Source: the human T2T-CHM13v2.0 reference genome, Homo sapiens | Length of the DNA: 64,000 nt | Assembly (NCBI GenBank): GCA_009914755.4 | Contig: CP086569.2 | Span: forward strand, 31,488,001 to 31,552,000 | Direction of reading: 5' to 3' | Shown here: one piece after another, positions 1 through 64,000 of the stretch | Layout of the letters: each line of letters starts with the position of its first letter | How positions within the stretch are numbered: position 1 is the stretch's first letter | Notes under the pieces: generated by a model | Database searches by the model: none | The model's input: the letters and a program-made list of their open reading frames with translations, nothing else | What the model was told of the DNA's origin: nothing | Position numbers and translations under genes: made by a program

Positions 1-1277
1 GAATGGATTCGAATGGAAGGCAAAGGAATGGAATCTATTGGAATGGACTGTAATGGAATGGAATGGAAGGGATTGGAATGGACTCGAATGGAATGGACTG
101 CAATAGAAAGGATTCGAATGGAATGAAAAAGAATTGAATGGAATAGAACAGAATGGAATCAAATCGAATGAAATGGAATGGAATAGAAAGGAATGGAATG
201 AAATGGAATGGAAAGGATTCGAATGGAATGCAATCGAATGGAATGGAATCGAACGGAATGGAATAAAATGGAAGAAAACTGGCAAGAAATGGAATCGAAA
301 TGAATGGAGTGTTATGGAACGGACTCAAAAGGAATTGAATGTAATAGAATGGAGTGGAGTGGACTCGAATATAATGGACTGGAATGGAATGAAATCACAT
401 GGAATGGGAACGAATGGAATGGAATGGAAAGGAATGGAATCGAATGGAAAGGAATCGAACGGAAGGGAATGAAATTGAATCAACAGGAATGGAAGGGAAT
501 AGAATAGACGGTAATGGAATGGACTCGAATAGAATGGACACGAATGCTCAAATCGAATGGACTCGAATGGAATGGAAACGAAAGGAATGTCATCGAATGG
601 AATTGAATGGATTGGAATGAAATCGCATAGAATGGAGTGGAATCAAATGGAATTGAATCGAAAGGAAAGGAAGCGAATGGACTGAAATGAAATGGAATGG
701 AATTGAATGGAAAGTAATGCAATGGAATAGAATGGAAAGAAATTTCACGGAATGGAATCAAACTGAATGGAATCAAATCAATGGAATCAAATCAAATGGA
801 ATGGAAAGGAATTGAATGGAGTAGATTGGATTGGATGGGATTGGAATGAAATGTACTGGAAAGGACTCGAATTTCATGAAACGGAATGGAATGAATTGGA
901 ACGGAATGGACTCGAATGGAATGGAATGTCATGGAATGGCATCAAATGGAATGGCATCAAATGGAATGGAATCGAATGCAATGGAATGCTATGGAATGGA
1001 ATGGAATGCATTGGAATGGAATGTCCTCTAATGGAATGGATTCGAGTGGAATGGAATCGAATATAATGGAGTCGAATGAAATGGAATTGAAAGGAATGGG
1101 ATCGAATACAATGGAATATACTGGAATGTAATGTAATGAACTCGAATGTAATTGACTGGAATGGAATGTACATGAATGGAATGTAATCGAATGGAAAGTA
1201 ATCCAATGGAATAGAATCTAATGCAATAAAATCGACTCAGATAGAGTAGAATGTAATGGAATGGAGTGCAGTGCAAT

Positions 1278-1352
1278 GGAATGGAATGGAATGGAATGCA
1301 ATGGAATGGAATGGAATGGAATGGAATGGAATGGAATGGAATGGAATGGAAT
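1278..1352 (+). repeat. Hypervariable near-pure (GGAAT)n tract 1 of the HOR (representative copy in U0: 4 copies, a gcaat interruption, 10 copies)
   Basis: Direct read. The same tract has 9 copies in U1 (4877-4921), 11 in U2 (8446-8500), about 6 in U12 and 9 versus 10 in U14 versus U15. U8 carries an internal ~20-bp duplication. Confidence 0.85.
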
Positions 1353-3082
1353 GGGATGGAATGGTATGGAATGGATAGTAATGGACTGGAGTGAAATGGA
1401 CTGGAAAGGAATGGACTCAAATTGAAAGGGCTCGAAAGGAATGGAGTCAAATGGAATGGTCTGGAATGGAATGAACACGAATGTAATGCAATCCAATAGA
1501 ATGGAATCGAATGGCATGGAATATAAAGAAATGGAATCGAAGAGAATGGAAACAAATGGAATGGAATTGAATGGAATGGAATTGAATGGAATGGGAACGA
1601 ATGCAGTGAAATTGTATGCAGTAGAAGGGAATAGAATGGAATGCAAGCGAAAGGAAAGGAATGGATTGGAATGGAATGGAATTCATTGGAATGGAAGGGA
1701 ATGTAGTGTAATGGACAGGCCTGGAATAAAGTGGAATGCTACGGTCTCGAATGGAATAAAAATGTATGGAATGGAATGCAATGAAACGGAATCGAATGTC
1801 ATAGAATGTAATGGAATGCAAAAAAATGGAATCCAAAATCATTGACTGGAAAGGCTGGGTGTCGAAAGGAATTGACTCCAATGGAATGGAATCGAATGGA
1901 ATGGAAGTGAATAGAATCGAACTAAATCGAATGGAATGGAATTGATAGGAACGGAATGGAAAGGAATGCAATGATTTGGCATGGAATGGAATCGAATGGC
2001 ATCGAATGGAATGGAATGGAATGCAATGGAATGGAATGTATTAGAATGTAATGAACTTTAATGGAATGTACTCGAATGGATTCGACTGGAATGGAATGTT
2101 CTGGAAGTGAATGGACTCCAATGGAATGGATTCAAAAGGAATGGAATCGTACGGAATGGAATCTAATGGAATGGAATTAAATGGAAATGAATCAAATTGA
2201 ATAGCACGGAATTGAATTGAATGGAATGGAATGCAATGGAATCTAATGAAACGGAAAGGAAAGGAATGGAATGGAATGGAATGGGCTGGAATGGAAAGGA
2301 ATCGAAACGAATGGAATGGAATCGAACTGAAGAGACTGGAATGGAATGCACTGGAATGGAAGGGAGTGTAATGGAAGGTTCTCGAAAAAAATGGAATCGA
2401 ATGGAATGGAATTGAATGGAACGGAATAGAGTCGAATGGAATTGAATGGAATGGAATGGACTAGAGTGAAATGGAATCGAACCACAAGGAATGGACAGGA
2501 ATAGAATGGTCTCGAATTGAATGGAATCGTATGGAATGGCATCAAACGGAATGGAATGGACAGCCACGGAATGGAATGCACTCGAATGCAATGGAGTCGA
2601 AACTAATGGACTGGAATAGAATGGACTCGACTGGTACGGACTCCAATGGAATGGAATCGAATGGAAGGGAATCGAACGGAATGGACTCGAAGGGAAAAGA
2701 CTGCAATGGAAAGGTCTCGAATGGAATGGAAATTAATGGAATGGAATGGAATCGAATGAAATGGAGTCAAAAGGAATGGAATCGAATGGCAAGAAATCGA
2801 ATGTAATGGAATCGCAAGGAATTGATGTGAACGGAACGGAATGGAATGGAATCCAAAGGAATGGAATAGAATGGAATGGAATCGAATGGAAAGGACTCGA
2901 ATGGAAATCACTCGAATAGAATGCAATTTAATAAAATAGGATCAAATGTAATGGAATGGAATGGAAAGGAATCGAAACGAAAGGAATGGAGACAGATGGA
3001 ATGGAATGGAACAGAGAGCAATGGTATAGAATGGAATGGAATCATCTGGAATGGAATTGAATGGAATGGAATAATATGAAAT

Positions 3083-3107
3083 GGAATGGAATGGAATGGA
3101 ATGGAAT
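3083..3107 (+). repeat. Hypervariable pure (GGAAT)n tract 2 of the HOR (5 copies in U0)
   Basis: Direct read of the sequence aatatgaaat(ggaat)n g[t/c]ccttg. The copy number per unit across U0-U17 is 5,5,7,5,3,5,3,3,3,5,3,5,3,5,5,5,5,5. Confidence 0.85.
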
Positions 3108-3574
3108 GTCCTTGAATTAAATGGACTGGAATGGAATGGACTCGAACAGAGTGGAATGGAAAGTGTTGAGATAGAATGCAATGGACTCCTTTGGAATGGT
3201 GTAGTATGCAATGCAATCGACTGGCAGGGAATCAAAAGGAATGTAATGGAATGGATTGGACTGGAATGCAATGGACTCGAATAGATTGGAAACGGAATGC
3301 AAAGGAATGGAATGGAATAGTATGGAATGGAATGGAAAGGAATGGAGTGGAATAGACTAGAGTGGAATGGAATGGACTGGAAAGCAATGGACTGGAATGG
3401 AACTTTCTTGAATGGACTGGAATCAAACGTACTGGAATGCAGTGCAATCAAATGGCATGGAATAAAATAGAATGAAAGAGAATCAAATGGAATTGAATCG
3501 AATGGAATCGAATGGATTGGAAAGGAATAGAATGGAATGGAATGGAATTGACTCAAATGGAATGGACTAGAATG

Positions 3575-6500
3575 GAATGGATTCGAATGGAAGGCAAAGG
3601 AATGGAATCTATTGGAATGGACTGTAATGGAATGGAATGGAAGGGATTGGAATGGACTCGAATGGAATGGACTGCAATAGAAAGGATTCGAATGGAATGA
3701 AAAAGAATTGAATGGAATAGAACAGAATGGAATCAAATCGAATGAAATGGAATGGAATAGAAAGGAATGGAATGAAATGGAATGGAAAGGATTCGAATGG
3801 AATGCAATCGAATGGAATGGAATCGAACGGAATGGAATAAAATGGAAGAAAACTGGCAAGAAATGGAATCGAAATGAATGGAGTGTTATGGAACGGACTC
3901 AAAAGGAATTGAATGTAATAGAATGGAGTGGAGTGGACTCGAATATAATGGACTGGAATGGAATGAAATCACATGGAATGGGAACGAATGGAATGGAATG
4001 GAAAGGAATGGAATCGAATGGAAAGGAATCGAACGGAAGGGAATGAAATTGAATCAACAGGAATGGAAGGGAATAGAATAGACGGTAATGGAATGGACTC
4101 GAATAGAATGGACACGAATGCTCAAATCGAATGGACTCGAATGGAATGGAAACGAAAGGAATGTCATCGAATGGAATTGAATGGATTGGAATGAAATCGC
4201 ATAGAATGGAGTGGAATCAAATGGAATTGAATCGAAAGGAAAGGAAGCGAATGGACTGAAATGAAATGGAATGGAATTGAATGGAAAGTAATGCAATGGA
4301 ATAGAATGGAAAGAAATTTCACGGAATGGAATCAAACTGAATGGAATCAAATCAATGGAATCAAATCAAATGGAATGGAAAGGAATTGAATGGAGTAGAT
4401 TGGATTGGATGGGATTGGAATGAAATGTACTGGAAAGGACTCGAATTTCATGAAACGGAATGGAATGAATTGGAACGGAATGGACTCGAATGGAATGGAA
4501 TGTCATGGAATGGCATCAAATGGAATGGCATCAAATGGAATGGAATCGAATGCAATGGAATGCTATGGAATGGAATGGAATGCATTGGAATGGAATGTCC
4601 TCTAATGGAATGGATTCGAGTGGAATGGAATCGAATATAATGGAGTCGAATGAAATGGAATTGAAAGGAATGGGATCGAATACAATGGAATATACTGGAA
4701 TGTAATGTAATGAACTCGAATGTAATTGACTGGAATGGAATGTACATGAATGGAATGTAATCGAATGGAAAGTAATCCAATGGAATAGAATCTAATGCAA
4801 TAAAATCGACTCAGATAGAGTAGAATGTAATGGAATGGAGTGCAGTGCAATGGAATGGAATGGAATGGAATGCAATGGAATGGAATGGAATGGAATGGAA
4901 TGGAATGGAATGGAATGGAATGGGATGGAATGGTATGGAATGGATAGTAATGGACTGGAGTGAAATGGACTGGAAAGGAATGGACTCAAATTGAAAGGGC
5001 TCGAAAGGAATGGAGTCAAATGGAATGGTCTGGAATGGAATGAACACGAATGTAATGCAATCCAATAGAATGGAATCGAATGGCATGGAATATAAAGAAA
5101 TGGAATCGAAGAGAATGGAAACAAATGGAATGGAATTGAATGGAATGGAATTGAATGGAATGGGAACGAATGCAGTGAAATTGTATGCAGTAGAAGGGAA
5201 TAGAATGGAATGCAAGCGAAAGGAAAGGAATGGATTGGAATGGAATGGAATTCATTGGAATGGAAGGGAATGTAGTGTAATGGACAGGCCTGGAATAAAG
5301 TGGAATGCTACGGTCTCGAATGGAATAAAAATGTATGGAATGGAATGCAATGAAACGGAATCGAATGTCATAGAATGTAATGGAATGCAAAAAAATGGAA
5401 TCCAAAATCATTGACTGGAAAGGCTGGGTGTCGAAAGGAATTGACTCCAATGGAATGGAATCGAATGGAATGGAAGTGAATAGAATCGAACTAAATCGAA
5501 TGGAATGGAATTGATAGGAACGGAATGGAAAGGAATGCAATGATTTGGCATGGAATGGAATCGAATGGCATCGAATGGAATGGAATGGAATGCAATGGAA
5601 TGGAATGTATTAGAATGTAATGAACTTTAATGGAATGTACTCGAATGGATTCGACTGGAATGGAATGTTCTGGAAGTGAATGGACTCCAATGGAATGGAT
5701 TCAAAAGGAATGGAATCGTACGGAATGGAATCTAATGGAATGGAATTAAATGGAAATGAATCAAATTGAATAGCACGGAATTGAATTGAATGGAATGGAA
5801 TGCAATGGAATCTAATGAAACGGAAAGGAAAGGAATGGAATGGAATGGAATGGGCTGGAATGGAAAGGAATCGAAACGAATGGAATGGAATCGAACTGAA
5901 GAGACTGGAATGGAATGCACTGGAATGGAAGGGAGTGTAATGGAAGGTTCTCGAAAAAAATGGAATCGAATGGAATGGAATTGAATGGAACGGAATAGAG
6001 TCGAATGGAATTGAATGGAATGGAATGGACTAGAGTGAAATGGAATCGAACCACAAGGAATGGACAGGAATAGAATGGTCTCGAATTGAATGGAATCGTA
6101 TGGAATGGCATCAAACGGAATGGAATGGACAGCCACGGAATGGAATGCACTCGAATGCAATGGAGTCGAAACTAATGGACTGGAATAGAATGGACTCGAC
6201 TGGTACGGACTCCAATGGAATGGAATCGAATGGAAGGGAATCGAACGGAATGGACTCGAAGGGAAAAGACTGCAATGGAAAGGTCTCGAATGGAATGGAA
6301 ATTAATGGAATGGAATGGAATCGAATGAAATGGAGTCAAAAGGAATGGAATCGAATGGCAAGAAATCGAATGTAATGGAATCGCAAGGAATTGATGTGAA
6401 CGGAACGGAATGGAATGGAATCCAAAGGAATGGAATAGAATGGAATGGAATCGAATGGAAAGGACTCGAATGGAAATCACTCGAATAGAATGCAATTTAA

Positions 6501-7143
6501 TAAAATAGGATCAAATGTAATGGAATGGAATGGAAAGGAATCGAAACGAAAGGAATGGAGACAGATGGAATGGAATGGAACAGAGAGCAATGGTATAGAA
6601 TGGAATGGAATCATCTGGAATGGAATTGAATGGAATGGAATAATATGAAATGGAATGGAATGGAATGGAATGGAATGTCCTTGAATTAAATGGACTGGAA
6701 TGGAATGGACTCGAACAGAGTGGAATGGAAAGTGTTGAGATAGAATGCAATGGACTCCTTTGGAATGGTGTAGTATGCAATGCAATCGACTGGCAGGGAA
6801 TCAAAAGGAATGTAATGGAATGGATTGGACTGGAATGCAATGGACTCGAATAGATTGGAAACGGAATGCAAAGGAATGGAATGGAATAGTATGGAATGGA
6901 ATGGAAAGGAATGGAGTGGAATAGACTAGAGTGGAATGGAATGGACTGGAAAGCAATGGACTGGAATGGAACTTTCTTGAATGGACTGGAATCAAACGGA
7001 CTGGAATGCAATGCAATCAAATGGCATGGAATAAAATAGAATGAAAGAGAATCAAATGGAATTGAATCGAATGGAATCGAATGGATTGGAAAGGAATAGA
7101 ATGGAATGGAATGGAATTGACTCAAATGGAATGGACTAGAATG
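3575..7143 (+). repeat. HOR unit U1 (3569 bp)
   Basis: Anchor at 3575. Co-linear with U0. The main length difference is one fewer GGAAT in the offset-~1300 tract. Confidence 0.85.
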
Positions 7144-10100
7144 GAATGGATTCGAATGGAAGGCAAAGGAATGGAATCTATTGGAATGGACTGTAATGGA
7201 ATGGAATGGAAGGGATTGGAATGGACTCGAATGGAATGGACTGCAATAGAAAGGATTCGAATGGAATGAAAAAGAATTGAATGGAATAGAACAGAATGGA
7301 ATCAAATCGAATGAAATGGAATGGAATAGAAAGGAATGGAATGAAATGGAATGGAAAGGATTCGAATGGAATGCAATCGAATGGAATGGAATCGAACGGA
7401 ATGGAATAAAATGGAAGAAAACTGGCAAGAAATGGAATCGAAATGAATGGAGTGTTATGGAACGGACTCAAAAGGAATTGAATGTAATAGAATGGAGTGG
7501 AGTGGACTCGAATATAATGGACTGGAATGGAATGAAATCACATGGAATGGGAACGAATGGAATGGAATGGAAAGGAATGGAATCGAATGGAAAGGAATCG
7601 AACGGAAGGGAATGAAATTGAATCAACAGGAATGGAAGGGAATAGAATAGACGGTAATGGAATGGACTCGAATAGAATGGACACGAATGCTCAAATCGAA
7701 TGGACTCGAATGGAATGGAAACGAAAGGAATGTCATCGAATGGAATTGAATGGATTGGAATGAAATCGCATAGAATGGAGTGGAATCAAATGGAATTGAA
7801 TCGAAAGGAAAGGAAGCGAATGGACTGAAATGAAATGGAATGGAATTGAATGGAAAGTAATGCAATGGAATAGAATGGAAAGAAATTTCACGGAATGGAA
7901 TCAAACTGAATGGAATCAAATCAATGGAATCAAATCAAATGGAATGGAAAGGAATTGAATGGAGTAGATTGGATTGGATGGGATTGGAATGAAATGTACT
8001 GGAAAGGACTCGAATTTCATGAAACGGAATGGAATGAATTGGAACGGAATGGACTCGAATGGAATGGAATGTCATGGAATGGCATCAAATGGAATGGCAT
8101 CAAATGGAATGGAATCGAATGCAATGGAATGCTATGGAATGGAATGGAATGCATTGGAATGGAATGTCCTCTAATGGAATGGATTCGAGTGGAATGGAAT
8201 CGAATATAATGGAGTCGAATGAAATGGAATTGAAAGGAATGGGATCGAATACAATGGAATATACTGGAATGTAATGTAATGAACTCGAATGTAATTGACT
8301 GGAATGGAATGTACATGAATGGAATGTAATCGAATGGAAAGTAATCCAATGGAATAGAATCTAATGCAATAAAATCGACTCAGATAGAGTAGAATGTAAT
8401 GGAATGGAGTGCAGTGCAATGGAATGGAATGGAATGGAATGCAATGGAATGGAATGGAATGGAATGGAATGGAATGGAATGGAATGGAATGGAATGGAAT
8501 GGGATGGAATCGTATGGAATGGATAGTAATGGACTGGAGTGAAATGGACTGGAAAGGAATGGACTCAAATTGAAAGGGCTCGAAAGGAATGGAGTCAAAT
8601 GGAATGGTCTGGAATGGAATGAACACGAATGTAATGCAATCCAATAGAATGGAATCGAATGGCATGGAATATAAAGAAATGGAATCGAAGAGAATGGAAA
8701 CAAATGGAATGGAATTGAATGGAATGGAATTGAATGGAATGGGAACGAATGCAGTGAAATTGTATGCAGTAGAAGGGAATAGAATGGAATGCAAGCGAAA
8801 GGAAAGGAATGGATTGGAATGGAATGGAATTCATTGGAATGGAAGGGAATGTAGTGTAATGGACAGGCCTGGAATAAAGTGGAATGCTACGGTCTCGAAT
8901 GGAATAAAAATGTATGGAATGGAATGCAATGAAACGGAATCGAATGTCATAGAATGTAATGGAATGCAAAAAAATGGAATCCAAAATCATTGACTGGAAA
9001 GGCTGGGTGTCGAAAGGAATTGACTCCAATGGAATGGAATCGAATGGAATGGAAGTGAATAGAATCGAACTAAATCGAATGGAATGGAATTGATAGGAAC
9101 GGAATGGAAAGGAATGCAATGATTTGGCATGGAATGGAATCGAATGGCATCGAATGGAATGGAATGGAATGCAATGGAATGGAATGTATTAGAATGTAAT
9201 GAACTTTAATGGAATGTACTCGAATGGATTCGACTGGAATGGAATGTTCTGGAAGTGAATGGACTCCAATGGAATGGATTCAAAAGGAATGGAATCGTAC
9301 GGAATGGAATCTAATGGAATGGAATTAAATGGAAATGAATCAAATTGAATAGCACGGAATTGAATTGAATGGAATGGAATGCAATGGAATCTAATGAAAC
9401 GGAAAGGAAAGGAATGGAATGGAATGGAATGGGCTGGAATGGAAAGGAATCGAAACGAATGGAATGGAATCGAACTGAAGAGACTGGAATGGAATGCACT
9501 GGAATGGAAGGGAGTGTAATGGAAGGTTCTCGAAAAAAATGGAATCGAATGGAATGGAATTGAATGGAACGGAATAGAGTCGAATGGAATTGAATGGAAT
9601 GGAATGGACTAGAGTGAAATGGAATCGAACCACAAGGAATGGACAGGAATAGAATGGTCTCGAATTGAATGGAATCGTATGGAATGGCATCAAACGGAAT
9701 GGAATGGACAGCCACGGAATGGAATGCACTCGAATGCAATGGAGTCGAAACTAATGGACTGGAATAGAATGGACTCGACTGGTACGGACTCCAATGGAAT
9801 GGAATCGAATGGAAGGGAATCGAACGGAATGGACTCGAAGGGAAAAGACTGCAATGGAAAGGTCTCGAATGGAATGGAAATTAATGGAATGGAATGGAAT
9901 CGAATGAAATGGAGTCAAAAGGAATGGAATCGAATGGCAAGAAATCGAATGTAATGGAATCGCAAGGAATTGATGTGAACGGAACGGAATGGAATGGAAT
10001 CCAAAGGAATGGAATAGAATGGAATGGAATCGAATGGAAAGGACTCGAATGGAAATCACTCGAATAGAATGCAATTTAATAAAATAGGATCAAATGTAAT

Positions 10101-10732
10101 GGAATGGAATGGAAAGGAATCGAAACGAAAGGAATGGAGACAGATGGAATGGAATGGAACAGAGAGCAATGGTATAGAATGGAATGGAATCATCTGGAAT
10201 GGAATTGAATGGAATGGAATAATATGAAATGGAATGGAATGGAATGGAATGGAATGGAATGGAATGCCCTTGAATTAAATGGACTGGAATGGAATGGACT
10301 CGAACAGAGTGGAATGGAAAGTGTTGAGATAGAATGCAATGGACTCCTTCGGAATGGTCTAGTATGCAATGCAATCGACTGGCAGGGAATCAAAAGGAAT
10401 GTAATCGAATGGATTGGACTGGAATGCAGTGGACTCGAATAGATTGGAAACGGAATGCAAAGGAATGGAATGGAATAGTATGGAATGGAATGGAAAGGAA
10501 TGGAGTGGAATAGACTAGAGTGGAATGGAATGGACTGGAAAGCAATGGACTGGAATGGAACTTTCTTGAATGGACTGGAATCAAACGGAATGGAATGCAA
10601 TGCAATCAAATGGCATGGAATAAAATAGAATGAAAGAGAATCAAATGGAATTGAATCGAATGGAATCGAATGGATTGGAAAGGAATAGAATGGAATGGAA
10701 TGGAATTGACTCAAATGGAATGGACTAGAATG
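7144..10732 (+). repeat. HOR unit U2 (3589 bp, longest)
   Basis: Anchor at 7144. Both pentamer tracts are expanded: 11 copies at 8446-8500 and 7 copies at 10231-10265. Confidence 0.85.
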
Positions 10733-13700
10733 GAATGGATTCGAATGGAAGGCAAAGGAATGGAATCTATTGGAATGGACTGTAATGGAATGGAATGGAA
10801 GGGATTGGAATGGACTCGAATGGAATGGACTGCAATAGAAAGGATTCGAATGGAATGAAAAAGAATTGAATGGAATAGAACAGAATGGAATCAAATCGAA
10901 TGAAATGGAATGGAATAGAAAGGAATGGAATGAAATGGAATGGAAAGGATTCGAATGGAATGCAATCGAATGGAATGGAATCGAACGGAATGGAATAAAA
11001 TGGAAGAAAACTGGCAAGAAATGGAATCGAAATGAATGGAGTGTTATGGAACGGACTCAAAAGGAATTGAATGTAATAGAATGGAGTGGAGTGGACTCGA
11101 ATATAATGGACTGGAATGGAATGAAATCACATGGAATGGGAACGAATGGAATGGAATGGAAAGGAATGGAATCGAATGGAAAGGAATCGAATGGAAGGGA
11201 ATGAAATTGAATCAACAGGAATGGAAGGGAATAGAATAGACGGTAATGGAATGGACTCGAATAGAATGGACACGAATGCTCAAATTGAATGGACTCCAAT
11301 GGAATGGAAACGAAAGGAATGTCATCGAATAGAATTGAATCGACTGGAATGAAATCGCAAGAATGGAGTGGCATCAAATGGAATTGAATCGAAAGGAAAG
11401 GAAGCGAATGGACTGAAATGAAATGGAATGGAATTGAATGGAAAGTAATGCAATGGAATAGAATGGAATGAAATTTCACGGAATGGAATCAAACTGAAAG
11501 GAATCAAATCAATGGAATCTAATCAAATGTAATGGAAAGGATTTGAATGGAGTAGATTGGATTGGATGGGATTGGAGTGAAATGTACTGGAAAGGACTCG
11601 AATTTCATGAAACGGAATGGAATGAATTGGAACGGAATGGACTCGAATGGAATGGAATGTCATGGAATGGCATCAAATGGAATGGCATCAAATGGAATGG
11701 AATCGAATGCAATGGAATGCTATGGAATGGAATGGAATGCATTGGAATGGAATGTCCTCTAATGGAATGGATTCGAGTGGAATGGAATCGAATATAATGG
11801 AGTCGAATGAAATGGAATTGAAAGGAATGGGATTGAATACAATGGAATATGCTGGAATGTAATGTAATGAACTCGAATGTAATTGACTGGAATGGAATGT
11901 ACATGAATGGAATGTAATCGAATGGAAAGTAATCCAATGGAATAGAATCTAATGCAATAAAATCGACTCAGATAGAGTAGAATGTAATGGAATGGAGTGC
12001 AGTACAATGGAATGGAATGGAATGCAATGGAATGGAATGGAATGGAATGGAATGGAATGGAATGGAATGGGATGGAATGGGATGGAATGGTATGGAATGG
12101 ATAGTAATGGACTGGAGTGAAATGGACTGGAAAGGAATGGACTCAAATTGAAAGGGCTCGAAAGGAATGGAGTCAAATGGAATGGTCTGGAATGGAATGA
12201 ACACGAATGTAATGCAATCCAATAGAATGGAATCGAATGGCATGGAATATAAAGAAATGGAATCGAAGAGAATGGAAACAAATGGAATGGAATTGAATGG
12301 AATGGAATTGAATGGAATGGGAACGAATGGAGTGAAATTGTATGCAGTAGAAGGGAATAGAATGGAATGCAAGCGAAAGGAAAGGAATGGATTGGAATGG
12401 AATGGAATTCATTGGAATGGAAGGGAATGTAGTGTAATGGACAGGCCTGGAATAAAGTGGAATGCTACGGTCTCGAATGGAATAAAAATGTATGGAATGG
12501 AATGCAATGAAACGGAATCGAATGTCATAGAATGTAATGGAATGCAAAAAAATGGAATCCAAAATCATTGACTGGAAAGGCTGGGTGTCGAAAGGAATTG
12601 ACTCCAATGGTATGGAATCGAATGGAATGGAAGTGAATAGAATCGAACTAAATCGAATGGAATGGAATTGATAGGAACGGAATGGAAAGGAATGCAATGA
12701 ATTGGCACGGAATGGAATCGAATGGCATCGAATGGAATGGAATGGAATGCAATGGAATGGAATGTATTAGAATGTAATGAACTTTAATGGAATGTACTCG
12801 AATGGATTCGACTGGAATGGAATGTTCTGGAAGTGAATGGACTCCAATTGAATGGATTGAAAAGGAATGGAATCGTACGGAATGGAATCTAATGGAATGG
12901 AATTAAATGGAAATGAATCAAATTGAATAGCACGGAATTGAATTGAATGAAATGGAATGCAATGGAATCTAATGAAACGGAAAGGAAAGGAATGGAATGG
13001 AATGGAATGGGCTGGAATGGAAAGGAATCGAAACGAATGGAATGGAATCGAACTGAAGAGACTGGAATGGAATGCACTGGAATGGAAGGGAGTGTAATGG
13101 AAGGTTCTCGAAAAAAATGGAATCGAATGGAATGGAATTGAATGGAACGGAATAGAGTCGAATGGAATTGAATGGAATGGAATGGACTAGAGTGAAATGG
13201 AATCGAACCACAAGGAATGGACAGGAATAGAATGGTCTCGAATTGAATGGAATCGTATGGAATGGCATCAAACGGAATGGAATGGACAGCCACGGAATGG
13301 AATGCACTCGAATGCAATGGAGTCGAAACTAATGGACTGGAATAGAATGGACTCGACTGGTACGGACTCCAATGGAATGGAATCGAATGGAAGGGAATCG
13401 AACGGAATGGACTCGAAGGGAAAAGACTGCAATGGAAAGGTCTCGAATGGAATGGAAATTAATGGAATGGAATGGAATCGAATGAAATGGAGTCAAAAGG
13501 AATGGAATCGAATGGCAAGAAATCGAATGTAATGGAATCGCAAGGAATTGATGTGAACGGAACGGAATGGAATGGAATCCAAAGGAATGGAATAGAATGG
13601 AATGGAATCGAATGGAAAGGACTCGAATGGAAATCACTCGAATAGAATGCAATTTAATAAAATAGGATCAACTGTAATGGAATGGAATGGAAAGGAATCG

Positions 13701-14300
13701 AAACGAAAGGAATGGAGACAGATGGAATGGAATGGAACAGAGAGCAATGGTATAGAATGGAATGGAATCATCTGGAATGGAATTGAATGGAATGGAATAA
13801 TATGAAATGGAATGGAATGGAATGGAATGGAATGCCCTTGAATTAAATGGACTGGAATGGAATGGACTCGAACAGAGTGGAATGGAAAGTGTTGAGATAG
13901 AATGGAATGGACTCCTTTGGAATGGTGTAGTATGCAATGCAATCGACTGGCAGGGAATCAAAAGGAATGTAATGGAATGGATTGGACTGGAATGCAATGG
14001 ACTCGAATAGATTGGAAACGGAATGCAAAGGAATGGAATGGAATAGTATGGAATGGAATGGAAAGGAATGGAGTGGAATAGACTAGAGTGGAATGGAATG
14101 GACTGGAAAGCAATGGACTGGAATGGAACTTTCTTGAATGGACTGGAATCAAACGGAATGGAATGCAATGCAATCAAATGGCATGGAATAAAATAGAATG
14201 AAAGAGAATCAAATGGAATTGAATCGAATGGAATCGAATGGATTGGAAAGGAATAGAATGGAATGGAATGGAATTGACTCAAATGGAATGGACTAGAATG
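10733..14300 (+). repeat. HOR unit U3 (3568 bp)
   Basis: Anchor at 10733. First unit carrying the tgcccttg variant rather than tgtccttg, and gaacgaatgg rather than gaacgaatgc. Confidence 0.85.
12308..12461 (+). other. 154-bp interval bounded by sequences matching the classic DYZ1 male-sexing primer pair (exact match in U3; equivalent interval in every unit, e.g. 1582-1735 in U0)
   Basis: ttgaatggaatgggaacgaatgg lies at 12308-12330. ggacaggcctggaataaagtgga, the reverse complement of the second primer, lies at 12439-12461. The spacing gives exactly 154 bp. The primer sequences are recalled from memory, not looked up. The single HaeIII GGCC site of the unit lies inside the second site (1718-1721 in U0). 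Confidence 0.6.
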
Positions 14301-17300
14301 GAATGGATTCGAATGGAAGGCAAAGGAATGGAATCTATTGGAATGGACTGTAATGGAATGGAATGGAAGGGATTGGAATGGACTCGAATGGAATGGACTG
14401 CAATAGAAAGGATTCGAATGGAATGAAAAAGAATTGAATGGAATAGAACAGAATGGAATCAAATCGAATGAAATGGAATGGAATAGAAAGGAATGGAATG
14501 AAATGGAATGGAAAGGATTCGAATGGAATGCAATCGAATGGAATGGAATCGAACGGAATGGAATAAAATGGAAGAAAACTGGCAAGAAATGGAATCGAAA
14601 TGAATGGAGTGTTATGGAACGGACTCAAAAGGAATTGAATGTAATAGAATGGAGTGGAGTGGATTCGAATATAATGGACTGGAATGGAATGAAATCACAT
14701 GGAATGGGAACGAATGGAATGGAATGGAAAGGAATGGAATCGAATGGAAAGGAATCGAATGGAAGGGAATGAAATTGAATCAACAGGAATGGAAGGGAAT
14801 AGAATAGACGGTAATGGAATGGACTCGAATAGAATGGACACGAATGCTCAAATTGAATGGACTCGAGTGGAATGGAAACGAAAGGAATGTCATCGAATGG
14901 AATTGAATCGATTGGAATGAAATCGCATAGAATGGAGTGGAATCAAATGGAATTGAATCGAAAGGAAAGGAAGCGAATGGACTGAAATGAAATGGAATGG
15001 AATTGAATGGAAAGTAATGCAATGGAATAGAATGGAACGAAATTTCACGGAATGGAATCAAACTGAATGGAATCAAATCAATGGAATCAAATCAAATGGA
15101 ATGGAAAGGAATTGAATGGAGTAGATTGGATTGGATGGGATTGGAATGAAATGTACTGGAAAGGACTCGAATTTCATGAAACGGAATGGAATGAATTGGA
15201 ACGGAATGGACTCGAATGGAATGGAATGTCATGGAATGGCATCAAATGGAATGGCATCAAATGGAATGGAATCGAATGCAATGGAATGCTATGGAATGGA
15301 ATGGAATGCATTGGAATGGAATGTCCTCTAATGGAATGGATTCGAGTGGAATGGAATCGAATATAATGGAGTCGAATGAAATGGAATTGAAAGGAATGGG
15401 ATCGAATACAATGGAATATACTGGAATGTAATGTAATGAACTCGAATGTAATTGACTGGAATGGAATGTACATGAATGGAATGTAATCGAATGGAAAGTA
15501 ATCCAATGGAATAGAATCTAATGCAATAAAACCGACTCAGATAGAGTAGAATGTAATGGAATGGAGTGCAGTGCAATGGAATGGAATGGAATGGAATGCA
15601 ATGGAATGGAATGGAATGGAATGGAATGGAATGGAATGGGATGGAATGGAATGGTGTGGAATGGATAGTAATGGACTGGAGTGAAATGGACTGGAAAGGA
15701 ATGGACTCAAATTGAAAGGGCTCGAAAGGAATGGAGTCAAATGGAATGGTCTGGAATGGAATGAACACGAATGTAATGCAATCCAATAGAATGGAATCGA
15801 ATGGCATGGAATATAAAGAAATGGAATCGAAGAGAATGGAAACAAATGGAATGGAATTGAATGGAATGGAATTGAATGGAATGGGAACGAATGGAGTGAA
15901 ATTTTATGCAGTAGAAAGGAATAGAATGGAATGCAAGCGAAAGGAAAGGAATGGATTGGAATGGAATGGAATTCATTGGAATGGAAGGGAATGTAGTGTA
16001 ATGGACAGGCCTGGAATAAAGTGGAATGCTACGGTCTCGAATGGAATAAAAATGTATGGAATGGAATGCAATGAAACGGAATCGAATGTCATAGAATGTA
16101 ATGGAATGCAAAAAAATGGAATCCAAAATCATTGACTGGAAAGGCTGGGTGTCGAAAGGAATTGACTCCAATGGAATGGAATCGAATGGAATGGAAGTGA
16201 ATAGAATCGAACTAAATCGAATGGAATGGAATTGATAGGAACGGAATGGAAAGGAATGCAATGATTTGGCATGGAATGGAATCGAATGGCATCGAATGGA
16301 ATGGAATGGAATGCAATGGAATGGAATGTATTAGAATGTAATGAACTTTAATGGAATGTACTCGAATGGATTCGACTGGAATGGAATGTTCCGGAAGTGA
16401 ATGGACTCCAATGGAATGGATTCAAAAGGAATGGAATCGTACGGAATGGAATCTAATGGAATGGAATTAAATGGAAATGAATCAAATTGAATAGCACGGA
16501 ATTGAATTGAATGGAATCGAATGCAATGGAATCTAATGAAACGGAAAGGAAAGGAATGGAATGGAACGGAATGGGCTGGAATGGAAAGGAATCGAAACGA
16601 ATGGAATGGAATCGAACTGAAGAGACTGGAATGGAATGCACTGGAATGGAAGGGAGTGTAATGGAAGGTTCTCGAAAAAAATGGAATCGAATGGAATGGA
16701 ATTGAATGGAACGGAATAGAGTCGAATGGAATTGAATGGAATGGAATGGACTAGAGTGAAATGGAATCGAACCACAAGGAATGGACAGGAATAGAATGGT
16801 CTCGAATTGAATGGAATCGTATGGAATGACATCAAACGGAATGGAATGGACACCCACGGAATGGAATGCACTCGAATGCAATGGAGTCGAAACTAATGGA
16901 CTGGAATAGAATGGACTCGACTGGTATGGACTCCAATGGAATGGAATCGAATGGAAGGGAATCGAACGGAATGGACTCGAAGGGAAAAGACTGCAATGGA
17001 AAGGTCTCGAATGGAATGGAAATTAATGGAATGGAATGGAATCGAATGAAATGGAGTCAAAAGGAATGGAATCGAATGGCAAGAAATCGAATGTAATGGA
17101 ATCGCAAGGAATTGATGTGAACGGAACGGAATGGAATGGAATCCAAAGGAATGGAATAGAATGGAATGGAATCGAATGGAAAGGACTCGAATGGAAATCA
17201 CTCGAATAGAATGCAATTTAATAAAATAGGATCAAATGTAATGGAATGGAATGGAAAGGAATCGAAACGAAAGGAATGGAGACAGATGGAATGGAATGGA

Positions 17301-17854
17301 ACAGAGAGCAATGGTATAGAATGGAATGGAATCATGTGGAATGGAATTGAATGGAATGGAATAATATGAAATGGAATGGAATGGAATGCCCTTGAATTAA
17401 ATGGACTGGAATGGAATGGACTCGAACAGAGTGGAATGGAAAGTGTTGAGATAGAATGGAATGGACTCCTTTGGAATGGTGTAGTATGCAATGCAATCGA
17501 CTGGCAGGGAATCAAAAGGAATGTAATGGAATGGATTGGACTGGAATGCAATGGACTCGAATAGATTGGAAACGGAATGCAAAGGAATGGAATGGAATAG
17601 TATGGAATGGAATGGAAAGGAATGGAGTGGAATAGACTAGAGTGGAATGGAATGGACTGGAAAGCAATGGACTGGATTGGAACTTTCTTGAATGGACTGG
17701 AATCAAACGGAATGGAATGCAATGCAATCAAATGGCATGGAATAAAATAGAATGAAAGAGAATCAAATGGAATTGAATCGAATGGAATCGAATGGATTGG
17801 AAAGGAATAGAATGGAATGGAATGGAATTGACTCAAATGGAATGGACTAGAATG
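14301..17854 (+). repeat. HOR unit U4 (3554 bp)
   Basis: Anchor at 14301. Second pentamer tract contracted to 3 copies (17373-17387). Carries the ccgg variant at 16391. Confidence 0.85.
17828..17842 (+). other. Site of the 15-bp presence/absence polymorphism (ttgactcaaatggaa present here, A allele)
   Basis: Present at the 3' end of U0-U4, U7, U8, U10, U12, U16 and U17. Present with a T>G change (A') in U13-U15. Absent (B) in U5, U6, U9 and U11. Confidence 0.8.
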
Positions 17855-20800
17855 GAATGGATTCGAATGGAAGGCAAAGGAATGGAATCTATTGGAATGG
17901 ACTGTAATGGAATGGAATGGAAGGGATTGGAATGGACTCGAATGGAATGGACTGCAATAGAAAGGATTCGAATGGAATGAAAAAGAATTGAATGGAATAG
18001 AACAGAATGGAATCAAATCGAATGAAATGGAATGGAATAGAAAGGAATGGAATGAAATGGAATGGAAAGGATTCGAATGGAATGCAATCGAATGGAATGG
18101 AATCGAACGGAATGGAATAAAATGGAAGAAAACTGGCAAGAAATGGAATAGAAATGAATGGAGTGTTATGGAACGGACTCAAAAGGAATTGAATGTAATA
18201 GAATGGAGTGGAGTGGACTCGAATATAATGGACTGGAATGGAATGAAATCACATGGAATGGGAACGAATGGAATGGAATGGAAAAGAATGGAATCGAATG
18301 GAAAGGAATCGAATGGAAGGGAATGAAATTGAATCAACAGGAATGGAAGGGAATAGAATAGATGGTAATGGAATGGACTCGAATAGAATGGACACGAATG
18401 CTCAAATTGAATGGACTCGAATGGAATGGAAACGAAAGGAATGTCATCGAATGGAATTGAATCGATTGGAATGAAATTGCATAGAATGGAGTGGAATCAA
18501 ATGGAATTGAATCGAAAGGAAAGGAAGCGAATGGACTGAAATGAAATGGAATGGAATTGAATGGAAAGTAATGCAATGGAATAGAATGGAACGAAATTTC
18601 ACGGAATGGAATCAAACTGAATGGAATCAAATCAATGGAATCTAATCAAAGGAATGGAAAGGAATTGAATGGAGTAGATTGGATTGGATGGGATTGGAAT
18701 GAAATGTACTGGAAAGGACTCGAATTTCATGAAACGGAATGGAATGAATTGGAACGGAATGGACTCGAATGGAATGGAATGTCATGGAATGGCATCAAAT
18801 GGAATGGCATCAAATGGAATGGAATCGAATGCAATGGAATGCTATGGAATGGAATGGAATGCATTGGAATGGAATGTCCTCTAATGGAATGGATTCGAGT
18901 GGAATGGAATCGAATATAATGGAGTCGAACGAAATGGAATTGAAAGGAATGGGATCGAATTCAATGGAATATACTGCAATGTAATGTAATGAACTCGAAT
19001 GTAATTGACTGGAATGGAATGTACATGAATGGAATGTAATCGAATGGAAAGTAATCCAACGGAATAGAATCTAATGCAATAAAATCGACTCAGATAGAGT
19101 AGAATGTAATGGAATGGAGTGCAGTGCAATGGAATGGAATGGAATGGAATGCAATGGAATGGAATGGAATGGAATGGAATGGAATGGAATGGAATGGAAT
19201 GGGATGGAATGGTATGGAATGGATAGTAATGGACTGGAGTGAAATGGACTGGAAAGGAATGGACTCAAATTGAAAGGGCTCGAAAGGAATGCAGTCAAAT
19301 GCAATGGTCTGGAATGGAATGAAGACGAATGTATTGCAATCCAATAGAATGGAATCGAATGGCATGGAATATAAAGAAATGGAATCGAAGAGAATGGAAA
19401 CAAATGGAATGGAATTGAATGGAATGGAATTGAATAGAATGGGAACGAATGGAATGAAATTGTATGCAGTAGAAGAGAATAGAATGGAATGCAAGCGAAA
19501 GGAAAGGAATGGATTGGAATGGAATGGAATTCATTGGAATGCAAGGGAATGTAGTGTAATGGACAGGCCTGGAATAAAGTGGAATGCTACGGTCTCGAAT
19601 GGAATAAAAATGTATGGAATGGAATGCAATGAAACGGAATCGAATGTCATAGAATGTAATGGAATGCAAAAAAATGGAATCCAAAATCATTGACTGGAAA
19701 GGCTGGGTGTCGAAAGGAATTGACTCCAATGGAATGGAATCAAATGGAATGGAAGTGAATAGAATCGAACTAAATCGAATGGAATGGAATTGATAGGAAC
19801 GGAATGGAAAGGAATGCAATGATTTGGCATGGAATGGAATCGAATGGCATCGAATGGAATGGAATGGAATGCAATGGAATGGAATGTATTAGAATGTAAT
19901 GAACTTTAATGGAATGTACTCGAATGGATTCGACTGGAATGGAATGTTGTGGAAGTGAATGGACTCCAATGGAATGGATTGAAAAGGAATGGAATCGTAC
20001 GGAATGGAATCTAATGGAATGGAATTAAATGGAAATGAATCAAATTGAATAGCACGGAATTGAATTGAATGGAATGGAATGCAATGGAATCTAATGAAAC
20101 GGAAAGGAAAGGAATGGAATGGAATGGAATGGGCTGGAATGGAAAGGAATCGAAACGAATGGAATGGAATCGAACTGAAGAGACTGGAATGGAATGCACT
20201 GGAATGGAAGGGAGTGTAATGGAAGGTTGTCGAAAAAAATGGAATCGAATGGAATGGAATTGAATGGAACGGAATAGAGTCGAATGGAATTGAATGGAAT
20301 GGAATGGACTAGAGTGAAATGGAATCGAACCACAAGGAATGGACAGGAATAGAATGGTCTCGAATTGAATGGAATCGTATGGAATGGCATCAAACGGAAT
20401 GGAATGGACAGCCACGGAATGGAATGCACTCGAATGCAATGGAGTCGAAACTAATGGACTGGAATAGAATGGACTCGACTGGTACGGACTCCAATGGAAT
20501 GGAATCGAATGGAAGGGAATCGAACGGAATGGACTCGAAGGGAAAAGACTGCAATGGAAAGGTCTCGAATGGAATGGAAATTAATGGAATGGAATGGAAT
20601 CGAATGAAAAGGAGTCAAAAGGAATGGAATCGAATGGCAAGAAATCGAATGTAATGGAATCGCAAGGAATTGATGTGAACGGAATGGAATGGAATGGAAT
20701 CCAAAGGAATGGAATAGAATGGAATGGAATCGAATGGAAAGGACTCGAATGGAAATCACTCGAATAGAATGCAATTTAATAAAATAGGATCAAATGTAAT

Positions 20801-21407
20801 GGAATGGAATGGAAAGGAATCGAAACGAAAGGAATGGAGACAGATGGAATGGAATGGAACAGAGAGCAATGGTATAGAATGGAATGGAATCATCTGGAAT
20901 GGAATTGAATGGAATGGAATAATATGAAATGGAATGGAATGGAATGGAATGGAATGCCCTTGAATTAAATGGACTGGAATGGAATGGACTCGAACAGAGT
21001 GGAATGGAAAGTGTTGAGATAGAATGGAATGGACTCCTTTGGAATGGTGTAGTATGCAATGCAATCGACTGGCAGGGAATCAAAAGGAATGTAATGGAAT
21101 GGATTGGACTGGAATGCAATGGACTCGAATAGATTGGAAACGGAATGCAAAGGAATGGAATGGAATAGTATGGAATGGAATGGAAAGGAATGGAGTGGAA
21201 TAGACTAGAGTGGAATGGAATGGACTGGAAAGCAATGGACTGGAATGGAACTTTCTTGAATGGACTGGAATCAAACGGAATGGAATGCAATGCAATCAAA
21301 TGGCATGGAATAAAATAGAATGAAAGAGAATCAAATGGAATTGAATCGAATGGAATCGAATGGATTGGAAAGGAATAGAATGGAATGGAATGGAATGGAC
21401 TAGAATG
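17855..21407 (+). repeat. HOR unit U5 (3553 bp), 15-bp-deletion (B) allele at 3' end
   Basis: Anchor at 17855. Lacks ttgactcaaatggaa near 21390. Carries gaaaagaatgg and tctaatcaaagg variants shared with U8 and U9. Confidence 0.85.
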
Positions 21408-24400
21408 GAATGGATTCGAATGGAAGGCAAAGGAATGGAATCTATTGGAATGGACTGTAATGGAATGGAATGGAAGGGATTGGAATGGACTCGAATGGAA
21501 TGGACTGCAATAGAAAGGATTCGAATGGAATGAAAAAGAATTGAATGGAATAGAACAGAATGGAATCAAATCGAATGAAATGGAATGGAATAGAAAGGAA
21601 TGGAATGAAATGGAATGGAAAGGATTCGAATGGAATGCAATCGAATGGAATGGAATCGAACGGAATGGAATAAAATGGAAGAAAACTGGCAAGAAATGGA
21701 ATCGAAATGAATGGAGTGTTATGGAACGGACTCAAAAGGAATTGAATGTAATAGAATGGAGTGGAGTGGACTCGAATATAATGGACTGGAATGGAATGAA
21801 ATCACATGGAATGGGAACGAATGGAATGGAATGGAAAGGAATGGAATCGAATGGAAAGGAATCGAATGGAAGGGAATGAAATTGAATCAACAGGAATGGA
21901 AGGGAATAGAATAGACGGTAATGGAATGGACTCGAATAGAATGGACACGAATGCTGAAATTGAATGGACTCGAATGGAATGGAAACGAAAGGAATGTCAT
22001 CGAATGGAATTGAATCGATTGGAATGAAATCGCATAGAATGGAGTGGAATCAAATGGAATTGAATCGAAAGGAAAGGAAGCGAATGGACTGAAATGAAAT
22101 GGAATGGAATTGAATGGAAAGTAATGCAATGGAATAGAATGGAACGAAATTTCACGGAATGGAATCAAACTGAATGGAATCAAATCAATGGAATCAAATC
22201 AAATGGAATGGAAAGGAATTGAATGGAGTAGATTGGATTGGATGGGATTGGAATGAAATGTACTGGAAAGGACTCGAATTTCATGAAACGGAATGGAATG
22301 AATTGGAACGGAATGGACTCGAATGGAATGGAATGTCATGGAATGGCATCAAATGGAATGGCATCAAATGGAATGGAATCGAATGCAATGGAATGCTATG
22401 GAATGGAATGGAATGCATTGGAATGGAATGTCCTCTAATGGAATGGATTCGAGTGGAATGGAATCGAATATAATGGAGTCGAATGAAATGGAATTGAAAG
22501 GAATGGGATCGAATACAATGGAATATACTGGAATGTAATGTAATGAACTCGAATGTAATTGACTGGAATGGAATGTACATGAATGGAATGTAATCGAATG
22601 GAAAGTAATCCAATGGAATAGAATCTAATGCAATAAAACCGACTCAGATAGAGTAGTATGTAATGGAATGGAGTGCAGTGCAATGGAATGGAATGGAATG
22701 GAATGCAAAGGAATGGAATGGAATGGAATGGAATGGAATGGAATGGGATGGGTTGGAATGGTATGGAATGGATAGTAATGGACTGGAGTGAAATGGACTG
22801 GAAAGGAATGGACTCAAATTGAAAGGGCTCGAAAGGAATGGAGTCAAATGGAATGGTCTGGAATGGAATGAACACGAATGTAATGCAATCCAATAGAATG
22901 GAATCGAATGGCATGGAATATAAAGAAATGGAATCGAAGAGAATGGAAACAAATGGAATGGAATTGAATGGAATGGAATTGAATGGAATGGGAACGAATG
23001 GAGTGAAATTTTATGCAGTAGAAAGGAATAGAATGGAATGCAAGCGAAAGGAAAGGAATGGATTGGAATGGAATGGAATTCATTGGAATGGAAGGGAATG
23101 TAGTGTAATGGACAGGCCTGGAATAAAGTGGAATGCTACGGTCTCGAATGGAATAAAAATGTATGGAATGGAATGCAATGAAACGGAATCGAATGTCATA
23201 GAATGTAATGGAATGCAAAAAAATGGAATCCAAAATCATTGACTGGAAAGGCTGGGTGTCGAAAGGAATTGACTCCAATGGAATGGAATCGAATGGAATG
23301 GAAGTGAATAGAATCGAACTAAATCGAATGGAATGGAATTGATAGGAACGGAATGGAAAGGAATGCAATGATTTGGCATGGAATGGAATCGAATGGCATC
23401 GAATGGAATGGAATGGAATGCAATGGAATGGAATGTATTAGAATGTAATGAACTTTAATGGAATGTACTCGAATGGATTCGACTGGAATGGAATGTTCCG
23501 GAAGTGAATGGACTCCAATGGAATGGATTCAAAAGGAATGGAATCGTACGGAATGGAATCTAATGGAATGGAATTAAATGGAAATGAATCAAATTGAATA
23601 GCACGGAATTGAATTGAATGGAATCGAATGCAATGGAATCTAATGAAACGGAAAGGAAAGGAATGGAATGGAACGGAATGGGCTGGAATGGAAAGGAATC
23701 GAAACGAATGGAATGGAATCGAACTGAAGAGACTGGAATGGAATGCACTGGAATGGAAGGGAGTGTAATGGAAGGTTCTCGAAAAAAATGGAATCGAATG
23801 GAATGGAATTGAATGGAACGGAATAGAGTCGAATGGAATTGAATGGAATGGAATGGACTAGAGTGAAATGGAATCGAACCACAAGGAATGGACAGGAATA
23901 GAATGGTCTCGAATTGAATGGAATCGTATGGAATGACATCAAACGGAATGGAATGGACAGCCACGGAATGGAATGCACTCGAATGCAATGGAGTCGAAAC
24001 TAATGGACTGGAATAGAATGGACTCGACTGGTACGGACTCCAATGGAATGGAATCGAATGGAAGGGAATCGAACGGAATGGACTCGAAGGGAAAAGACTG
24101 CAATGGAAAGGTCTCGAATGGAATGGAAATTAATGGAATGGAATGGAATCGAATGAAATGGAGTCAAAAGGAATGGAATCGAATGGCAAGAAATCGAATG
24201 TAATGGAATCGCAAGGAATTGATGTGAACGGAACGGAATGGAATGGAATCCAAAGGAATGGAATAGAATGGAATGGAATCGAATGGAAAGGACTCGAATG
24301 GAAATCACTCGAATAGAATGCAATTTAATAAAATAGGATCAAATGTAATGGAATGGAATGGAAAGGAATCGAAACGAAAGGAATGGAGACAGATGGAATG

Positions 24401-24946
24401 GAATGGAACAGAGAGCAATGGTATAGAATGGAATGGAATCATGTGGAATGGAATTGAATGGAATGGAATAATATGAAATGGAATGGAATGGAATGCCCTT
24501 GAATTAAATGGACTGGAATGGAATGGACTCGAACAGAGTGGAATGGAAAGTGTTGAGATAGAATGGAATGGACTCCTTTGGAATGGTGTAGTATGCAATG
24601 CAATCGACTGGCAGGGAATCAAAAGGAATGTAATGGAATGGATTGGACTGGAATGCAATGGACTCGAATAGATTGGAAACGGAATGCAAAGGAATGGAAT
24701 GGAATAGTATGGAATGGAATGGAAAGGAATGGAGTGGAATAGACTAGAGTGGAATGGAATGGACTGGAAAGCAATGGACTGGAATGGAACTTTCTTGAAT
24801 GGACTGGAATCAAACGGAATGGAATGCAATGCAATCAAATGGCATGGAATAAAATAGAATGAAAGAGAATCAAATGGAATTGAATCGAATGGAATCGAAT
24901 GGATTGGAAAGGAATAGAATGGAATGGAATGGAATGGACTAGAATG
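21408..24946 (+). repeat. HOR unit U6 (3539 bp), B allele at 3' end
   Basis: Anchor at 21408. 15-bp deletion near 24930. Second pentamer tract has 3 copies. Confidence 0.85.
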
Positions 24947-27900
24947 GAATGGATTCGAATGGAAGGCAAAGGAATGGAATCTATTGGAATGGACTGTAAT
25001 GGAATGGAATGGAAGGGATTGGAATGGACTCGAATGGAATGGACTGCAATAGAAAGGATTCGAATGGAATGAAAAAGAATTGAATGGAATAGAACAGAAT
25101 GGAATCAAATCGAATGAAATGGAATGGAATAGAAAGGAATGGAATGAAATGGAATGGAAAGGATTCGAATGGAATGCAATCGAATGGAATGGAATCGAAC
25201 GGAATGGAATAAAATGGAAGAAAACTGGCAAGAAATGGAATCGAAATGAATGGAGTGTTATGGAACGGACTCAAAAGGAATTGAATGTAATAGAATGGAG
25301 TGGAGTGGACTCGAATATAATGGACTGGAATGGAATGAAATCACATGGAATGGGAACGAATGGAATGGAATGGAAAGGAATGGAATCGAATGGAAAGGAA
25401 TCGAATGGAAGGGAATGAAATTGAATCAACAGGAATGGAAGGGAATAGAATAGACGGTAATGGAATGGACTCGAATAGAATGGACACGAATGCTGAAATT
25501 GAATGGACTCGAATGGAATGGAAACGAAAGGAATGTCATCGAATGGAATTGAATCGATTGGAATGAAATCGCATAGAATGGAGTGGAATCAAATGGAATT
25601 GAATCGAAAGGAAAGGAAGCGAATGGACTGAAATGAAATGGAATGGAATTGAATGGAAAGTAATGCAATGGAATAGAATGGAACGAAATTTCACGGAATG
25701 GAATCAAACTGAATGGAATCAAATCAATGGAATCAAATCAAATGGAATGGAAAGGAATTGAATGGAGTAGATTGGATTGGATGGGATTGGAATGAAATGT
25801 ACTGGAAAGGACTCGAATTTCATGAAACGGAATGGAATGAATTGGAACGGAATGGACTCGAATGGAATGGAATGTCATGGAATGGCATCAAATGGAATGG
25901 CATCAAATGGAATGGAATCGAATGCAATGGAATGCTATGGAATGGAATGGAATGCATTGGAATGGAATGTCCTCTAATGGAATGGATTCGAGTGGAATGG
26001 AATCGAATATAATGGAGTCGAATGAAATGGAATTGAAAGGAATGGGATCGAATACAATGGAATATACTGGAATGTAATGTAATGAACTCGAATGTAATTG
26101 ACTGGAATGGAATGTACATGAATGGAATGTAATCGAATGGAAAGTAATCCAATGGAATAGAATCTAATGCAATAAAACCGACTCAGATAGAGTAGTATGT
26201 AATGGAATGGAGTGCAGTGCAATGGAATGGAATGGAATGGAATGCAATGGAATGGAATGGAATGGAATGGAATGGAATGGAATGGGATGGGTTGGAATGG
26301 TATGGAATGGATAGTAATGGACTGGAGTGAAATGGACTGGAAAGGAATGGACTCAAATTGAAAGGGCTCGAAAGGAATGGAGTCAAATGGAATGGTCTGG
26401 AATGGAATGAACACGAATGTAATGCAATCCAATAGAATGGAATCGAATGGCATGGAATATAAAGAAATGGAATCGAAGAGAATGGAAACAAATGGAATGG
26501 AATTGAATGGAATGGAATTGAATGGAATGGGAACGAATGGAGTGAAATTTTATGCAGTAGAAAGGAATAGAATGGAATGCAAGCGAAAGGAAAGGAATGG
26601 ATTGGAATGGAATGGAATTCATTGGAATGGAAGGGAATGTAGTGTAATGGACAGGCCTGGAATAAAGTGGAATGCTACGGTCTCGAATGGAATAAAAATG
26701 TATGGAATGGAATGCAATGAAACGGAATCGAATGTCATAGAATGTAATGGAATGCAAAAAAATGGAATCCAAAATCATTGACTGGAAAGGCTGGGTGTCG
26801 AAAGGAATTGACTCCAATGGAATGGAATCGAATGGAATGGAAGTGAATAGAATCGAACTAAATCGAATGGAATGGAATTGATAGGAACGGAATGGAAAGG
26901 AATGCAATGATTTGGCATGGAATGGAATCGAATGGCATCGAATGGAATGGAATGGAATGCAATGGAATGGAATGTATTAGAATGTAATGAACTTTAATGG
27001 AATGTACTCGAATGGATTCGACTGGAATGGAATGTTCCGGAAGTGAATGGACTCCAATGGAATGGATTCAAAAGGAATGGAATCGTACGGAATGGAATCT
27101 AATGGAATGGAATTAAATGGAAATGAATCAAATTGAATAGCACGGAATTGAATTGAATGGAATCGAATGCAATGGAATCTAATGAAACGGAAAGGAAAGG
27201 AATGGAATGGAACGGAATGGGCTGGAATGGAAAGGAATCGAAACGAATGGAATGGAATCGAACTGAAGAGACTGGAATGGAATGCACTGGAATGGAAGGG
27301 AGTGTAATGGAAGGTTCTCGAAAAAAATGGAATCGAATGGAATGGAATTGAATGGAACGGAATAGAGTCGAATGGAATTGAATGGAATGGAATGGACTAG
27401 AGTGAAATGGAATCGAACCACAAGGAATGGACAGGAATAGAATGGTCTCGAATTGAATGGAATCGTATGGAATGACATCAAACGGAATGGAATGGACACC
27501 CACGGAATGGAATGCACTCGAATGCAATGGAGTCGAAACTAATGGACTGGAATAGAATGGACTCGACTGGTACGGACTCCAATGGAATGGAATCGAATGG
27601 AAGGGAATCGAACGGAATGGACTCGAAGGGAAAAGACTGCAATGGAAAGGTCTCGAATGGAATGGAAATTAATGGAATGGAATGGAATCGAATGAAATGG
27701 AGTCAAAAGGAATGGAATCGAATGGCAAGAAATCGAATGTAATGGAATCGCAAGGAATTGATGTGAACGGAACGGAATGGAATGGAATCCAAAGGAATGG
27801 AATAGAATGGAATGGAATCGAATGGAAAGGACTCGAATGGAAATCACTCGAATAGAATGCAATTTAATAAAATAGGATCAAATGTAATGGAATGGAATGG

Positions 27901-28500
27901 AAAGGAATCGAAACGAAAGGAATGGAGACAGATGGAATGGAATGGAACAGAGAGCAATGGTATAGAATGGAATGGAATCATGTGGAATGGAATTGAATGG
28001 AATGGAATAATATGAAATGGAATGGAATGGAATGCCCTTGAATTAAATGGACTGGAATGGAATGGACTCGAACAGAGTGGAATGGAAAGTGTTGAGATAG
28101 AATGGAATGGACTCCTTTGGAATGGTGTAGTATGCAATGCAATCGACTGGCAGGGAATCAAAAGGAATGTAATGGAATGGATTGGACTGGAATGCAATGG
28201 ACTCGAATAGATTGGAAACGGAATGCAAAGGAATGGAATGGAATAGTATGGAATGGAATGGAAAGGAATGGAGTGGAATAGACTAGAGTGGAATGGAATG
28301 GACTGGAAAGCAATGGACTGGATTGGAACTTTCTTGAATGGACTGGAATCAAACGGAATGGAATGCAATGCAATCAAATGGCATGGAATAAAATAGAATG
28401 AAAGAGAATCAAATGGAATTGAATCGAATGGAATCGAATGGATTGGAAAGGAATAGAATGGAATGGAATGGAATTGACTCAAATGGAATGGACTAGAATG
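24947..28500 (+). repeat. HOR unit U7 (3554 bp)
   Basis: Anchor at 24947. Near-identical to U6 over most of its length. Confidence 0.85.
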
Positions 28501-31500
28501 GAATGGATTCGAATGGAAGGCAAAGGAATGGAATCTATTGGAATGGACTGTAATGGAATGGAATGGAAGGGATTGGAATGGACTCGAATGGAATGGACTG
28601 CAATAGAAAGGATTCGAATGGAATGAAAAAGAATTGAATGGAATAGAACAGAATGGAATCAAATCGAATGAAATGGAATGGAATAGAAAGGAATGGAATG
28701 AAATGGAATGGAAAGGATTCGAATGGAATGCAATCGAATGGAATGGAATCGAACGGAATGGAATAAAATGGAAGAAAACTGGCAAGAAATGGAATCGAAA
28801 TGAATGGAGTGTTATGGAACGGACTCAAAAGGAATTGAATGTAATAGAATGGAGTGGAGTGGACTCGAATATAATGGACTGGAATGGAATGAAATCACAT
28901 GGAATGGGAACGAATGGAATGGAATGGAAAAGAATGGAATCGAATGGAAAGGAATCGAATGGAAGGGAATGAAATTGAATCAACAGGAATGGAAGGGAAT
29001 AGAATAGATGGTAATGGAATGGACTCGAATAGAATGGACACGAATGCTCAAATTGAATGGACTCGAATGGAATGGAAACGAAAGGAATGTCATCGAATGG
29101 AATTGAATCGATTGGAATGAAATCGCATAGAATGGAGTGGAATCAAATGGAATTGAATCGAAAGGAAAGGAAGCGAATGGACTGAAATGAAATGGAATGG
29201 AATTGAATGGAAAGTAATGCAATGGAATAGAATGGAACGAAATTTCACGGAATGGAATCAAACTGAATGGAATCAAATCAATGGAATCTAATCAAAGGAA
29301 TGGAAAGGAATTGAATGGAGTAGATTGGATTGGATGGGATTGGAATGAAATGTACTGGAAAGGACTCGAATTTCATGAAACGGAATGGAATGAATTGGAA
29401 CGGAATGGACTCGAATGGAATGGAATGTCATGGAATGGCATCAAATGGAATGGCATCAAATGGAATGGAATCGAATGCAATGGAATGCTATGGAATGGAA
29501 TGGAATGCATTGGAATGGAATGTCCTCTAATGGAATGGATTCGAGTGGAATGGAATCGAATATAATGGAGTCGAATGAAATGGAATTGAAAGGAATGGGA
29601 TCGAATTCAATGGAATATACTGCAATGTAATGTAATGAACTCGAATGTAATTGACTGGAATGGAATGTACATGAATGGAATGTAATCGAATGGAAAGTAA
29701 TCCAATGGAATAGAATCTAATGCAATAAAATCGACTCAGATAGAGTAGAATGTAATGGAATGGAGTGCAGTGCAATGGAATGGAATGGAATGGAATGCAA
29801 TGGAATGGAGTGGAATGCAATGGAATGGAATGGAATGGAATGGAATGGAATGGAATGGAATGGAATGGGATGGAATGCTATGGAATGGATAGTAATGGAC
29901 TGGAGTGAAATGGACTGGAAAGGAATGGACTCAAATTGAAAGGGCTCGAAAGGAATGCAGTCAAATGCAATGGTCTGGAATGGAATGAAGACGAATGTAT
30001 TGCAATCCAATAGAATGGAATCGAATGGCATGGAATATAAAGAAATGGAATCGAAGAGAATGGAAACAAATGGAATGGAATTGAATGGAATGGAATTGAA
30101 TAGAATGGGAACGAATGGAATGAAATTGTATGCAGTAGAAGAGAATAGAATGGAATGCAAGCGAAAGGAAAGGAATGGATTGGAATGGAATGGAATTCAT
30201 TGGAATGCAAGGGAATGTAGTGTAATGGACAGGCCTGGAATAAAGTGGAATGCTACGGTCTCGAATGGAATAAAAATGTATGGAATGGAATGCAATGAAA
30301 CGGAATCGAATGTCATAGAATGTAATGGAATGCAAAAAAATGGAATCCAAAATCATTGACTGGAAAGGCTGGGTGTCGAAAGGAATTGACTCCAATGGAA
30401 TGGAATCAAATGGAATGGAAGTGAATAGAATCGAACTAAATCGAATGGAATGGAATTGATAGGAACGGAATGGAAAGGAATGCAATGATTTGGCATGGAA
30501 TGGAATCGAATGGCATCGAATGGAATGGAATGGAATGCAATGGAATGGAATGTATTAGAATGGAATGAACTTTAATGGAATGTACTCGAATGGATTCGAC
30601 TGGAATGGAATGTTCTGGAAGTGAATGGACTCCAATGGAATGGATTCAAAAGGAATGGAATCGTACGGAATGGAATCTAATGGAATGGAATTAAATGGAA
30701 ATGAATCAAATTGAATAGCACGGAATTGAATTGAATGGAATGGAATGCAATGGAATCTAATGAAACGGAAAGGAAAGGAATGGAATGGAATGGAATGGGC
30801 TGGAATGGAAAGGAATCGAAACGAATGGAATGGAATCGAAGTGAAGAGACTGGAATGGAATGCACTGGAATGGAAGGGAGTGTAATGGAAGGTTCTCGAA
30901 AAAAATGGAATGGAATGGAATGGAATTGAATGGAACGGAATAGAGTCGAATGGAATTGAATGGAATGGAATGGACTAGAGTGAAATGGAATCGAACCACA
31001 AGGAATGGACAGGAATAGAATGGTCTCGAATTGAATGGAATCGTATGGAATGGCATCAAACGGAATGGAATGGACAGCCACGGAATGGAATGCACTCGAA
31101 TGCAATGGAGTCGAAACTAATGGACTGGAATAGAATGGACTCGACTGGTACGGACTCCAATGGAATGGAATCGAATGGAAGGGAATCGAACGGAATGGAC
31201 TCGAAGGGAAAAGACTGCAATGGAAAGGTCTCGAATGGAATGGAAATTAATGGAATGGAATGGAATCGAATGAAAAGGAGTCAAAAGGAATGGAATCGAA
31301 TGGCAAGAAATCGAATGTAATGGAATCGCAAGGAATTGATGTGAACGGAACGGAATGGAATGGAATCCAAAGGAATGGAATAGAATGGAATGGAATCGAA
31401 TGGAAAGGACTCGAATGGAAATCACTCGAATAGAATGCAATTTAATAAAATAGGATCAAATGTAATGGAATGGAATGGAAAGGAATCGAAACGAAAGGAA

Positions 31501-32078
31501 TGGAGACAGATGGAATGGAATGGAACAGAGAGCAATGGTATAGAATGGAATGGAATCATCTGGAATGGAATTGAATGGAATGGAATAATATGAAATGGAA
31601 TGGAATGGAATGCCCTTGAATTAAATGGACTGGAATGGAATGGACTCGAACAGAGTGGAATGGAAAGTGTTGAGATAGAATGGAATGGACTCCTTTGGAA
31701 TGGTGTAGTATGCAATGCAATCGACTGGCAGGGAATCAAAAGGAATGTAATGGAATGGATTGGACTGGAATGCAATGGACTCGAATAGATTGGAAACGGA
31801 ATGCAAAGGAATGGAATGGAATAGTATGGAATGGAATGGAAAGGAATGGAGTGGAATAGACTAGAGTGGAATGGAATGGACTGGAAAGCAATGGACTGGA
31901 TTGGAACTTTCTTGAATGGACTGGAATCAAACGGAATGGAATGCAATGCAATCAAATGGCATGGAATAAAATAGAATGAAAGAGAATCAAATGGAATTGA
32001 ATCGAATGGAATCGAATGGATTGGAAAGGAATAGAATGGAATGGAATGGAATTGACTCAAATGGAATGGACTAGAATG
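28501..32078 (+). repeat. HOR unit U8 (3578 bp)
   Basis: Anchor at 28501. Carries an extra ~20-bp duplication (tggaatggagtggaatgcaa) inside the first pentamer tract around 29790-29820. Confidence 0.85.
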
Positions 32079-34156
32079 GAATGGATTCGAATGGAAGGCA
32101 AAGGAATGGAATCTATTGGAATGGACTGTAATGGAATGGAATGGAAGGGATTGGAATGGACTCGAATGGAATGGACTGCAATAGAAAGGATTCGAATGGA
32201 ATGAAAAAGAATTGAATGGAATAGAACAGAATGGAATCAAATCGAATGAAATGGAATGGAATAGAAAGGAATGGAATGAAATGGAATGGAAAGGATTCGA
32301 ATGGAATGCAATCGAATGGAATGGAATCGAACGGAATGGAATAAAATGGAAGAAAACTGGCAAGAAATGGAATCGAAATGAATGGAGTGTTATGGAACGG
32401 ACTCAAAAGGAATTGAATGTAATAGAATGGAGTGGAGTGGACTCGAATATAATGGACTGGAATGGAATGAAATCACATGGAATGGGAACGAATGGAATGG
32501 AATGGAAAAGAATGGAATCGAATGGAAAGGAATCGAATGGAAGGGAATGAAATTGAATCAACAGGAATGGAAGGGAATAGAATAGATGGTAATGGAATGG
32601 ACTCGAATAGAATGGACACGAATGCTCAAATTGAATGGACTCGAATGGAATGGAAACGAAAGGAATGTCATCGAATGGAATTGAATCGATTGGAATGAAA
32701 TCGCATAGAATGGAGTGGAATCAAATGGAATTGAATCGAAAGGAAAGGAAGCGAATGGACTGAAATGAAATGGAATGGAATTGAATGGAAAGTAATGCAA
32801 TGGAATAGAATGGAACGAAATTTCACGGAATGGAATCAAACTGAATGGAATCAAATCAATGGAATCTAATCAAAGGAATGGAAAGGAATTGAATGGAGTA
32901 GATTGGATTGGATGGGATTGGAATGAAATGTACTGGAAAGGACTCGAATTTCATGAAACGGAATGGAATGAATTGGAACGGAATGGACTCGAATGGAATG
33001 GAATGTCATGGAATGGCATCAAATGGAATGGCATCAAATGGAATGGAATCGAATGCAATGGAATGCTATGGAATGGAATGGAATGCATTGGAATGGAATG
33101 TCCTCTAATGGAATGGATTCGAGTGGAATGGAATCGAATATAATGGAGTCGAATGAAATGGAATTGAAAGGAATGGGATCGAATTCAATGGAATATACTG
33201 CAATGTAATGTAATGAACTCGAATGTAATTGACTGGAATGGAATGTACATGAATGGAATGTAATCGAATGGAAAGTAATCCAATGGAATAGAATCTAATG
33301 CAATAAAATCGACTCAGATAGAGTAGAATGTAATGGAATGGAGTGCAGTGCAATGGAATGGAATGGAATGGAATGCAATGGAATGGAATGGAATGCAATG
33401 GAATGGAATGGAATGGAATGGAATGGAATGGAATGGAATGGGATGGAATGCTATGGAATGGATAGTAATGGACTGGAGTGAAATGGACTGGAAAGGAATG
33501 GACTCAAATTGAAAGGGCTCGAAAGGAATGCAGTCAAATGCAATGGTCTGGAATGGAATGAAGACGAATGTATTGCAATCCAATAGAATGGAATCGAATG
33601 GCATGGAATATAAAGAAATGGAATCGAAGAGAATGGAAACAAATGGAATGGAATTGAATGGAATGGAATAATATGAAATGGAATGGAATGGAATGGAATG
33701 GAATGCCCTTGAATTAAATGGACTGGAATGGAATGGACTCGAACAGAGTGGAATGGAAAGTGTTGAGATAGAATGGAATGGACTCCTTTGGAATGGTGTA
33801 GTATGCAATGCAATCGACTGGCAGGGAATCAAAAGGAATGTAATGGAATGGATTGGACTGGAATGCAATGGACTCGAATAGATTGGAAACGGAATGCAAA
33901 GGAATGGAATGGAATAGTATGGAATGGAATGGAAAGGAATGGAGTGGAATAGACTAGAGTGGAATGGAATGGACTGGAAAGCAATGGACTGGAATGGAAC
34001 TTTCTTGAATGGACTGGAATCAAACGGAATGGAATGCAATGCAATCAAATGGCATGGAATAAAATAGAATGAAAGAGAATCAAATGGAATTGAATCGAAT
34101 GGAATCGAATGGATTGGAAAGGAATAGAATGGAATGGAATGGAATGGACTAGAATG
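32079..34156 (+). repeat. HOR unit U9, truncated variant (2078 bp) with ~1490-bp internal deletion; B allele at 3' end
   Basis: Anchor at 32079 and next anchor at 34157. Sequence corresponding to U8 positions 30097-31586 is missing. The junction lies in a 26-bp shared motif at 33644-33669. Confidence 0.85.
33644..33669 (+). other. Deletion junction in U9 inside the 26-bp motif tggaatggaattgaatggaatggaat
   Basis: In full-length units the same 26-mer occurs twice, about 1490 bp apart (30071-30096 and 31561-31586 in U8). In U9 a single copy joins the two flanks. Confidence 0.8.
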
Positions 34157-37100
34157 GAATGGATTCGAATGGAAGGCAAAGGAATGGAATCTATTGGAAT
34201 GGACTGTAATGGAATGGAATGGAAGGGATTGGAATGGACTCGAATGGAATGGACTGCAATAGAAAGGATTCGAATGGAATGAAAAAGAATTGAATGGAAT
34301 AGAACAGAATGGAATCAAATCGAATGAAATGGAATGGAATAGAAAGGAATGGAATGAAATGGAATGGAAAGGATTCGAATGGAATGCAATCGAATGGAAT
34401 GGAATCGAACGGAATGGAATAAAATGGAAGAAAACTGGCAAGAAATGGAATCGAAATGAATGGAGTGTTATGGAACGGACTCAAAAGGAATTGAATGTAA
34501 TAGAATGGAGTGGAGTGGATTCGAATATAATGGACTGGAATGGAATGAAATCACATGGAATGGGAACGAATGGAATGGAATGGAAAGGAATGGAATCGAA
34601 TGGAAAGGAATCGAATGGAAGGGAATGAAATTGAATCAACAGGAATGGAAGGGAATAGAATAGACGGTAATGGAATGGACTCGAATAGAATGGACACGAA
34701 TGCTCAAATTGAATGGACTCGAGTGGAATGGAAACGAAAGGAATGTCATCGAATGGAATTGAATTGATTGGAATGAAATCGCATAGAATGGAGTGGAATC
34801 AAATGGAATTGAATCGAAAGGAAAGGAAGCGAATGGACTGAAATGAAATGGAATGGAATTGAATGGAAAGTAATGCAATGGAATAGAATGGAACGAAATT
34901 TCACGGAATGGAATCAAACTGAATGGAATCAAATCAATGGAATCAAATCAAATGGAATGGAAAGGAATTGAATGGAGTAGATTGGATTGGATGGGATTGG
35001 AATGAAATGTACTGGAAAGGACTCGAATTTCATGAAACGGAATGGAATGAATTGGAACGGAATGGACTCGAATGGAATGGAATGTCATGGAATGGCATCA
35101 AATGGAATGGCATCAAATGGAATGGAATCGAATGCAATGGAATGCTATGGAATGGAATGGAATGCATTGGAATGGAATGTCCTCTAATGGAATGGATTCG
35201 AGTGGAATGGAATCGAATATAATGGAGTCGAATGAAATGGAATTGAAAGGAATGGGATCGAATACAATGGAATATACTGGAATGTAATGTAATGAACTCG
35301 AATGTAATTGACTGGAATGGAATGTACATGAATGGAATGTAATCGAATGGAAAGTAATCCAATGGAATAGAATCTAATGCAATAAAATCGACTCAGATAG
35401 AGTAGAATGTAATGGAATGGAGTGCAGTGCAATGGAATGGAATGGAATGCAATGGAATGGAATGGAATGGAATGGAATGGAATGGAATGGGATGGGTTGG
35501 AATGGTATGGAATGGTTAGTAATGGACTGGAGTGAAATGGACTGGAAAGGAATGGACTCAAATTGAAAGGGCTCGAAAGGAATGGAGTCAAATGGAATGG
35601 TCTGGAATGGAATGAACACGAATGTAATGCAATCCAATAGAATGGAATCGAATGGCATGGAATATAAAGAAATGGAATCGAAGAGAATGGAAACAAATGG
35701 AATGGAATTGAATGGAATGGAATTGAATGGAATGGGAACGAATGGAGTGAAATTTTATGCAGTAGAAAGGAATAGAATGGAATGCAAGCGAAAGGAAAGG
35801 AATGGATTGGAATGGAATGGAATTCATTGGAATGGAAGGGAATGTAGTGTAATGGACAGGCCTGGAATAAAGTGGAATGCTACGGTCTCGAATGGAATAA
35901 AAATGTATGGAATGGAATGCAATGAAACGGAATCGAATGTCATAGAATGTAATGGAATGCAAAAAAATGGAATCCAAAATCATTGACTGGAAAGGCTGGG
36001 TGTCGAAAGGAATTGACTCCAATGGAATGGAATCGAATGGAATGGAAGTGAATAGAATCGAACTAAATCGAATGGAATGGAATTGATAGGAACGGAATGG
36101 AAAGGAATGCAATGATTTGGCATGGAATGGAATCGAATGGCATCGAATGGAATGGAATGGAATGCAATGGAATGGAATGTATTAGAATGTAATGAACTTT
36201 AATGGAATGTACTCGAATGGATTCGACTGGAATGGAATGTTCCGGAAGTGAATGGACTCCAATGGAATGGATTCAAAAGGAATGGAATCGTACGGAATGG
36301 AATCTAATGGAATGGAATTAAATGGAAATGAATCAAATTGAATAGCACGGAATTGAATTGAATGGAATCGAATGCAATGGAATCTAATGAAACGGAAAGG
36401 AAAGGAATGGAATGAAACGGAATGGGCTGGAATGGAAAGGAATCGAAACGAATGGAATGGAATCGAACTGAAGAGACTGGAATGGAATGCACTGGAATGG
36501 AAGGGAGTGTAATGGAAGGTTCTCGAAAAAAATGGAATCGAATGGAATGGAATTGAATGGAACGGAATAGAGTCGAATGGAATTGAATGGAATGGAATGG
36601 ACTAGAGTGAAATGGAATCGAACCACAAGGAATGGACAGGAATAGAATGGTCTCGAATTGAATGGAATCGTATGGAATGACATCAAACGGAATGGAATGG
36701 ACACCCACGGAATGGAATGCACTCGAATGCAATGGAGTCGAAACTAATGGACTGGAATAGAATGGACTCGACTGGTACGGACTCCAATGGCATGGAATCG
36801 AATGGAAGGGAATCGAACGGAATGGACTCGAAGGGAAAAGACTGCAATGGAAAGGTCTCGAATGGAATGGAAATTAATGGAATGGAATGGAATCGAATGA
36901 AATGGAGTCAAAAGGAATGGAATCGAATGGCAAGAAATCGAATGTAATGGAATCGCAAGGAATTGATGTGAACGGAACGGAATGGAATGGAATCCAAAGG
37001 AATGGAATAGAATGGAATGGAATCGAATGGAAAGGACTCGAATGGAAATCACTCGAATAGAATGCAATTTAATAAAATAGGATCAAATGTAATGGAATGG

Positions 37101-37705
37101 AATGGAAAGGAATCGAAACGAAAGGAATGGAGACAGATGGAATGGAATGGAACAGAGAGCAATGGTATAGAATGGAATGGAATCATGTGGAATGGAATTG
37201 AATGGAATGGAATAATATGAAATGGAATGGAATGGAATGCCCTTGAATTAAATGGACTGGAATGGAATGGACTCGAACAGAGTGGAATGGAAAGTGTTGA
37301 GATAGAATGGAATGGACTCCTTTGGAATGGTGTAGTATGCAATGCAATCGACTGGCAGGGAATCAAAAGGAATGTAATGGAATGGATTGGACTGGAATGC
37401 AATGGACTCGAATAGATTGGAAACGGAATGCAAAGGAATGGAATGGAATAGTATGGAATGGAATGGAAAGGAATGGAGTGGAATAGACTAGAGTGGAATG
37501 GAATGGACTGGAAAGCAATGGACTGGAATGGAACTTTCTTGAATGGACTGGAATCAAACGGAATGGAATGCAATGCAATCAAATGGCATGGAATAAAATA
37601 GAATGAAAGAGAATCAAATGGAATTGAATCGAATGGAATCGAATGGATTGGAAAGGAATAGAATGGAATGGAATGGAATTGACTCAAATGGAATGGACTA
37701 GAATG
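34157..37705 (+). repeat. HOR unit U10 (3549 bp)
   Basis: Anchor at 34157. Second pentamer tract has 3 copies. Carries the ccgg variant at ~36241. Confidence 0.85.
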
Positions 37706-40700
37706 GAATGGATTCGAATGGAAGGCAAAGGAATGGAATCTATTGGAATGGACTGTAATGGAATGGAATGGAAGGGATTGGAATGGACTCGAATGGAATG
37801 GACTGCAATAGAAAGGATTCGAATGGAATGAAAAAGAATTGAATGGAATAGAACAGAATGGAATCAAATCGAATGAAATGGAATGGAATAGAAAGGAATG
37901 GAATGAAATGGAATGGAAAGGATTCGAATGGAATGCAATCGAATGGAATGGAATCGAACGGAATGGAATAAAATGGAAGAAAACTGGCAAGAAATGGAAT
38001 CGAAATGAATGGAGTGTTATGGAACGGACTCAAAAGGAATTGAATGTAATAGAATGGAGTGGAGTGGACTCGAATATAATGGACTGGAATGGAATGAAAT
38101 CACATGGAATGGGAACGAATGGAATGGAATGGAAAAGAATGGAATCGAATGGAAAGGAATCGAATGGAAGGGAATGAAATTGAATCAACAGGAATGGAAG
38201 GGAATAGAATAGATGGTAATGGAATGGACTCGAATAGAATGGACACGAATGCTCAAATTGAATGGACTCGAATGGAATGGAAACGAAAGGAATGTCATCG
38301 AATGGAATTGAATCGATTGGAATGAAATCGCATAGAATGGAGTGGAATCAAATGGAATTGAATCGAAAGGAAAGGAAGCGAATGGACTGAAATGAAATGG
38401 AATGGAATTGAATGGAAAGTAATGCAATGGAATAGAATGGAACGAAATTTCATGGAATGGAATCAAACTGAATGGAATCAAATCAATGGAATCAAATTAA
38501 ATGGAATGGAAAGGAATTGAATGGAGTAGATTGGATTGGATGAGATTGGAATGAAATGAACTGGAAAGGACTCGAATTTCATGAAACGGAATGGAATGAA
38601 TTGGAATGGAATGGACTCGAATGGAATGGAATGTCATGGAATGGCATCAAATGGAATGGCATCAAATGGAATGGAATCGAATGCAATGGAATGCTACGGA
38701 ATGGAATGGAATGCATTGGAATGGAATGTCCTCTAATGGAATGGATTCGAGTGGAATGGAATCGAATATAATGGAGTCGAATGAAATGGAATTGAAAGGA
38801 ATGGGATCGAACACAATGGAATATACTGGAATGTAATGTAATGAACTCGAATGTAATTGACTGGAATGGAATGTACATGAATGGAATGTAATCGAATGGA
38901 AAGTAATCCAATGGAATAGAATCTAATGCAATAAAATCGACTCAGATAGAGTAGAATGTAATGGAATGGAGTGCAGTGCAATGGAATGGAATGGAGTGGA
39001 AGGCAATGGAATGGAATGGAATGGAATGGAATGGAATGGAATGGAATGGAATGGAATGGGATGGAATGGGATGGAATGGATAGTAATGGACTGGAGTGAA
39101 ATGGACTGGAAAGGAATGGACTCAAATTGAAAGGGCTCGAAAGGAATGGAGTCAAATGGAATGGTCTGGAATGGAATGAACACGAATGTAATGCAATCCA
39201 ATAGAATGGAATCGAATGGCATGGAATATAAAGAAATGGAATCGAAGAGAATGGAAACAAATGGAATGGAATTGAATGGAATGGAATTGAATGGAATGGG
39301 AACGAATGGAGTGAAATTGTATGCAGTAGAAGGGAATAGAATGGAATGCAAGCGAAAGGAAAGGAATGGATTGGAATGGAATGGAATTCATTGGAATGGA
39401 AGGGAATGTAGTGTAATGGACAGGCCTGGAATAAAGTGGAATGCTACGGTCTCGAATGGAATAAAAATGTATGGAATGGAATGCAATGAAACGGAATCGA
39501 ATGTCATAGAATGTAATGGAATGCAAAAAAATGGAATCCAAAATCATTGACTGGAAAGGCTGGGTGTCGAAAGGAATTGACTCCAATGGAATGGAATCGA
39601 ATGGAATGGAAGTGAATAGAATCGAACTAAATCGAATGGAATGGAATTGATAGGAACGGAATGGAAAGGAATGCAATGATTTGGCATGGAATGGAATCGA
39701 ATGGCATCGAATGGAATGGAATGGAATGCAATGGAATGGAATGTATTAGAATGTAATGAACTTTAATGGAATGTACTCGAATGGATTCGACTGGAATGGA
39801 ATGTTGTGGAAGTGAATGGACTCCAATGGAATGGATTCAAAAGGAATGGAATCGTACGGAATGGAATCTAATGGAATGGAATTAAATGGAAATGAATCAA
39901 ATTGAATAGCACGGAATTGAATTGAATGGAATGGAATGCAATGGAATCTAATGAAACGGAAAGGAAAGGAATGGAATGGAATGGAATGGGCTGGAATGGA
40001 AAGGAATCGAAACGAATGGAATGGAATCGAACTGAAGAGACTGGAATGGAATGCACTGGAATGGAAGGGAGTGTAATGGAAGGTTGTCGAAAAAAATGGA
40101 ATCGAATGGAATGGAATTGAATGGAACGGAATAGAGTCGAATGGAATTGAATGGAATGGAATGGACTAGAGTGAAATGGAATCGAACCACAAGGAATGGA
40201 CAGGAATAGAATGGTCTCGAATTGAATGGAATCGTATGGAATGGCATCAAACGGAATGGAATGGACAGCCACGGAATGGAATGCACTCGAATGCAATGGA
40301 GTCGAAACTAATGGACTGGAATAGAATGGACTCGACTGGTACGGACTCCAATGGAATGGAATCGAATGGAAGGGAATCGAACGGAATGGACTCGAAGGGA
40401 AAAGACTGCAATGGAAAGGTCTCGAATGGAATGGAAATTAATGGAATGGAATGGAATCGAATGAAAAGGAGTCAAAAGGAATGGAATCGAATGGCAAGAA
40501 ATCGAATGTAATGGAATCGCAAGGAATTGATGTGAACGGAACGGAATGGAATGGAATCCAAAGGAATGGAATAGAATGGAATGGAATCGAATGGAAAGGA
40601 CTCGAATGGAAATCACTCGAATAGAATGCAATTTAATAAAATAGGATCAAATGTAATGGAATGGAATGGAAAGGAATCGAAACGAAAGGAATGGAGACAG

Positions 40701-41264
40701 ATGGAATGGAATGGAACAGAGAGCAATGGTATAGAATGGAATGGAATCATCTGGAATGGAATTGAATGGAATGGAATAATATGAAATGGAATGGAATGGA
40801 ATGGAATGGAATGCCCTTGAATTAAATGGACTGGAATGGAATGGACTCGAACAGAGTGGAATGGAAAGTGTTGAGATAGAATGGAATGGACTCCTTTGGA
40901 ATGGTGTAGTATGCAATGCAATCGACTGGCAGGGAATCAAAAGGAATGTAATGGAATGGATTGGACTGGAATGCAATGGACTCGAATAGATTGGAAACGG
41001 AATGCAAAGGAATGGAATGGAATAGTATGGAATGGAATGGAAAGGAATGGAGTGGAATAGACTAGAGTGGAATGGAATGGACTGGAAAGCAATGGACTGG
41101 AATGGAACTTTCTTGAATGGACTGGAATCAAACGGAATAGAATGCAATGCAATCAAATGGCATGGAATAAAATAGAATGAAAGAGAATCAAATGGAATTG
41201 AATCGAATGGAATCGAATGGATTGGAAAGGAATAGAATGGAATGGAATGGAATGGACTAGAATG
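37706..41264 (+). repeat. HOR unit U11 (3559 bp), B allele at 3' end
   Basis: Anchor at 37706. 15-bp deletion near 41250. Confidence 0.85.
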
Positions 41265-44200
41265 GAATGGATTCGAATGGAAGGCAAAGGAATGGAATCT
41301 ATTGGAATGGACTGTAATGGAATGGAATGGAAGGGATTGGAATGGACTCGAATGGAATGGACTGCAATAGAAAGGATTCGAATGGAATGAAAAAGAATTG
41401 AATGGAATAGAACAGAATGGAATCAAATCGAATGAAATGGAATGGAATAGAAAGGAATGGAATGAAATGGAATGGAAAGGATTCGAATGGAATGCAATCG
41501 AATGGAATGGAATCGAACGGAATGGAATAAAATGGAAGAAAACTGGCAAGAAATGGAATCGAAATGAATGGAGTGTTATGGAACGGACTCAAAAGGAATT
41601 GAATGTAATAGAATGGAGTGCAGTGGATTCGAATATAATGGACTGGAATGGAATGAAATCACATGGAATGGGAACGAATGGAATGGAATGGAAAGGAATG
41701 GAATCGAATGGAAAGGAATCGAATGGAAGGGAATGAAATTGAATCAACAGGAATGGAAGGGAATAGAATAGACGGTAATGGAATGGACTCGAATAGAATG
41801 GACACGAATGCTCAAATTGAATGGACTCGAGTGGAATGGAAACGAAAGGAATGTCATCGAATGGAATTGAATCGATTGGAATGAAATCGCATAGAATGGA
41901 GTGGAATCAAATGGAATTGAATCGAAAGGAAAGGAAGCGAATGGACTGAAATGAAATGGAATGGAATTGAATGGAAAGTAATGCAATGGAATAGAATGGA
42001 ACGAAATTTCACGGAATGGAATCAAACTGAATGGAATCAAATCAATGGAATCAAATCAAATGGAATGGAAAGGAATTGAATGGAGTAGATTGGATTGGAT
42101 GGGATTGGAATGAAATGTACTGGAAAGGACTCGAATTTCATGAAACGGAATGGAATGAATTGGAACGGAATGGACTCGAATGGAATGGAATGTCATGGAA
42201 TGGCATCAAATGGAATGGCATCAAATGGAATGGAATCGAATGCAATGGAATGCTATGGAATGGAATGGAATGCATTGGAATGGAATGTCCTCTAATGGAA
42301 TGGATTCGAGTGGAATGGAATCGAATATAATGGAGTCGAATGAAATGGAATTGAAAGGAATGGGATCGAATACAATGGAATATACTGGAATGTAATGTAA
42401 TGAACTCGAATGTAATTGACTGGAATGGAATGTACATGAATGGAATGTAATCGAATGGAAAGTAATCCAATGGAATAGAATCTAATGCAATAAAATCGAC
42501 TCAGATAGAGTAGAATGTAATGGAATGGAGTGCAGTGCAATGGAATGGAATGGAATGGAATGGAATGGAATGGAATGGGATGGGTTGGAATGGTATGGAA
42601 TGGATAGTAATGGACTGGAGTGAAATGGACTGGAAAGGAATGGACTCAAATTGAAAGGGCTCGAAAGGAATGGAGTCAAATGGAATGGTCTGGAATGGAA
42701 TGAACACGAATGTAATGCAATCCAATAGAATGGAATCGAATGGCATGGAATATAAAGAAATGGAATCGAAGAGAATGGAAACAAATGGAATGGAATTGAA
42801 TGGAATGGAATTGAATGGAATGGGAACGAATGGAGTGAAATTTTATGCAGTAGAAAGGAATAGAATGGAATGCAAGCGAAAGGAAAGGAATGGATTGGAA
42901 TGGAATGGAATTCATTGGAATGGAAGGGAATGTAGTGTAATGGACAGGCCTGGAATAAAGTGGAATGCTACGGTCTCGAATGGAATAAAAATGTATGGAA
43001 TGGAATGCAATGAAACGGAATCGAATGTCATAGAATGTAATGGAATGCAAAAAAATGGAATCCAAAATCATTGACTGGAAAGGCTGGGTGTCGAAAGGAA
43101 TTGACTCCAATGGAATGGAATCGAATGGAATGGAAGTGAATAGAATCGAACTAAATCGAATGGAATGGAATTGATAGGAACGGAATGGAAAGGAATGCAA
43201 TGATTTGGCATGGAATGGAATCGAATGGCATCGAATGGAATGGAATGGAATGCAATGGAATGGAATGTATTAGAATGTAATGAACTTTAATGGAATGTAC
43301 TCGAATGGATTCGACTGGAATGGAATGTTCCGGAAGTGAATGGACTCCAATGGAATGGATTCAAAAGGAATGGAATCGTACGGAATGGAATCTAATGGAA
43401 TGGAATTAAATGGAAATGAATCAAATTGAATAGCACGGAATTGAATTGAATGGAATGGAATGCAATGGAATCTAATGAAACGGAAAGGAAAGGAATGGAA
43501 TGGAACGGAATGGGCTGGAATGGAAAGGAATCGAAACGAATGGAATGGAATCGAACTGAAGAGACTGGAATGGAATGCACTGGAATGGAAGGGAGTGTAA
43601 TGGAAGGTTCTCGAAAAAAATGGAATCGAATGGAATGGAATTGAATGGAACGGAATAGAGTCGAATGGAATTGAATGGAATGGAATGGACTAGAGTGAAA
43701 TGGAATCGAACCACAAGGAATGGACAGGAATAGAATTGTCTCGAATTGAATGGAATCGTATGGAATGACATCAAACGGAATGGAATGGACAGCCACGGAA
43801 TGGAATGCACTCGAATGCAATGGAGTCGAAACTAATGGACTGGAATAGAATGGACTCGACTGGTACGGACTCCAATGGAATGGAATCGAATGGAAGGGAA
43901 TCGAACGGAATGGACTCGAAGGGAAAAGACTGCAATGGAAAGGTCTCGAATGGAATGGAAATTAATGGAATGGAATGGAATCGAATGAAATGGAGTCAAA
44001 AGGAATGGAATCGAATGGCAAGAAATCGAATGTAATGGAATCGCAAGGAATTGATGTGAACGGAACGGAATGGAATGGAATCCAAAGGAATGGAATAGAA
44101 TGGAATGGAATCGAATGGAAAGGACTCGAATGGAAATCACTCGAATAGAATGCAATTTAATAAAATAGGATCAAATGTAATGGAATGGAATGGAAAGGAA

Positions 44201-44793
44201 TCGAAACGAAAGGAATGGAGACAGATGGAATGGAATGGAACAGAGAGCAATGGTATAGAATGGAATGGAATCATGTGGAATGGAATTGAATGGAATGGAA
44301 TAATATGAAATGGAATGGAATGGAATGCCATTGAATTAAATGGACTGGAATGGAATGGACTCGAACAGAGTGGAATGGAAAGTGTTGAGATAGAATGGAA
44401 TGGACTCCTTTGGAATGGTGTAGTATGCAATGCAATCGACTGGCAGGGAATCAAAAGGAATGTAATGGAATGGATTGGACTGGAATGCAATGGACTCGAA
44501 TAGATTGGAAACGGAATGCAAAGGAATGGAATGGAATAGTATGGAATGGAATGGAAAGGAATGGAGTGGAATAGACTAGAGTGGAATGGAATGGACTGGA
44601 AAGCAATGGACTGGAATGGAACTTTCTTGAATGGACTGGAATCAAACGGAATGGAATGCAATGCAATCAAATGGCATGGAATAAAATAGAATGAAAGAGA
44701 ATCAAATGGAATTGAATCGAATGGAATCGAATGGATTGGAAAGGAATAGAATGGAATGGAATGGAATTGACTCAAATGGAATGGACTAGAATG
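41265..44793 (+). repeat. HOR unit U12 (3529 bp, shortest full unit)
   Basis: Anchor at 41265. First pentamer tract is short (about 6 copies, no gcaat interruption, ~42541-42575). Has the private variant tgccattg at 44326. Confidence 0.85.
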
Positions 44794-47700
44794 GAATGGA
44801 TTCGAATGGAAGGCAAAGGAATGGAATCTATTGGAATGAACTGTAATGGAATGGAATGGAAGGGATTGGAATGGACTCGAATGGAATGGACTGCAATAGA
44901 AAGGATTCGAATGGAATGAAAAAGAATTGAATGGAATAGAACAGAATGGAATCAAATCGAATGAAATGGAATGGAATAGAAAGGAATGGAATGAAATGGA
45001 ATGGAAAGGATTCGAATGGAATGCAATCGAATGGAATGGAATCGAACGGAATGGAATAAAATGGAAGAAAACTGGCAAGAAATGGAATCGAAATGAATGG
45101 AGTGTTATGGAACGGACTCAAAAGGAATTGAATGTAGTAGAATGGAGTGGAGTGGACTCGAATATAATGGACTGGAATGGAATGAAATCACATGGAATGG
45201 GAACGAATGGAATGGAATGGAAAGGAATGGAATCGAATGGAAAGGAATCGAATGGAAGGGAATGCAATTGAATCAACAGGAATGGAAGGGAATAGAATAG
45301 ACGGTAATGGAATGGACTCGAATAGAATGGACACGAATGCTCAAATTGAATGGACTCGAATGGAATGGAAACGAAAGGAATGTCATCGAATGGAATTGAA
45401 TCGATTGGAATGAAATCGCATAGAATGGAGTGGAATCAAATGGAATTGAATCGAAAGGAAAGGAAGCGAATGGACTGAAATGAAATGGAATGGAATTGAA
45501 TGGAAAGTAATGCAATGGAATAGAATGGAACGAAATTTCACGGAATGGAATCAAACTGAATGGAATCAAATCAATGGAATCAAATCAAATGGAATGGAAA
45601 GGAATTGAATGGAGTAGATTGGATTGGATGGGATTGGAATGAAATGTACTGGAAAGGACTCGAATTTCATGAAACGGAATGGAATGAATTAGAACGGAAT
45701 GGACTCGAATGGAATGGAATGTCATGGAATGGCATCAAATGGAATGGCATCAAATGGAATGGAATAGAATGCAATGGAATGCTAAGGAATGGAATGGAAT
45801 GCATTGGAATGGAATGTCCTCTAATGGAATGGATTCGAGTGGAATGGAATCGAATATAATGGAGTCGAATGAAATGGAATTGGAAGGAATGGGATCGAAT
45901 ACAATGGAATATACTGGAATGTAATGTAATGAACTCGAATGTAATTGACTGGAATGGAATGTACATGAATGGAATGTAATCGAATGGAAAGTAATCCAAT
46001 GGAATAGAATCTAATGCAATAAAATCGACTCAGATAGAGTAGAATGTAATGGAATGGAGTGCAGTGCAATGGAATGGAATGGAATGGAATGCAATGGAAT
46101 GGAATGGAATGGAATGGAATGGAATGGAATGGGATGGAATGGTATGGAATGGACAGTAATGGACTGGAGTGAAATGGACTGGAAAGGAATGGACTCAAAT
46201 TGAAAGGGCTCGAAAGGAATAGAGACAAATGGAATGGTCTGGAATGGAATGAACACGAATGTAATGCAATCCAATAGAATGGAATCGAATGGCATGGAAT
46301 ATAAAGAAATGTAATCGAAGAGAATGGAAACAAATGGAATGGAATTGAATGGAATGGAATTGAATGGAATGGGAACGAATGGAGTGAAATTGTATGCAGT
46401 AGAAGAGAATAGAATGGAATGCAAGCGAAAGGAAAGGAATGGATTGGAATGGAATGGAATTCATTGGAATGGAAGGGAATGTAGTGTAATGGACAGGCCT
46501 GGAATAAAGTGGAATGCTACGGTCTCGAATGGAATAAAAATGTATGGAATGGAATGCAATGAAACGGAATCCAATGTCATAGAATGTAATGGAATGCAAA
46601 AAAATGGAATCCAAAATCATTGACTGGAAAGGCTGGGTGTCGAAAGGAATTGACTCCAATGGAATGGAATCGAATGGAATGGAAGTGAATAGAATCGAAC
46701 TAAATCGAATGGAATGGAATTGATAGGAACGGAATGGAAAGGAATGCAATGATTTGGCATGGAATGGAATCGAATGGCATCGAATGGAATGGAATGGAAT
46801 GCAATGGAATGGAATGTATTAGAATGTAATGAACTTTAATGGAATGTACTCGAATGGATTCGACTGGAATGGAATGTTCTGGAAGTGAATGGACTCCAAT
46901 GGAATGGATTCAAAAGGAATGGAATCGTACGGAATGGAATCCAATGGGATGGAATTAAATGGAAATGAATCAAATTGAATAGCACGGAATTGAATTGAAT
47001 GGAATGGAATGCAATGGAATCTAATGAAACGGAAAGGAAAGGAATGGAATGGAATGGAATGGGCTGGAATGGAAAGGAATCGAAACGAATGGAATGGAAT
47101 CGAACTGAAGAGACTGGAATGGAATGCACTGGAATGGAAGGGAGTGTAATGGAAGGTTCTCGAAAAAAATGGAATCGAATGGAATGGAATTGAATGGAAC
47201 GGAATAGAGTCGAATGGAATTGAATGGAATGGAATGGACTAGAGTGAAATGGAATCGAACCACAAGGAATGGACAGGAATAGAATGGTCTCGAATTGAAT
47301 GGGATCGTATGGAATGGCATCAAACGGAATGGAATGGACAGCCACGGAATGGAATGCACTCGAATGCAATGGAGTCGAAACTAATGGACTGGAATAGAAT
47401 GGACTCGACTGGTACGGACTCCAATGGAATGGAATCGAATGGAAGGGAATCGAACGGAATGGACTCGAAGGGAAAAGACTGCAATGGAAAGGTCTCGAAT
47501 GGAATGGAAATTAATGGAATGGAATGGAATGGAATGAAATGGAGTCAAAAGGAATGGAATCGAATGGCAAGAAATCGAATGTAATGGAATCGCAAGGAAT
47601 TGATGTGAACGGAACGGAATGGAATGGAATCCAAAGGAATGGAATAGAATGGAATGGAATCGAATGGAAAGGACTCGAATGGAAATCACTGGAATAGAAT

Positions 47701-48352
47701 GCAATTTAATAAAATAGGATCAAATGTAATGGAATGGAATGGAAAGGAATCGAAACGAAAGGAATGGAGACAGATGGAATGGAATGGAACAGAGAGCAAT
47801 GGTATAGAATGGAATGGAATCATCTGGAATGGAATTGAATGGAATGGAATAATATGAAATGGAATGGAATGGAATGGAATGGAATGCCCTTGAATTAAAT
47901 GGACTGGAATGGAATGGACTCGAACAGAGTGGAATGGAAAGTGTTGAGATAGAATGGAATGGACTCCTTTGGAATGGTCTAGTATGCAATGCAATCGACT
48001 GGCAGGGAATCAAAAGGAATGTAATCGAATGGATTGGACTGGAATGCAATGGACTCGAATAGATTGCAAACGGGATGCAAAGGAATGGAATGGAATAGTA
48101 TGGAATGGAATGGAAAGGAATGGAGTGGAATAGACTAGAGTGGAATGGAATGGACTGGAAAGCAATGGACTGGAATGGAACTTTCTTGAATGGACTGGAA
48201 TCAAACGGAATGGAATGCAATGCAATCAAATGGCATGGAATAAAATAGAATGAAAGAGAATCAAATGAAATTGAATCGAATGGAATCGAATGGATTGGAA
48301 AGGAATAGAATGGAATGGAATGGAATGGACTCAAATGGAATGGACTAGAATG
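44794..48352 (+). repeat. HOR unit U13 (3559 bp), A' allele (T>G) at 3' end
   Basis: Anchor at 44794. Reads ggaatggactcaaatgg instead of ggaattgactcaaatgg at ~48322. Confidence 0.85.
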
Positions 48353-51300
48353 GAATGGATTCGAATGGAAGGCAAAGGAATGGAATCTATTGGAATGGAC
48401 TGTAATGGAATGGAATGGAAGGGATTGGAATGGACTCGAATGGAATGGACTGCAATAGAAAGGATTCGAATGGAATGAAAAAGAATTGAATGGAATAGAA
48501 CAGAATGGAATCAAATCGAATGAAATGGAATGGAATAGAAAGGAATGGAATGAAATGGAATGGAAAGGATTCGAATGGAATGCAATCGAATGGAATGGAA
48601 TCGAACGGAATGGAATAAAATGGAAGAAAACTGGCAAGAAATGGAATCGAAATGAATGGAGTGTTATGGAACGGACTCAAAAGGAATTGAATGTAATAGA
48701 ATGGAGTGGAGTGGACTCGAATATAATGGACTGGAATGGAATGAAATCACATGGAATGGGAACGAATGGAATGGAATGGAAAGGAATGGAATCGAATGGA
48801 AAGGAATCGAATGGAAGGGAATGAAATTGAATCAACAGGAATGGAAGGGAATAGAATAGACGGTAATGGAATGGACTCGAATAGAATGGACACGAATGCT
48901 CAAATTGAATGGACTCGAATGGAATGGAAACGAAAGGAATGTCATCGAATGGAATTGAATCGATTGGAATGAAATCGCATAGAATGGAGTGGAATCAAAT
49001 GGAATTGAATCGAAAGGAAAGGAAGCGAATGGACTGAAATGAAATGGAATGGAATTGAATGGAAAGTAATGCAATGGAATAGAATGGAACGAAATTTCAC
49101 GGAATGGAATCAAACTGAATGGAATCAAATCAATGGAATCAAATCAAATGGAATGGAAAGGAATTGAATGGAGTAGATGGGATTGGATGGGATTGGAATG
49201 AAATGTACTGGAAAGGACTCGAATTTCATGAAACGGAATGGAATGAATTGGAACGGAATGGACTCGAATGGAATGGAATGTCATGGAATGGCATCAAATG
49301 GAATGGCATCAAATGGAATGGAATCGAATGCAATGGAATGCTATGGAATGGAATGGAATGCATTGGAATGGAATGTCCTCTAATGGAATGGATTCGAGTG
49401 GAATGGAATCGAATATAATGGAGTCGAATGAAATGGAATTGAAAGGAATGGGATAGAATACAATGGAATATAATGGAATGTAATGTAATGAACTGGAATG
49501 TAATTCACTGGAATGGAATGTACATGAATGGAATGTAATCGAATGGAAAGTAATCCAATGGAATAGAATCTAATGCAATAAAATCGACTCAGATAGAGTA
49601 GCATGTAATGGAATGGAGTGCAGTGCAATGGAATGGAATGGAATGGAATGCAATGGAATGGAATGGAATGGAATGGAATGGAATGGAATGGAATGGAATG
49701 GGATGGAATGGTATGGAATGGATAGTAATGGACTGGAGTGAAATGGACTGGAAAGGAATGGACTCAAATTGAAAGGGCTCGAAAGGAATGGAGTCAAATG
49801 GAATGGTCTGGAATGGAATGAACACGAATGTAATGCAATCCAATAGAATGGAATCGAATGGCATGGAATATAAAGAAATGGAATCGGAGAGAATGGAAAC
49901 AAATGGAATGGAATTGAATGGAATGGAATTGAATGGAATGGGAACGAATGGAGTGAAATTGTATGCAGTAGAAGGGAATAGAATGGAATGCAAGCAAAAG
50001 GAAAGGAATGGATTGGAATGGAATGGAATTCATTGGAATGGAAGGGAATGTAGTGTAATGGACAGGCCTGGAATAAAGTGGAATGCTACGGTCTCGAATG
50101 GAATAAAAATGTATGGAATGGAATGCAATGAAATGGAATCGAATGTCATAGAATGTAATGGAATGCAACAAAATAGAATCCAATATCATTGACTGGAAAG
50201 GCTGGGTGTCGAAAGGAATTGACTCCAATGGAATGGAATCGAATGGAATGGAAGTGAATAGAATCGAACTAAATCGAATGGAATGGAATTGATAGGAATG
50301 GAATGGAAAGGAATGCAATGATTTGGCATGGAATGGAATCGAATGGCATCAAATGGAATGGAATGGAATGCAATGGAATGGAATGTATTAGAATGGAATG
50401 AACTTTAATGGAATGTACTCGAATGGATTCGACTGGAATGGAATGTTCTGGAAGTGAATGGACTCCAATGGAATGGATTCAAAAGGGATGGAATCGTACG
50501 GAATGGAATCTAATGGAATGGAATTAAATGGAAATGAATCAAATTGAATAGCACGGAATTGAATTGAATGGAATGGAATGCAATGGAATCTAATGAAACG
50601 GAAAGGAAAGGAATGGAATGGAATGGAATGGGCTGGAATGGAAAGGAATCGAAACGAATGGAATGGAATCGAACTGAAGAGACTGGAATGGAATGCACTG
50701 GAATGGAAGGGAGTGTAATGGAAGGTTCTCGAAAAAAATGGAATCGAATGGAATGGAATTGAATGGAACGGAATAGAGTCGAATGGAATTGAATGGAATG
50801 GAATGGACTAGAGTGAAATGGAATCGAACCACAAGGAATGGACAGGAATAGAATGGTCTCGAATTGAATGGGATCGTATGGAATGGCATCAAACGGAATG
50901 GAATGGACAGCCACGGAATGGAATGCACTCGAATGCAATGGAGTCGAAACTAATGGACTGGAATAGAATGGACTCGACTGGTACGGACTCCAATGGAATG
51001 GAATCGAATGGAAGGGAATCGAACGGAATGGACTCGAAGGGAAAAGACTGCAATGGAAAGGTCTCGAATGGAATGGAAATTAATGGAATGGAATGGAATG
51101 GAATGAAATGGAGTCAAAAGGAATGGAATCGAATGGCAAGAAATCGAATGTAATGGAATCGCAAGGAATTGATGTGAACGGAACGGAATGGAATGGAATC
51201 CAAAGGAATGGAATAGAATGGAATGGAATCGAATGGAAAGGACTCGAATGGAAATCACTGGAATAGAATGCAATTTAATAAAATAGGATCAAATGTAATG

Positions 51301-51921
51301 GAATGGAATGGAAAGGAATCGAAACGAAAGGAATGGAGACAGATGGAATGGAATGGAACAGAGAGCAATGGTATAGAATGGAATGGAATCATCTGGAATG
51401 GAATTGAATGGAATGGAATAATATGAAATGGAATGGAATGGAATGGAATGGAATGCCCTTGAATTAAATGGACTGGAATGGAATGGACTCGAACAGAGTG
51501 GAATGGAAAGTGTTGAGATAGAATGGAATGGACTCCTTTGGAATGGTCTAGTATGCAATGCAATCGACTGGCAGGGAATCAAAAGGAATGTAATCGAATG
51601 GATTGGACTGGAATGCAATGGACTCGAATAGATTGCAAACGGGATGCAAAGGAATGGAATGGAATAGTATGGAATGGAATGGAAAGGAATGGAGTGGAAT
51701 AGACTAGAGTGGAATGGAATGGACTGGAAAGCAATGGACTGGAATGGAACTTTCTTGAATGGACTGGAATCAAACGGAATGGAATGCAATGCAATCAAAT
51801 GGCATGGAATAAAATAGAATGAAAGAGAATCAAATGAAATTGAATCGAATGGAATCGAATGGATTGGAAAGGAATAGAATGGAATGGAATGGAATGGACT
51901 CAAATGGAATGGACTAGAATG
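48353..51921 (+). repeat. HOR unit U14 (3569 bp), A' allele
   Basis: Anchor at 48353. Near-identical to U15 when compared in register (3569-bp shift). Confidence 0.85.
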
Positions 51922-54900
51922 GAATGGATTCGAATGGAAGGCAAAGGAATGGAATCTATTGGAATGGACTGTAATGGAATGGAATGGAAGGGATTGGAAT
52001 GGACTCGAATGGAATGGACTGCAATAGAAAGGATTCGAATGGAATGAAAAAGAATTGAATGGAATAGAACAGAATGGAATCAAATCGAATGAAATGGAAT
52101 GGAATAGAAAGGAATGGAATGAAATGGAATGGAAAGGATTCGAATGGAATGCAATCGAATGGAATGGAATCGAACGGAATGGAATAAAATGGAAGAAAAC
52201 TGGCAAGAAATGGAATCGAAATGAATGGAGTGTTATGGAACGGACTCAAAAGGAATTGAATGTAATAGAATGGAGTGGAGTGGACTCGAATATAATGGAC
52301 TGGAATGGAATGAAATCACATGGAATGGGAACGAATGGAATGGAATGGAAAGGAATGGAATCGAATGGAAAGGAATCGAATGGAAGGGAATGAAATTGAA
52401 TCAACAGGAATGGAAGGGAATAGAATAGACGGTAATGGAATGGACTCGAATAGAATGGACACGAATGCTCAAATTGAATGGACTCGAATGGAATGGAAAC
52501 GAAAGGAATGTCATCGAATGGAATTGAATCGATTGGAATGAAATCGCATAGAATGGAGTGGAATCAAATGGAATTGAATCGAAAGGAAAGGAAGCGAATG
52601 GACTGAAATGAAATGGAATGGAATTGAATGGAAAGTAAAGCAATGGAATAGAATGGAACGAAATTTCACGGAATGGAATCAAACTGAATGGAATCAAATC
52701 AATGGAATCTAATCAAATGGAATGGAAAGGAATTGAATGGAGTAGATGGGATTGGATGGGATTGGAATGAAATGTACTGGAAAGGACTCGAATTTCATGA
52801 AACGGAATGGAATGAATTGGAACGGAATGGACTCGAATGGAATGGAATGTCATGGAATGGCATCAAATGGAATGGCATCAAATGGAATGGAATCGAATGC
52901 AATGGAATGCTATGGAATGGAATGGAATGCATTGGAATGGAATGTCCTCTAATGGAATGGATTCGAGTGGAATGGAATCGAATATAATGGAGTCGAATGA
53001 AATGGAATTGAAAGGAATGGGATAGAATACAATGGAATATAATGGAATGTAATGTAATGAACTGGAATGTAATTCACTGGAATGGAATGTACATGAATGG
53101 AATGTAATCGAATGGAAAGTAATCCAATGGAATAGAATCTAATGCAATAAAATCGACTCAGATAGAGTAGCATGTAATGGAATGGAGTGCAGTGCAATGG
53201 AATGGAATGGAATGGAATGCAATGGAATGGAATGGAATGGAATGGAATGGAATGGAATGGAATGGAATGGAATGGGATGGAATGGTATGGAATGGATAGT
53301 AATGGACTGGAGTGAAATGGACTGGAAAGGAATGGACTCAAATTGAAAGGGCTCGAAAGGAATGGAGTCAAATGGAATGGTCTGGAATGGAATGAACACG
53401 AATGTAATGCAATCCAATAGAATGGAATCGAATGGCATGGAATATAAAGAAATGGAATCGGAGAGAATGGAAACAAATGGAATGGAATTGAATGGAATGG
53501 AATTGAATGGAATGGGAACGAATGGAGTGAAATTGTATGCAGTAGAAGGGAATAGAATGGAATGCAAGCAAAAGGAAAGGAATGGATTGGAATGGAATGG
53601 AATTCATTGGAATGGAAGGGAATGTAGTGTAATGGACAGGCCTGGAATAAAGTGGAATGCTACGGTCTCGAATGGAATAAAAATGTATGGAATGGAATGC
53701 AATGAAATGGAATCGAATGTCATAGAATGTAATGGAATGCAACAAAATAGAATCCAATATCATTGACTGGAAAGGCTGGGTGTCGAAAGGAATTGACTCC
53801 AATGGAATGGAATCGAATGGAATGGAAGTGAATAGAATCGAACTAAATCGAATGGAATGGAATTGATAGGAATGGAATGGAAAGGAATGCAATGATTTGG
53901 CATGGAATGGAATCGAATGGCATCAAATGGAATGGAATGGAATGCAATGGAATGGAATGTATTAGAATGGAATGAACTTTAATGGAATGTACTCGAATGG
54001 ATTCGACTGGAATGGAATGTTCTGGAAGTGAATGGACTCCAATGGAATGGATTCAAAAGGGATGGAATCGTACGGAATGGAATCTAATGGAATGGAATTA
54101 AATGGAAATGAATCAAATTGAATAGCACGGAATTGAATTGAATGGAATGGAATGCAATGGAATCTAATGAAACGGAAAGGAAAGGAATGGAATGGAATGG
54201 AATGGGCTGGAATGGAAAGGAATCGAAACGAATGGAATGGAATCGAACTGAAGAGACTGGAATGGAATGCACTGGAATGGAAGGGAGTGTAATGGAAGGT
54301 TCTCGAAAAAAATGGAATCGAATGGAATGGAATTGAATGGAACGGAATAGAGTCGAATGGAATTGAATGGAATGGAATGGACTAGAGTGAAATGGAATCG
54401 AACCACAAGGAATGGACAGGAATAGAATGGTCTCGAATTGAATGGAATCGTATGGAATGGCATCAAACGGAATGGAATGGACAGCCACGGAATGGAATGC
54501 ACTCGAATGCAATGGAGTCGAAACTAATGGACTGGAATAGAATGGACTCGACTGGTACGGACTCCAATGGAATGGAATCGAATGGAAGGGAATCGAACGG
54601 AATGGACTCGAAGGGAAAAGACTGCAATGGAAAGGTCTCGAATGGAATGGAAATTAATGGAATCGAATGGAATCGAATGAAATGGAGTCAAAAGGAATGG
54701 AATCGAATGGCAAGAAATCGAATGTAATGGAATCGCAAGGAATTGATGTGAACGGAACGGAATGGAATGGAATCCAAAGGAATGGAATAGAATGGAATGG
54801 AATCGAATGGAAAGGACTCGAATGGCAATCACTCGAATAGAATGCAATTTAATAAAATAGGATCAAATGTAATGGAATGGAATGGAAAGGAATCGAAACG

Positions 54901-55495
54901 AAAGGAATGGAGACAGATGGAATGGAATGGAACAGAGAGCAATGGTATAGAATTGAATGGAATCATCTGGAATGGAATTGAATGGAATGGAATAATATGA
55001 AATGGAATGGAATGGAATGGAATGGAATGCCCTTGAATTAAATGGACTGGAATGGAATGGACTCGAACAGAGTGGAATGGAAAGTGTTGAGATAGAATGG
55101 AATGGACTCCTTTGGAATGGTCTAGTATGCAATGCAATCGACTGGCAGGGAATCAAAAGGAATGTAATCGAATGGACTGGACTGGAATGCAATGGACTCG
55201 AATAGATTGGAAACGGGATGCAAAGGAATGGAATGGAATAGTATGGAATGGAATGGAAAGGAATGGCGTGGAATAGACTAGAGTGGAATGGAATGGACTG
55301 GAAAGCAATGGACTGGAATGGAACTTTCTTGAATGGACTGGAATCAAACGGAATGGAATGCAATGCAATCAAATGGCATGGAATAAAATAGAATGAAAGA
55401 GAATCAAATGGAATTGAATCGAATGGAATCGAATGGATTGGAAAGGAATAGAATGGAATGGAATGGAATGGACTCAAATGGAATGGACTAGAATG
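51922..55495 (+). repeat. HOR unit U15 (3574 bp), A' allele
   Basis: Anchor at 51922. Differs from U14 mainly by one GGAAT copy in the first tract. Confidence 0.85.
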
Positions 55496-58400
55496 GAATG
55501 GATTCGAATGGAAGGCAAAGGAATGGAATCTATTGGAATGGACTGTAATGGAATGGAATGGAAGGGATTGGAATGGACTCGAATGGAATGGACTGCAATA
55601 GAAAGGATTCGAATGGAATGAAAAAGAATTGAATGGAATAGAACAGAATGGAATCAAATCGAATGAAATGGAATGGAATAGAAAGGAATGGAATGAAATG
55701 GAATGGAAAGGATTCGAATGGAATGCAATCGAATGGAATGGAATCGAACGGAATGGAATAAAATGGAAGAAAACTGGCAAGAAATGGAATCGAAATGAAT
55801 GGAGTGTTATGGAACGGACTCAAAAGGAATTGAATGTAATAGAATGGAGTGGAGTGGACTCGAATATAATGGACTGGAATGGAATGAAATCACATGGAAT
55901 GGGAACGAATGGAATGGAATGGAAAGGAATGGAATCGAATGGAAAGGAATCGAATGGAAGGGAATGAAATTGAATCAACAGGAATGGAAGGGAATAGAAT
56001 AGACGGTAATGGAATGGACTCGAATAGAATGGACACGAATGCTCAAATTGAATGGACTCGAATGGAATGGAAACGAAAGGAATGTCATCGAATGGAATTG
56101 AATCGATTGGAATGAAATCGCATAGAATGGAGTGGAATCAAATGGAATTGAATCGAAAGGAAAGGAAGCGAATGGACTGAAATGAAATGGAATGGAATTG
56201 AATGGAAAGTAATGCAATGGAATAGAATGGAACGAAATTTCACGGAATGGAATCAAACTGAATGGAATCAAATCAATGGAATCCAATCAAATGGAATGGA
56301 GTAGATTGGATTGGATGGGATTGGAATGAAATGTACTGGAAAGGACTCGAATTTCATGAAACGGAATGCAATGAATTGGAACGGAATGGACTCGAATGGA
56401 ATGGAATGTCATAGAATGGCATCAGATGGATTGGCATCAAATGGAATGGAATAGAATGCAATGGAATGCTATGGAATGGAATGGAATGCATTGGAATGGA
56501 ATGTCCTCTAATGGAATGGATTCGAGTGGAATGGAATCGAATATAATGGAGTCGAATGAAATGGAATTGAAAGGAATGGGATCGAATACAATGGAATATA
56601 CTGGAATGTAATGTAATGAACTCGAATGTAATTGACTGGAATGGAATGTACATGAATGGAATGTAATCGAATGGAAAGTAATCCAATGGAATAGAATCTA
56701 ATGCAATAAAATCGACTCAGATAGAGTAGAATGTAATGGAATGGAGTGCAGTGCAATGGAATGGAATGGAATGGAATGCAATGGAATGGAATGGAATGGA
56801 ATGGAATGGAATGGAATGGAATGGAATGGAATGGGATGGAATGGTATGGAATGGATAGTAATGGACTGGAGTGAAATGGACTGGAATGGAATGGACTCAA
56901 ATTGAAAGGGCTCGAAAGGAATGGAGTCAAATGGAATGGTCTGGAATGGAATGAACACGAATGTAATGCAATCCAATAGAATGGAATCGAATGGCATGGA
57001 ATATAGAGAAATGGAATCGAAGAGAATGGAAACAAATGGAATGGAATTGAATGGAATGGAATTGAATGGAATGGGAACGAATGGAGTGAAATTGTATGCA
57101 GTAGAAGGGAATAGAATGGAATGCAAGCGAAAGGAAAGGAATGGATTGGAATGGAATGGAATTCATTGGAATGGAAGGGAATGTAGTGTAATGGACAGGC
57201 CTGGAATAAAGTGGAATGCTACGGTCTCGAATGGAATAAAAATGTATGGAATGGAATGCAATGAAACGGAATCGAATGTCATAGAATGTAATGGAATGCA
57301 AAAAAATGGAATCCAAAATCATTGACTGGAAAGGCTGGGTGTCGAAAGGAATTCACTGCAATGGAATGGAATCGAATGGAATGGAAGTGAATAGAATCGA
57401 ACTAAATCGAATGGAATGGAATTGATAGGAACGGAATGGAAAGGAATGCAATGATTTGGCATGGAATGGAATCGAATGGCATCGAATGGAATGGAATGGA
57501 ATGCAATGGAATGGAATGTATTAGAATGTAATGAACATTAATGGAATGTACTCGAATGGATTCGACTGGAATGGAATGTTCTGGAAGTGAATGGACTCCA
57601 ATGGAATGGATTCGAAAGGAATGGAATCGAACGGAATGGATTCTAATGGAATCGAATTAAATGGAAATGAATCAAATTGAATAGCACGGAATTGAATTGA
57701 ATGGAATCGAATGCAATGGAATCTAATGAAACGGAAAGGAAAGAATGGAATGGAATAGAATGGGCTGGAATGGAAAGGAATCGAAACGAATGGAATGGAA
57801 TCGAACTGAAGAGACTGGAATGGAATGCACTGGAATGGAAGGGAGTGTAATGGAAGGTTCTCGAAAAAAATGGAATGGAATGGAATGCAATTGAATGGAA
57901 CGGAATAGAGTCGAATGGAATTGAATGGAATGGAATGGACTAGAGTGAAATGGAATCGAACCACAAGGAATGGACAGGAATAGAATGGTCTCGAATTGAA
58001 TGGAATCGTATGGAATGGCATCAAACGGAATGGAATGGACAGCCACGGAATGGAATGCACTCGAATGCAATGGAGTCGAAACTAATGGACTGGAATAGAA
58101 TGGACTCGACTGGTACGGACTCCAATGGAATGGAATCGAATGGAAGGGAATCGAACGGAATGGACTCGAAGGGAAAAGACTGCAATGGAAAGGTCTCGAA
58201 TGGAATGGAAATTAATGGGATGGAATGGAATCGAATGAAATGGAGTCAAAAGGAATGGAATCGAATGGTAAGAAATTGAATGTAATGGAATCGCAAGGAA
58301 TTGATGTGAACGGAACGGAATGGAATGGAATCCAAAGGAATGGAATAGAATGGAATGGAATCGAATGGAAAGGACTCGAATGGAAATCACTCGAATAGAA

Positions 58401-59041
58401 TGCAATTTAATAAAATAGGATCAAATGTAATAGAATGGAAGGGAAAGGAATCGAAACGGAAGGAATGGAGACAGATGGAATGGAATGGAAGAGAGAGCAA
58501 TAGTATAGAATGGAATGGAATCATCTGGAATGGAATTGAATGGAATGGAATAATATGAAATGGAATGGAATGGAATGGAATGGAATGCCCTTGAATTAAA
58601 TGGACTGGACTCGAACAGAGTGGAATGGAAAGTGCTGATAGAATGGAATGGACTCCTTTGGAATGGTGTAGTATGCAATGCAATCGACTGGCAGGGAATC
58701 AAAAGGAATGTAATGGAATGGATTGGACTGGAATGCAATGGACTCGAATAGATTGGAAACGGAATGCAAAGGAATGGAATGGAATAGTATGGAATGCAAT
58801 GGAAGGGAATGGAGTGGAATAGACTAGAGTGGAATGGAATGGACTGGAAAGCAATGGACTGGAATGGAACTTTCTTGGATGGATTGGAATCAAACGGAAT
58901 GGAATGCAATGCAATCAAATGGCATGGAATAAAATAGAATGAAAGAGAATCAAATGGAATTGAATCGAATGGAATCGAATGGATTGGAAAGGAATAGAAT
59001 GGAATGGAATGGAATTGACTCAAATGGAATGGACTAGAATG
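55496..59041 (+). repeat. HOR unit U16 (3546 bp), more divergent
   Basis: Anchor at 55496. Private 14-bp deletion near 56290. A further 10-bp deletion and substitutions at 58600-58640. Several private substitutions between 58250 and 58500. Confidence 0.8.
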
Positions 59042-62000
59042 GAATGGATTCGAATGGAAGGCAAAGGAATGGAATCTATTGGAATGGACTGTAATGGAAT
59101 GGAATGGAAGGGATTGGAATGGACTCGAATGGAATGGACTGCAATAGAAAGGATTCGAATGGAATGAAAAAGAATTGAATGGAATAGAACAGAATGGAAT
59201 GAAATCGAATGAAATGGAATGGAATAGAAAGGAATGGAATGAAATGGAATGGAAAGGATTCGAATGGAATGCAATCGAATGGAATGGAATCGAACGGAAT
59301 GGAATAAAATGGAAGAAAACTGGCAAGAAATGGAATCGAAATGAATGGAGTGTTATGGAACGGACTCAAAAGGAATTGAATGTAATAGAATGGAGTGGAG
59401 TGGACTCGAATATAATGGACTGGAATGGAATGAAATCACATGGAATGGGAACGAATGGAATGGAATGGAAAGGAATGGAATCGAATGGAAAGGAATCGAA
59501 TGGAAGGGAATGAAATTGAATCAACAGGAATGGAAGGGAATAGAATAGACGGTAATGGAATGGACTCGAATAGAATGGACACGAATGCTCAAATTGAATG
59601 GACTCGAATGGAATGGAAACGAAAGGAATGTCATCGAATGGAATTGAATCGATTGGAATGAAATCGCATAGAATGGAGTGGAATCAAATGGAATTGAATC
59701 GAAAGGAAAGGAAGCGAATGGACTGAAATGAAATGGAATGGAATTGAATGGAAAGTAATGCAATGGAATAGAATGGAACGAAATTTCACGGAATGGAATC
59801 AAACTGAATGGAATCAAATCAACGGAATCTAATCAAATGGAATGGAAAGGAATTGAATGGAGTAGATTGGATTGGATGGGATTGGAATGAAATGTACTGG
59901 AAAGGACTCGAATTTCATGAAACGGAATGGAATGAATTGGAACGGAATGGACTCGAATGGAATGGAATGTCATGGAATGGCATCAAATGGAATGGCATCA
60001 AATGGAATGGAATCGAATGCAATGGAATGCTATGGAATGGAATGGAATGCATTTTAATGGAATGTCCTCTAATGGAATGGATTCGAGTGGAATGGAATCG
60101 AATATAATGGAGTCGAATGAAATGGAATTGAAAGGAATGGGATTGAATACAATGGAATATACTGGAATGTAATGTAATGAACTCGAATGTAATCGACTGG
60201 AATGGAATGTACATGAATGGAATGTAATCGAATGGAAAGTAATCCAATGGAATAGAATCTAATGCAATAAAATCGACTCAGATAGAGTAGAATGTAATGG
60301 AATGGAGTGCAGTGCAATGGAATGGAATGGAATGGAAAGCAATGGAATGGAATGGAATGGAATGGAATGGAATGGGATGGAATGGTATGGAATGGATAGT
60401 AATGGACTGGAGTGAAATGGACTGGAAAAGAATGGACTCAAATTGAAAGGGCTCTAACGGAATGGAGTCAAATGGAATGGTCTGGAATGGAATGAACACG
60501 AATGTAATGCAATCCAATAGAATGGAATCGAATGGCATGGAATATAAAGAAATGGAATCGAAGAGAATGGAAACAAATGGAATGGAATTGAATGGAATGG
60601 AATTGAATGGAATGGGAACGAATGGAGTGAAATTGTATGCAGTAGAAGAGAATAGAATGGAATGCAAGCGAAATGAAAGGAATGGATTGCAATGGAATGG
60701 AATTCATTGGAATGGAAGGGAATGTAGTGTAATGGACAGGCCTGGAATAAAGTGGAATGCTACGGTCTCGAATGGAATAAAAATGTATGGAATGGAATGC
60801 AATGAAACGGAATCGAATGTCATAGAATGTAATGGAATGCAAAAAAATGGAATCCAAAATCATTGACTGGAAAGGCTGGGTGTCGAAAGGAATTGACTCC
60901 AATGGAATGGAATCGAATGGAATGGAAGTGAATAGAATCGAACTAAATCGAATGGAATGGAATTGATAGGAACGGAATGGAAAGGAATGCAATGATTTGG
61001 CATGGAATGGAATCGAATGGCATCGAATGGAATGGAATGGAATGCAATGGAATGGAATGTATTAGAATGTAATGAACATTAATGGAATGTACTCGAATGG
61101 ATTCGACTGGAATGGAATGTTCTGGAAGTGAATGGACTCCAATGGAATGGATTCGAAAGGAATGGAATCGAACGGAATGGAATCTAATGGAATGGAATTA
61201 AATGGAAATGAATCAAATTGAATAGCACGGAATTGAATTGAATGGAATCGAATGAAATGGAATCTAATGAAACGGAAAGGAAAGGAATGGAATGGAATGG
61301 AATGGGCTGGAATGGAAAGGAATCGAAACGAATGGAATGGAATCGAACTGAAGAGACTGGAATGGAATGCACTGGAATGGAAGGGATTGTAATGGAAGGT
61401 TCTCGAAAATAATGGAAGCAAATGGAATGGAATTGAATGGAACGGAATAGAGTCGAATGGAATTGAATGGAATGGAATGGACTAGAGTGAAATGGAATCG
61501 AACCACAAGGAATGGACAGGAATAGAATGGTCTCGAATTGAATGGAATCGTATGGAATGGCATCAAACGGAATGGAATGGACAGCCACGGAATGGAATGC
61601 ACTCGAATGCAATGGAGTCGAAACTTATGGACTGGAATAGAATGGACTCGACTGGTACGGACTCCAATGGAATGGAATCGAATGGAAGGGATTCGAACGG
61701 AATGGACTCGAAGGGAAAAGACTGCAATGGAAAGGTCTCGAATGGAATGGAAATTAATGGAATGGAATGGAATCGAATGAAATGGAGTCAAAAGGAATGG
61801 AATCGAATGGCAAGAAATCGAATGTAATGGAATCGCAAGGAATTGATGTGAACGGAACGGAATGGAATGGAATCCAAAGGAATGGAATAGAATGGAATGG
61901 AATCGAATGGAAAGGACTCGAATGGAAATCACTCGAATAGAATGAAATTTAATAAAATAGGATCAAATGTAATTGAATGGAATGGAAAGGAATCGAAACG

Positions 62001-62595
62001 AAAGGAATGGAGACAGATGGAATGGAATGGAACAGAGAGCAATGGTATAGAATGGAACGGAATCATCTGGAATGGAATTCAATGGAATGGAATAATATGA
62101 AATGGAATGGAATGGAATGGAATGGAATGCCCTTGAATTAAATGGACTGGAATGGAATGGACTCGAACAGAGTGGAATGGAAAGTGTTGAGATAGAATGG
62201 AATGGACTCCTTTGGAATGGTGTAGTATGCAATGCAATCGACTGGCAGGGAATCAAAAGGAATGTAATGGAATGGATTGGACTGGAATGCAATGGACTCG
62301 AATAGATTGGAAACGGAATGCAAAGGAATGGAATGGAATAGTATGGAATGGAATGGAAAGGAATGGAGTGGAATAGACTAGAGTGGAATGGAATGGACTG
62401 GAAAGCAATGGACTAGAATGGAACTTTCTTGAATGGACTGGAATCAAACGGAATGGAATGCAATGCAATCAAATGGCATGGAATAAAATAGAATGAAAGA
62501 GAATCAAATGGAATTGAATCGAATGGAATCGAATGGATTGGAAAGGAATAGAATGGAATGGAATGGAATTGACTCAAATGGAATGGACTAGAATG
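59042..62595 (+). repeat. HOR unit U17 (3554 bp)
   Basis: Anchor at 59042. Shares gaacatt and ttcgaaagg...cgaacgg variants with U16. Confidence 0.85.
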
Positions 62596-64000
62596 GAATG
62601 GATTCGAATGGAAGGCAAAGGAATGGAATCTATTGGAATGGACTGTAATGGAATGGAATGGAAGGGATTGGAATGGACTCGAATGGAATGGACTGCAATA
62701 GAAAGGATTCGAATGGAATGAAAAAGAATTGAATGGAATAGAACAGAATGGAATCAAATCGAATGAAATGGAATGGAATAGAAAGGAATGGAATGAAATG
62801 GAATGGAAAGGATTCGAATGGAATGCAATCGAATGGAATGGAATCGAACGGAATGGAATAAAATGGAAGAAAACTGGCAAGAAATGGAATCGAAATGAAT
62901 GGAGTGTTATGGAACGGACTCAAAAGGAATTGAATGTAATAGAATGGAGTGGAGTGGACTCGAATATAATGGACTGGAATGGAATGAAATCACATGGAAT
63001 GGGAACGAATGGAATGGAATGGAAAGGAATGGAATCGAATGGAAAGGAATCGAATGGAAGGGAATGAAATTGAATCAACAGGAATGGAAGGGAATAGAAT
63101 AGACGGTAATGGAATGGACTCGAATAGAATGGACACGAATGCTCAAATTGAATGGACTCGAATGGAATGGAAACGAAAGGAATGTCATCGAATGGAATTG
63201 AATCGATTGGAATGAAATCGCATAGAATGGAGTGGAATCAAATGGAATTGAATCGAAAGGAAAGGAAGCGAATGGACTGAAATGAAATGGAATGGAATTG
63301 AATGGAAAGTAATGCAATGGAATAGAATGGAACGAAATTTCACGGAATGGAATCAAACTGAATGGAATCAAATCAATGGAATCTAATCAAATGGAATGGA
63401 AAGGAATTGAATGGAGTAGATTGGATTGGATGGGATTGGAATGATATGTACTGGAAAGGACTCGAATTTCATGAAACGGAATGGAATGAATTGGAACGGA
63501 ATGGACTCGAATGGAATGGAATGTCATGGAATGGCATCAAATGGAATGGCATCAAATGGAATGGAATCGAATGCAATGGAATGTAATGGAATGGAATGGA
63601 ATGCATTGGAATGGAATGTCCTCTAATGGAATGGATTCGAGTGGAATGGAATCGAATATAATGGAGTCGAATGAAATGGAATTGAAAGGAATGGGATCGA
63701 ATACAATGCAATATACTGGAATGTAATGTAATGAACTCGAATGTAATTGACTGGAATGGAATGTACATGAATGGAATATAATCGAATGGAAAGTAATCCA
63801 ATGGAATAGAATCTAATGCAATAAAACCGACTCAGATAGAGTAGAATGTAATGGAATGGAGTGCAGTGCAATGGAATGGAATGGAATGGAATGCAATGGA
63901 ATGGAATGGAATGGAATGGAATGGAATGGAATGGAATGGAATGGGATGGAATGGGATGGAATGGATAGTAATGGACTGGAGTGAAATGGACTGGAAAGGA
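62596..64000 (+). repeat. HOR unit U18, partial (first 1405 bp; window ends)
   Basis: Anchor at 62596. Co-linear with the 5' portions of earlier units. Confidence 0.8.

What the first reader, a model, noticed from the sequence alone, without database searches (positions are those of the whole stretch)
32079..34156. One HOR unit carries a 1.49-kb internal deletion whose junction sits in a 26-bp intra-unit direct repeat
U9 is 2078 bp instead of ~3570 bp. The junction (33644-33669) is a single copy of tggaatggaattgaatggaatggaat. In intact units this motif occurs twice in direct orientation, about 1490 bp apart (HOR offsets ~1570 and ~3060). This is the signature of homology-mediated deletion within one repeat unit, by intra-unit unequal exchange, single-strand annealing or replication slippage. 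The event is fixed in this array copy. It gives a unique sequence landmark in an otherwise monotonous array and fuses two minus-strand reading frames into the longest spurious ORF of the window (33314-34441).
Basis: seen in the sequence. Interest (0 to 1): 0.55.

Follow-up and report, generated by a model that had tools for sequence, protein, structure and literature searches.

The report
Truncated Y-satellite (DYZ1) repeat unit
One unit in a human Y-chromosome DYZ1 satellite array lacks 1.49 kb exactly between two copies of a 26-bp direct repeat; this is an ordinary product of repeat-mediated recombination and serves mainly as a local landmark.

Summary
The window holds 18 tandem DYZ1 (HSat3A6) units of 3.53-3.59 kb. 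Unit 32079-34156 is 2,078 bp. The 26-mer TGGAATGGAATTGAATGGAATGGAAT occurs twice, 1,490 bp apart, in intact units (1,489 bp in U16; one mismatch in U17's second copy). In the short unit it occurs once, at 33644-33669. The left flank of that copy matches the upstream copy's context and the right flank matches the downstream copy's. Homology is exactly 26 bp, with no filler and no relocated DNA.

Three points need correcting:
- **HaeIII test:** the only HaeIII site of a unit lies inside the missing segment. A digest would give a 5,627-bp fragment, not a 2.1-kb band.
- **"Intra-unit" is unproven:** the same junction would result if whole units had also been lost.
- **Recent duplication:** 31561-33669 is a near-perfect copy of 27983-30096 (one substitution, one 5-bp indel). 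The preceding unit also switches subtype within 46 bp at its own downstream 26-mer.

The unit therefore arose either by duplication followed by deletion, or by one coupled event that inserted a 2.08-kb partial unit. These data cannot separate the two. The junction was absent from 86 independent DYZ1-like loci. Interest is low.

The parts
32079..34156 (.). U9, the truncated DYZ1 unit (2,078 bp). It consists of a Z-subtype left arm, one 26-mer and a Z-subtype right arm.
   Evidence: Anchor spacing. Colinear alignment to U8, U10, U7 and U11. Subtype markers.
33644..33669 (+). Junction: the single 26-mer TGGAATGGAATTGAATGGAATGGAAT, with the A context on its left and the B context on its right.
   Evidence: The 42-nt junction word is unique in the window.
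30071..30096 (+). A copy of the 26-mer in the neighbouring intact unit U8, given as an example of the upstream repeat.
31561..31586 (+). B copy of the 26-mer in U8, 1,490 bp downstream of A.
30097..31586 (.). The 1,490-bp interval of U8 that has no counterpart in U9 (equivalently 30071-31560). It holds the unit's only HaeIII/StuI site (30231-30235) and the sites of published DYZ1 primers A, D and G.
27983..30096 (.). Copy 1 of the recent 2.1-kb duplicate. It runs from the B copy of U7, through U7's right arm and U8's left arm, to the A copy of U8.
   Evidence: It differs from 31561-33669 by one substitution (29810 G versus 33388 A) and one 5-bp indel. All other B-to-A segments differ by 5-28 substitutions.
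31561..33669 (.). Copy 2 of the recent 2.1-kb duplicate. It runs from the B copy of U8, through U8's right arm and U9's left arm, to the junction 26-mer.
31560..31606 (.). The interval in which U8 switches from the Z subtype (C at 31560, one base before B) to the X subtype (short GGAAT tract, then a right arm identical to U7's and U4's).
30232..35859 (.). The 5,627-bp HaeIII fragment that spans the site-less unit. This is the fragment a digest would actually show.
33314..34441 (-). The longest ORF in the window (375 aa, TTG start). It is a low-complexity pentamer translation and not a gene.

Best explanation
The window is human Y-chromosome DYZ1 (HSat3A6) satellite. U9 is a Z-subtype unit whose two internal 26-bp direct repeats, A and B, have been recombined into one. 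Relative to a full unit it lacks the 1,490 bp between them.

**Most likely history (inferred):**
1. A Z unit lying between U7 and U10 was duplicated by a one-unit out-of-register sister-chromatid exchange. The switch point fell at or just after B. This gave U8 (Z left arm and middle, X right arm) and a full-length U9.
2. A break between A and B in the distal copy was then repaired by annealing of the two 26-mers. This could be single-strand annealing, microhomology-type end joining, or an equivalent unequal or intrachromatid exchange. It removed 1,490 bp, a multiple of the 5-bp satellite period.

**Shown:** the junction, its exact 26-bp homology, its colinearity, the subtype mosaic and the recent duplication.

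**Inferred:** the order of events, the repair pathway, and that no additional whole units were lost.

The feature has no function. Its consequences are a unique sequence landmark, loss of the HaeIII site and of the DYZ1 primer sites in that interval, and a spurious long ORF.
For: **Identity of the array**
- Unit size is 3.53-3.59 kb.
- There is one GGCC per unit, giving fragments of 3,524-3,579 bp. These include the 3,569 bp reported as the modal DYZ1 HaeIII fragment (Hallast et al. preprint).
- Seven of the eight published DYZ1 primers from PMC3925983 Table 5 match in nearly every unit that retains their site, 16-19 hits each.

**Junction**
- Searches show A-left and B-right flanks, exactly 26 bp of shared sequence and no filler.
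- A/B is one of only 2-9 exact non-overlapping direct-repeat pairs of at least 26 bp per unit.
- The A/B pair, with modal 1,490-bp spacing, is also seen in independent DYZ1 loci from other samples. These gave 41 A-context and about 69 B-context copies.

**Z subtype on both arms**
- The left arm differs from U8's by one substitution and one indel, and from U5's by 5-6 substitutions.
- The right arm is identical to U5's.
- Restored length would be 2,078 + 1,490 = 3,568 bp, in the same length class modulo 5 as Z units U5 (3,553) and U8 (3,578).

**Recent duplication**
- 27983-30096 and 31561-33669 differ by one substitution and one 5-bp indel.
- One-unit duplications of the same kind are seen at U6/U7 and U13-U15.
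- The T2T-Y paper reports unequal exchange and frequent sister-chromatid exchange in Yq12.
Against: - **Coincidence.** The two-step history requires the switch point of the preceding duplication (31560-31606, a 47-bp interval in a 3.57-kb unit) to fall by chance on the same B repeat that forms the deletion junction. That is roughly 1-3% if switch points are uniform. It rises to about 10-20% if the slippage-prone GGAAT tract marker is ignored.
- **Short time window.** The deletion must also have followed the duplication within a period that allowed only one substitution in 2.1 kb.
- **No intermediate.** No full-length intermediate was found in the window or in the 86 external loci.
- **Weak homology.** From general knowledge, 26 bp is at the low end for efficient single-strand annealing in mammalian cells. 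Whole-unit homology would compete strongly for the same break.
- **Unverified assembly.** No reads were available to confirm the assembly at this point.
Confidence: 0.5

Rival explanations
1. **One coupled event, net gain rather than loss.** A single Z unit suffered a break or fork collapse at its B repeat. The left end re-initiated synthesis one unit out of register, at the B copy of U7. It copied U7's right arm and the Z left arm up to A. It then rejoined the original B and right arm through the 26-bp A/B homology. This could be template switching of the BIR or synthesis-dependent kind, or integration of a 2.08-kb B-to-A circle at the 26-mer. On this reading U9 was never full length: 2.08 kb was inserted and nothing was deleted.
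For: - U8 plus U9 equals exactly one Z unit (left arm, middle, C at B-1, then a right arm identical to U5's) with a B-to-A segment inserted at B.
- The insert differs from the adjacent 27983-30096 by one substitution and one 5-bp indel.
- Both novel joints, Z-to-X at 31560-31606 and A/B at 33644-33669, use the two sides of one and the same B repeat. A single event predicts this; two independent events do so only with about 1-10% probability.
- The differences between the copies lie in a hypervariable GGAAT tract, as expected from slippage-prone repair synthesis.
Against: - It needs two template choices in one event.
- After out-of-register invasion, the newly made strand carries B plus about 500 bp of right arm. 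That should re-anneal in register far more readily than through the 26-bp A copy.
- Kilobase-scale templated insertions are rarer than simple deletions and unit duplications (general knowledge).
- With only three resolvable switch points in the window, the co-localisation argument is post hoc.
- The simplest version, a single unequal crossover between the A copy of the next unit and the B copy of the previous one, is excluded. U9's left arm is 16 substitutions from U10's, and its right arm differs from U8's at all three markers.
Confidence: 0.33
2. **Artefact.** The short unit is not in the person's genome. It arose as an assembly error, or as a deletion in a bacterial clone if the sequence is clone-based.
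For: - No read-level data could be examined.
- Tandem satellite inserts are unstable in E. coli, and deletions between short direct repeats are a typical cloning artefact (general knowledge).
- The junction word was not found in any of 86 independent DYZ1-like loci.
Against: - Assemblers join on kilobase overlaps, and a collapse would remove whole 3.57-kb units rather than 1,490 bp ending in a 26-mer.
- The flanking units are otherwise regular.
- U9 carries its own private variants relative to its sister arm.
- Absence from the external loci is expected for a single-copy variant among several thousand units. The T2T-Y paper reports over 20 Mb of DYZ1.
Confidence: 0.08
3. **Recurrent hotspot.** The region at and just after B, meaning the 26-mer plus the adjoining length-variable (GGAAT)3-7 tract, is a recurrent breakage or template-switch hotspot in DYZ1. 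The U6, U8 and U9 joints would then be separate events drawn to the same fragile site. This would remove the coincidence under either history.
For: - Three joints in four consecutive units fall within B-1 to B+363: U6 in B-1..B+363, U8 in B-1..B+46, and the U9 junction at B.
- The tract after B varies from 3 to 7 repeats in the window and from 4 to 6 in external loci.
Against: - The third resolvable duplication (U13-U15) switches 520-900 bp upstream of B.
- The sample is tiny and the intervals are set by marker spacing.
- No AB or BA junction was seen among about 115 external 26-mer occurrences.
Confidence: 0.2

Closest known systems
DYZ1 / HSat3A6, the ~3.56-kb HaeIII repeat of human Yq12
   Same: Unit length, GGAAT/TTCCA pentamer substructure, one HaeIII site per unit with fragments around 3,569 bp, and matches to published DYZ1 primers. 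The 17 other units are ordinary members.
   Different: U9 lacks 1,490 bp, including the HaeIII site. The DYZ1 papers read here report only small (5-35 bp) indels within units, plus a separate 2.7-kb DYZ18/DYZ1 hybrid repeat array at the Yq11/Yq12 transition. None of them describes this junction.
Structural-variant units of higher-order satellite repeats made by unequal exchange between internal sub-repeats (for example alpha-satellite HOR variants with missing or extra monomers)
   Same: A tandem array of near-identical long units contains an occasional unit shortened exactly between two internal direct repeats. The array evolves by out-of-register exchange (for Yq12).
   Different: The mediating homology here is a 26-bp exact word within degenerate pentamer sequence, not a ~171-bp monomer. 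The variant is a single copy, not an amplified variant class, as far as the window and 86 external loci show.
Single-strand annealing / microhomology-mediated deletion between direct repeats
   Same: One repeat copy is retained, the intervening DNA is lost, there is no filler, and the flanks are colinear.
   Different: The pathway cannot be read from the product. The subtype pattern of U8 and U9 also fits a templated 2.08-kb insertion.

Membership tests
DYZ1 (HSat3A6) satellite | Tandem units of about 3.56 kb built from diverged GGAAT/TTCCA pentamers | tested here: met
   Units are 3,529-3,589 bp. Tandem Repeats Finder reports periods of 10, 15, 25 and 45 with GGAAT-type consensus over the whole window. 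Base composition is strongly A/G-rich on the + strand.
DYZ1 (HSat3A6) satellite | One HaeIII site per unit, with a modal fragment of about 3,564-3,569 bp | tested here: met
   There are 17 GGCC sites, one in each unit except U9. Fragments are 3,524-3,579 bp, including 3,569 twice.
DYZ1 (HSat3A6) satellite | Sequence matches to published DYZ1-specific primers | tested here: met
   Seven of the eight primers in PMC3925983 Table 5 match with 0-2 mismatches, 16-19 hits each, in the expected order and on the expected strand. Primer H differs from the window by a 1-base indel.
DYZ1 (HSat3A6) satellite | Location on Yq12, male-specific | not testable with these tools
   No human genome collection was available.
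Homology-mediated deletion junction (SSA / NAHR-type) | Direct repeats flank the missing segment in intact copies, and exactly one copy remains at the junction | tested here: met
Homology-mediated deletion junction (SSA / NAHR-type) | No filler bases, and the flanks are colinear with the intact unit | tested here: met
Homology-mediated deletion junction (SSA / NAHR-type) | A full-length ancestral allele of the same unit existed | not testable with these tools
   There is no paralogous or orthologous copy of the U7-U10 haplotype in the window or in the 86 external loci. Z- and X-specific 25-mers are essentially absent from those loci.
Single unequal crossover between the A copy of unit k+1 and the B copy of unit k (duplicative product) | The short unit's left arm matches the following unit and its right arm matches the preceding unit | tested here: not met
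   U9's left arm is 16 substitutions from U10's. Its right arm differs from U8's at all three markers.
Reciprocal product of A x B exchange | A 5.06-kb unit with a B-left/A-right junction is present | tested here: not met
   There are no matches in the window. The A/B order strictly alternates. None was seen in the external loci; the one apparent case, L047, is generic HSat3 at 71% identity.

The most novel reading that the evidence does not exclude
The short unit was never full length. It records a one-step, kilobase-scale templated insertion in human satellite DNA, in which both joints use the same 26-bp word. That word, together with the adjoining variable GGAAT tract, would be a recurrent break or template-switch hotspot that shapes DYZ1 array evolution.
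Probability: 0.2. Interest if true: 0.4.

Novelty: new member of a known kind. Interest (0 to 1): 0.15.

Why it matters
- **Landmark.** The junction gives a unique 42-nt word in an otherwise monotonous array. It could serve for assembly validation, read anchoring, or tracing this Yq12 block across Y haplogroups.
- **Mechanism.** Together with the subtype mosaic of U5-U10, it is a small, well-resolved example of how DYZ1 arrays change through one-unit out-of-register exchange plus short-homology joining. It may also be a coupled duplication and truncation.
- **Assays.** A unit like this is invisible to HaeIII-based unit counting, where it merges two fragments into 5.6 kb. It is also invisible to PCR assays whose primers lie in the missing interval.
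- **Function.** It has no known functional consequence.

Tried and rejected
- **MAFFT of whole units.** It scattered a few U9 bases across the gap. I replaced it with separate alignments of the left arm, middle and right arm.
- **Single A x B duplicative crossover.** Rejected on arm haplotypes.
- **Relocation of the missing segment.** Rejected, because markers specific to that segment occur in the intact units only.
- **Junction word in other samples.** There were no hits in genome contigs or metagenome contigs. Degenerate scans showed that those collections do contain DYZ1, as 86 loci of human contamination. Absence therefore only shows that the junction is not a common variant.
- **L047.** It looked like a reciprocal B-left/A-right junction but is generic HSat3 at 71% identity.
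- **Pre-event haplotype in external loci.** A search with Z- and X-specific 25-mers found essentially nothing, so the subtypes are local to this array.
- **Literature.** Searches for the classical Y1.1/Y1.2 DYZ1 primers and for the 2.1-kb HaeIII DYZ2 band found nothing in the library. Those two points rest on memory only, although the recalled primers match every intact unit and are missing from U9.
- **The ORF as a gene.** Rejected. It is a pentamer translation read with a bacterial-code TTG start.

Full report
**What the window is.** The 64-kb window is a head-to-tail array of 18 complete units and the start of a nineteenth. Unit starts lie at 1, 3575, 7144, 10733, 14301, 17855, 21408, 24947, 28501, 32079, 34157, 37706, 41265, 44794, 48353, 51922, 55496, 59042 and 62596. 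Seventeen units are 3,529-3,589 bp long.

Several results identify the array as human Y-chromosome DYZ1 (HSat3A6):
- The sequence is built from diverged GGAAT pentamers.
- Each full unit has exactly one HaeIII site. The fragments are 3,524-3,579 bp and include 3,569 bp, the length reported as the most abundant DYZ1 HaeIII fragment in assembled Y chromosomes.
- Seven of eight published DYZ1 primers match in nearly every unit that retains their site, in the expected order.
- The + strand is the GGAAT strand, opposite to the usual TTCCA convention.

Chromosomal location itself could not be tested.

U9 (32079-34156) is 2,078 bp. The 26-mer TGGAATGGAATTGAATGGAATGGAAT occurs 34 times, always on the + strand. 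It alternates between an A position and a B position, 1,490 bp apart in 15 units and 1,489 bp apart in U16. U17's B copy, at 62068, has one mismatch. U9 has a single copy at 33644-33669.

Printing all contexts side by side shows three things:
- The sequence left of the U9 copy is the A-left context.
- The sequence right of it is the B-right context.
- The two contexts diverge at the first base on each side of the 26-mer.

Junction homology is therefore exactly 26 bp, with no filler.

Global alignment of U9 to U8 is colinear, with 4 mismatches in 2,078 bases. Markers specific to the missing segment occur in the intact units only and never in U9, so nothing was moved elsewhere. The 42-nt junction word is unique in the window, and the reciprocal junction is absent. 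Only 2-9 exact non-overlapping direct-repeat pairs of at least 26 bp exist per unit, and A/B is one of them. The junction therefore reflects the repeat pair and not alignment ambiguity. The ORF 33314-34441(-) is the longest in the window, but it translates to pentamer-derived low complexity.

- **HaeIII.** The unit's only HaeIII site (offset about 1,710) lies inside the missing interval. U9 has no site, and a digest gives a 5,627-bp fragment (30232 to 35859) rather than a 2.1-kb band. Published primers A, D and G also fall in the missing interval and are absent from U9. So is the classical short DYZ1 amplicon, whose primers I recalled from memory and could not find in the library.
- **"Intra-unit".** This is not demonstrable. 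An exchange between the A copy of one unit and the B copy of a later unit gives the same product.

**Subtype analysis.** I aligned the left arm (unit start to A), the middle (A to B) and the right arm (B to unit end) separately. Two local subtypes emerge: X (U4, U6, U7, U10, U12) and Z (U5, U8, U9, and partly U11). They alternate from U4 to U12.

| Unit | Left arm | Middle | Right arm |
|---|---|---|---|
| U7 | X | X | X |
| U8 | Z | Z, through the base before B (31560 C; all X units have G) | Identical to U7's and U4's (X) |
| U9 | Z; sister of U8's (one substitution plus a 5-bp indel, and a shared insertion seen nowhere else) | absent | Identical to U5's (Z) |

U9's right arm differs from U8's at all three right-arm markers: 31901 T versus 33994 A, a 10-bp tract indel and a 15-bp indel. 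U8 therefore switches subtype within 31560-31606, an interval that starts with its own B 26-mer.

The 2,109 bp from U8's B copy to the U9 junction (31561-33669) differ from the 2,114 bp from U7's B copy to U8's A copy (27983-30096) by one substitution and one 5-bp indel. Every other B-to-A segment differs by 5-28 substitutions. In other words, U8 plus U9 is one Z unit with a fresh 2.08-kb B-to-A segment inserted at its B repeat.

**Mechanism.** What is shown is a joint made through the 26-bp A/B homology, inside a very recent local duplication. Two histories fit.

*H1, two steps.*
1. A one-unit out-of-register sister-chromatid exchange between U7 and the ancestral Z unit, switching at or just after B, produced U8 and a full-length U9.
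2. The 1,490-bp A-B interval of U9 was then lost by annealing of the 26-mers or an equivalent exchange.

One-unit duplications of this kind are evident elsewhere in the window (U6/U7 and U13-U15). Unequal exchange and frequent sister-chromatid exchange are reported for Yq12.

The weakness of H1 is a coincidence. The duplication's switch point has to fall in a 47-bp interval on the very repeat that later formed the deletion joint. That is about 1-3% under uniform switch points, or about 10-20% if the slippage-prone tract marker is discounted. This estimate is an inference.

*H2, one step.*
1. A break or collapsed fork at B of a single Z unit re-initiated synthesis one unit back, at U7's B copy.
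2. It copied U7's right arm and the Z left arm up to A.
3. It then rejoined B through the 26-bp homology.

H2 predicts both joints at one B repeat and the near-identity of the duplicate. It needs two unusual template choices, and in-register re-annealing should normally win.

The simple single A x B duplicative crossover is excluded by the arm haplotypes. I put H1 at about 0.5, H2 at about 0.33 and an assembly or clone artefact at about 0.08. A hotspot at B would soften the coincidence under either history. Three joints fall within B-1 to B+363 in four consecutive units, but the third resolvable duplication switches 520-900 bp upstream of B. The hotspot idea is therefore only a suggestion.

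**Evidence from elsewhere.** Exact scans for the junction word found nothing in the microbial-genome and metagenome collections. Degenerate scans showed that these collections do contain DYZ1 as human contamination. There were 86 loci, many 95-99% identical to the window units. They gave 41 A-context and about 69 B-context 26-mers, a modal A-to-B spacing of 1,490 bp, and no A/B or B/A junction.

Two conclusions follow. The 26-mer pair is a conserved feature of DYZ1, and the junction is not a common variant. This says little about a single-copy event among the several thousand units on a Y chromosome. The Z and X subtype markers are essentially absent from these loci, so they could not supply the ancestral state.

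**Comparison with what is known, and verdict.** The array is ordinary DYZ1. The short unit is a structural-variant unit of the kind expected in long-unit satellites that evolve by unequal exchange, with a junction typical of short-homology repair. The DYZ1 papers read here describe only small indels within units and a separate 2.7-kb DYZ18/DYZ1 hybrid repeat array. This junction appears undescribed but is not a new kind of feature.

Interest is low. The useful outputs are a correct description, a corrected restriction prediction, a unique landmark word and a testable question: loss or coupled gain. Complete Yq12 assemblies could answer that question.

Noticed in passing
window 14301-44793 (U4-U12): Units alternate between two subtypes, X (U4, U6, U7, U10, U12) and Z (U5, U8, U9, partly U11). 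This gives a dimeric super-repeat of about 7.1 kb, disturbed by two recent one-unit duplications (U6/U7 and U8/U9). U6 is the complementary kind of hybrid to U8, with an X left arm and middle and a Z-like right arm.
   Followed up: partly
window 18957, 29603, 33181: Z-subtype units carry an extra EcoRI site at unit offset 1103. This gives 2,988-bp EcoRI fragments that would mark the subtype on a digest.
   Followed up: no
window, unit offsets ~1290-1330 and B+10..B+45 (e.g. 29790-29830, 31571-31606): There are two hypervariable pure (GGAAT)n tracts. Nearly all length differences between units are multiples of 5 bp and fall in these tracts. The tract after B has 3-7 repeats in the window and 4-6 in external DYZ1 loci.
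   Followed up: partly
window 62068-62093 (U17, B copy): The B 26-mer of U17 has a G-to-C change (TTGAAT to TTCAAT) that creates an EcoRI site at 62075. It is the only mutated copy of the 26-mer in the window.
   Followed up: no
window 55496-62595 (U16, U17): These two units are clearly more diverged from the rest, with 18-32 substitutions in the middle block. U16 also has a 10-bp deletion shortly after B. They may mark a boundary between sub-blocks of the array.
   Followed up: no
L078 (BMRF01000076.1), L083, L086, L080-L082, L084 and others: Contigs filed under bacterial or archaeal genomes are 97-99% identical to DYZ1 over their full length, which means contamination with human male DNA. 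Examples are Actinomadura cremea JCM 3308, Streptomyces sp. NPDC050549, a Polyangiaceae MAG, Senimuribacter DSM 106208 and several JCM actinomycete assemblies. L079 and L085 (a Nitrosocosmicus MAG) are about 92% identical. A further 77 metagenome stretches matched the degenerate DYZ1 pattern, at 71-99% identity to the window units.
   Followed up: partly
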